A stretch of DNA of 41,293 bases. Source: a virus (lineage: Duplodnaviria > Caudoviricetes). The position numbers were made by a program, and so were the translations under genes. The stretch covers positions 1 to 41,293 of the IMG/VR virus record IMGVR_UViG_3300037510_000361; one strand, written 5' to 3'. Below the pieces are notes generated by a model. It did not search any database and was not told the origin of the DNA. It was given only the letters and a program-made list of their open reading frames with translations. Position 1 is the stretch's first letter. Every line of letters begins with the position of its first letter. Below, in pieces: positions 1 through 41,293 of this stretch.

Positions 1-226
1 GTCTGCACTGGGAATTTCCCCGGTACTATGAAAGGTGAAACACATGGCTACGACAAATACTGCCCAGACCAAGAATGCCCCGAAGGCTGCTGCCCAGACC
101 GCCGCTGCTCCGGCAGCCGAATCCAAGACGTTGCGCTTGCAGGTTGTGAAAAAGGACCTGAAATTCAAGGGCGCGCGGCAGGCGTGGTACGAGCGCCTGA
201 TTGCTGCCGACGGCAAGGAACAGAGC
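1..226. repeat. Terminal direct repeat / circular overlap, left copy
   Basis: Matches 41068-41293; first 127 nt identical, then 9 substitutions. Confidence 0.95.
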
Positions 227-358
227 GCGGTGCTGGCCGACCTGGAAGCCAAGCGCCCTTCGGTCTACGGCAGCAAGTCCAAGCACGCGGGCAAGCCCGA
301 GCCGGTTAGCGGTTGGGTCCGGTTCTTTGTGCGCAACGGGTATGTGAAGTTTGTCTAG
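44..358 (+). CDS. Small basic Ala/Lys-rich protein, putative DNA-binding; paralog of 28905-29306
   Basis: AAGGTG SD before ATG 44; shares KxxGxRxxW...DGK...SGWxRF motif with the 28905-29306 product; has its own promoter and terminator. Confidence 0.85.
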   Translation: MATTNTAQTKNAPKAAAQTAAAPAAESKTLRLQVVKKDLKFKGARQAWYERLIAADGKEQSAVLADLEAKRPSVYGSKSKHAGKPEPVSGWVRFFVRNGYVKFV

Positions 359-380
359 GCAGGCACTGCGCTAGACACTG

Positions 381-410
381 AAGGCCGAGGCAGTAATTGC
401 CTCGGCCTTT
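381..410 (+). terminator. Rho-independent terminator
   Basis: 12-bp perfect stem AAGGCCGAGGCA/TGCCTCGGCCTT followed by T-rich tail, just after gene 44-358. Confidence 0.85.
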
Positions 411-713
411 ATTACGATTTTAAAATGTTGCAATGCAACATGGAGCTCTCGGCAGCAACTGCCGAGACAGTAAACTCATATGAGTTATTTGTCCAAGACA
501 ATAGATGTCAAGGCAAGAATCAACAGTTACTGTCGTATGAATCTACTGCAGAGGCAGCGATTCGGGGAACGCGGAACGAAGGCCCCCGGAGGATCTTTAA
601 AAGTAAAGGGTAAAGAAAAAGTACTCCACCCACGCAAGAATTTTCACTCTCTATCTCAGATATCTCTATCTCGAATATCGCATTCCTATGAATCCAATTC
701 AGGGTACTCTTTC

Positions 714-869
714 TCAGGGAACTCCACTCCCTTCCTCTTCTTTTCCCCAGTCCCTGAGTGCCGGGTACTCCACCTCATTCTCCACGTCGATATTCGGTCC
801 GTAGAGGGATATCCCGTATTCCTCGAGCTCCGCAACGACGTTTCGTATAGTCTGCGCTTTGTTCTTCAT
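714..869 (-). CDS. Hypothetical 51-aa acidic protein
   Basis: Manual translation MKNKAQTIRNVVAELEEYG...; ATGA overlap with upstream ORF. Confidence 0.55.
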   Translation of the reverse strand: MKNKAQTIRNVVAELEEYGISLYGPNIDVENEVEYPALRDWGKEEEGSGVP

Positions 870-1036
870 TTCCTCTTCCCCCGAGCTTTGTACCTCGCTC
901 TACAGATCATTCTCGACACGATCGCCACGCTGTCCATATCCAGGACAATTCTCTCCCCCGTACGTGCTTGTCGGAGGATGACCTCATTGCGGTCAATGGA
1001 GGCGTATACGTCGTACCCCAAGTACGTCTCCTTCAC
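866..1036 (-). CDS. Hypothetical 56-aa phage protein
   Basis: Manual translation MKETYLGYDVYASIDRNEVILRQ...; GGAG SD, GTGA overlap with upstream ORF. Confidence 0.65.
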   Translation of the reverse strand: MKETYLGYDVYASIDRNEVILRQARTGERIVLDMDSVAIVSRMICRARYKARGKRK

Positions 1037-1104
1037 TTTTCTCTCCGAGCGATTAGGGCGAAAAGAAAGCAGAAAATCAAGACGAAGATTAGGAATCTAA
1101 CCAT
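1033..1104 (-). CDS. 23-aa single-TM micropeptide
   Basis: MVRFLIFVLIFCFLFALIARREK; overlaps both neighbours in a translationally coupled chain. Confidence 0.5.
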   Translation of the reverse strand: MVRFLIFVLIFCFLFALIARREK

Positions 1105-1288
1105 CAATTCGGTCCCGAAGGGCTTTAATCTGATCATGTAGGTGTTTCTCCACCTTCTCCATGTAGCACCAGTCTCTGTAGACTAGTAGCCAGATGACAA
1201 TGAAGCAACCGATGGCGAACCATGGGTGGTCCGACAGACAAGCCATACTGCCGAACACCGATAGTATGAGTACGGAATATAGGATCAC
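1097..1288 (-). CDS. Small membrane protein (2 TM plus short coiled coil)
   Basis: Two hydrophobic segments; GTGA coupling with upstream ORF. Confidence 0.7.
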   Translation of the reverse strand: MILYSVLILSVFGSMACLSDHPWFAIGCFIVIWLLVYRDWCYMEKVEKHLHDQIKALRDRIDG

Positions 1289-1428
1289 TTAAATCTCCGA
1301 ATTGCTTCCTCGGCAGCCGGGTCCCCCAATTGCCTGGAAGTCTTTTCTAGGTCCTCTACGGAGAGATCTCCCTCCTTGAGATCTCTCAGGTAGCGGTTCA
1401 CTCGATTCTCGTAGTCTGCGTCTCTCAC
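1285..1428 (-). CDS. Hypothetical 47-aa protein
   Basis: Manual translation MRDADYENRVNRYLRDLKEG...; GTGA overlaps at both ends. Confidence 0.6.
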   Translation of the reverse strand: MRDADYENRVNRYLRDLKEGDLSVEDLEKTSRQLGDPAAEEAIRRFK

Positions 1429-1760
1429 GCAGCCTTCTTCTCTTCGAGATCCAGCGCATCGAGGAAGTCCTTGAGGACCTTCTCCCGAAGCTCCGGGGCA
1501 CGCATTACGAGCGTGCGCATGATCATGCCGGCCTTGTCGGCTCCGAACACGGCTCCCATGATGTCATGGTCGAAGATGAGCGTGTCGGCGCTGGGAATTT
1601 CGTTCGGAGCGTCGTCGTCCACTTCGAACACGATGTGGTGGGCCACCATCGTTCCCTTAAGGTCCAGCTTTTTGGCTTTGAAAGCCCGTTCGAGGAGCCG
1701 GCGAAAGGTTTCCTTACCGTCGACATTTCGCTGATCCTCAAATGCGAGATAATTCTTCAT
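1425..1760 (-). CDS. Hypothetical protein
   Basis: GGAGGT SD before ATG; 111-aa ORF. Confidence 0.8.
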   Translation of the reverse strand: MKNYLAFEDQRNVDGKETFRRLLERAFKAKKLDLKGTMVAHHIVFEVDDDAPNEIPSADTLIFDHDIMGAVFGADKAGMIMRTLVMRAPELREKVLKDFLDALDLEEKKAA

Positions 1761-1770
1761 TTCTACCTCC

Positions 1771-1804
1771 AAAAGAGCCCCTACCCTTCTACTCAGGTAG
1801 GGGC
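1771..1804 (-). terminator. Rho-independent terminator
   Basis: GCCCCTACC/GGTAGGGGC stem with TTTT on the minus strand, after gene 1817-2134. Confidence 0.7.
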
Positions 1805-1816
1805 CCCCAAGTTGCT

Positions 1817-2134
1817 TCAGGCCACCTTGTCTTCGGCGCCTTCGTCCTCGTCCTCGTCCTCGTCATCAGCCAGCATGGCGAGGAAGTCCTCGATGCTGTC
1901 CGGCAGGTCTTCCAGATCCTCTTCCGGGTCAGCCGGGCCGGCGATCTTGCGAATCTCCCCGAGGGTGATCAACTGGTCGTCCTTACCAACGAGCTGCTCG
2001 CGGGTGATCTTGCCGTCCTTCACGGCGTTGAGCAGGCCGGTCACGGAGATATTGCCGAAGGCGGCGTTCTGCTTGACCTCCGAATCCGTCTCCCCGAGAA
2101 GCTGGGCCAACTGGTGAACAGGCGTATTTTCCAT
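1817..2134 (-). CDS. Highly acidic small protein
   Basis: AGGAG SD; D/E-rich C-terminal half ending DDEDEDEDEGAEDKVA. Confidence 0.85.
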   Translation of the reverse strand: MENTPVHQLAQLLGETDSEVKQNAAFGNISVTGLLNAVKDGKITREQLVGKDDQLITLGEIRKIAGPADPEEDLEDLPDSIEDFLAMLADDEDEDEDEGAEDKVA

Positions 2135-2143
2135 TGTAGTCTC

Positions 2144-2266
2144 CTAACCCGTGATTTGAGAAGGATCGATGGGTACGGGTAGATAAACCCCATCGAACCG
2201 CACGAAAACGAATTCGGCCGTGGTGTGCACGACTGTGCCCCAGTGGCCATTGATACAGACCCTCAT
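2144..2266 (-). CDS. Hypothetical 40-aa protein (SH3/KOW-like beta pattern)
   Basis: Manual translation MRVCINGHWGTVVHTTAEFVFVRFDG...; ATGA overlap with upstream ORF. Confidence 0.55.
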   Translation of the reverse strand: MRVCINGHWGTVVHTTAEFVFVRFDGVYLPVPIDPSQITG

Positions 2267-2490
2267 TTCTTTCTCCGTATGTGGCTCACAGTGCCTTTGA
2301 CGAGATCAACGAAGATCTGATGGTAGTGATGCGCTTTTGGATTCTCACGAACCGCATACGTGATTGCAAGATACAGCGCCAGAATGTGACCCTCTGATAC
2401 CAGAAGATAGAACGCGGCATAGAACTCTCCAGCGGTAAGAAATAGAGCGATCCAAGCTTCTTTTTCGGTCACGTTGGTGGGGAGCTTCAT
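2263..2490 (-). CDS. Small membrane protein
   Basis: Two hydrophobic stretches; tight packing with neighbours. Confidence 0.7.
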   Translation of the reverse strand: MKLPTNVTEKEAWIALFLTAGEFYAAFYLLVSEGHILALYLAITYAVRENPKAHHYHQIFVDLVKGTVSHIRRKK

Positions 2491-2491
2491 T

Positions 2492-2794
2492 TCAGTGTTT
2501 TCCCTTCAAACGTTCAGCCCTTTCCTCTTCAGGGGATAGCTCCTGAACGTTACCTTCATAGTCCGTTCTGAACGTTTGTTGAGCAACGGTGGAGGATCCG
2601 ATTACTCCTTTGAGGATCCCTATCATCGCTTCACGGGGAACCGTTGATAGAGTGACGGATTTATCCCCGTCAGGATGTGGCATTAGGAAAATGAAGTTGA
2701 CCGGATGGCCAATTACTTCGTTTACAGCTTTAGCGATTGCTGCTGCGAGTTCAGCATCAAGCCGATCGATCTGAGATCGTTCTTCTTTAGACAC
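2492..2794 (-). CDS. Hypothetical protein
   Basis: GGGAGG SD before GTG; first gene of the leftward operon. Confidence 0.75.
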   Translation of the reverse strand: MSKEERSQIDRLDAELAAAIAKAVNEVIGHPVNFIFLMPHPDGDKSVTLSTVPREAMIGILKGVIGSSTVAQQTFRTDYEGNVQELSPEEERAERLKGKH

Positions 2795-2847
2795 GATGTG
2801 CCTCCCTACCAGAACATATCCTACTTGCCATATTATAAAGTTCCCAC

Positions 2848-2877
2848 TTGCGGAATGGTACCGCGATGTGTTACACT
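2848..2877 (+). promoter_or_regulatory. Putative sigma70-like late promoter
   Basis: TTGCGG-N18-TACACT with TG extension, in the divergent gap before the terminase genes. Confidence 0.5.
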
Positions 2878-2886
2878 CCCGTTCCT

Positions 2887-3270
2887 ATGAGTCAAGACCT
2901 CATACCGCTGACTGAAGAGCAGCCCAATTGGTCGCCGGAACTGGATCAGTTCCTGTCGGAACTCGCTCGTGGGGTCCGAGGATTCAATAAACCTCGCAAG
3001 CAGTCGGACAGGCAGAGATTCATTCTCGCAATGGCTGAGGCATTCGACATCATTGGTGGAGTCCCACGCCTCGCTCTTTGGGCCGACAAGAATGAAACAG
3101 AGTTCTATCGACTCTGCGGTCGCACGAACCAGTCAGTCATCTCCCAGACGAATATCAATGCGAACGGACCGGTCACCATTGTCTCGCCCATAGGACGTTC
3201 GGCATTAGACGAGGAAGAGCCCATTGAAGGAGAGTCCAGCGAGATTAAGAATCTCACGGGCGAAGAATGA
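2887..3270 (+). CDS. Putative terminase small subunit
   Basis: Directly upstream of and overlapping terL; helical AFDIIGGVPRLALWA...EFY segment typical of small terminases. Confidence 0.65.
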   Translation: MSQDLIPLTEEQPNWSPELDQFLSELARGVRGFNKPRKQSDRQRFILAMAEAFDIIGGVPRLALWADKNETEFYRLCGRTNQSVISQTNINANGPVTIVSPIGRSALDEEEPIEGESSEIKNLTGEE

Positions 3271-4691
3271 CCCTTCCACAAGAACTAGACATTCCTGGGC
3301 AAATACGGATTCCGTATAAGCCGAGGCCGCAGTTTGCCGGATTCCATTCCAGGAATCAAAGATTTGCCTGCATGATCGCTCACCGACGCGCGGGAAAGAC
3401 TGTCGCGTGCGTCAATGAGCTTGTGGCTCGCGCTGTACATTCCAAGAAGAAGCGGCCTCGGTATGGATACATCGGCCCAATGCTCAAGCAGGCCAAGAAG
3501 ATCGCTTGGGAGTATCTCAAGGAGTATACTCAGGGTCTTACTTTCAAAGTTTCAGAATCTGAGCTCTATGTTCGCCTCAAACACAACGGCGCGGAGATTT
3601 GCATATATGGAGCGGACAATCCCGACAGCTTCCGAGGGCAATACTTCGACGGAATCGTCCTTGACGAGTACGGGGACATGTCACCTTCAGTTTGGGGAAA
3701 AGTCCTTCTCCCAACCCTGCAGGACCGGAAAGGATGGGCCGTCTTCATCGGAACATTTAAGGGAAAGAATCACCTTTATCGAATCCATCGGCGAGCCCAA
3801 GGTCTCGACCTCCCTCCTGGAGAGAATCCTGAAACGTGGAAAGCCCGGTGGTTCCACTTCATACTGAAGGCTTCAGAATCAGGAATTCTACCAGAAAGCG
3901 AGTTGGCGATCGCAAGATCGGAACAGGATGAAGAAGAATATCAGCAGGAATACGAGTGTAACCCGAACGCGGCGATCAAGGGAACCTACTACGCGAAAGA
4001 AATCGCGAAACTCGAGCAGAAAGGACACATCTACAGCGAATTTGCTGAGTATGATCCAAACCTGCCGGTGAACGTCTTTACAGATTTGGGTCTGTATGAC
4101 TCAACTGTGCTCATTTTCACCCAAGAGCACTCGGATGGTCATGCCTTCATAGATTGTTATGAGAACCACGGCCAGCGTCTTTCTCATTACTTTGACATTA
4201 TGGAGGGGAAATCATACAAGTACGCGAACATTTGGCTTCCACATGATGCTAGAGCAGGAACTCTGCAGACTGGCGTCGCCACAGTTCAGCTCGCAATTGA
4301 GGAAGCTAGACGTTTAAACCGATATGATACGTCGGTTGAGAACTTGGTAAACATTTCGCCGAAACTTGACTTGCAGGATGGGATTAACGCAGCTCGCAAA
4401 GCTCTCCCAACCTGCTATTTCGGATCAAAGACAGAGGATTTAGTAGAGGCACTTCGGGCCTATAAACGTCAGTGGGACGAGGACAACAAGGTTTTCCGCG
4501 AAAAGCCTGACCACGACTGGTCAAGTCACTACGCGGACGCATTTAGATACTGGGCCATCTCTACTCGAGCTCTTGCCATTCCTGAGAAGCCGAAAGAAGA
4601 AAAGAAACTGATTCAAATTCCATCCCCGGAGCTGACTCTTGAGCTCCTCTACAGTCAGCGTCCTGTGCGACGTTTTGGAGAAAGAATGTGA
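3267..4691 (+). CDS. terL: Terminase large subunit
   Basis: Walker A HRRAGKT, Walker B GIVLDEY, IGT coupling motif, nuclease DLG...D and HDWSSHYADAFRY. Confidence 0.95.
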   Translation: MTLPQELDIPGQIRIPYKPRPQFAGFHSRNQRFACMIAHRRAGKTVACVNELVARAVHSKKKRPRYGYIGPMLKQAKKIAWEYLKEYTQGLTFKVSESELYVRLKHNGAEICIYGADNPDSFRGQYFDGIVLDEYGDMSPSVWGKVLLPTLQDRKGWAVFIGTFKGKNHLYRIHRRAQGLDLPPGENPETWKARWFHFILKASESGILPESELAIARSEQDEEEYQQEYECNPNAAIKGTYYAKEIAKLEQKGHIYSEFAEYDPNLPVNVFTDLGLYDSTVLIFTQEHSDGHAFIDCYENHGQRLSHYFDIMEGKSYKYANIWLPHDARAGTLQTGVATVQLAIEEARRLNRYDTSVENLVNISPKLDLQDGINAARKALPTCYFGSKTEDLVEALRAYKRQWDEDNKVFREKPDHDWSSHYADAFRYWAISTRALAIPEKPKEEKKLIQIPSPELTLELLYSQRPVRRFGERM

Positions 4692-6808
4692 GCAACGAAG
4701 ATCTAGATAAGAAAGAGGAAGCATCTTCCAAGAAGACTCCTCAGCAGTGGGCGAAATATTGGACGAATCAGTTCTCCATTGCCAGAAAGAAGACGAAGAA
4801 ATGGCATAAGGATGGAGAAAAGGTCATTGATCGCTTCCTTGGAAAACCTTACACGGGCGATCAGGTAGATTTTTGCGAAACGCAGCTGAATCTATTTTAC
4901 TCGAACATCACGACTTTGAAGTCCATGTTGTTCGGACAGATCCCAAAGGTGGAGGTAGACCGTACTTTCGCTGACGCGAACGACGACACTGCTCGCGTCG
5001 CTGGAGAAATTGCGACCCGCATGTTGAACCAGGACATCCAGGATGCAGGAGACGATTACGCCACGACTTTACGCTCCGTTTTGGAGGATCGCCTACTTCC
5101 CGGCCTCGGAACTGCTAGGGTGGTTTATGACTTTTTGGAAGAGGAAATTGAAGTCCCGGCAGTAATGTCTGAAGATGGGATTACCGAGCTTGCTCCAGCA
5201 TACAAGAAGCCGAAAATCACCCAGGAATGGGTAGATGAGGTCTACGTTCACTGGAAAGACGTCCTGTGGTCTCCTTGTCGTACTTACGCGGAGATGCGGT
5301 GGCGTGCTTTTCGCTCGTATATGGACTATAACGAGCTTGTGAAGCGGTTTGGAGAGGAAGTTGCGAAACAGATTCCTCTGAACGCTAAGAATCCGATGAA
5401 TAAGAACACAGGTATCAGTGATCAGGACTCCGATCCTATCGCTGAGGCTGAAGTTTGGGAGATCTGGTGTAAGTCCACGCGAACTGTTTTCTGGTTTGTG
5501 GAGGGAATGGAATCAATTCTTGAGGAAAAGGAAGATTATCTGGAACTCGACGAGTTCTGGCCCGATCCCCCGCCGCTGATCGCCAATGCCACGACGTCAG
5601 AGTACATGCCTCGTCCTGACTACGCTCTTTCCCAAGACCTGTATCGGGAAATCGACGAGTTAGAAACTCGCATTACACTCCTCACGCGCGCATGTAAGGC
5701 AGTGGGTGTCTACGATAAATCGTGTGTGGCTGTCGCACGAATGCTTCAGGAAGGAGTAGAAAATCAACTCATTCCTGCAGACAACTGGGCTATGTTCGCC
5801 GAAAAGGGTGGAATGAAGGGGGTTGTGGACTGGCTGCCAATTGAGGAAGTGGCAGGGGTCGTGGAGATCCTCTCCAAGAAGCAAGCTGAGAAAATTCAGC
5901 AGCTTTATGAAGTCACTGGCATCGCTGATATTCTACGCGGAGCTAGCCAACCGTACGAGGCTGCTGCGACGTCAAAGGCTAAGGTCCAATTCGCTAGTAT
6001 CAAGGTTCAGGCTCTTCAGGAGGAGTTTGCCAGATTCGCCTCGGATCTTCAGAGTAAGAAGTTGCAGATCATACAGAAGCACTTTCAGCCGGAGTGCATT
6101 CTGTATCAGTCCAATATCCAGCAATCTATGGACGGGCAGGACCAACAGCTTGTCCAGAACGCAATCGCTCTTCTGAAGAATCGCAACAAGGCTCGCTGGA
6201 GAGTACAGATCCGCCCAGAAACTCTGGCGATGGCGGACTACGCTCAGCTCAAGATTGATCGTGGAGAATACATCACTGCGTTGTCTACATTCATGCAGTC
6301 GGCGGCTCCGCTGGCGACTATGGATAAGCAGGTGGTGCCGATTCTCTTCCAGCTTCTGCAGTGGGGCCTTGCTGGATTCAAGGGAAGCAACCAGATTGAA
6401 GGAGTTATTGATCGCGCCATTGCGATGTATCAGAAGAAGGCCGATGCTCCGGAACAGGACAAGCCGGATCCTGAGATGATCAAGGCTCAGGCCAAGATGC
6501 AAGAGCTTCAGTTGAAGATGCAAATGGATCAACAGAGCCATCTGCAAGAGATGAAGCAGAAACAGGAAGAACATCGTGCTGAAATGATGCAGAATCAGCA
6601 GGAATTCCAGTTGCGCATGGCAGAGATGCAACAGGAATTCCAGATGAAGATGGCACAGCTTCTGGCTGAGGTTCAGGCACGTAAAGCTGAAATTGCTGAT
6701 GACGCGGCTGCTCGGGAACACGAAGCAAAAATCGGTGCAGAAACACGAGAACACGAATTGGCTGTTGCGAAACAGATGCCAAAAGAGAGAAAGGAAAATG
6801 GCCAGTAG
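4688..6808 (+). CDS. Portal protein
   Basis: 706 aa after terL; P22-like size with a Q/E/M-rich C-terminal coiled-coil barrel. Confidence 0.85.
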   Translation: MSNEDLDKKEEASSKKTPQQWAKYWTNQFSIARKKTKKWHKDGEKVIDRFLGKPYTGDQVDFCETQLNLFYSNITTLKSMLFGQIPKVEVDRTFADANDDTARVAGEIATRMLNQDIQDAGDDYATTLRSVLEDRLLPGLGTARVVYDFLEEEIEVPAVMSEDGITELAPAYKKPKITQEWVDEVYVHWKDVLWSPCRTYAEMRWRAFRSYMDYNELVKRFGEEVAKQIPLNAKNPMNKNTGISDQDSDPIAEAEVWEIWCKSTRTVFWFVEGMESILEEKEDYLELDEFWPDPPPLIANATTSEYMPRPDYALSQDLYREIDELETRITLLTRACKAVGVYDKSCVAVARMLQEGVENQLIPADNWAMFAEKGGMKGVVDWLPIEEVAGVVEILSKKQAEKIQQLYEVTGIADILRGASQPYEAAATSKAKVQFASIKVQALQEEFARFASDLQSKKLQIIQKHFQPECILYQSNIQQSMDGQDQQLVQNAIALLKNRNKARWRVQIRPETLAMADYAQLKIDRGEYITALSTFMQSAAPLATMDKQVVPILFQLLQWGLAGFKGSNQIEGVIDRAIAMYQKKADAPEQDKPDPEMIKAQAKMQELQLKMQMDQQSHLQEMKQKQEEHRAEMMQNQQEFQLRMAEMQQEFQMKMAQLLAEVQARKAEIADDAAAREHEAKIGAETREHELAVAKQMPKERKENGQ

Positions 6809-7109
6809 ATTTCGTTACGATCGAGAGAAGGAATGTTTTGTTCTGAAGTCTGAGTCTTCAAGCGGAGTGATGATCATGCCTGATATCCCAGACTTTCAGT
6901 CACCAATTGATGGTAGAATAGTCCACGGGAGGAAAGGACTACGAGAACACAACAAGGAACACAACGTCACGAATGTGGCGGATTACAAGAACACTTGGGA
7001 ATCGGCTGCGAAGGAAAGAGCGCGGGCGTATACTCCAGGTTCTAGTTACGACAGCAAACGTCGTAAAGAGCTCATTGCTAGGTCCATAGAACAACTTAGG
7101 AGACGATAA
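6798..7109 (+). CDS. Conserved phage hypothetical protein
   Basis: AAGGA SD; PDIxxFxSPIDG...LREH motif typical of ORFs between portal and scaffold. Confidence 0.75.
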   Translation: MASRFRYDREKECFVLKSESSSGVMIMPDIPDFQSPIDGRIVHGRKGLREHNKEHNVTNVADYKNTWESAAKERARAYTPGSSYDSKRRKELIARSIEQLRRR

Positions 7110-8213
7110 ATGCCCGAACCAAAATCACGGTTGGAAGTCATTGAGGAACTCTTTGACAAGTCAGAGGCTGGAGAAGAGTTGAAGCCGATTGAGACTTCAG
7201 CCGAGGAAGTAGAACAATCGCAACAGTCTCAGGAATCCACTGAACAGAAGGTGGAGAAGACTGAAGAATCTGAGACTGTAGAGCAGAAAGAAGCCAAAGC
7301 CGAGACCACTGAAGTCAAAGAATCCAAGGAAGTAGTGGATGATAAGTCCAAGACCCCCGAGGTAACAGAGCAAGAAGCAGCGGCCAGAGCCGGTTCTGCT
7401 CCGATTTCGTGGAAACCTGAAGCGAAGGCAGCTTGGGAGGCTTTGCCACCGATTGTTCGGCAAGAGGTCACTCGTCGGGAGTTTGAAGCTCAACGAGCTA
7501 TGACCTATTCTGCCGGAGCAAGGAAGTTCACACACGAATTCATGGAGGTCGTAAAGCCTTTTGACAATTTGATTCGTGCTCAGAACTCTACTCCGCTTCA
7601 GGCAGTCCGCAATTTGATGACCACTGCTGCGATGCTTACGACTGGCAACGCCAAACAGAAGGCTGACATCGTATCAGATATCTGTCTGAACTATGGCGTG
7701 GACATGCAGGAGCTCGATTCTGCTCTTGCGCTGGCGATCAAGAATCGACAGAACAATGCCACGAGACATTTGACTCCTCAGCAGATTCAAATGCTGAAGC
7801 CGGTATTCGACCGAGCCCGCCAAGCAGAGGAAATGGAAGCATCCAGGACCGAGCAGTATCAGGCTGCGGCTGACGAGACCATCCAGAAGATGTCTACAGA
7901 TCCGAAGTATCCGTTCTTCAACGAACTTCAGGAAGACATCGCTGATATTCTTGAACTGAATTATCGCAGGGGCAAGAAGATCACCATTGAGGAGGCTTAT
8001 GACAAAGCCACGAAGCTCCATGGCAAGGTCGCCAAGGCCGTTGAACAGAGAACAGATGCAGCCAGCGTGTCAAAGGCTGCCGCAACTCTGGCCAAAGCCC
8101 GACAGAGAGCTTCGGCGACTCGTGGTGCTCCGTCCAATGGTGGAAAGCCAATCACGACCCCCAAAACTCGCAGAGAAGCGATCGAAGCGGCCTTCGATGC
8201 GGATCGAACATAA
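7110..8213 (+). CDS. Putative capsid scaffolding protein
   Basis: Acidic disordered N-terminus, PxSW...W..LP motif, helical, directly upstream of capsid. Confidence 0.75.
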   Translation: MPEPKSRLEVIEELFDKSEAGEELKPIETSAEEVEQSQQSQESTEQKVEKTEESETVEQKEAKAETTEVKESKEVVDDKSKTPEVTEQEAAARAGSAPISWKPEAKAAWEALPPIVRQEVTRREFEAQRAMTYSAGARKFTHEFMEVVKPFDNLIRAQNSTPLQAVRNLMTTAAMLTTGNAKQKADIVSDICLNYGVDMQELDSALALAIKNRQNNATRHLTPQQIQMLKPVFDRARQAEEMEASRTEQYQAAADETIQKMSTDPKYPFFNELQEDIADILELNYRRGKKITIEEAYDKATKLHGKVAKAVEQRTDAASVSKAAATLAKARQRASATRGAPSNGGKPITTPKTRREAIEAAFDADRT

Positions 8214-8218
8214 AGTGC

Positions 8219-8248
8219 TTGCAATCCGTATCGAAGCTGTAGTAGCAT
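8219..8248 (+). promoter_or_regulatory. Putative capsid-gene promoter
   Basis: TTGCAA-N18-TAGCAT in the intergenic gap; flanks shared with the promoter at 29355-29383. Confidence 0.55.
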
Positions 8249-8349
8249 TCGTTCCCGAAGCTGAGAAGCTAGAGTCTCCCATCTGCCACACAGAAGAGAC
8301 TCCCAAGTTGCGAAGCTGGAACGCTTACATCAACTGAGGAGAAATTCAA

Positions 8350-9312
8350 GTGGCATTCCCAAATGTCTCAGACATTGTGGCGACTACCATCGAGTCTCGC
8401 ACTGGCGAGCTCGCTGATAACGTCACGAAGAACAATGCCCTTCTCGCTCGACTGAAGCAACGCGGGAACATCAAGCCGTTTTCGGGCGGCTCGGTGATCT
8501 ACGAAGAGCTCTCATTCGCGGAGAATGGCAACGCCGGATACTACTCCGGTTATGACCTGCTTCCGGTCGCTGCTCAGGACGTCCTGTCCGCTGCGCAGTA
8601 TCAGATCAAGCAGGCGGCAGTTCCAGTCGTCATGTCCGGACTGGAAATGCTGATGAACGCCGGCAAGGAGCGAATCATCGACCTGATCGATGGTCGTATG
8701 GAAGTCGCCGAGGCCTCCCTGCTGAACCTGCTCGCTGGCGGCGTCTATGCCGACGGCACTGGGTCTGGGGGCAAGGAAATCACTGGCCTGAACGCTGCCG
8801 TGCCAGTGGATCCCACGACCGGAACCTACGGTGGCATCAACCGCGTGACCTGGACCTTCTGGCGCTCGAAGATTCGTGATACGTCTGGTATCACGGCTGC
8901 GACGATTCAGGGTGAGCTGAATTCGCTCTGGGCTCAGGTGGTGCGCGGCAAGGACCGTCCGGACTTCCTGGTGTCGGACAACACTCTGTGGTCGCTGTAT
9001 ATGTCGAGTCTTCAGGCTCAGCAGCGCTTCACTGGTGTTGATACCGCCAGCCTGGGATTCCCCAGCATCAAGTACATGGATGCTGACTACATCCTGGACG
9101 GCGGCATCGGTGGATTCTGCCCGGCTGGTACTCTGTTCATGCTGAACACGAAGTACCTGCGGTGGCGTCCACATTCGGCCCGCAACATGGTTCCGCTGTC
9201 GCCCAACAAGCGATACGCGATCAACCAGGATGCGGAAGTTCAGATCCTGGCTTGGGCTGGTAACCTGACGACCTCAGGTGCTCAGTTCCAGGCTCGTCTG
9301 GACAACAACTAA
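8350..9312 (+). CDS. Major capsid protein
   Basis: 320 aa, GAGGAG SD, strongly biased codons, position after scaffold; N-terminus SDIVATTIESR...ADNVTKNNALL typical of a podovirus capsid family. Confidence 0.9.
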   Translation: MAFPNVSDIVATTIESRTGELADNVTKNNALLARLKQRGNIKPFSGGSVIYEELSFAENGNAGYYSGYDLLPVAAQDVLSAAQYQIKQAAVPVVMSGLEMLMNAGKERIIDLIDGRMEVAEASLLNLLAGGVYADGTGSGGKEITGLNAAVPVDPTTGTYGGINRVTWTFWRSKIRDTSGITAATIQGELNSLWAQVVRGKDRPDFLVSDNTLWSLYMSSLQAQQRFTGVDTASLGFPSIKYMDADYILDGGIGGFCPAGTLFMLNTKYLRWRPHSARNMVPLSPNKRYAINQDAEVQILAWAGNLTTSGAQFQARLDNN

Positions 9313-9323
9313 GGAGAACTGAC

Positions 9324-9866
9324 ATGACTTCAAAAGCTCTTGTTGGCGCTCCTATCGGTGCTAATGTGGATACCATCTACACTGGCACCACGACGAATGG
9401 CGAGAATGCGCCGATGCAACTGGGCACGGTGGTCAACGGAATCGACGGCACTCGGTACATCCTCGTTCAGGCAGGCGCGAGCCTGATGGCGAGCACGAAG
9501 GCACCGAATGCGATTGCGATCGACGAGGACTATCAGGCTCAGCTGATGACTTCGGCTCTCGCTGCGGCGGGTCATGGTCTGGGGTTTGCGCCTCAGGCTG
9601 TAATCGCAGACAATGCGTTCTTCTGGGCAAGAATCGGAGGCTCGAACTTCAATCATCGAGCCGCCGCTTCCACTGCAGCGGACACGTTCCTGCGAACGAC
9701 CATCACCGCTGGTCGTCTGAGTGCAACGTCAACGGCTTCGGCTGTGGCCTTCCCTGCCGTATTGGTGGCTGCTGCCTCCGCGAGCACTTCAGCGGGTAAC
9801 TCCGTTCGTGAAGTCCTTGCAGGCTCCATCGCCGCTGTGCGCTTGGGTCTGGCTTCCTTGCCGTAA
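9324..9866 (+). CDS. Capsid decoration/cement protein (Ala/Ser/Thr-rich)
   Basis: AAGGAG SD; co-transcribed with capsid and followed by a hairpin; LGT...G.DG..YI and FFW motifs. Confidence 0.7.
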   Translation: MTSKALVGAPIGANVDTIYTGTTTNGENAPMQLGTVVNGIDGTRYILVQAGASLMASTKAPNAIAIDEDYQAQLMTSALAAAGHGLGFAPQAVIADNAFFWARIGGSNFNHRAAASTAADTFLRTTITAGRLSATSTASAVAFPAVLVAAASASTSAGNSVREVLAGSIAAVRLGLASLP

Positions 9867-9873
9867 AGGAACA

Positions 9874-9897
9874 AGGGGCCTCCGAAAGGAGGCCCCT
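9874..9897 (+). terminator. GC-rich GAAA-tetraloop hairpin (terminator/attenuator) containing the SD of the next gene
   Basis: AGGGGCCTCC-GAAA-GGAGGCCCCT; weak U tail. Confidence 0.7.
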
Positions 9898-9901
9898 ATC
9901 T

Positions 9902-11254
9902 ATGGAACAAGAACTCGCAATTCTGAAGGTAGAGCCTTCCTGCAACACTTCTGACAAGAAGTTGCTGGCCAATCTAAGGTCAGCCCAAGAGCGAGATCTT
10001 AAACCTTTCCCATTCAGTTCTATACAGATTGAAAGACCAATCTTCATCTGTGGTAGTGGACCCTCTTTGATTGCGTACTATCTGGCTGCTCGCCAGATGT
10101 TTCCTGATCACGATGTCATGGCATTGAATGGAGCATACAATGCTCTTCTCTCTGTTGGCGTGATCCCCAAATTCTACGCTCAGTTAGATGCACGCCCCGA
10201 GAACGTCAATTTCATATCTGAAGCAAAGTATGAAACGACGTTTCTCATGGCCTCACAATGTGCTCCTGAGTGTTTCAAGGCTCTGGATGGATTCGATGTA
10301 AGAACCTATCACCTGAACACTCCTACGACTCGAAAGATCTTCACCAATGAGAAGATCTATTTCGGAGGTGGCTCAACCATCGGTACGACCGCGATGGGAT
10401 TGGCAGCCGCACTCGGGTATCGACGTCTTGGAATTTTTGGTTACGATTCTTCCTACAGCAGTGGGAAAAGTCATGTAAGATTTCAGCCGCAGAACGCCAA
10501 CGACAAGACTCTTCCAATCTTCGTCTACGGAAAAGAGTATCTCTCTACTCCTACGATGGCGAAGCAGGTAGAGGAGTTTCGTCCTTGGCTCCAGTCGCTG
10601 GAGAAGACTTTCCCGGGTATTGAGGTTTCACTGTTCGGTGAAGGTCTTCTGTACGACTACATAATTGGTGGACAGGCCAATACAGCCACGCGTGAAAGCG
10701 AGGCTGCGAAGTACACTGAGATGTATAAGGATCCTTCTTACGCGATGCCCCAGCATCGTGCAGACGCAATACGGGAAATTCTCAAAGATGTTCCAAGAGG
10801 TAAGCTGCTTGATGTAGGTGCAGGTCGTGGTGAGACGATTCGGATGGCCCAGGAGCTTGGATTTCCTGTAGTGGCTGGCACTGAGACAGTAGATGCTCTA
10901 ATACGCGAGGACTTGAATATCGGATATGGTCTTCTCCCCGAGTTGCCTGTACCCGACAAGTATTACGATGTCGTAACATGCTTTGAAGTCATAGAGCATT
11001 TGCTGCCGAAGGATGTGATCCCGGCCTTACGAGATCTTGCTCGTACTGCCAAGAGTCGTCTTATAATCTCCGCAGCTACGCGGTCTGATTTTCGTTCCGG
11101 TGTTGAGCTACATCCATCTTGGCGTTCTCAGTTTGAATGGGAGGAAACGTTCAAGGCTGCATGGGGTGGGGATGCAGATATAAGACTTCTCGGTAATCTA
11201 TCTTCCTGTGGACTGTCACCAGTTTATGAATATCGCGTGCGTCCTGCAGGTTAG
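9902..11254 (+). CDS. Fusion of a Maf/DUF115 (sialyltransferase-like) domain and a class I SAM methyltransferase
   Basis: ICGSGPSL, ALNGA and LGYRRLGIFGYDSSY motifs; C-terminal LLDVGAGRG and YDVVTCFEVIEHL. Confidence 0.8.
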   Translation: MEQELAILKVEPSCNTSDKKLLANLRSAQERDLKPFPFSSIQIERPIFICGSGPSLIAYYLAARQMFPDHDVMALNGAYNALLSVGVIPKFYAQLDARPENVNFISEAKYETTFLMASQCAPECFKALDGFDVRTYHLNTPTTRKIFTNEKIYFGGGSTIGTTAMGLAAALGYRRLGIFGYDSSYSSGKSHVRFQPQNANDKTLPIFVYGKEYLSTPTMAKQVEEFRPWLQSLEKTFPGIEVSLFGEGLLYDYIIGGQANTATRESEAAKYTEMYKDPSYAMPQHRADAIREILKDVPRGKLLDVGAGRGETIRMAQELGFPVVAGTETVDALIREDLNIGYGLLPELPVPDKYYDVVTCFEVIEHLLPKDVIPALRDLARTAKSRLIISAATRSDFRSGVELHPSWRSQFEWEETFKAAWGGDADIRLLGNLSSCGLSPVYEYRVRPAG

Positions 11255-11870
11255 TCCAGATTTCCGACCGGAGACGGTTGGATGGCTGCGCGCGCAGTGC
11301 GTGATTCATATTCCACATGATGAATTTATCTGCTATGCAAATGTGAATGGATTTACAAAGCGTCTTCAGACTAACTGGCCGAAGTGGTGGGCCAAGATGG
11401 AACTGTACCGAGACCTGAAAGGTCCAGTTCTTATCTTGGACCTAGATACAGTCATACTTCAGAAGTTCTCCCCTACGGATGAACAGTTGTCTCACTCGTG
11501 GGTGGCCAGACACTTCACTCGTGATGGATTTCGCGCTCCGGAAGAATTTTCATGTGGAGTAATGCTGACTACTGAGGAATTCCGTAAGAAGGTCTGGGAT
11601 CACTTTTCTTCGAACCCCGACAAGTTCATGACCGAGTGCAATGGCGACGATCAGGTATATTTCCGTCGTTATTGGAATAAAGAACTGAAGCGTTTTCAGG
11701 ATGAATGGCCTGACGCATTTGTCAGCTATAAGCTGAATGTTCTGCAACACGGTTTGACCGAGGATGCCACGTTCTTAGTTTTTCATGGAAAACCTCGTCC
11801 TTGGGACATTGACTCACCTTGGGTTCCAAAATGCTCGCACCCGGATCAATCTTTAGTTCAGGTCGTCTAG
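11226..11870 (+). CDS. GT-A glycosyltransferase (GT8-like)
   Basis: WWAKMELY, LDLD (DxD), GDDQ and VFHGKPRPW motifs. Confidence 0.8.
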   Translation: MNIACVLQVSPDFRPETVGWLRAQCVIHIPHDEFICYANVNGFTKRLQTNWPKWWAKMELYRDLKGPVLILDLDTVILQKFSPTDEQLSHSWVARHFTRDGFRAPEEFSCGVMLTTEEFRKKVWDHFSSNPDKFMTECNGDDQVYFRRYWNKELKRFQDEWPDAFVSYKLNVLQHGLTEDATFLVFHGKPRPWDIDSPWVPKCSHPDQSLVQVV

Positions 11871-12166
11871 ACATTACTGCTGGAGCCGGACAGGTTCCAG
11901 ACAGTATTGTTCAAGGCATTGGCCGCATGAACGATGGCAGCATCGCAGTGAATACGAGTGCTCCTTCAGGGAGCAATTACTGCGGTGGATTTCGAATGAG
12001 CTCAGCTGGAGCGCTTTATGGTACGACATCAGCTAATGCTTCAGATGTATGGGTCCAAGGTGTCAGAGTGTCCACACTTGGTCAGGTAGTCTACGAAGCT
12101 GCTGCTGCGGTCGCTTTCCAGAATGGAAATCCGCAAACTTCAAATGGTCGGTTGGCAACGATTTAG
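11831..12166 (+). CDS. Hypothetical virion protein (Gly/Ser-rich repeats)
   Basis: Repeated G.R.S..G...Y units; located in the structural operon. Confidence 0.7.
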   Translation: MLAPGSIFSSGRLDITAGAGQVPDSIVQGIGRMNDGSIAVNTSAPSGSNYCGGFRMSSAGALYGTTSANASDVWVQGVRVSTLGQVVYEAAAAVAFQNGNPQTSNGRLATI

Positions 12167-12175
12167 GAGATTAAG

Positions 12176-12379
12176 ATGGCTCAGAAACTTTCAGCTCTTG
12201 CTGGTCTTCTCTACACCAATGCTGCGAATGTCGCCACTCAGATGGGAGGCGGCACCACCCAAGCCGAGGTAGAGGATCTCGGTAAGCTTCTCACAGCTAT
12301 CGCTCCAATGCCTGAAGTTGTCACAACCTACTCCAAGAGAGCGTTGCCGACAGTTATCGATCAAGTTCTGCCCGGTTGA
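12176..12379 (+). CDS. Hypothetical protein
   Basis: AGGAG SD; fills the operon. Confidence 0.7.
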   Translation: MAQKLSALAGLLYTNAANVATQMGGGTTQAEVEDLGKLLTAIAPMPEVVTTYSKRALPTVIDQVLPG

Positions 12380-12395
12380 TTCATAGGAGGTCCAA

Positions 12396-13040
12396 ATGTT
12401 GCCCGAAGCGTCAATGGAAATCACCGCGCAAGCCATGTCCAGTGGACAGGCGAGCGAGGATGATAAGAAGCTGTATGTGAGTTTTGGAATGTTTCCAAAA
12501 CTCAGCACAGTGAAGTCTGCGTCTGCTGGTCGCCCCATTTATGATGATGTGGAATACATCACCATCATGGTGCCTGGAGATGCCACTTCGATTATCCATC
12601 GTCCAGTGTGGGAGCGCGATCGTGAACGATTCGCTGCCAAGTATCTTGCTTTCCAACAGAAGAAAGACCAGGACGCTGTATCTGGTACTCCTCTTCTGGC
12701 TTCTGGAATTGTCACTGCTGCTCAAGCTCGCGAGCTGGAGTTTTTCCACTGTCGTACAGTGGAGCATCTGGCTAACATGTCAGACTCCAATGCAGTGAAG
12801 TTCATCGGTATTCAGGATCTGAAGCGGAAGGCACAGTTGTTCCTGGAGAACGCCAAGTCCGTAGCTCCCATGACTACGATGAAGGCGGAGCTTGATAAGC
12901 GCGACGATCAAATCGCTGCCATGCAGGCTCAGATCAATGCGCTTCTGGAAAGCCAGAAGCCGAAGCGTGGGCGAAAGGCTGCAGAGCCTGAACCTGAGAC
13001 GATCGAGGAAGAACCTGACGCTGAGGAAGTGGAGGATTAA
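12396..13040 (+). CDS. Conserved phage hypothetical protein (HhH-like TVEHLA motif plus coiled coil)
   Basis: GGAGG SD; GRPIY...I.VPGD and TVEHLA motifs. Confidence 0.75.
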   Translation: MLPEASMEITAQAMSSGQASEDDKKLYVSFGMFPKLSTVKSASAGRPIYDDVEYITIMVPGDATSIIHRPVWERDRERFAAKYLAFQQKKDQDAVSGTPLLASGIVTAAQARELEFFHCRTVEHLANMSDSNAVKFIGIQDLKRKAQLFLENAKSVAPMTTMKAELDKRDDQIAAMQAQINALLESQKPKRGRKAAEPEPETIEEEPDAEEVED

Positions 13041-13790
13041 GTGACTGTAGCATACGACACTGCTGGTGATGTGGTTAACGATGCAGCGTCCGAAATCGGA
13101 CTTGTCCCTGTATCTGATCCATTTTCGAGCGCCGACCCTGCGTTCGTTCAGTTGTGTCGTCTGCTGACCACGGCAGGCCGAGAACTCCTCGGCCTGCACC
13201 AGTGGCAGAAGTTTATACGACAGTATGACTTCAACACCACCACTGATCCAGTAACTCCGGGAGGAAACACATTCGAGCTTCCGGACGACTTTCTGTATAT
13301 GTTTGATCAAACCTACTGGACGCCAACCAGTAGGTTCCCTCTTGGAGGACCATTGTCTGTCCAAGACTGGGCGTATCTGGTCAATACGAACTTGGCATCC
13401 AGTACAATTTATGTGACCTTCCGTTTGGCTGACGGGCTTATGGAGCTCTTGCCCAATCCTCCGCCAGCAGACACAGACATCAACTTCCAGTACATGATGA
13501 GATACTGGATTGCAGACACGGCTACCCCGACTGTACCAACGAAAAGCCGAGTAATTTCGTCTGACGACGTAATTCTCTTCGAGCCGTCTTTGATCGAAAA
13601 GTTTTTGAAGTTGCGCTTCCTTGAAGCCAAGGGGTTTGACACCACTGCTGCTCTTGGTCAATTCAATTCTGTATTCATGCAGTACACCGGGAAGGATGTA
13701 AGTATGCCGATTCTGAGTCTTGCTCGGAATCGTCTCTTCCCCTATCTGGGAATTCGTAATATTCCTGAGACGAATTACGGGCTCCCATAA
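13041..13790 (+). CDS. Head-tail adaptor (tail tubular A / P22 gp4-like)
   Basis: Size and position before the nozzle gene; LPDDF and P.P motifs. Confidence 0.7.
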   Translation: MTVAYDTAGDVVNDAASEIGLVPVSDPFSSADPAFVQLCRLLTTAGRELLGLHQWQKFIRQYDFNTTTDPVTPGGNTFELPDDFLYMFDQTYWTPTSRFPLGGPLSVQDWAYLVNTNLASSTIYVTFRLADGLMELLPNPPPADTDINFQYMMRYWIADTATPTVPTKSRVISSDDVILFEPSLIEKFLKLRFLEAKGFDTTAALGQFNSVFMQYTGKDVSMPILSLARNRLFPYLGIRNIPETNYGLP

Positions 13791-15433
13791 TGCACATGTT
13801 CCCCAGAAGTGGAATGGTTCGGGCTTTGCCCTTGGCGACTGTCACTCCACAGTCTACAAAGTGCATCCCCGTACCTCCTCCCAATAAGGGAATCAATGCT
13901 GTTGATTCTCTAGTTGGGATGGCTCAAGATGAAGCTATATTCCTGAACAATCTTGTTCCTTCGCAGTATGGACCAAGAGTTCGTACCGGCTATCAAGACT
14001 GGGCTACTGATGTCGGCACAGACGGTGTTAGGACTGTGATTCCTTTCACTGGAGAATCTTCTTCCTTTGATCGTTTGTTTGCTGTCGCTTCCGATGGCAT
14101 TTACGATGTTAGCTCACCAGTAGCCACTCCATCCGTGCTACTAGCTCTTGCTTCTGTAGATTCTACTTCAGGGCTCGGGAATTGGGCTAACTTCGTAAAT
14201 GACAATGGAGACTACTTCTGTCTTTATTGTGATGAGACGAATGGATACTATGTCTATACCTCCTCTACAGACACGTGGGCTAAGATCGCCATGGGTGGAG
14301 GAGCTACCCAGATCTCTGGAGTAGATCCTGCGAACTTTGCTTATGTTCGCATCTTCAAGAATCGTGTGTGGTTCGTAGAGAAGGGAACTGGAAATGCTTG
14401 GTATCTGGCAGCAGGTGCCATCTATGGCGCGGCCACGAAATTCAACTTCGGTAACAAGTTCACACACGGTGGCTCACTTGTCGCTCTCTATAACTGGACC
14501 GTAGATGGGGGAGAAGGTGTAGACGACTACCTCGTTGCGATTGGTGCTGGTGGAGACGTCGTTGTCTACAAAGGCACCGATCCTGCTACGGCCACAGACT
14601 GGTTTCTCCATGGCGCTTGGTTCATTGGTCCACCTCCTTCTGGTAGACGTATAGCTGGCTCCTTCTCTGGAGAGTTGTATCTCTTGAGCTCCTATGGAAT
14701 CCTTCCCATGAGTCGTCTCATGAGCGGAACCTTGGTGCAGCTTGATGATGTGTACCTATCCAAGAAGATAAGTCCGCTGATCAATGAGCAGATGATTGCT
14801 AGCCGAACGACTTTGGGCTGGGAAATCAAGCTCATTCCCACAGAGAACATTCTTCTGGTTTCTACTCCCAAGAGGGAGGCGTTTGACTATACTCAGTTCG
14901 CCTACAGTCTGAATACTCCGGGCTGGTGCGTCTACAGAGATATCCCCTACTACACAGGCGACACGTGGAATGGTGGATTTTATATTGGCACTGAGGATGG
15001 CCGCGTAGTTCAGCATACTGGAAATCTAGACAACGTCAGCATGGATGAGTCTACGTTTGATCAGATTACTTGGTCTGCTCTACAGACTTTCCAAGAGCAA
15101 GGTGCTCCAGGTCACTACAAGAGAACTCATTTTATTCGTCCAGTGTTTCTGGCTTCAGAAGCTCCGTCATTTGCGGTGGAAGCCAGATACGATTACAATC
15201 TTTCAGAGGTCCTCCCCGCCCCGCAAAGCTCTGTTGGTCTTGGGTATCTATGGGATGCAGCTATATCCCTCTGGGATCTTGCAACTTGGGGTGGAGAGTT
15301 TGTCGTCGTACAGGACATCGTTGGTGCTTCGGGTATGGGCAGAACCATCGCCGTCGGGCTGAATGGTTCATCCGCCGTGGAGACCATCCTGGTCCGATAC
15401 GACATTATGGTCGATCAGGGTGGAATGATATGA
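13790..15433 (+). CDS. Tail nozzle / DNA stabilisation protein (P22 gp10 / T7 gp12-like)
   Basis: Beta-propeller-like composition, 547 aa, after the adaptor. Confidence 0.75.
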   Translation: MHMFPRSGMVRALPLATVTPQSTKCIPVPPPNKGINAVDSLVGMAQDEAIFLNNLVPSQYGPRVRTGYQDWATDVGTDGVRTVIPFTGESSSFDRLFAVASDGIYDVSSPVATPSVLLALASVDSTSGLGNWANFVNDNGDYFCLYCDETNGYYVYTSSTDTWAKIAMGGGATQISGVDPANFAYVRIFKNRVWFVEKGTGNAWYLAAGAIYGAATKFNFGNKFTHGGSLVALYNWTVDGGEGVDDYLVAIGAGGDVVVYKGTDPATATDWFLHGAWFIGPPPSGRRIAGSFSGELYLLSSYGILPMSRLMSGTLVQLDDVYLSKKISPLINEQMIASRTTLGWEIKLIPTENILLVSTPKREAFDYTQFAYSLNTPGWCVYRDIPYYTGDTWNGGFYIGTEDGRVVQHTGNLDNVSMDESTFDQITWSALQTFQEQGAPGHYKRTHFIRPVFLASEAPSFAVEARYDYNLSEVLPAPQSSVGLGYLWDAAISLWDLATWGGEFVVVQDIVGASGMGRTIAVGLNGSSAVETILVRYDIMVDQGGMI

Positions 15434-15879
15434 TGAAATCAGTTGAGCCAGCAACTGCCGAAGATCTTACAATTCTGTGTCAACTTCTGGGGTACAAACC
15501 CCACTCCGATATGAAGGGTATCAAGCTCGTCATTGACGGAGAAATTGGAGCCATGACGGGTTACGATGGGTGGACAGAGAATTCGGTTGTCATGCACATC
15601 TGGATCAAGCCAGGAAGCATGGTGGATCGTGAATTCGTAAGAGAGGCATTCAGGTATCCGTTTGAGATCGGTAATAGGGGGCTTGTACTCGGGGTAATAC
15701 CCGGCTATAATGCTGCCTCGTTGACTCTAGCCCGAGCAATTGGGTTCAGAGAGACGTATCGAGTGAAAGACGGCTATGCCGCTGGAACCGATCTGGTCAT
15801 CCAGGAAATGCGACGCGAAGAGTGTCGTTGGTTGACAAGAGGATCGGCTAGTGGGCAAGAACACTCCGGACGCACCTGA
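15430..15879 (+). CDS. GNAT-fold virion assembly protein (DUF2824 / T7 gp13-like)
   Basis: F.YPF and N.AS..L...IGF GNAT motifs; canonical position after the nozzle gene. Confidence 0.8.
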   Translation: MMKSVEPATAEDLTILCQLLGYKPHSDMKGIKLVIDGEIGAMTGYDGWTENSVVMHIWIKPGSMVDREFVREAFRYPFEIGNRGLVLGVIPGYNAASLTLARAIGFRETYRVKDGYAAGTDLVIQEMRREECRWLTRGSASGQEHSGRT

Positions 15880-17254
15880 CTATACCTCAGCAGCGCAGGC
15901 GACGGCTGCGTCTAATCGTCAGTCTACGTATAGCCAGACTGCCGCAAATCGTCCAAATCAGAACACTCCTTTCGGAAGTACGTCATGGACTTCTGAGGAC
16001 CAGTTCGATCAAGCTGGATATGATCGTGCGCTTCAGGACTGGCAGGCTCAAGGATCTCGCCTAGGGAAGAACGCGAACGATCCAGAATATCTGAAGCTGA
16101 TGCCTCAGAGGAATGACTACTATTCCCAGAATTGGACGCAGAATACTACCCTAGATCCGGAACTCCAACATGCTCTTGATTCCCAGATGCAGATGCAGTC
16201 TGGGAGAAGTGATCTTGCCAACAGTCTATTCCCACGAGCTCAGCAAGAATTCGGGCAGGAGATGGATTGGGGGAACCTCAATCCTATGTCCTTTGGACCT
16301 GGAGGTCCGGCACAGTATGGTGCGATGCCTCAGGGTGAGCAGTACCAGAGGAATCTTGACACGTCAGGGCTTCCTGATATTGACCCTTCCCAGAAGTATT
16401 ACGACAAGGCTGGGGATGCGATCTTTAATCAGTGGTCGGCGCGCAACGATCCTCAGATGCAGAGGGCTTCTGAACAGCTTGATACTCGCCTTAGGAATCA
16501 GGGGTTGAAGCCTGGAGATCAGGCTTACGATCAGGCGGTCCGAGATCTTCAGGACCAACAGTCCTATGCTCGCAACGATGCTTCCATGTCAGCTACCATC
16601 GGTGCTGGCAACGAGGCATCTCGTATGCAGGGAATGGATCTTGGTGCTCGCGGTCAACTCTTCGGCGAGACAGCCACTGGCGGAGCTTTTGCCAACGACG
16701 CAGCTACTCGTGCCTTCCAACAGAGTCTTGGTCTTGGCGAGTTTGGGGACACTAGATCTAACAATCAGTTTTCTCAGAACTTGCAGTCTGCCAACTTCGG
16801 TAACAATGCTCGTATGCAGCAGATTGCTGAGGCAATGCAGAAGCGTGGGTTCTCACTTAACGAGATCAATGCTCTTATTTCTGGTCAGCAAGTCAATATG
16901 CCTCAGTTCTCAGGATTCAATGCTGCTGGCAATTCTGGGGGAACAGATTATTCCGGAGCCGCAAAGGATCAGTATCAGTCAGCTCTTGATGCCTTCAACG
17001 CCAAGCAGTCTGCCATCAGTGGTATGATGTCTGGGGTGAGTAATCTTGGCGGCACAGCTATGATGTTCTCTGATCGTAGACTTAAGACCAATATACGTAA
17101 GATTGGTGAAGATCCTCGAGGGTTCAACTACTACCGCTGGAATTGGAAGACTGGTGGATCAGGTGTTGGCGTCATGGCTGACGAAGTGGCTCATCTTGGA
17201 ATCGTGCATCGTCATGAGTCTGGATACGACATGGTGAATTATGCAGCCCTCTAA
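15851..17254 (+). CDS. DNA ejection/pilot protein with a C-terminal peptidase S74-like (intramolecular chaperone) domain
   Basis: MGK.TP.APDY start, Q/N/G-rich body, SDRRLKTNI...GVMADEV...VNY. Confidence 0.8.
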   Translation: MGKNTPDAPDYTSAAQATAASNRQSTYSQTAANRPNQNTPFGSTSWTSEDQFDQAGYDRALQDWQAQGSRLGKNANDPEYLKLMPQRNDYYSQNWTQNTTLDPELQHALDSQMQMQSGRSDLANSLFPRAQQEFGQEMDWGNLNPMSFGPGGPAQYGAMPQGEQYQRNLDTSGLPDIDPSQKYYDKAGDAIFNQWSARNDPQMQRASEQLDTRLRNQGLKPGDQAYDQAVRDLQDQQSYARNDASMSATIGAGNEASRMQGMDLGARGQLFGETATGGAFANDAATRAFQQSLGLGEFGDTRSNNQFSQNLQSANFGNNARMQQIAEAMQKRGFSLNEINALISGQQVNMPQFSGFNAAGNSGGTDYSGAAKDQYQSALDAFNAKQSAISGMMSGVSNLGGTAMMFSDRRLKTNIRKIGEDPRGFNYYRWNWKTGGSGVGVMADEVAHLGIVHRHESGYDMVNYAAL

Positions 17255-17612
17255 TGGACAATTTCTTACTCCCGAAGACTTTGAGCTCATTATGAAGTCT
17301 TCCACTGCTCCTGAGCAGCAGCAGGCTCTGCAGGCTCAGATGGCTATGGCCAAGAATCTTCGTGGCGAAGCTCCAGGTATGCGGGGTAATGGTCGCGTCA
17401 TGGTTGCTCAGAATCCTTTGGAGCAGTTGAGCTATGGGATTCGCGACGTGATGGCCATGCGTTCTGAGAAGGACGCACTGAAGATGCAGAAGGCTCTTAT
17501 TGAAGAGCTTAGAAAAGCCAGAATGACCTATGGCAGAAATGTTATGCAGCCAGACCCGACCATGCCGGCCGGACCTCAAGCTTCTGGAGCAATGACCTAT
17601 CCGGTGCAGTAA
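17241..17612 (+). CDS. Putative internal virion protein
   Basis: Located in the ejection-protein block; overlapping start and stop. Confidence 0.65.
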   Translation: MQPSNGQFLTPEDFELIMKSSTAPEQQQALQAQMAMAKNLRGEAPGMRGNGRVMVAQNPLEQLSYGIRDVMAMRSEKDALKMQKALIEELRKARMTYGRNVMQPDPTMPAGPQASGAMTYPVQ

Positions 17613-18637
17613 TGGATCCATACGAAGCTCTAACTGGTCCTGCTGTCCAAAGTCCGACAGAACTTGCGTTCCTTGTCGATGCTCTGCGTCGACGTCGTAC
17701 CTTGGGTGAAGTCGGTGCCATGACTGGAGATCGTGTCATGGCACCATTCGGTAACAACATGATCCAGCAAGCCGATAAGTATGCTGGTGACGTTCAGAAC
17801 ATTCGCCAGAGGGATGCTGACAACGCTCAGACGCGTGAATACCAGACTGGTCAGTTGGACCATATGGCTCAGGTGTTGAAGGAGACGATGGCGAATAATT
17901 TGCGTGAAGACGAAACTCGACGTCGTGGCCAAGATATGAGTTTGAGAGAAGCACAGTATCGCACTGATAATGTGAAGGGAGGAAAGGCCCCTAGGTTGCG
18001 GTCCACTGACATAACGTCTCTGAAGCAGACTGCGCAGGCCCAGAGTGCGATCAACGAGATGCTCAATTTCCAAGCCAAGGGTGGAAAGCTAGGTGCTGTG
18101 GGGGAGATTCCCATCCTCGGCAGTGCTCTCCGCCAAGCGTCCAATTACGCGGCGTCCAAGGGCGCTGGCACTGATGACGTCATTGACCAGAAAACTGGAG
18201 AGGTCAAGTCATACGGGACTAAGACTACTGCTCTGCAGTGGCAGAACTACAAGCGATGGTACGAGCTTGCTCAACGGAACAATATGTTCGGCGCCACGCT
18301 TACTCCGAATGAAATGCGTGCATGGGCTTCTGCTAACCCGAGCGCTGCGCAGACCGATGCGCAGATTGCTGAGGGCTTGAAGGTCATGCAGAAGGTCTAT
18401 TCCCACGCCCAGAAGGCTCTGTCAGAAGGTCTTGAGTCTGAAGGATATGACCCTGTGGCCATCCGTTCTTACTCAAGTCTTTCCACTACAAATGGAGATC
18501 TTGGTATACCGAAGAACTTCGACATGGAGGGTGCGCAGCAGTATCTTGCCGAGCATCCGGAAACCTTGCCGCAGTTCCAGGAAAAGTTGAAAGAACTTGG
18601 CCTCGATCCTGAGAAGTACACGCCTAAACTGAAATGA
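17612..18637 (+). CDS. Putative internal virion/ejection protein
   Basis: Helical, Q/A-rich; FGATLT..E motif; position. Confidence 0.65.
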   Translation: MDPYEALTGPAVQSPTELAFLVDALRRRRTLGEVGAMTGDRVMAPFGNNMIQQADKYAGDVQNIRQRDADNAQTREYQTGQLDHMAQVLKETMANNLREDETRRRGQDMSLREAQYRTDNVKGGKAPRLRSTDITSLKQTAQAQSAINEMLNFQAKGGKLGAVGEIPILGSALRQASNYAASKGAGTDDVIDQKTGEVKSYGTKTTALQWQNYKRWYELAQRNNMFGATLTPNEMRAWASANPSAAQTDAQIAEGLKVMQKVYSHAQKALSEGLESEGYDPVAIRSYSSLSTTNGDLGIPKNFDMEGAQQYLAEHPETLPQFQEKLKELGLDPEKYTPKLK

Positions 18638-20367
18638 GTCCATACGATCAATTTCACAGCGATCCGTACAATCGGTTTGTACGGAAGTTGCAGAACACCA
18701 AGCTTGACCCAGAGCCGGTCGGCCAGAAGGTGTTCCGCGATTATGTGAAGCCGAATAACGACATTCCTTCTCAGGAAGACTTCACTGGTCCCATAAACGA
18801 AATTCGTATGCCTGAGTACGCCGCAGATGATCCGCTACTGGTGAACCTCGGCGCTGGCATGAAGCGCGTCCTTGGTGGTATGACTCGTCTTGTACTCCCA
18901 AAGGCGTTGGAGCCTAATTGGGTGTCGGACGAAGCCAGAATTGAGGACCAGAAGGCTCGCAAGAGTCTTGAGGGAACTCCTGGTTCAACAGTCATGCAGA
19001 TGACTGGAGAAACCATTCCCACGCTCCCGGTGGGTATACCTAACGCTGCCCGCAATATACTGCTCCAAACGCTTTCTCGAGGCGCACCGGCGCTCGAAGG
19101 CGCTGCCCGTGTAGCCACTAGCCGCCCCGTACAAAGTGCCCTCGAAGGGGCTGGTAATGCGGCAGCCAACGCGGATGTAGGGCAGGAGGACTCTGCTGCT
19201 CTGTTTGGCGGTGGTCTCGGTGGAGGCATGTCAGTCCTTGGTAAAGTCGGCGGTGCGATGACCCGTGGACTGGTCAAAAAGTCACAGGCTGCCAAGGATC
19301 TTGAGCATCTGGCAGGACAGCACGGTGAGGAGATTTTTCTCCCCTTGGCTCAGGCTGCCACTGATGAAGATACTCTTAGCCGCATGACGAAGGCCGGTTA
19401 CCGTGAACTGCTGCCCATGGTCCCAGGTACCTCTGAGCGCTTGGAGAATCAGGCTGCTGGTGTGACTTCAGCAATGCGTCGTATTGCTGCGAACGAGGCT
19501 GCTCCGGTTGGTATGACTGTTCCCAAGGATGTTGGGGATAACATTGGTGGATTCGTACGTGACGCTCGTCGTGAATTCAACAAGCGCTACGCTGACACGA
19601 TTGAGCAGTACGTGTTCAACGTGCCAACTGACTTCAGGCAGGAACTCATTCAGCGGATTAAACAGCAGTTCCCCAAGATTGACGATGTCACCTTGAATAA
19701 GGTGGCTACGGAAGCTGATCAGCACATGGCGCGGTTCTCCTCTGGGCAACCGATTATCGATGGAAAGAACATGCTGGAGGTCAAGAACGCCATTGGTCGC
19801 TCGTGGGGTAAGTCCGAGGGAGTCGCCAAGGGCCCGATCGAGACTGCCCAGAAGTACATTGACGAGATTATCAGCACTGAACTCAAGCAGGGTGGTCGGG
19901 CCAGCAACATGGCTGACCTCGCCAAGTACAATGACCTGACCGCACCATATAGGAGCTTCTTGCCTCTGGCCAAGGCTGCCAAGTCTGCCAAGCCGAATCG
20001 TGGTAACTTCTCCCCCAACCAGCTTGCGAGGGCTTCTGGAGAAGGAAGCGAGATGCTGGATCTCGCACAGACGACTCTTGCGGCCACGAAGGATAAGGCT
20101 GTCGGTCGTGGATCCAAGTGGGTCGGTGCAGGTGGTCTCATTGGTACCAGTCTTCTGACACACTCTGTGATTCCTGCCATGATGGCTGTGGGCGGAGCTC
20201 AAATGCTGTCCACCAAGACTATGCAGAAGGCCCTCATGGGAGACCTTGCTGCCCAGAAGATGGTAACGGATTTCTTGGAGAATAATCCAACGATTGCTGA
20301 GGACGTTGGACGTCTCGTTCGTAATACTTCCACGACTCAATTAGGATCAGAATATGGAACTCCCTGA
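18634..20367 (+). CDS. Putative large ejection protein
   Basis: Ala/Gly-rich hydrophobic helices typical of podovirus membrane-spanning ejection proteins. Confidence 0.7.
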   Translation: MSPYDQFHSDPYNRFVRKLQNTKLDPEPVGQKVFRDYVKPNNDIPSQEDFTGPINEIRMPEYAADDPLLVNLGAGMKRVLGGMTRLVLPKALEPNWVSDEARIEDQKARKSLEGTPGSTVMQMTGETIPTLPVGIPNAARNILLQTLSRGAPALEGAARVATSRPVQSALEGAGNAAANADVGQEDSAALFGGGLGGGMSVLGKVGGAMTRGLVKKSQAAKDLEHLAGQHGEEIFLPLAQAATDEDTLSRMTKAGYRELLPMVPGTSERLENQAAGVTSAMRRIAANEAAPVGMTVPKDVGDNIGGFVRDARREFNKRYADTIEQYVFNVPTDFRQELIQRIKQQFPKIDDVTLNKVATEADQHMARFSSGQPIIDGKNMLEVKNAIGRSWGKSEGVAKGPIETAQKYIDEIISTELKQGGRASNMADLAKYNDLTAPYRSFLPLAKAAKSAKPNRGNFSPNQLARASGEGSEMLDLAQTTLAATKDKAVGRGSKWVGAGGLIGTSLLTHSVIPAMMAVGGAQMLSTKTMQKALMGDLAAQKMVTDFLENNPTIAEDVGRLVRNTSTTQLGSEYGTP

Positions 20368-20614
20368 CAACATTAAGATTCTTCTGGAAGCCCTGCGCGG
20401 TGGAAACGTCCCCATGGACCAGCGCGGCCCAGCCACAGTACGACGTCTTCCTGATGGCTCTGTAGTGCAGAATCCTCAGAGTCCTTCGTCGGCTGATAAC
20501 TTCATGCCGACGAAGATGAGAGGGTATCAGCTCTACAACCAGGAACGAAAGATCCAAGGTCTGGAGCCTGTGTCTTACCAGGAATGGATTCGGTTCGAAA
20601 ACGGCGCGGAGTAG
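20354..20614 (+). CDS. Hypothetical protein
   Basis: Fills the operon gap and overlaps the upstream gene. Confidence 0.65.
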   Translation: MELPDNIKILLEALRGGNVPMDQRGPATVRRLPDGSVVQNPQSPSSADNFMPTKMRGYQLYNQERKIQGLEPVSYQEWIRFENGAE

Positions 20615-20617
20615 TCC

Positions 20618-21877
20618 ATGCCTCGTGATATAAACGGAAACTACTCGCTTCCGGCCGGTAATCCGGTCGTAACGAACACGGTCATTTCGTCCACTTGGGC
20701 GAATACGACCTTGTCCGACATCGCCACAGCGATAACTGACTCATTAGATCGCTCTGGTGATGGAGCGATGCTGGCTGGACTCAAAGCTTATGCCGGAACT
20801 ATCGGAGCTCCAGGGTACACTTGGTCCTTGGAGACTACTTCCGGATGGTATCGCGCGGGTGCCGGCGACTTCCGTCATGCCATTGGTGGAGTCGACGTCG
20901 TTGGTATCACAAGTGCTGGTCTCTCTGCTCGTGCACTTGTTCCTACTGCCAGCACCGTTCCATCCAACGGCATGTACCTGTCGGCTGCTAACACTGTCGC
21001 GATCGCCAGCAACACGACTCTTCGCTGGAGCGTGAACAGCACGGGCAATCACACCATTGCTGCGCCGAGTAGTGGAACATCGTTCACTGTGTCGGGTACT
21101 TCGGGAGCATCCGACATTTGGCTTGACGTAAACGACGGAACGCGTTTCTTTCGAGTCCGTGGAGGGGGTGCCGGAGTAGTCGCAATAGGTAGCGTGAATA
21201 GCCATCCGTTGGATTTGATAGCTAACAATGTCGCTGCCATACGTATTGCTGCAACAGGAGGCGTTACGATCAACGCTCCGAGTAGCGGAAACGCGCTGGT
21301 CGTAAATGGACTTTCCAATGTCTATACACTCAACGTAGACGCTGGGGCCACTGCCAGTCAAAGTTTCGGGCTAATAGTTTCCGCAGGAACAAACAGCAGT
21401 GACCGAGCATTCTATGTGCGGAATAAGGCCCAAAGCGTAGATTTTCTTAATATCTATGGAGATGGTGGTATCACGACTGGGGCTCCTACGGGTGGAGACA
21501 AGGGCGCTGGCACGCTGAATTCTGCTGGCTCTGTATACGTCAACAATGAGGAATTGGGGTACAGGAGTCTCAACTATCGCATCATTTCTAGTAGCGACAA
21601 CACTGCGGCTACAGACAATGGGCGTGGAATCTACTACAACGGTGCTGGTGGCCACACCTTCACATTGGATTCTGATCCCCCTACGTCAGGAATCGTTACC
21701 ATAGTCAATCAAGGCAGTGGAAATTTGACCATTGCCGCTTCATCAAATTTGGATTGGCTTAATGGTTCCGGCACCACAAGTTCAGGTTCTCGTACCTTAG
21801 CTGTGGCGGGGATCGCTACAGCTTGGCACGCCGCAGGAAGTGGAAACTGGAAAATTTGGGGAACTGGACTCACATGA
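20618..21877 (+). CDS. Tail fibre / receptor-binding protein
   Basis: MPRDINGNYSLP...ISSTWAN...DIATAIT N-terminal anchor; G/S/T-rich beta repeats. Confidence 0.8.
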   Translation: MPRDINGNYSLPAGNPVVTNTVISSTWANTTLSDIATAITDSLDRSGDGAMLAGLKAYAGTIGAPGYTWSLETTSGWYRAGAGDFRHAIGGVDVVGITSAGLSARALVPTASTVPSNGMYLSAANTVAIASNTTLRWSVNSTGNHTIAAPSSGTSFTVSGTSGASDIWLDVNDGTRFFRVRGGGAGVVAIGSVNSHPLDLIANNVAAIRIAATGGVTINAPSSGNALVVNGLSNVYTLNVDAGATASQSFGLIVSAGTNSSDRAFYVRNKAQSVDFLNIYGDGGITTGAPTGGDKGAGTLNSAGSVYVNNEELGYRSLNYRIISSSDNTAATDNGRGIYYNGAGGHTFTLDSDPPTSGIVTIVNQGSGNLTIAASSNLDWLNGSGTTSSGSRTLAVAGIATAWHAAGSGNWKIWGTGLT

Positions 21878-22266
21878 TCCCCCCAGGAGTAGATGCTGCT
21901 GCTGACTTTAAGAAATTTGCCATCACGATTGGAAACATAGGCGGTGGAAATTGGGGTTATTCCGACTCATCAGGAGTTGGGGCTCTATCCCCAGGATCTT
22001 ATGGTGTTTCAGGTGGTGCTGTACCGATCACTGCTGTCTTCACCGGACCTGCTGTAGATTTTGCTATATGGATGGCCCCAACCATCGCACAGAGTTGGTT
22101 TAGGTATGTCGTGGTAAAGGATTCTGCAGGGAATTTTCGCCGTTATACTTCCGCCAGCGCCACATATTCTGCTGGCCCTCCGTCAGTTTGGACATGGGGT
22201 ACAGGATCTAGTCCTGTATTCACTGGAGTAGGTTCTTCAGTCATGTTGATCAATCCGTTCAAATAG
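21874..22266 (+). CDS. Tail-fibre-associated (tip/adhesin-like) protein
   Basis: Gly/Ser/aromatic-rich; ATGA coupling with the fibre gene. Confidence 0.6.
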   Translation: MIPPGVDAAADFKKFAITIGNIGGGNWGYSDSSGVGALSPGSYGVSGGAVPITAVFTGPAVDFAIWMAPTIAQSWFRYVVVKDSAGNFRRYTSASATYSAGPPSVWTWGTGSSPVFTGVGSSVMLINPFK

Positions 22267-22275
22267 AGGTCCCAA

Positions 22276-22557
22276 ATGGAAATTCAGCTAAATGGTCCGG
22301 TTACGATTACTCTGAATCCGAAGACAATGGCGATGGTCCTAGATGTCCTCGCCCAGAATCTACCATACAACGTGGGGAAGCAGATTATCGAAGTGGAGAT
22401 TTTTCCACAATTTGTGAAAGGGGAAAAGAAAGATGCAACTGACAGCGGAGCAATGGATACAAGTGGGACTCGTGATTCTCGGCCAAATCCTCACTGTGGC
22501 GATTCTGAAGAACGACATGAAGTGGGTGAAGCAGTTGTTGAGGGATCACCAGGATAG
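22276..22557 (+). CDS. Hypothetical protein (possible fibre chaperone)
   Basis: GAGGT SD; the C-terminal third overlaps the next ORF. Confidence 0.55.
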   Translation: MEIQLNGPVTITLNPKTMAMVLDVLAQNLPYNVGKQIIEVEIFPQFVKGEKKDATDSGAMDTSGTRDSRPNPHCGDSEERHEVGEAVVEGSPG

Positions 22558-22621
22558 CGATAACGAGTCCTTCAAGGAATTGAAGGCAGACATTCGGGAA
22601 CTACGGGAGTACAGGTCATGA
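22433..22621 (+). CDS. Small membrane protein (1 TM plus coiled coil), lysis cassette
   Basis: Hydrophobic N-terminus with a charged coiled tail. Confidence 0.7.
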   Translation: MQLTAEQWIQVGLVILGQILTVAILKNDMKWVKQLLRDHQDSDNESFKELKADIRELREYRS

Positions 22622-22806
22622 ATCCATCAAATAGCACTATCGCCAGCGCAGGTATCGGCATCCCCGTGTCAGTTATCGGTGCATGGATTCTAAAGGAATT
22701 TTACAATATTGAAATGCCCGGCGAGGTAACAGCCGCAATCGCCGGTTTAATCACTGTTATCAGCGGCTTGTTCTTCAAAGGAGGTCTACGTGCGCACACT
22801 GAGTAA
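22618..22806 (+). CDS. Putative holin (2 TM)
   Basis: Two TM helices, basic C-terminus, lysis region. Confidence 0.65.
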   Translation: MNPSNSTIASAGIGIPVSVIGAWILKEFYNIEMPGEVTAAIAGLITVISGLFFKGGLRAHTE

Positions 22807-23197
22807 AGTCTTTATCGTTTCAATGGCATTGGCTCTGGGGGCCTGTGCCAGCCTGAACCCATTTTCGGCTGCCAAGACTACAGAGCAGAAGTCATATGCT
22901 CTGTATGGTACGTTCGTTATCTTCGAGCAGCAGGGGGCGAAGCTGATTCAGAGTCCTGAAATCCCCAACAGCGTGAAGCGAGCTATCCAGCAGGCAGACG
23001 CAGTGGCCAAGCCCTCGATTGATCAACTGAAGGTAGCCGCTGACAGTCTTCTCTCCATTAAGCTTCAGCTACAGGCTGGGACTTCAGATAAGGAGAAGCT
23101 GACCATCGCTGCCACCAACCTGAAGAAATGGTACGATGATGCTGTTCCCAAAGTTCGTTGTCTCGTCATTGTTGTACAGGAGAAAGGTCCATGCTAG
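22790..23197 (+). CDS. Lipoprotein (spanin-like candidate)
   Basis: Lipobox LGAC after a hydrophobic signal; helical body. Confidence 0.7.
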   Translation: MRTLSKVFIVSMALALGACASLNPFSAAKTTEQKSYALYGTFVIFEQQGAKLIQSPEIPNSVKRAIQQADAVAKPSIDQLKVAADSLLSIKLQLQAGTSDKEKLTIAATNLKKWYDDAVPKVRCLVIVVQEKGPC

Positions 23198-23463
23198 AAC
23201 TCATTTTACTGTTTCTGCGATCGCTTTCGAGCATCGCAACTGATCCCGCCCTCGGCGCTCGCGGCGCAGCTATCAAGTCGGTGCTGGACCTCGCTGCCTT
23301 GGCAGTGGAGCGCGGCGCCGAGGGTGCGGACCAACTGAAGGCGTTGGTCTCTGCTGTCAAGGCCATGGCAGACGAAGGCAGAGAGCCTACCCCTGAGGAA
23401 TGGAATACTCTTAAGGAGCAGAGTGACGCTGCCCATGCCGCAATTCAAGGGTGGAAGCCATGA
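23191..23463 (+). CDS. Hypothetical helical protein
   Basis: AGGAG/AAGGT SD; GREPT.EEW motif. Confidence 0.7.
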   Translation: MLELILLFLRSLSSIATDPALGARGAAIKSVLDLAALAVERGAEGADQLKALVSAVKAMADEGREPTPEEWNTLKEQSDAAHAAIQGWKP

Positions 23464-23837
23464 AGAACTCGTTCGCAATCTTCGTCCTCGGACTGTTCGT
23501 TCTCTGTGGCGCAGTCCTTGGCACTCTGGCCTACGCGGCGGCTCCCGCACGAACTGCCGCGCTATCCTGGACTGCCACGACACAGGATACTGATGGCAAT
23601 ACGATCACAGGAGTGACGTACAACGTCTATCAGGGGGCTAAGGGATCTAGTTCGAAGACGAAAGTGGCTCAGGGGTTGACAGTCCTGAGTTACACGGCTA
23701 CGAACTTGCCTTATGGAGAGACCTGCTTCAACGTCAGCGCGCAGACTGTTGCGCTAGGGGAGTCGGCACTCAGTGCCGAGGGCTGCAAAAGTTTCCCTCT
23801 CCCCAAGCCCGCAGCACCGTCGCTCACTGTTGAGTAG
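23460..23837 (+). CDS. Secreted fibronectin type III domain protein
   Basis: Signal peptide, LSW, YNVYQG, F.VSA...GES..S FN3 signature. Confidence 0.8.
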   Translation: MKNSFAIFVLGLFVLCGAVLGTLAYAAAPARTAALSWTATTQDTDGNTITGVTYNVYQGAKGSSSKTKVAQGLTVLSYTATNLPYGETCFNVSAQTVALGESALSAEGCKSFPLPKPAAPSLTVE

Positions 23838-23858
23838 GATCATCCACTGGATACTATC

Positions 23859-24239
23859 ATGGTTCTAAAACACTTCAAACTGGAGGAATTCGGGTGCCAT
23901 TGCGGATGCAAGGAGAACAAGATTGACCTTGCATTCGTGAAGAAGCTCGACGACCTGCGTGAAGTGTTCGGAAAGACAATGATCATATCCAGTGGATACC
24001 GCTGTCCGAAGCATAATACTGACGTCAGCCATACTGGTGCGACCGGTCCTCACACGACCGGTCACGCCGCTGACATTCTCATATCCAGATTCGACGCCTT
24101 AACCCTTCTGTGGAAGGCACTGGATATGAATACCTTTACCGGATTCGGCCTGAACCAAAAGGGTGGGGCCCGGTACATACACCTCGACGACCTCCCCAAC
24201 GCACCAAATCAGCCTCGACCAACTCTTTGGACGTATTAA
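23859..24239 (+). CDS. Endolysin, peptidase M15A family
   Basis: F.CHCGC, SSGYRC..HN, H..G.AADI and IHLD zinc-peptidase motifs. Confidence 0.9.
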   Translation: MVLKHFKLEEFGCHCGCKENKIDLAFVKKLDDLREVFGKTMIISSGYRCPKHNTDVSHTGATGPHTTGHAADILISRFDALTLLWKALDMNTFTGFGLNQKGGARYIHLDDLPNAPNQPRPTLWTY

Positions 24240-24380
24240 CCCCTTATAAAACAAGGGGTTACAAGCGCCTGCGTATAATGCTTCGACAGCGGGGCATTTT
24301 GGGCATAGGCTAGGGTAGCGGGTAGGGTGCCAAACGTGGCTCTCGAACGTCGACAGGCGGCCGGTTTTTGGTCCAAGTAC

Positions 24381-24413
24381 AAGAAAGCCCGGTCTAGCGA
24401 ACTAAACCGGGCT
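24381..24413 (-). terminator. Rho-independent terminator of the leftward arm
   Basis: AGCCCGGTTTAG-TTCG-CTAGACCGGGCT then TTCTT on the minus strand, at the convergent junction. Confidence 0.8.
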
Positions 24414-24560
24414 CTCAGGGCCTTCTAGCTTATCTGTTCACCGCTGGGGCGGCTTCACAGACCGTCAACGGAGCCGGGACTCCTGTGGTGGTATCTTGGG
24501 CTAGTTCTTACTCTCGGGCTAGGCCGCCCTCCTAAAGGAGGCGCATCCCAGGACCTCCTT
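24414..24560 (-). ncRNA. Candidate structured ncRNA B
   Basis: Non-coding, several nested complementary segments (see findings). Confidence 0.4.
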
Positions 24561-24565
24561 CATAT

Positions 24566-24814
24566 CTACATTTGTTCTACTGAAACCCCCTCCTGCGCCA
24601 TCGGATCAACACGCCAGAAGGAACTCTTCCTGTCCCAATTCAGAGAAGTCGCTACAGGCGGACCCTCAGACTCCCTGCCTACTACGACCATGAGTGCGCA
24701 GATGCTCTTCTCATCTGAGTCCTTAAATTCCTCTGGCGGAGTTACCTTGGCATCATTTATTGCCTTCGCAACCGCATGACTGTATTCATGAAGAATCAAA
24801 TTTATGTCTTTCAT
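24566..24814 (-). CDS. Hypothetical protein
   Basis: GAGGGAG SD before ATG. Confidence 0.7.
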   Translation of the reverse strand: MKDINLILHEYSHAVAKAINDAKVTPPEEFKDSDEKSICALMVVVGRESEGPPVATSLNWDRKSSFWRVDPMAQEGVSVEQM

Positions 24815-24829
24815 TACTCCCTCATAAAG

Positions 24830-24940
24830 TGGTGGGCGGTGCCGAGCACCCTGCCGCCCCAGGTTTGAAAGGTTCTCCCCTCACCGGGAGAATCCAGCCG
24901 GCTTGGAAAGAGGAGTGGTGACTAACCTGGACCTCTTTCC
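24830..24940 (-). ncRNA. Candidate structured ncRNA A (three hairpins plus loop-loop/pseudoknot pairings)
   Basis: 9-, 7- and 6-bp stems; the first loop is complementary to two downstream segments. Confidence 0.5.
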
Positions 24941-24944
24941 TGTC

Positions 24945-25337
24945 TTATCCATTTCCTGGCGGAATACCTCCTGCACCGTACTCCGTTTCAAGCTCTATCA
25001 GCTTCTGAAGGAAGTGTTGGGCTTTTTCCAAATCCTCTATTCCCTTCTTCTTGGGATATCGCTCCACATACTTCGTGATGCACCCCACGAAATACCCGCG
25101 ACCATAGAGTCGCCACTGACGGTCCCAGTGCTCCTCCCCTCCCGTCTTGTAGTGACTTCCCCCTACCTGACGGTCGTTGGCTTGGCGGATGAATGGCCCA
25201 CAGTTTCCGGCATCGGGCTGCCCCTGATACCCTTCATGTTCAGAGGCAGGAGCTCCACACTCACGGCAGGCTGAACCGTCGTTGAGAATCCCACCATTCG
25301 ACTGATTTTGATATAGAGCGCAAGGCTTTTTGGCCAT
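24945..25337 (-). CDS. DUF3310 / T7 gp1.7-like nucleotide kinase domain with an N-terminal Zn-binding motif
   Basis: QVGGSHY, GCITKYVERY.KK.G.EDL.KA.HFL signature; C...CxxC...H N-terminus. Confidence 0.85.
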   Translation of the reverse strand: MAKKPCALYQNQSNGGILNDGSACRECGAPASEHEGYQGQPDAGNCGPFIRQANDRQVGGSHYKTGGEEHWDRQWRLYGRGYFVGCITKYVERYPKKKGIEDLEKAQHFLQKLIELETEYGAGGIPPGNG

Positions 25338-25352
25338 GATGTATTATACCCC

Positions 25353-25859
25353 TCAAAAGTTTCCAGGTGCTACCTGAAGGCAAGTGAACCCTTCGCGACG
25401 CCAAGCGTCTACGACCCTCTGACGATCTTCAAGAACGAACAGAATGTCCCTTTCGAATCCTTTGACCCATGAGACCTTAAGGACATGATCGTCTACTCTG
25501 TTGTCCACTGGTCTTAGTTTTATGATATCATATGGAACGTCATGTTTCCTCAACCATTCTATCGTCTTCTCCTCTACTGCGGCGCTTCTGCCTGAAAGAA
25601 TACGAATCTCGTATTTCTTCGAGAGTGCCCGCAGAATCTCGACAACTGGTTCGTTGACTTCGTCACTCAAGCATTCGGCGAAGTAGTCGTCCCAGTTGTG
25701 CCAGAGCCCTTTGCCACGACACTTCGGGCAACTGAATTCTGGCATCTTGGTAGGACTTTCTTTATGACACTCACACTTCAAGTGCAGATGTCTCTTAGCC
25801 CTCTTATGATCAAGAGCTATAGTGCCGTCCAAATCAGCTATGACAATCTTACTTTTCAA
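25353..25859 (-). CDS. HAD phosphatase (T4 PNK 3'-phosphatase-like) with a Zn-finger insertion
   Basis: DLDGT, LSGR, EDR..VV..WR..G..CLQVA.G.F; CECH...CPKCRGKG insert. Confidence 0.9.
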   Translation of the reverse strand: MKSKIVIADLDGTIALDHKRAKRHLHLKCECHKESPTKMPEFSCPKCRGKGLWHNWDDYFAECLSDEVNEPVVEILRALSKKYEIRILSGRSAAVEEKTIEWLRKHDVPYDIIKLRPVDNRVDDHVLKVSWVKGFERDILFVLEDRQRVVDAWRREGFTCLQVAPGNF

Positions 25860-26808
25860 CTTTCATTCTCCTTTCTAACCACTCATTACCTGCGACTTGC
25901 CAGTCCTGTGCCATACAGAGCACACTCGTGTCTCGCTGCATGAACTTTCTGTAGAACGGTTGCGCCACGTTCAGGAACCAGTTTGTTCGCCACCCACTTA
26001 TTTCCGGAGTTAGTATGAATTCTTCCGAGTCCCTCAAAAAGTCTTGTAGTTTCTCTCCCTCGCCCAGGAGTGGAAATGGTTTCAGCTTCGCCGTTGCATA
26101 ACGATCATCTCGGACCTTGCACTTGTCCATGATTTCCTGAAACCGAGGCATCTCAGGGTACACATGGAGGTTCGTTGTGAACACCCGATAAACTCCGGTA
26201 GGGACGCCAATGGCGCGAGAGATTAGTTCGTGCAGCATTGTCATGTGGACTGCATTGGCTCCGAACATCCCCCAGATCATGTCGTTTGAACGATTTACGA
26301 CAGTCATGTCCAAAGAACCAAGCACCATGCGGAACATGATCTGGGTGTTACAGGGGAGATCCTTGCTGGCTATTCCCAAGTCTAGAGTTGGACTCCACAT
26401 CGCCATGACTGCCCGGCGTTCGCTCTTATTTGACGTCAGCATAGCTACGATATGTTGTATCTGGTCACACCCGAACGCCTTGCGCCAGCGATGCCCATAA
26501 GCTGCATGGAAGATATGTCCATCATCGCTGTACTCGGCCATGCGCTTGTTGAATTGAGAAAGCCATGCAACCTGATTTGACCCTGCCATCATCCAAATAA
26601 ATTCCATCATATGGAAAAATGGGTTCGCATCCCTGTAGGGATCAAACAGAACTCGTTCTTCTGGATGTGTAATCTCCAGACAGAATGGATTCGTAATAGT
26701 CAAGACTGGACCATTCCGTGAACTCTCCTTCTTGGCCAGAATGGGAAGAACTTCCACCATTTCGGCGAAAGCCCTCGGTATATTTCGCTCAGTAATCCCG
26801 TGAATCAT
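25849..26808 (-). CDS. Thymidylate synthase homolog, probable dUMP hydroxymethylase
   Basis: SRNG, NPFF, YGHRW, catalytic PCN, RSND..WG..GAN (Asn = dUMP specificity), NLHVY. Confidence 0.85.
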   Translation of the reverse strand: MIHGITERNIPRAFAEMVEVLPILAKKESSRNGPVLTITNPFCLEITHPEERVLFDPYRDANPFFHMMEFIWMMAGSNQVAWLSQFNKRMAEYSDDGHIFHAAYGHRWRKAFGCDQIQHIVAMLTSNKSERRAVMAMWSPTLDLGIASKDLPCNTQIMFRMVLGSLDMTVVNRSNDMIWGMFGANAVHMTMLHELISRAIGVPTGVYRVFTTNLHVYPEMPRFQEIMDKCKVRDDRYATAKLKPFPLLGEGEKLQDFLRDSEEFILTPEISGWRTNWFLNVAQPFYRKFMQRDTSVLCMAQDWQVAGNEWLERRMKVEK

Positions 26809-27620
26809 CCGTTGTACCCTCTCTTGCTTCGACCAGTGCCAGTTCGTACTCTACAGTATTTGTCAAATTCGCACAAACAGTTCTGTAAATCCTGGTTGCA
26901 CATCTTCACAGGACAGTTCTTGTCTATGAAGTCACGAACTATCTGGAATCCTCCCTGGAACCCCGTAGTAGTCATCATATCAGGTCTGCCGTGGGTGAAC
27001 CACGAAAGTCCACGTATGCTCCCAGGTCCGGGGGCCACGAAAGTCCACCAATCCTCTGCTGTGTAGAGCGGATGCCACTCGGTGTTTTTCAGGTCTGCGA
27101 CTACCTGTGCAGCCAGGAACGATCCCAGCCCCTCGAGCCCCTGGAGCCGCTCATGCATAGCCCTGCATGTGGGTAGCGCCCCATATGAACGGAGCGCCTG
27201 TAGGCTTCGATACGCGCCCCCGAGCACGTTCTGGGCTAGGTACCGGGCTTTCGACATGGGTATGCCGTGAGTCGTAATCACATAGGCATTTCCCCATGTT
27301 CCAGGACGAGACATGATGTCTTCAATTCTGTCTGGGTTATGATCCAACAAATACCCGATCTCCTCAAGAGATGATGGTTTATTCACAAACCTGGAGAGAA
27401 CGATGTTGTACTCGAACATAGGATCATAGACAAACGGACTGTAGAACTTACGTATCCATTTCGTGACCTTGTCGTCCTCCCGGTGGACGTTGCAGAAATA
27501 GGTCGTTTTGAATACTGGATCATCGCTCCATGGTTTCGGCTCACCAGCCTCTTTCTTAACGCGGATCCTTTCGCGTTCTTCAATCCAGTACAATAGAGCA
27601 TCAGCGTACTGCTGGTTCAT
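26805..27620 (-). CDS. aGPT-Pplase1 / 5-hmdU DNA kinase helical-domain protein
   Basis: ERE.IR..KE.G..KPWSDDP......FCNVHREDD, GLGSFLA.QV..DL, GPGS.RGL, QN.LCEFDKY.R. Confidence 0.85.
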   Translation of the reverse strand: MNQQYADALLYWIEERERIRVKKEAGEPKPWSDDPVFKTTYFCNVHREDDKVTKWIRKFYSPFVYDPMFEYNIVLSRFVNKPSSLEEIGYLLDHNPDRIEDIMSRPGTWGNAYVITTHGIPMSKARYLAQNVLGGAYRSLQALRSYGALPTCRAMHERLQGLEGLGSFLAAQVVADLKNTEWHPLYTAEDWWTFVAPGPGSIRGLSWFTHGRPDMMTTTGFQGGFQIVRDFIDKNCPVKMCNQDLQNCLCEFDKYCRVRTGTGRSKRGYNG

Positions 27621-28849
27621 TCTGGCCACCTTCCTGTTTCAAGGTTAGGATATATTCCGGCGGGCTTCCCTGCTGCCAGATCGAGATATTGTAGACTTGT
27701 CCTTTTATAGTCAAAGTGCTCTTTAAGGATCTCACGCCCATTGGCGATGATTCGTTCGACTGTTGCAGATGATAGATCAAGACACCAATCAATCGCCGTA
27801 GCAACGTCTTCGTAGTCCGAGGAAGCTGGTATGCCGATGTGGGTCTCTCCGTGTTTGAAGAGTTGTCGCTGCATTCCTTCATCGAGCATGTTCTCCACTG
27901 TGCAGAGGGGGAGCATCCCAGTATTGTAGGCTTCTATGACACTACGGTTGAAGTGATTTCCCAAGGCGTAGAACTTCTTGGAGAACGACATGTCTACCAT
28001 GAGTTGAGTAGATATGTATCTGGAGAACAGCTCTGAATGAGTCATCAATCCGAAATAAGCGAATTTGTGAGTGTTCTTTCTGGCTGCTCCCCAAAGCCCT
28101 GGATATTTCACCTTGTTGGGGTCTGGAGAAGCCATGTAACGCCGTTCGATTCCGTCTCCAGCCATCCACAGGAAAGTATTCTCACAGATAAGCGGTGCCG
28201 CTCCGACCACCTTCTCCATGTGCTTCCATGCTTTCCACACATGAGCACAGCAGGCAGTTCTGTGTCTCCTACCCCACGGGATATCGTTCGTCCAATCCCT
28301 TACTTCGTGGGCGGCTCCGATGAAGGCCCTTGGGATAGGACACCACTCAAGAGCTTTATAACCTGCTGGATTCGTGCAGGTAATGGCGGTGATTCGGTCG
28401 GCGACTTCTCTAATATGTGGATACATGTCTCTAAAGTGTGCGTCGTGAGCCGCGATAATTTGGACTGGTCTGATGTCGTAGATATCTCTCCAGTCGTAGT
28501 TCGTCTCATCCACGAGTTTGGGCCCGGGGATTTCGTGGATAACAAGATCATATCCATTTGCAAAAGACTGCCATGCTCGGATACGTGCTGGGCTCCCATA
28601 GCCCATGACCGGAATTCCATACCACCCTGCGAGGGTATTAGCTTGACCCCCACTGACTGAAGTGTACGAACCAGTCGGTCCTTCTGGCTTTCTGATATAG
28701 ACATCTCTATCAGAATCCCGCAAAAGGACAAGATCAACGTGGTGTCCATGTTCTTTCAACCCCTTCATAAGAAATTCGACGTCACCTACAATTCCACCAT
28801 AGTCCTGGATTTCAAATAGAGTAAGGAGTATTTTCAAGTTTTTCTCCAC
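27617..28849 (-). CDS. GT-B fold glycosyltransferase (DNA-modification associated)
   Basis: N-terminal GGI......L.KGL...GHHVDLV, WK.WKH, F.R.VIEAY..G GT-B motifs; coupled to the kinase-like gene. Confidence 0.8.
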   Translation of the reverse strand: MEKNLKILLTLFEIQDYGGIVGDVEFLMKGLKEHGHHVDLVLLRDSDRDVYIRKPEGPTGSYTSVSGGQANTLAGWYGIPVMGYGSPARIRAWQSFANGYDLVIHEIPGPKLVDETNYDWRDIYDIRPVQIIAAHDAHFRDMYPHIREVADRITAITCTNPAGYKALEWCPIPRAFIGAAHEVRDWTNDIPWGRRHRTACCAHVWKAWKHMEKVVGAAPLICENTFLWMAGDGIERRYMASPDPNKVKYPGLWGAARKNTHKFAYFGLMTHSELFSRYISTQLMVDMSFSKKFYALGNHFNRSVIEAYNTGMLPLCTVENMLDEGMQRQLFKHGETHIGIPASSDYEDVATAIDWCLDLSSATVERIIANGREILKEHFDYKRTSLQYLDLAAGKPAGIYPNLETGRWPE

Positions 28850-28853
28850 AAAT

Positions 28854-28884
28854 GAAAAGAGCCGAGCATCTCTGCTCGGCTCTT
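28854..28884 (-). terminator. Rho-independent terminator
   Basis: 12-bp perfect stem AAGAGCCGAGCA/TGCTCGGCTCTT with a T-run on the minus strand. Confidence 0.85.
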
Positions 28885-28904
28885 ATTACGCAACGCGGGA
28901 ACGT

Positions 28905-29306
28905 TCAGGCAGCAGCGGCTGCCTCGGCCGGGGCTCCACCCTCCAGCTTCACGCTGCCATCCAGAACGTAGAAGCGCAGCCAGCCCGAGGGGGTCTGGAC
29001 CGTGCCCTTTCCGTTCGTGCGTCCCTTCATGGCCTCGTTGAATTCGCTGACCTTCTTGCCGTCGAACTCCTTGACCTTCGCAAACCAGTCTGCGCGCTGG
29101 CCACGATACTTCACTTCCTTGTCCGGCACGATGCGAATCGTTGCGTTCACCGAGTAGCCATAGTTCCCACGCGGCTTGGCTTCCTTCTTCTCCTTCGGAG
29201 CCTTGGGTTCCTTCGCAGCCTTGGGCTCCTTGGGAGCTTTCGCTGCGGCGGCAGCCTTCGTCGGAGGAGTCAGATCGGGTGCAGTCTTCGGAGCGGGATC
29301 GCTCAT
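28905..29306 (-). CDS. Basic histone-H1-like tailed protein; paralog of 44-358
   Basis: AGGAG SD; KAPKEPKAAKEPKAPKEK tail; shared C-terminal domain. Confidence 0.85.
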   Translation of the reverse strand: MSDPAPKTAPDLTPPTKAAAAAKAPKEPKAAKEPKAPKEKKEAKPRGNYGYSVNATIRIVPDKEVKYRGQRADWFAKVKEFDGKKVSEFNEAMKGRTNGKGTVQTPSGWLRFYVLDGSVKLEGGAPAEAAAAA

Positions 29307-29354
29307 AATAATCTCCTGAATTGTTGGACCTGTCAAAACACTTGACAGATATGA

Positions 29355-29383
29355 ATGCTAACACAGTCCTTTCCTTCTAGCAA
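29355..29383 (-). promoter_or_regulatory. Putative sigma70-like promoter
   Basis: TTGCTA-N17-TAGCAT with TG extension. Confidence 0.6.
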
Positions 29384-29401
29384 GCACTATTTCTTCCAGA
29401 T

Positions 29402-29647
29402 TTAGTGCAGAAACTTCTCTCGCATCGGGTGAATTATACCAGTCTGGGGAGACTTGAACCCGACATTCAAAGTATCCCCCACTCGGGCGACGAATTCGTC
29501 TGGATTCATCAAAATCTCAACAGTTTCGTCGCCACGAATTCCCTCAAACAGCATACGCATGAAGTCTTGCCCCATGTCTGTGTATGCCTTACAGACGACA
29601 TCATCGTCTTCGTCGAACCAAACGATTATGTCCCACTTATTCTCCAA
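29402..29647 (-). CDS. Hypothetical protein
   Basis: GGGAG SD, TTG start overlapping the helicase end. Confidence 0.65.
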   Translation of the reverse strand: MENKWDIIVWFDEDDDVVCKAYTDMGQDFMRMLFEGIRGDETVEILMNPDEFVARVGDTLNVGFKSPQTGIIHPMREKFLH

Positions 29648-31043
29648 AATTGATCTCCCTATGCTCGTGGAGCATAGTTAACAGACCTTGTTGCCCCCGG
29701 TCCTTAGACACCAGTGTCTTCAGTACCTTCTCGTCGTACGTGTCTTTCGCTATAATGTGGTAGACGAATACACGCTCACTCTTTTGCCCCTGACGGTAAA
29801 CTCTAGCAATGGCTTGATCGTAGTACTCAAGATTCCATGTAATCCCAAACCATATGACATGGTGGCAGGAACCTTGCAAATTGAGGCCGTGTCCCATGGA
29901 TGCTGGATGCCCAAGAAGGATAGGAATTTCTCCGGCATTGAAACGATTGATAAGTGCATCCAGCTTCGCCCCCGAAATGCCAGAACCAAGGACCGGCACT
30001 TTTCCGAATTTGGACAGGATACGCTCACGGTCGTGATCAAATTCGTATAGGACAAGACAGGGAGCTCCACCCAACTCCTCAAGTATATCCTCCAAAGCTT
30101 CCAGCTTCTCGTCATGCACAACCGCATAGTCACGCTCTGCACCGTCCATCTCGGCATATACTGCTCCGTTGGCGATTTGCCGGCACTTAATTCCAGCCAC
30201 GGCGGCGTTAGCTGCGACAAGATTTCCCCCTTCGAGTTCAGCTATGAACTCATTTTCTACCTCTCGGTACAGATCTATCGCCACTTTCGGGAGAGTAACA
30301 TTGATCTCTCTGTTTACGATCTCCGGCATCTTCAAATAATCTTCCGCTGAGAGTTGAAGTATCAAAGGTGAAATTCGCTCTACGACTTCCTCGAAGGCTC
30401 CTTTCCTCGGTCTCCAGTCGTACACTGAAAATCCCACTCTCTCGAAGAAGTTCGATCTGAAGTGAGTAATGTATCTCCCTAGTGCCCTCCCCAGATCTAA
30501 TATGTAAATCTGCCCGAACAGGTCCTCGAGCCCATTCGGCACCGGAGTTCCTGTAAGGATCCATCTCCTTTTGAATGACTGCAAAAACGGTTTTAGCGAT
30601 TTGAAGCGTTGTGTCGTCGAGTTCTTGAACTTTGTGCTCTCGTCTATGCACAGGATGTCGAACTGCGGTCTTTCGCTTCTTCCGAATAGCCATGTGATCC
30701 CCTCAGGATTTATCAGGTATATGTCCGCTTCCGCTGTCAGGTTGTATTCCTTCACTTCCGCGTGTAATATCGAGTAGGTCATATCCTGGAATTCGAACCA
30801 CTTCTTTATCTCGTCCGGCCATACCTTGTACATCGGGCGAAGCGGAGCTACTATCAGTATCTTGCTCACCAGCCCCTGCGACTTCAGTATCTTGAACGTC
30901 GCCAGAACTGTGCTGGTCTTGCCCAGACCGGGGTCCAGAAACAGTCCTCCGGAAGCTTGTGACAACAGCATCTTGATCGCCCGTTCCTGGTACGGATGCG
31001 GGTTCCAGTGCGGCTTGGAGATAGCGAATTGATTCGATGACAT
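29637..31043 (-). CDS. SNF2-family (DEAD-like) helicase
   Basis: PGLGKT, DEST, LTGTP, HGLNLQ and QAIARVYRQGQ motifs. Confidence 0.95.
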   Translation of the reverse strand: MSSNQFAISKPHWNPHPYQERAIKMLLSQASGGLFLDPGLGKTSTVLATFKILKSQGLVSKILIVAPLRPMYKVWPDEIKKWFEFQDMTYSILHAEVKEYNLTAEADIYLINPEGITWLFGRSERPQFDILCIDESTKFKNSTTQRFKSLKPFLQSFKRRWILTGTPVPNGLEDLFGQIYILDLGRALGRYITHFRSNFFERVGFSVYDWRPRKGAFEEVVERISPLILQLSAEDYLKMPEIVNREINVTLPKVAIDLYREVENEFIAELEGGNLVAANAAVAGIKCRQIANGAVYAEMDGAERDYAVVHDEKLEALEDILEELGGAPCLVLYEFDHDRERILSKFGKVPVLGSGISGAKLDALINRFNAGEIPILLGHPASMGHGLNLQGSCHHVIWFGITWNLEYYDQAIARVYRQGQKSERVFVYHIIAKDTYDEKVLKTLVSKDRGQQGLLTMLHEHREINFGE

Positions 31044-31275
31044 TGTCACTCCAGAATGCTGGTACACCTCGGGCCTTAAGCTGAGCTATCCTATAGAGTT
31101 GCAGCTTGGTCGGTAACTCTCCCGGACGTTTGAATTCTATGAAGATCGTGTGCCCTTTGGGGGAGATGAACAGTCTGTCTGGGTAACCGTCTTCAACGAA
31201 CCTTACCTTCGGGGCTAGGAACCCGTGAGTTATCGCCCATCGCACTACTTTGTTCTCTATTTCTTTCTCTAACAC
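30703..31275 (-). CDS. VRR-NUC domain nuclease
   Basis: EKEIE, GYPDRL, FIEFKRPG...LQ; GGAGG SD; the reading frame runs on into the helicase. Confidence 0.85.
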   Translation of the reverse strand: MLEKEIENKVVRWAITHGFLAPKVRFVEDGYPDRLFISPKGHTIFIEFKRPGELPTKLQLYRIAQLKARGVPAFWSDNVIESIRYLQAALEPASVPGTGDQDAVVTSFRRTVSGPRSGQDQHSSGDVQDTEVAGAGEQDTDSSSASPDVQGMAGRDKEVVRIPGYDLLDITRGSEGIQPDSGSGHIPDKS

Positions 31276-31405
31276 AGAAAACCTCCAATCCGCTAATCGT
31301 TTCTCCACAGAAACGACAGATGTAAGCATCGGAACACAGTGACTTAAAGTCTAACGGACCCTTACCACAGCGAGGACATGACTCTTTGCAGTCTAAAATC
31401 GACAT
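31193..31405 (-). CDS. Small zinc-ribbon protein
   Basis: CPRC...CRFC; overlaps both neighbours. Confidence 0.45.
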   Translation of the reverse strand: MSILDCKESCPRCGKGPLDFKSLCSDAYICRFCGETISGLEVFCVRERNREQSSAMGDNSRVPSPEGKVR

Positions 31406-32031
31406 GGTCCGCCTACCTCCTTCCTATATGGGCAGAAACGACACCCATAGGTCGGGTTGGGAATGAACCCCTTGTCGTTCTCCATTACATCTACTCTATG
31501 TTGCCACTTCTGGCGTCCAGCTTCAACCCATTCCCTGCGGTACGTCTTCTTCGTATTCTTCCTCAGATCCACGTACATATGGATTGCGTCAATCTCAATT
31601 ACGTCTGGATGCTCGGCAAATTCGATCATCGCATAGAGATGCTTCTGATCATCGTGGTCTGGGTAAATCTTGCCAGTCTTCCAGTCGTAAATGGTTAGTT
31701 TCGGCGGTTGTGGGACCTTATAGTCCAGCACAGCCTTGAGCCACACATCCTCGGCATCCCAGGCCACGACTTGCCATTTAGAATCAAGTGCAACCTTGTG
31801 CTCAGCGACCCCGTGGCCGCGCAAGCCGCTGAGAAATGACTCATAAAAGCTCATCGTCTGTGGCAGCGGAGCCCCTATGTTGATGAAGTCCTCAATCGCC
31901 TTGTGGTGAGTAATCCCCCTCGACGCCGCGACGCTCTTCTCCCCTTTCTCCGGAATCCTTTCTATATACCGGAACTTGTACTTCAGGGGACACTGCTCGT
32001 AGGTCCCCAACCGAGATAGGCTCCACGTCAT
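31393..32031 (-). CDS. PD-(D/E)XK (RecB/Cas4-like) exonuclease
   Basis: S.SRL..YEQCP, G...H, E...D...DWKTGK, C.FCPY...C Fe-S cysteines. Confidence 0.9.
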   Translation of the reverse strand: MTWSLSRLGTYEQCPLKYKFRYIERIPEKGEKSVAASRGITHHKAIEDFINIGAPLPQTMSFYESFLSGLRGHGVAEHKVALDSKWQVVAWDAEDVWLKAVLDYKVPQPPKLTIYDWKTGKIYPDHDDQKHLYAMIEFAEHPDVIEIDAIHMYVDLRKNTKKTYRREWVEAGRQKWQHRVDVMENDKGFIPNPTYGCRFCPYRKEVGGPCRF

Positions 32032-32200
32032 TTGATTTAATCTCCACTTTCACCCAGTGTCCACTCTCATCATCCTGTCTTTGCAGAATCGCTGGAAGCG
32101 TGATAATTACACGAGGATCGTTTGTTTGTACTGCAACCATCAGATAGACTTCATTTGGTTCGGTCTCCCACGGTTCCAATTTAAGAATTCGTAGTTTCAT
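31892..32200 (-). CDS. Hypothetical protein
   Basis: ATGA coupling with polymerase stop; the 3' part overlaps the nuclease. Confidence 0.5.
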   Translation of the reverse strand: MKLRILKLEPWETEPNEVYLMVAVQTNDPRVIITLPAILQRQDDESGHWVKVEIKSNDVEPISVGDLRAVSPEVQVPVYRKDSGERGEERRGVEGDYSPQGD

Positions 32201-34065
32201 GCACAACTCTCCAAATCTGCCCAATTGGGTCCAATGAATCCCTCCGACAAGACTGGTACGTCAAATCGGTCCTTATTCATGCATTCGCGCAGAATGCGCA
32301 TACACTCCACTGCCCTATCCTTCGGCGCACTGATATTCACTTCATCGTGAACCGTAGCCATGAATACCTCGGGGCCGAGCCTTGCATCCCACCAATCGTT
32401 GATGCTCTCCTTAGTCTGGTCGGCTGCACTGCCTTGGATGAGATAATTCAGCAGCTTGTACGCAAAGTCCATCCACCGGCCATTCACCGTCTTGGAAGGC
32501 TCTACGTAGTAAATCCTTCCACCCCATGTCCTTATTGGCTGACCTGCTTTCCCACGGGCCTGTACATCGTCCATGAGATCCTTAACGCCAGGAAGAGCAG
32601 CAAGATATGAAGCTCGTATTTGATACGCTTCGTGATAGGGGCGTCCCAATTGACCGGAAAGACCAGTGACACCACTTCCGTAGATAAGTGAAAAACCGGT
32701 GATCTTAATATCCTTACGCGCATACAGGATCCCTATGATACTTTGTATCAGTTCCCTTGCCATCTGGTGAACGTCAAGGTTCGGATTCAGTCTGTACGCA
32801 GTACAGAGTTGTCCGTCTTCGAAGTGAGCCAAGATTCGTAACTCTTGCGAAGAAAAGTCTCGCTTGAGCCAGACGTGTCCTTCTTCAGGAAGGATATATC
32901 GTCTGAGTTGAGGGAGAGGATGAAGTCCCTCAGGAACTGAAAGGGAATCCCCTGTTGGGGTGATGAATTCGGTGGGGACGTTTTGAAAATTTGGAGAATC
33001 CGACGATAGTCTTCCGGTCTTAGTTCCTTTGTTTTTCTTGCCACGGTCCATCTCCCTTGCTTGTTTGACTTGGTTCCAGTTGGGGTGCAGTCTGCCGTCC
33101 GACCTTGAAAGGTCTAGCCATGGGTTCATGAAGACGTTTAGACAGGTGCTCAGTGCTCCTCGGTAATCGATCAGTGTTTTGACCTCAGGTATACAGATCT
33201 TAAGATTATCCCTAGCAAGCGATCGTTTTCTAGCTTTTTCAGTAAGTACCCATTCAGTAACCGCACCAGATGACTCAAGAGCATCAGCAAAAGACTCATC
33301 GTGATCAAGATCAGAAATGGCACAGCCAAGGCGCTGAGCAAGGCGTTCGGTAGCAATTTCCAAACAGCTCGTATATACGTTCGTATGATGTTGAAGCGTG
33401 TCTCTGTCAAGTCGGATGCCATGCTTCGTACCTCGCATCATTATAGGGAAGAGTTTGCGATCACGGTCGTAAGCAGCCTCCATGCCTTGCTCTACTATCT
33501 TTGGGTACAGAAGGTCAAATAACCTCCTAGTACGTACAACGTCGCCGATAGCGTAACGACCGACGAGATCCCCTGGAGCACGAGCAATGTAAGCCCCGAA
33601 GGTTGTGGGAGTCGCTTCTGGCACATTCGCCAGAATCCAATTCTTGAGCTCGTCCTGTTCTTGAGGAGCCATACCAAGATACCTATCTGCAGAAGGCTTG
33701 AGAGATAGAGTATTGGCATAAGGATCGTTAAGAAAGAGGAGGTACATCGTATCATGGAACCGTCTCCAGCAGTCCGATAAATCCCATCTGAACATGGCGT
33801 TGCAGAAGTAGTACTCCCAAACGCTCAAGTCAAACCCGTCGTTGTGAAAGAGAAGCTCGCAACCACTATCTTTGAGCTTCTTAAGATACTTGTGGGCTAC
33901 ATCCCACGTGCAATTGTTTTCTGTTGGATGCCCCCATGCCATGTACTCAGGTTCTTGTCCGGGTACCCAGACTGCTAGACCTACTGGCTTTGGAGGGTTA
34001 AGAAGAGGATTACCTACGATCGCTTCAGTTTCAAAGTCGCAGGTAACAATGACTCTAGAATCCAT
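32197..34065 (-). CDS. polA: Family A DNA polymerase (3'-5' exonuclease plus polymerase)
   Basis: DFET exo I, TGRLSS..PNFQN, DFSSQELR motif A, K...F...YG motif B (Phe762-type), VHDE motif C. Confidence 0.95.
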   Translation of the reverse strand: MDSRVIVTCDFETEAIVGNPLLNPPKPVGLAVWVPGQEPEYMAWGHPTENNCTWDVAHKYLKKLKDSGCELLFHNDGFDLSVWEYYFCNAMFRWDLSDCWRRFHDTMYLLFLNDPYANTLSLKPSADRYLGMAPQEQDELKNWILANVPEATPTTFGAYIARAPGDLVGRYAIGDVVRTRRLFDLLYPKIVEQGMEAAYDRDRKLFPIMMRGTKHGIRLDRDTLQHHTNVYTSCLEIATERLAQRLGCAISDLDHDESFADALESSGAVTEWVLTEKARKRSLARDNLKICIPEVKTLIDYRGALSTCLNVFMNPWLDLSRSDGRLHPNWNQVKQAREMDRGKKNKGTKTGRLSSDSPNFQNVPTEFITPTGDSLSVPEGLHPLPQLRRYILPEEGHVWLKRDFSSQELRILAHFEDGQLCTAYRLNPNLDVHQMARELIQSIIGILYARKDIKITGFSLIYGSGVTGLSGQLGRPYHEAYQIRASYLAALPGVKDLMDDVQARGKAGQPIRTWGGRIYYVEPSKTVNGRWMDFAYKLLNYLIQGSAADQTKESINDWWDARLGPEVFMATVHDEVNISAPKDRAVECMRILRECMNKDRFDVPVLSEGFIGPNWADLESCA

Positions 34066-34082
34066 CGACACCTTCCTTGTGG

Positions 34083-34107
34083 AAAAGGGGCCTCGGTTAG
34101 GAGGCCC
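34083..34107 (-). terminator. Rho-independent terminator
   Basis: GGGCCTC/GAGGCCC stem with TTTT on the minus strand. Confidence 0.7.
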
Positions 34108-34184
34108 TATTTCCAAACTGTACGCACTACATGATGCCCGATCACTTCACTCAGAGCTGAAGTGATAAACACTCTTTCTTATAG

Positions 34185-34916
34185 TCAGTACTTCCGACCC
34201 GCCTTCGGCTCAGCCGCTGGCTTGTCCGACTGCTGATTCTCTTCGTACGGAGTCATCAGCACAGTTCTTGCAGATTCGATTCGAGAGTCAATCGCGCCCA
34301 GAGCCTCGTTTTCAACGATGCCCTTGCAGGAGAACTTTACCTGAAACTGAGTTTTCATATCAGGCTCAGTTCTTACCTCAGTGATAACAGCCCATGGCGG
34401 ACGCTGATACTGGCTGGCGATACTGTTGACGTAGTTCGCCCAGTTCTTACCACTGGTGACAGGAAGAGTGATCATGGCCATCTCGGCCTTAGCGATCTCA
34501 TCCACCTTCTCCAATGCGTTCGCTGGGATTACGGCCAGTCGTCGGGCAGCCTTGCAAGCCTTCCCACGACCACCCTTGGGGTCCGACCCCCACTCGTTCA
34601 TTGGGCATCCAGAGCAGGTCTCACTCTGTTTATCTGGTGAATCGTCGTGCGGCACCATGTCATCTCCAGTGAGAGACAGGGCAAAGCAGACAGGATTCTC
34701 CGGCTTGTTCGGATCAAAGGGTTTGTCGTAGTACCTGTTCTGAAAGGAGGCCACCAGAACTACTACATCCAGCTTGTTTTGCTGAATAGGCTGCCCCATG
34801 TACGAGATGATGCCACCGCGAACACTGATGATGGAAAGACTCGGGCGTTCTAAAGCGGCGACTTCCTTCGCGGAGGAAGCAAGTCGTTCCTCCCAGTTAA
34901 CAATCTCAGTACCCAT
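34185..34916 (-). CDS. Conserved phage replication protein (possible SSB/annealing protein)
   Basis: YY...F.P....P.CF, C..CP...WGS...G.GKAC motifs; directly upstream of the polymerase. Confidence 0.7.
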   Translation of the reverse strand: MGTEIVNWEERLASSAKEVAALERPSLSIISVRGGIISYMGQPIQQNKLDVVVLVASFQNRYYDKPFDPNKPENPVCFALSLTGDDMVPHDDSPDKQSETCSGCPMNEWGSDPKGGRGKACKAARRLAVIPANALEKVDEIAKAEMAMITLPVTSGKNWANYVNSIASQYQRPPWAVITEVRTEPDMKTQFQVKFSCKGIVENEALGAIDSRIESARTVLMTPYEENQQSDKPAAEPKAGRKY

Positions 34917-34927
34917 TACGAATTACC

Positions 34928-35302
34928 TCAGATTTTGGAAAGTGATATGTCGTCTACAGGGAATGCCTGCACGCCCGGGATTATGATTTTCTCCTCCCAT
35001 CGGGCAGACACCGCGGTTTCTGTGAGTCGCCTTTGCAGAAGGTCAAACTCACCCGTGCTTCTGATGTGGTCGTAAAGCGCAGGCCAAGAGCTGACCTGAG
35101 GCTTTTGTTTCGTCTGAATGGTGGCTCGCATTTTGCGTCCACCGATGCTTGAAATCTTTTCTGCTCTAATCTGCTCGATTATGCTCTGCTTGAGAGCTTT
35201 CTCTTCCTTTTCGAGCGCGTCTACTTGATGCTGTAGAGCTAAACGTTCTTCTCTCTTGCTGAAGTACGAATCGACAAGAATGCCGAGATGTTCTGGAGAC
35301 AT
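34928..35302 (-). CDS. Conserved phage hypothetical protein
   Basis: Coiled coil plus W..LY..I....FDLLQRRL......IPGV motif. Confidence 0.8.
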   Translation of the reverse strand: MSPEHLGILVDSYFSKREERLALQHQVDALEKEEKALKQSIIEQIRAEKISSIGGRKMRATIQTKQKPQVSSWPALYDHIRSTGEFDLLQRRLTETAVSARWEEKIIIPGVQAFPVDDISLSKI

Positions 35303-35329
35303 GAGGGACCTACCTTGGGAATGGTATTA

Positions 35330-35358
35330 AGTATAATGCAGATAGGCCCGTGGAGCAA
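35330..35358 (-). promoter_or_regulatory. Putative sigma70 promoter for replication genes
   Basis: TTGCTC-N17-TATACT. Confidence 0.65.
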
Positions 35359-35369
35359 GGGTTATTTGC

Positions 35370-35642
35370 TCAAGCCTCTACCTCGATCTTGACTGGATGG
35401 AATGTATCGAATCCATCCTCTGCAAGATCGTTGTCGTCTAGTTTCTCCCATCCTGGAGAATAGATTCCCCAATTTCTCTGTCCATTTATGGGAGAATCTA
35501 GTAGAACTGTAGCGTCCACTAATTTCGTGATATAACCCGGTTCTCTTGGAATAATAGTTCCAAGAACTCCGAGAGGGATATTCCAAACACCCCCGGGAGG
35601 ATGTGCCACCTTCCTCACTCGATCTCCCGGCTTTAGACTCAT
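35370..35642 (-). CDS. Hypothetical protein (KOW/SH3-like LKPGDRVR)
   Basis: AAGGAG SD, coupled to the upstream ORF. Confidence 0.7.
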   Translation of the reverse strand: MSLKPGDRVRKVAHPPGGVWNIPLGVLGTIIPREPGYITKLVDATVLLDSPINGQRNWGIYSPGWEKLDDNDLAEDGFDTFHPVKIEVEA

Positions 35643-35830
35643 AGGAGTGTAGTCTCCTTAGTAGGGCGAATCTTAACGCAGACGTAAGTCTGACCGTGGA
35701 ATTCAAAGTACCCTTTCCGTTCGCACCTCTCTTTGATCCGTTCAATTTCATTCAATCGGTCTAGAACTGCTAGACCGATACAAGAACAAAGAATCATAAG
35801 CCCCAGACTGAACAGTGCTACGAATTTCAT
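35639..35830 (-). CDS. Small membrane-anchored protein
   Basis: N-terminal TM and a C...C pair. Confidence 0.7.
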   Translation of the reverse strand: MKFVALFSLGLMILCSCIGLAVLDRLNEIERIKERCERKGYFEFHGQTYVCVKIRPTKETTLL

Positions 35831-36033
35831 TGCAGTAGCTCCTGGTAGAACTTCTCGCCGTGCTCCTTGATGATGCTTTCCTTCCGGCGCACGGTACCGA
35901 AAGTCTGCACTCTGGTGAACTTCTTGGCCGCGTTCACAGTCTTGTACTTCTCGAAGAAGACGAATCGACCTGTGTCGGAATTCCGAATGAGAACAAGGTC
36001 CCCATCGCGGATGTACTTTACTTCATCTTCCAT
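35827..36033 (-). CDS. Hypothetical protein
   Basis: AGGAG SD, coupled ORF. Confidence 0.7.
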   Translation of the reverse strand: MEDEVKYIRDGDLVLIRNSDTGRFVFFEKYKTVNAAKKFTRVQTFGTVRRKESIIKEHGEKFYQELLQ

Positions 36034-36340
36034 TTGTCTTCTCCTGTACCCATTCAATTTCGTTCACCTTTTCGATCCAGTCAGCCATTGACTCGATATC
36101 TGGATAGAACTTCACGAAAGCCTCAGTCGTTATGAACGCTCCCATCGTGATCATCAAATCGTCGGCGGAAACCTTTCCAGCTTTCACGTCCTTTACCAGA
36201 CTGAAGACTGCATGAGCTATGGCCAGATCAAAAGCCTTCTGAGACATCTCCTTGACGACAGTGAGATCGTTATTTCCATCTTCGCGAATTCCCTTGCGCA
36301 TCATGCGCGCAAGAGCATGCATTTGAGGTGATTCAATCAT
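36023..36340 (-). CDS. Hypothetical protein
   Basis: ATGA coupling with the upstream ORF. Confidence 0.7.
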   Translation of the reverse strand: MIESPQMHALARMMRKGIREDGNNDLTVVKEMSQKAFDLAIAHAVFSLVKDVKAGKVSADDLMITMGAFITTEAFVKFYPDIESMADWIEKVNEIEWVQEKTNGR

Positions 36341-37029
36341 CCCAACATCCTCTTAAGTTCGGCCAGTTTCTCAACCTTCGCGTGTACGCGCTGGACTACC
36401 TCCTCAATGACCCCAAGGGCGACCAGCGCTTGGTCTATTGCCTCAAGGTCCTGGTCTAGGGATGCATCGCCAGTGAGAGTTCCAATATTCACTTGACGAG
36501 CAGGCTCTGCTGGTGGTGGAGTGTCTGTTTTGCCGGCGCCCTTCTCTCCCCATCGGTACAAGCCACGGCCAACTCGGGTGACTTCTCCTTTGTTGACCAT
36601 TCCGCTGATGGCAGCCTGGACAGCGAGTTTGTTGGCGCTTGGAACTCTCGCCATCGCCACCATAGAGATTTCGTCAACCGTGTGGGTCTTGTCAGGGTTC
36701 TCCCGCAGGAACCGTCTGGCTGCTCCGGCCGCTGTGTGGTCCTGTATCCGTTGATCTATGGCTTTCGCCGCTTCAACTGCAGGATCCACTTCAGGCGTCT
36801 TATAGACGATGTTTGGTTTTTCAGGAACGTAGTTTTCCACAAATCCCTTCCTTTTTAAGTCTCTTAGGAGTTGTCTCCCTGCATTCACATCTGAGGGAGT
36901 AACAGAGACAGAGATGTATTCCTCCCCATTTGGAGAAATCAGCCTCGCGTGCTTTTTCCCTTGTTGGTATCTCCACCCGGCATTCTCAGCTTTCCGGATG
37001 ACTTGCTCAAAATCCTTGTTGTGAGCCAC
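36337..37029 (-). CDS. HicA-like domain fused to a winged-helix domain and coiled coil
   Basis: GW....GKKH.RL.SP.G...SVS.TPSD......LRDL HicA pattern; GEVTRVGRGLYRW wing motif; start uncertain. Confidence 0.7.
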   Translation of the reverse strand: MAHNKDFEQVIRKAENAGWRYQQGKKHARLISPNGEEYISVSVTPSDVNAGRQLLRDLKRKGFVENYVPEKPNIVYKTPEVDPAVEAAKAIDQRIQDHTAAGAARRFLRENPDKTHTVDEISMVAMARVPSANKLAVQAAISGMVNKGEVTRVGRGLYRWGEKGAGKTDTPPPAEPARQVNIGTLTGDASLDQDLEAIDQALVALGVIEEVVQRVHAKVEKLAELKRMLG

Positions 37030-37030
37030 A

Positions 37031-37312
37031 TCACTCTTCCCGATCTTCATCCTTGTCAGGATCGCGGGACGCAAGCTCGTCCATGAGAACGTTGATCGTA
37101 ATCTTCAGATTAGCGATCCTCTTGCGGATGTTCTCAATGTACTGCTCCGACATGTGCTTTCCCAAGTCGGCCAGAGTGTTCTCCAGTCCTTCCACTTGGT
37201 CGGAATGGTGCTTGATCTCATTAATCAAATGAGATGCCTCCATGTCCTGAAGGATGAACTCGTCACCCCGGTCGGACATGTAGGTCTTTGTTGTCTTGAC
37301 TCTGATGTTCAT
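37031..37312 (-). CDS. Hypothetical coiled-coil protein
   Basis: ATGA coupling with the upstream ORF. Confidence 0.7.
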   Translation of the reverse strand: MNIRVKTTKTYMSDRGDEFILQDMEASHLINEIKHHSDQVEGLENTLADLGKHMSEQYIENIRKRIANLKITINVLMDELASRDPDKDEDREE

Positions 37313-37503
37313 TTCACCACCGTGCATCGTTCAATTTCCACCTGTACAATCCCCTCGGGATAGTCGTCGTTGTCGTAGCAACCGTCGTCCATCTGGACCA
37401 TAACGGTTCCATCCTTGGTGCTGCCGATCACGACTCCCGTGGTACCCTCCAATCCTGCGTATGGATTGGCAATCAACTCAACGCATGTTCCAACTGGTAT
37501 CAT
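37309..37503 (-). CDS. Small KOW/SH3-like protein
   Basis: AAGGAGGT SD; VG..V......Y.G..G.V...V.V pattern. Confidence 0.7.
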   Translation of the reverse strand: MIPVGTCVELIANPYAGLEGTTGVVIGSTKDGTVMVQMDDGCYDNDDYPEGIVQVEIERCTVVK

Positions 37504-37504
37504 C

Positions 37505-37804
37505 CTACCTCCTTACCTTTATCTCCGCCCCTGCACGGACAATGCCCGTGAGGGCCGGGCCATAGAAGCCACTACCATTGGCTCCTTTCAAGTTGTACCC
37601 GACACCTGCCTCCAAGTACAGGTGCTCGCTGCGCCACACTGCGAGTGTGGATGCCTCAGTAACAGCATCCTCGGTGTATTTGTCAGAGCACGGCCAGCCC
37701 GCGAGGGGATGGGAAATGTGCTCAACCTCCACTTTGACGTGGGTCGGCAGCGCCGCACAGCCGGTCAGCAAGCTTACCGCGCACGCGAGAGCGATGGTTT
37801 TCAT
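37505..37804 (-). CDS. Early lipoprotein with amphipathic beta strands
   Basis: MKT...LLTGC lipobox; GAGGTG SD. Confidence 0.75.
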   Translation of the reverse strand: MKTIALACAVSLLTGCAALPTHVKVEVEHISHPLAGWPCSDKYTEDAVTEASTLAVWRSEHLYLEAGVGYNLKGANGSGFYGPALTGIVRAGAEIKVRR

Positions 37805-37974
37805 GTCTTCACCTCTATCTCAAAGTCGTAAAACACCGTTGCCCCGAGCTCTTGTATGGTTCGTGGTGGACCCCATGCATCCAACTCCTCCAGAATTGCC
37901 GTGTAGGCAGTGTCTGGTAGATTCTTTGGAATAGACACAGTCACACGAACCTTCAAGGTCCTCCCTTCGGACAT
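37801..37974 (-). CDS. Hypothetical 57-aa protein
   Basis: Manual translation MSEGRTLKVRVTVSIPKN...; GAGGAG SD, ATGA overlap with the next ORF. Confidence 0.6.
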   Translation of the reverse strand: MSEGRTLKVRVTVSIPKNLPDTAYTAILEELDAWGPPRTIQELGATVFYDFEIEVKT

Positions 37975-37976
37975 GT

Positions 37977-38165
37977 TTACGTCTCCTCGATTAAAAGGTC
38001 CTGCACGCGATCGGCGCAGCCCATGTAGTAGACAATGTTGTCTGCATCCAGCCGGGCCGTTGCGCCGAGGTGAATTGCAGTCTGGGTGAAGAACGCTACA
38101 GCCTTGATGGCCAGCAAGTCTTCCGGTGTGAGCTCTCTAGCGAGCTTAAGCTTTCTCGTGGACAT
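37977..38165 (-). CDS. Hypothetical early protein
   Basis: AGGAGG SD within the 22-bp repeat. Confidence 0.75.
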   Translation of the reverse strand: MSTRKLKLARELTPEDLLAIKAVAFFTQTAIHLGATARLDADNIVYYMGCADRVQDLLIEET

Positions 38166-38411
38166 TGTAAGTCCCTCCTAAAAGGCTATCGTAACTCCAG
38201 GGCCAATGTTCTCTGCATGGCCATCCATTAATGGAAGAACATGCTTAGCCACAAGAGATGTGAGTTGGCTGTGGGTGAGCTTAAGTCGCAAAGCCACGAG
38301 CTCTGCTTGCTCATTCTTTATAATCCACTTAGGAGCGCCAAGACTCCTAAGTTGGCGCAATCTGCGCTTACGGTCTTCTACACTGATTTTGGACATTGTA
38401 AGTCCCTCCTA
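38159..38411. repeat. 22-bp direct repeat TGGACATTGTAAGTCCCTCCTA (38159-38180 and 38390-38411)
   Basis: Identical SD-plus-start regions of two consecutive genes. Confidence 0.9.
38178..38396 (-). CDS. Hypothetical basic early protein
   Basis: AGGAGG SD; first gene after the early promoter. Confidence 0.75.
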   Translation of the reverse strand: MSKISVEDRKRRLRQLRSLGAPKWIIKNEQAELVALRLKLTHSQLTSLVAKHVLPLMDGHAENIGPGVTIAF

Positions 38412-38431
38412 CCTTGTTTATCTACATACCC

Positions 38432-38460
38432 AGTATAGCACTCCGCATAATCTTGCGTAA
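38432..38460 (-). promoter_or_regulatory. Putative early sigma70 promoter
   Basis: TTACGC-N17-TATACT with TG extension. Confidence 0.6.
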
Positions 38461-38638
38461 TGTCAATTGCTCCCGGGGTTGCGGAGGGGTACACTGGTAC
38501 CAACACTCGATCCGCTAAAAAGGAAGAGGGGAGCCCCGCTAGGAAACTCCCCTCTTCAAGATAGTCGGGCCGGTAGGTGGAAGCCCAACTAGCAACCATG
38601 ATAGCAATCTAAAACGCAGATTGCAAGCTGGAGCATCG

Positions 38639-40630
38639 ATGTCATCAGTGCCATTTCGCCGGTTTAAGATGCCGGGACTTGTTGCGACTCAATTCTTTCA
38701 AGCTACAAATGAACTGAACCAAGAGTTCATGTTATCAGATCTTAAGAGATCTGGTCTCGATCCAGAAGACTTAGAATCCTACGCTCCTTCTGGTCTACCT
38801 CTCCAAGAGGGAGCTCTGGCTGGATATGTAATCCCCTACTTCGACCTCAAAGGCAATCCTCTTACTACTGCTGGAGGGGAGCTTATCTTCTTCCGTAAGA
38901 GGATGAAGTACCCAGAGTTCTCCCGAGCACAGAGATACACACAGCCCTCGGCTGAGCAGAGTGCCAAGTACGGTCTTCCTCCGTTCCTACCATACATTCC
39001 ACCCAAGACATTGGAGATACAAGGTGATACACTCATCTGTTGCGAGGGAGAAAAGAAGACAGTTTCCGTCATCAAATACCTCGGACTTCCCGCGTTTGGC
39101 ATCGGTGGTGCTCAGATGTGGAGAGATCCAAGTGGTAGTGGAGGCGTCCATCCATGGATTAGAGAACTCGCAGCTATCAGAGGCATCTCTAAGTTCCTTA
39201 TCATCCCAGATGGCGATGTACTTAGATACGATATATGCGCTGCATACGGAACTTTCGCGAACGCACTCGTGCAGAGCGGATACACAGTTGAGATTCTCAA
39301 CCCATCCGGTAAGATCGACGACCTCATCCAGACGTGGGGGCCGGAAGCTAGAAATCTGTTCTTTTCTCTACCCAAGATTAATCCGCTCGACCTCGTACAA
39401 AGCCCTTCTAGTCTCATCACACGGTACAATCTCGCTTTCAAGCAGAATGAAAAGGGGGTAAAGACTCTATATCAGCACTCCTCAAATGTTACGAAGCTGA
39501 TGCAAGAGCACTCTGCATTCCCCAAGATATGGAGAAATCTAGACACGAACCGGGTTATGATCGGCTCTGAGGAGGCCGTTCCTGATCATACAGAAATGCA
39601 GATAGCAAATTATTTCCAACATCACCTTGGAATGGACAAGGTCAATAAGAACGAAGTGCTGAAAGTCATCCAGTATCTGGCTAGAGAAAACGAGCGCAGC
39701 CCGTTCCTAGAGTATATTAAGAACCTACAATGGGATGGCGTACCTCGCCTTGAGGACTGGATGATTCGCCATTGGGGAGTATCTGACGGTGCCTTCGCTC
39801 GTGAAGTAGCGAAGAAATGGCTCATTTCTGCCTGTGCGCGTATGGCGAAGCCTGGAACTAAGATAGATTGGATGCTAATTGTCATTGGACCTCAAGGTAC
39901 TGGCAAGACCTCTATGCCAGCAATTCTATTCAAAGGAAACTACACACCGATATATGGGGATCACAGCGATAAGGACTTCCATCTTCTCCTACACTCACGG
40001 CTCTGCACAGGAATTGACGAGCTCGATTCGTTCGGAAAGAAGGAGACAAGTACACTCAAAGCGCTCATAACTCGAAATGAAGATGCCTTCAGACCTCCTT
40101 ACGGAGCAAGTGTTGAAAATTTCCCCCGACGGTTCACACTGTACGGGTGCGGAAATAGACATGAATTTCTACAACACGACCCCTCGGGGTATAGGAGATA
40201 TGCCATTCTGGAAGTGGATCGACTACTTGATTTCGCAGGGTTGGAAATGGAGGTTGACCAGTTATGGGCGGAAGCATGGGCCGAATACTCAAGAGGAGGA
40301 GTACGATACTGGGAAATTGAGGGAGCTTCAGACAATGCCGAGAACTTCGTAATCGCTAACCCAATGGAGGAAGCTATTGAACAGTGGCTCTATTCAAAAA
40401 TCGACGATAAAATTGGTGACGGACTCATAGATGGAGAGATATGGTTTACGATTCAAATGCTTTTGGGACACCTGGATATGGGGAAGATTGGTCCGAACTC
40501 TAGCGTGATGCGAGATATCCAAGGCATCCTTCATTCAAAAGGAGTAGAGAAAACGGCGAAATCGATACGTCATCCGAAAAATGGGAAAGTAGGAAAGTGG
40601 ATGAAATGGAAGCCTGTAACTGATGTGTAA
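38639..40630 (+). CDS. Primase (DUF3854/TOPRIM-like) - VapE/VirE helicase fusion
   Basis: IPYFD..G, RY.QP, CEGEKK, D.D; WDG..RL, KPG.K.D, GPQGTGKTS Walker A, R.PYG, G.RRY; start uncertain. Confidence 0.9.
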   Translation: MSSVPFRRFKMPGLVATQFFQATNELNQEFMLSDLKRSGLDPEDLESYAPSGLPLQEGALAGYVIPYFDLKGNPLTTAGGELIFFRKRMKYPEFSRAQRYTQPSAEQSAKYGLPPFLPYIPPKTLEIQGDTLICCEGEKKTVSVIKYLGLPAFGIGGAQMWRDPSGSGGVHPWIRELAAIRGISKFLIIPDGDVLRYDICAAYGTFANALVQSGYTVEILNPSGKIDDLIQTWGPEARNLFFSLPKINPLDLVQSPSSLITRYNLAFKQNEKGVKTLYQHSSNVTKLMQEHSAFPKIWRNLDTNRVMIGSEEAVPDHTEMQIANYFQHHLGMDKVNKNEVLKVIQYLARENERSPFLEYIKNLQWDGVPRLEDWMIRHWGVSDGAFAREVAKKWLISACARMAKPGTKIDWMLIVIGPQGTGKTSMPAILFKGNYTPIYGDHSDKDFHLLLHSRLCTGIDELDSFGKKETSTLKALITRNEDAFRPPYGASVENFPRRFTLYGCGNRHEFLQHDPSGYRRYAILEVDRLLDFAGLEMEVDQLWAEAWAEYSRGGVRYWEIEGASDNAENFVIANPMEEAIEQWLYSKIDDKIGDGLIDGEIWFTIQMLLGHLDMGKIGPNSSVMRDIQGILHSKGVEKTAKSIRHPKNGKVGKWMKWKPVTDV

Positions 40631-40789
40631 CTGATTGTAACCAAATTGGTTACGCTCAAGTGCTTGAATTTAAAGGGGTCATTCGTGTTGTAACTAATGT
40701 AACCAATAAATCGAATACAGTATGCGTAAGAGTGAGTAGAAAATTTGGGGGAGCATAAAACATTGGTTACATCAGTTACGTTGGTTACA
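40614..40789. other. Putative replication origin with GTAAC iterons
   Basis: Five GTAAC and four GTTAC copies in direct and inverted arrangement in AT-rich DNA at the primase-helicase 3' end. Confidence 0.7.
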
Positions 40790-41058
40790 AAGCTCCTCTC
40801 GAATGGCCCCCTTGACGCTTGAGCGATGCTCGAAACCCTCGAAATTGAGCGTTGTGGGGAGCTCCACGCGAAATATTCCACTTTTAGTTCCGATCCTTCA
40901 TATTCCATCCAAGAGTCAACGAACCGAGATTCCACGGACTCATATGAGGGGACACCTTATACATCCGCGCGAGTGCGCGCCCGCGCGTATACCACAACGC
41001 AGGCCCGAATGCAAGCAATCCAACATTAAGAATTTGTAATGTTCACGGCCTTGCGGAA

Positions 41059-41067
41059 TGCTATAGT
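41059..41067 (+). promoter_or_regulatory. Extended -10 promoter for the gene starting at 44/41111
   Basis: TGCTATAGT about 43 nt upstream of the ATG. Confidence 0.5.
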
Positions 41068-41293
41068 GTCTGCACTGGGAATTTCCCCGGTACTATGAAA
41101 GGTGAAACACATGGCTACGACAAATACTGCCCAGACCAAGAATGCCCCGAAGGCTGCTGCCCAGACCGCCGCTGCTCCGGCAGCCGAATCCAAGCCCCTG
41201 CGCCTGCAGGTGGTAAAAAGGGACCTGAAGTTCAAGGGCGCGCGGCAGGCATGGTACGAGCGCCTGATTGCTGCCGACGGCAAGGAACAGAGC
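41068..41293. repeat. Terminal direct repeat / circular overlap, right copy (variant allele)
   Basis: Matches 1-226 with 9 substitutions, all after position 127. Confidence 0.95.

Follow-up and report, generated by a model that had tools for sequence, protein, structure and literature searches.

The 41,293-nucleotide phage genome analysed here (the window) carries a compact gene cluster that probably directs the formation of a base J-like O-glycosyl-hmU in its DNA: the phage would make hm-dUMP, hmU would replace T, and a GT-B glycosyltransferase (GT) would put a host-supplied sugar directly on the 5-hydroxymethyl oxygen, without phosphorylation. This proposal is based on gene content, folds, signature residues, searches that found neither a kinase nor a clade-2 transferase, and the finding that GT and kinase exclude each other across related loci. 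The replacement of T by hmU and a base J-type sugar on hmU-DNA had already been suggested in a preliminary description of this DNA, and both are supported as predictions.

The genome is complete, as had been assumed, with a 226-bp terminal repeat and a CheckV value of 100%. The ORF coordinates confirmed five adjacent minus-strand genes, the first four of which overlap serially: the GT-B glycosyltransferase ORF1 (27617..28837; open from GTG 28849, likely start TTG 28837); ORF2, a clade-1 aGPT-Pplase with an HhH fold, here P1 (26805..27620; open from GTG 27629, likely start ATG 27620; PF18723, E 1.4e-29); the thymidylate synthase (TS) homologue, a predicted dUMP hydroxymethylase (25849..26808; PF00303, E 1.9e-19); a HAD phosphatase of the PNKP type (25353..25859; PF25109 HAD_PNKP, E 1.5e-22); and a DUF3310 protein (24945..25337; PF11753, E 2.8e-8), whose ORF begins 15 bases past the HAD stop. 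The two likely starts were assigned from ribosome-binding sites and alignment consensus. An 82-aa ORF on the same strand (24566..24814 in the ORF list), with which the operon may end, had no family match in Pfam, PHROG or NCBIfam. Terminator-like hairpins lie on the minus strand directly upstream of the GT gene (28857..28884) and past the operon end (24383..24416), but overall their number does not exceed that in shuffled sequences (4 found versus 4.7 expected), and promoter plus terminator counts are at chance level. The window showed no recognisable dNMP kinase or dCMP deaminase. As stated earlier, tailoring genes are absent: no rSAM, PLP or flavin gene was seen, and the complete genome holds no homologue of M6 gp51, gp52, gp53 or gp54.

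ORF2 had been called kinase-like because PF18723, which it matches with 103.8 bits against a cut-off of 25, bears the Pfam name HMUDK_hel, which we flag as misleading. ORF2 is 28% identical to M6 gp55 (E 7.5e-29) and 27% identical to PhiW-14 gp72. The ORF has no Walker A match, and its model is all-helical and can be superposed on both HhH glycosylases and the transferase PUGT. All top 25 VIA rows were of HhH type, the best being PUGT 8z2m (Z 10.1, perhaps middling for helical proteins; rmsd 4.2; 211 aligned); Foldseek of the model gave no significant match. Since the genuine 5-hmdU kinase belongs to the P-loop family PF18748 and kinase activity has been assigned to P-loop proteins (M6 gp54) (Lee et al., PMC8989533, Table 1), we rejected ORF2 as a 5-hmdU kinase. 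It is an HhH paralogue of the amino acid:DNA transferases. The earlier statement that no transferase is recognisable thus holds for clade 2, whose profile PF18724 matched nothing in the genome at E<=1 and did match in another record, but not for clade 1: ORF2 is the clade-1 paralogue and retains the Cys of the transferase motif.

We predict that ORF2 is a base-flipping, Cys-nucleophile enzyme acting on hmU-DNA and indifferent to which group is added. Its likeliest putative role, proposed tentatively, is that of an editor which exchanges or removes the C5-methylene group; a role as transferase ranks below this and is doubtful, and ORF2 may also be a non-catalytic binder, again ranked below the editor. 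A full version of the transferase role would change the product itself: the Cys would add to C6, an exocyclic methylene would form and a nucleophile would be attached, with the GT making this nucleophile or priming hmU, which would yield a base of greater complexity than glycosyl-hmU. We consider this scheme improbable, but several observations fit it. Cys250, Glu251 and Lys254 are invariant in 51/51 sequences, the fold matches that of PUGT, and Cys250 aligns with PUGT Cys247, although by itself the profile comparison does not reach significance (P 0.16). Moreover, a GT-P1 fusion exists, adjoining a TS homologue in loci L042 and L043; three complete kinase-type genomes have kinase and P1 without a clade-2 transferase; and P1 is found in 25 of the 32 close clusters among the 41 non-redundant GT clusters surveyed (32 close, 9 distant). 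In contrast, the Glu four residues before the Cys, which is essential in clade 2, is Gln246 here (Gln in 46/51), no P1 occurs at TET-type GT loci (11 fragments from records 6-49% complete), and phosphate is a better leaving group than either a hydroxyl or a glycoside. M6 gp55 was, in addition, dispensable for the first transfer product (Lee et al., PMC8989533). The Glu is kept in M6 gp55 and PaMx11 gp50, and Gln versus Glu at this position does not track slot type.

The assignment of ORF1 to the GT-B class was borne out by its AF2 model (pLDDT 94.9), which has a GT-B fold, and by its relatives: 33 of 60 aligned relatives matched a GT-B Pfam at E<=0.01, with no Pfam, PHROG or NCBIfam match for ORF1 itself. 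Homologues numbered 151. Foldseek of the model returned GT4 enzymes and T4 AGT (1y6f; TMq 0.62, E 9.4e-13), non-DNA GT4 enzymes ranking above AGT, and AGT clusters made up 8 of 30 ESM Atlas matches (score 0.99). An hhalign comparison with T4 AGT covered 247 columns (P 0.045, probability 1.2%), that with T4 beta-GT only 39. In the former alignment, with this P of 0.045, H135-D136, W208-K209, G233-x-E235 and R302-S303..E306 align with AGT H114-D115, W208-K209, G233-x-E235 and R303-S304..E311, but for AGT E306 no clear equivalent was seen. None of the 60 GT members matched the T4 AGT family PF11440 at E<=0.01, and the A1 profile gave only chance matches, and no GT, against PDB sequences. When the window GT, a T4-like member from the distant group and the GT-P1 fusion served as tblastn queries on 50,697 phage records, the GT part drew no match, and no cultured phage with this GT family emerged. 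The GT was not found in 185,579 prokaryote genomes either, and a single-sequence scan of viral contigs gave no match; family relatives needed an alignment-based search. The window GT does not have a GT-A fold and so falls outside the base J glucosyltransferase/TAGT family (PF20691) with its R..DDD..EDY/F motif. ORF1 represents an uncatalogued GT-B family that is weakly T4 AGT-like and may equal GT53/66/94 of Pyle et al. A complex prediction of GT and HhH protein scored 0.00 in both runs and carries no evidential weight.

ORF1 is likely a DNA hmU O-glycosyltransferase. The top Foldseek matches being small-molecule and glycolipid GT4 enzymes, and another GT being present among the head genes, would also suit plain, SPO1-like hmU DNA with ORF1 acting on a different target, for instance a protein of the virion or a glycan on the host surface. 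This is quite unlikely: the GT gene overlaps the P1 gene and the GT-P1 fusion exists, the GT interchanges with a DNA kinase, and it is paired with TET/JBP in unrelated T4-like phages. Indeed, a TET/JBP dioxygenase adjoins 6 of the 9 distant GT clusters and has a motif common to the T-dioxygenase constructs 5mYOX177/178/188; no C5 methyltransferase was found in the 11 TET-type fragments (records 6-49% complete). TAGT is also present in 8 of the 32 close clusters, so the GT-B there could be a second, chain-extending enzyme. The second GT of the window, in the head-gene block, could add to the final product.

We then compared related loci, using the best 80 of 377 matches, a sample biased toward relatives of the window. 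The variable slot, bordered upstream in the window by a small Ala/Lys/Pro-rich protein (28905..29336, minus strand) with a similar protein in relatives, held TAGT, a JGT-like GT-A, in 58 of these loci, a kinase in 12, a window-type GT-B in 7 and none of these in 3; after merging at 90% to 57 non-redundant loci, the counts were 38 TAGT, 9 P-loop kinase, 7 GT-B and 3 none. Most 40-kb relatives have a small protein (clusters c4 and c83) between helicase and slot. The R..DDD..EDF motif present in TAGT is that of the GT-A group matched to JGT by Pyle et al. Kinase and GT occurred together in 0/57 non-redundant loci, and since they exclude each other, mostly in the same slot, the GT takes the place of the kinase and not, as had been proposed, that of the amino acid transferase. 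A FastTree tree of 72 TS sequences requires at least 18 changes of slot type, against a mean of 27.9 and a minimum of 19 in shuffles; its deep nodes are weak and T4 gp42 sits on a long branch, so it serves the count only, not rooting or direction.

PF18748 was not found in the complete window genome, and across records it was detected genome-wide in 6/8 kinase-type, 0/16 GT-B and 0/17 TAGT records; among the 16 GT-B records, just 5 are >=90% complete. The search missed 2/8 positive controls, so a divergent kinase is conceivable. An APS-kinase-like P-loop gene of larger clusters was rejected as a hidden 5-HMUDK; its Pfam match is APS kinase, not PF18748, and it adjoins a sulfotransferase. The sole kinase-like candidate seen in the window is an MptE-like domain at 9902-11254. 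In the preliminary description, ORF2 would phosphorylate hmU within the DNA, after which the GT would form glycosyl-phospho-hmU, or a mixture of phospho- and glycosyl-hmU would arise, yet no enzyme for either was found in the genome. This route, which we regard as very unlikely, can call on the Pfam name of PF18723, on the MptE-like domain as a kinase and on the glycosylated, linker-bearing T derivatives of SP-15 and YerA41 (PMC13697223). It conflicts with the all-helical, P-loop-free HhH fold of ORF2, with the P-loop nature of the kinases shown by Lee et al. (PMC8989533), and with related loci in which kinase and GT never occur together. The MptE-like protein adjoins the other GT among the head genes, and the fusion was present in 0/5 GT-bearing records (no positive control, two near complete), on which ground it was rejected as a substitute kinase.

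The TS homologue is 41% identical to M6 gp58 over its whole length and contains the RSND..WG..GAN motif with the previously noted Asn, Asn185, at the dUMP-specificity position. Asp150 and Asn185 occupy the positions of ThyA L143 and N177, and Cys153 is catalytic; the Asp150 position is Asp in 68/69 scored TS relatives (4/73 not scored). These motifs are common to M6 gp58 and an SPO1-like gp29, whereas in T4 gp42 the Asn is replaced by Asp. With both residues of the published signature rule (PMC13326640), the protein is, by sequence, a predicted dUMP hydroxymethylase. That it makes dTMP or hm-dCMP, with the GT glycosylating hmC as in T-even phages or acting without a DNA substrate, is the least credible reading, for which the best PDB sequence match, CMP hydroxymethylase MilA (E 1.6e-16), and the resemblance of the GT to the hmC enzyme AGT can be cited, but against which stand Asn185 instead of Asp, Asp150 instead of Leu, the identity to M6 gp58 and sister phages that combine the same TS type with a 5-hmdU kinase. 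The earlier identifications of the HAD and DUF3310 proteins were confirmed by PF25109 and PF11753. The HAD occupies the position of the HD/YfbR-like 5'-deoxynucleotidase of relatives and M6 (gp59) and is presumably a dTMP 5'-nucleotidase; the DUF3310 gene, at the position of M6 gp61, presumably encodes a nucleotide-pool enzyme (cluster c3, in 67/168 sequences examined; ESM Atlas returned only DUF3310).

In the pathway we favour, direct O-glycosylation of hmU, the TS homologue would convert dUMP to hm-dUMP, the HAD and DUF3310 proteins would remove dTMP/dTTP, and host kinases would yield hm-dUTP, so that replication from a drained thymidine pool places hmU where T would be. The GT would then flip hmU out and glycosylate it with a host NDP-sugar; UDP-glucose is the simplest guess, since no sugar-synthesis gene was recognised, and the link is probably alpha, as the GT is a retaining GT-B. 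T4 beta-GT is able to glucosylate hmU in vitro (PMC4111573). The modification may serve as protection from host nucleases. A bolder version, which we hold to be rather improbable, is that base J in its alpha-anomeric form (or another alpha-glycosyl-hmU) occupies a large share of the T positions in the phage DNA, made by a new AGT-like family, that the clade-1 HhH protein is a covalent editor of the C5 methylene common to kinase, GT-A and GT-B routes, making hypermodification reversible, and that such phage pairs were the source pool of the kinetoplastid J system.

Direct O-glycosylation of hmU is known in kinetoplastids, as base J; our literature search, which left subscription journals mostly outside, found no report of its measurement in phage. 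The characterised hmU hypermodification routes found in that literature begin with phosphorylation by 5-HMUDK. Among the 57 loci (from the best 80 of 377 matches, biased toward the window's relatives), 45 are of the sugar type and 9 of the kinase type, and glycosyl-hmU may therefore be a common DNA chemistry that has gone unmeasured. The operon of the window is a minimal version that has a single GT and lacks tailoring genes, so a test would take no more than two or three genes. The same system bears on the role of clade-1 aGPT-Pplases, a standing gap in M6, PaMx11 and PhiW-14, and an hmU-specific DNA glycosyltransferase, if confirmed, would be a labelling tool for hmU.

Compared with M6 and PaMx11 (Lee et al., PMC8989533), the window keeps the order [modifier]-aGPT-Pplase1-dUMP hydroxymethylase-nucleotidase-DUF3310 (M6 gp55, 58, 59, 61) but has the GT-B at the gp54 position and a HAD instead of an HD nucleotidase, and has no P-loop 5-HMUDK, clade-2 transferase or rSAM/PLP/flavin tailoring gene; the 5-HMUDK plus clade-2 transferase pair, hallmark of the M6/ViI/PhiW-14 pathway, is thus absent from its genome. 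The kinetoplastid route employs JBP1/2 and then JGT and yields a beta link. It shares with the window phage the predicted O-glycosyl-hmU in DNA, and in sister phages the slot of the window GT is filled by the JGT-like TAGT, whereas the window's hmU would arise through a nucleotide-level hydroxymethylase rather than DNA oxidation, and its enzyme is GT-B rather than GT-A, with a probably alpha link. T4 AGT resembles ORF1 in its GT-B fold, its pairing with a TS-family hydroxymethylase and the collinear motifs HD, WK, GxE, RS..E and G..P (alignment P 0.045); it differs in that no PF11440 match was found in 60 window-GT members, in the dUMP signature of the window hydroxymethylase and in the P1 partner, absent from T4's published pathway. 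SP-15, YerA41 and Carin-5 also carry a sugar on the T-position base (PMC13697223), in SP-15 and YerA41 through a long linker at C5. The cultured Ralstonia phage RSL1 gave no tblastn match to the window GT-B, and its ORF230-238 include P1, the same TS type, TAGT-like GTs, a sulfotransferase and an APS kinase. Distant relatives of the window GT adjoin TET/JBP genes, as do TET/5mYOX-associated GTs, whose sugars were, unlike here, shown on hmC. Finally, the co-occurrence of GT-B and ThyS has been noted computationally (Pyle et al., bioRxiv 2023.12.21.572611), and that study and the one on T-dioxygenases (PMC13229309) describe phage GT-A and GT-B enzymes that, like the predicted activity of ORF1, glycosylate a hydroxymethyl-pyrimidine in DNA.

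The 41.3-kb genome is complete, with bases 1 to 226 repeated at 41068-41293 and a CheckV completeness of 100%. Reading of the ORFs bore out the five adjacent minus-strand genes of the preliminary description, the first four overlapping: a GT-B glycosyltransferase (GT, 27617-28837), an HhH protein (ORF2, 26805-27620), a thymidylate synthase (TS) homologue (25849-26808), a HAD gene (25353-25859) and a DUF3310 gene (24945-25337). This operon sits downstream of DNA polymerase A, exonuclease and SNF2 helicase genes. Four of its five ORFs were named by Pfam (PF18723, thymidylate synthase, PNKP-type HAD and DUF3310), and the window sequence of the GT ORF itself gave no match in family searches. The HAD gene occupies the position of the HD/YfbR-like 5'-deoxynucleotidase of phage M6 and many relatives, and the DUF3310 gene comes next, as in M6; we infer that these two genes deplete the thymidine pool. 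Small proteins rich in Ala, Lys and Pro, which resemble each other in a basic motif, are encoded at 35-358 (plus strand) and 28905-29336 (minus strand). The former begins within the terminal repeat, and there are a few base differences between the two copies of this repeat. An Acyl-CoA N-acyltransferase-like ORF lies in the tail-gene region (15070-15879, plus strand), and TCGA is the most under-represented tetramer across the whole window, at 0.65 of expectation.

Judging from its sequence, the TS homologue is predicted to be a dUMP hydroxymethylase; across its full length it shares 41% identity with M6 gp58. Two positions are described as diagnostic (PMC13326640): Asn at ThyA position 177 selects dUMP, and hydroxymethylases are marked by an acidic residue at position 143. 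The Asn proposed earlier at the dUMP-specificity position was confirmed as Asn185, at the ThyA 177 position, and is accompanied by Asp150; the same pair is found in M6 gp58, PaMx11 gp51 and SPO1-like gp29, and T4 gp42 has Asp at the 177 position. The Asn was present in 73/73 non-redundant TS relatives and the Asp in 68 of the 69 scored. The top PDB sequence match was the CMP hydroxymethylase MilA, which counts against the dUMP reading. At a related locus (L009:14013-16073), an intein with an HNH-like domain interrupts the TS homologue.

ORF2 had been described as kinase-like, and its family, PF18723, is labeled "5-hmdU DNA kinase, helical domain" in Pfam. This assignment did not hold: ORF2 matched M6 gp55 (28% identity, E 7.5e-29) as well as PhiW-14 gp72, its AF2 model was all-helical (pLDDT 94.8), and neither PF18748 (the P-loop 5-hmdU DNA kinase) nor PF18724 (clade-2 aGPT-Pplases) matched the window genome at E<=1. 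Lee et al. (PMC8989533) describe P-loop proteins, for example M6 gp54, as the kinases and clade-2 aGPT-Pplases, for example gp51, as the transferases. In profile searches, gp54 matched PF18748 and gp51 matched PF18724; tblastn of M6 gp51-54 against the window genome gave no significant match. Foldseek gave no significant match with the ORF2 model. In VIA-align, the top 25 rows were HhH proteins, with the transferase PUGT joint first (Z 10.1, rmsd 4.2, 211 aligned), a Z that the tool rates as possibly middling for helical proteins. The ORF2 motif QDLQNCLCEFDK aligned with the transferase motif NIQEVETILCKWK (P 0.16, not significant alone), and in that alignment Cys250 of the HhH protein, invariant in 51/51, fell on PUGT Cys247, the proposed attacker of C6 (PMC11472151). 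We read the HhH protein as a predicted cysteine enzyme that flips bases and edits or exchanges the substituent at C5, because it tracks the TS-type hydroxymethyluracil (hmU) module whatever group is added. A search of the literature found no reported activity for clade-1 aGPT-Pplases; a kinase-less aGPT-Pplase1 is noted in RP13 (PMC13697223), and aGPT-Pplase is counted among predicted, unvalidated bacterial defence domains (PMC13092281).

Homologues of the window GT numbered 151; searches of 50,697 annotated phage records and of the prokaryote genome set found none. Its model (pLDDT 94.9) had a GT-B fold, for which Foldseek ranked GT4 enzymes first and then the T4 alpha-glucosyltransferase AGT (TMq 0.62); AGT clusters made up 8 of its 30 ESM Atlas neighbours. 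In hhalign, 247 columns of the family aligned with T4 AGT (P 0.045), against only 39 with beta-GT. The invariant residues H135-D136, W208-K209 and G233-I-E235 and the near-invariant R302-S303..E306 aligned with AGT motifs; no GT family member tested matched PF11440. Sequence and model are suggestive, not proof, of an AGT-like family. Among the head genes, the stretch 9902-11870 (plus strand) encodes a fusion of an MptE-like/DUF115 domain with a SAM methyltransferase, followed by a second glycosyltransferase (phrog_1962). The fusion had a weak match to the flagellin-modification protein PseD and was absent from the 5 related records searched; these genes are likely a virion-protein glycosylation cassette.

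HhH-protein relatives were found in 377 viral stretches, the best 80 of which were analysed. Their usual gene order was helicase, small basic protein, a variable modifier slot, HhH protein, TS, HD or HAD, and DUF3310. Among these best 80 of 377, the modifier, labeled by presence within the fetched locus, was the JGT-like GT-A TAGT (PF20691) in 58, the P-loop kinase (PF18748) in 12 (before TS instead in three), a window-type GT-B in 7 and none in 3; merging at 90% identity (n=57) left 38, 9, 7 and 3, respectively. In 42 whole records chosen from the loci (23 at least 90% complete, 5 of these GT-B), PF18748 was matched in 6/8 kinase-type, 0/16 GT-B, 0/17 TAGT and 0/1 other records, and PF18724 in 1/42. 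On the TS tree, a minimum of 18 changes of slot label was counted across 72 sequences, four GT-B+TAGT, three unlabeled and four reference rows being left out of the count. Since three unrelated enzymes exchange in one slot, TAGT, kinase and GT-B most simply share one acceptor, the hmU hydroxyl. The TAGTs carry an R..DDD..EDF motif, and the phage GT-A group with this motif was matched to the base J glucosyltransferase by Pyle et al. (bioRxiv 2023.12.21.572611). PhiJL001 and MW202897 (loci L171 and L172) have a TAGT and the same TS type, with no HhH gene annotated directly between.

The most likely route, and in our judgment a probable one, is direct O-glycosylation on DNA: the phage would make hm-dUMP, the T pool would be depleted, the phage polymerase would incorporate hmU, and the GT would put a host NDP-sugar directly on the hmU oxygen. 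AGT and GT4 enzymes are retaining, so an alpha link is predicted. That the HhH protein is the transferase of the main route is unlikely. Three complete 39- to 44-kb genomes (loci L098, L116 and L163; records G017, G018 and G021) that encode the P-loop kinase, the clade-1 HhH protein and TS, and in which profile searches found no clade-2 transferase, keep this role alive; in these phages, phospho-hmU may be the end product in the DNA, or the clade-1 protein may act as transferase. The Glu essential in clade 2 is replaced by Gln in the window HhH protein, and M6 gp55 is described by Lee et al. (PMC8989533) as not needed for the first transfer product. The phospho-sugar route proposed earlier, with ORF2 as hmdU kinase and the GT replacing the amino acid transferase to yield glycosyl-phospho-hmU or a phospho/glyco mixture, is very improbable; kinase and GT shared a locus in 0 of the best 80 of 377 and in 0 of all 116 loci bearing the clade-1 protein.

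Neighbourhoods of such kind were reportedly predicted by Iyer et al. in 2013. The literature searched gave no measured O-glycosyl-hmU in any phage. Sugars on T-position bases via long linkers are described for SP-15, YerA41 and Carin-5 (PMC13697223), and GT-B/ThyS co-occurrence was already counted by Pyle et al. (bioRxiv 2023.12.21.572611).

GTs at least 300 residues long were encoded at 89 loci, window included, which fell into 41 clusters (32 close, 9 distant). Among the 32 close clusters, several of which are short contigs, an HhH gene was present in 25, TS in 22 and a kinase in 0. The larger ones also carried TAGT (8 of 32), sulfotransferase (9), APS kinase (8), UDP-galactopyranose mutase (8) or FkbM methyltransferase (6) genes, which point to further tailoring of the sugar; the window operon has none of these five. 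Larger clusters of the TAGT/sulfotransferase/APS kinase/mutase type, which suggest sulfated galactofuranose on DNA, were seen at L003, L004, L005, L006, L009, L012 and L169, the last from the cultured phage RSL1, which encodes a sulfotransferase and an APS kinase along with TAGT-like GTs. At L142, L143, L152, L154, L158 and L129, the TS-DUF3310 block is followed by genes for a PfkB kinase, an SIS isomerase and a cytidylyltransferase-like protein, a set suggesting that these phages make their own donors of heptose or a similar sugar. An 837-aa GT-B/PF18723 fusion (L042:9953-12466) adjoins a TS homologue and a cytidylyltransferase-like gene, and in the cultured Microbacterium phage QuadZero (L178) a TS and two GTs are encoded close to the PF18723-like gp54.

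Of the 9 distant clusters, 3 adjoined HhH and TS genes, one as a GT-HhH fusion, and 6 were in T4-like phages, adjoining a TET/JBP dioxygenase. The pairing of the GT family both with HhH and TS genes and with these dioxygenases argues for two separate sources of hydroxymethyl-pyrimidine. A YPRIPY motif is common to the dioxygenases and the constructs 5mYOX177, 178 and 188, and 5mYOX177 with its ParB is described as giving about 8% hmU (PMC13229309). No C5 methyltransferase and no PF18723 were found in the 11 TET-type fragments (6-49% complete). In the T4-like phages (loci L016-L041), the GT directly adjoins a long (450-480 aa) TET/JBP dioxygenase, a pair whose two-step logic matches that of JBP plus JGT in kinetoplastids.
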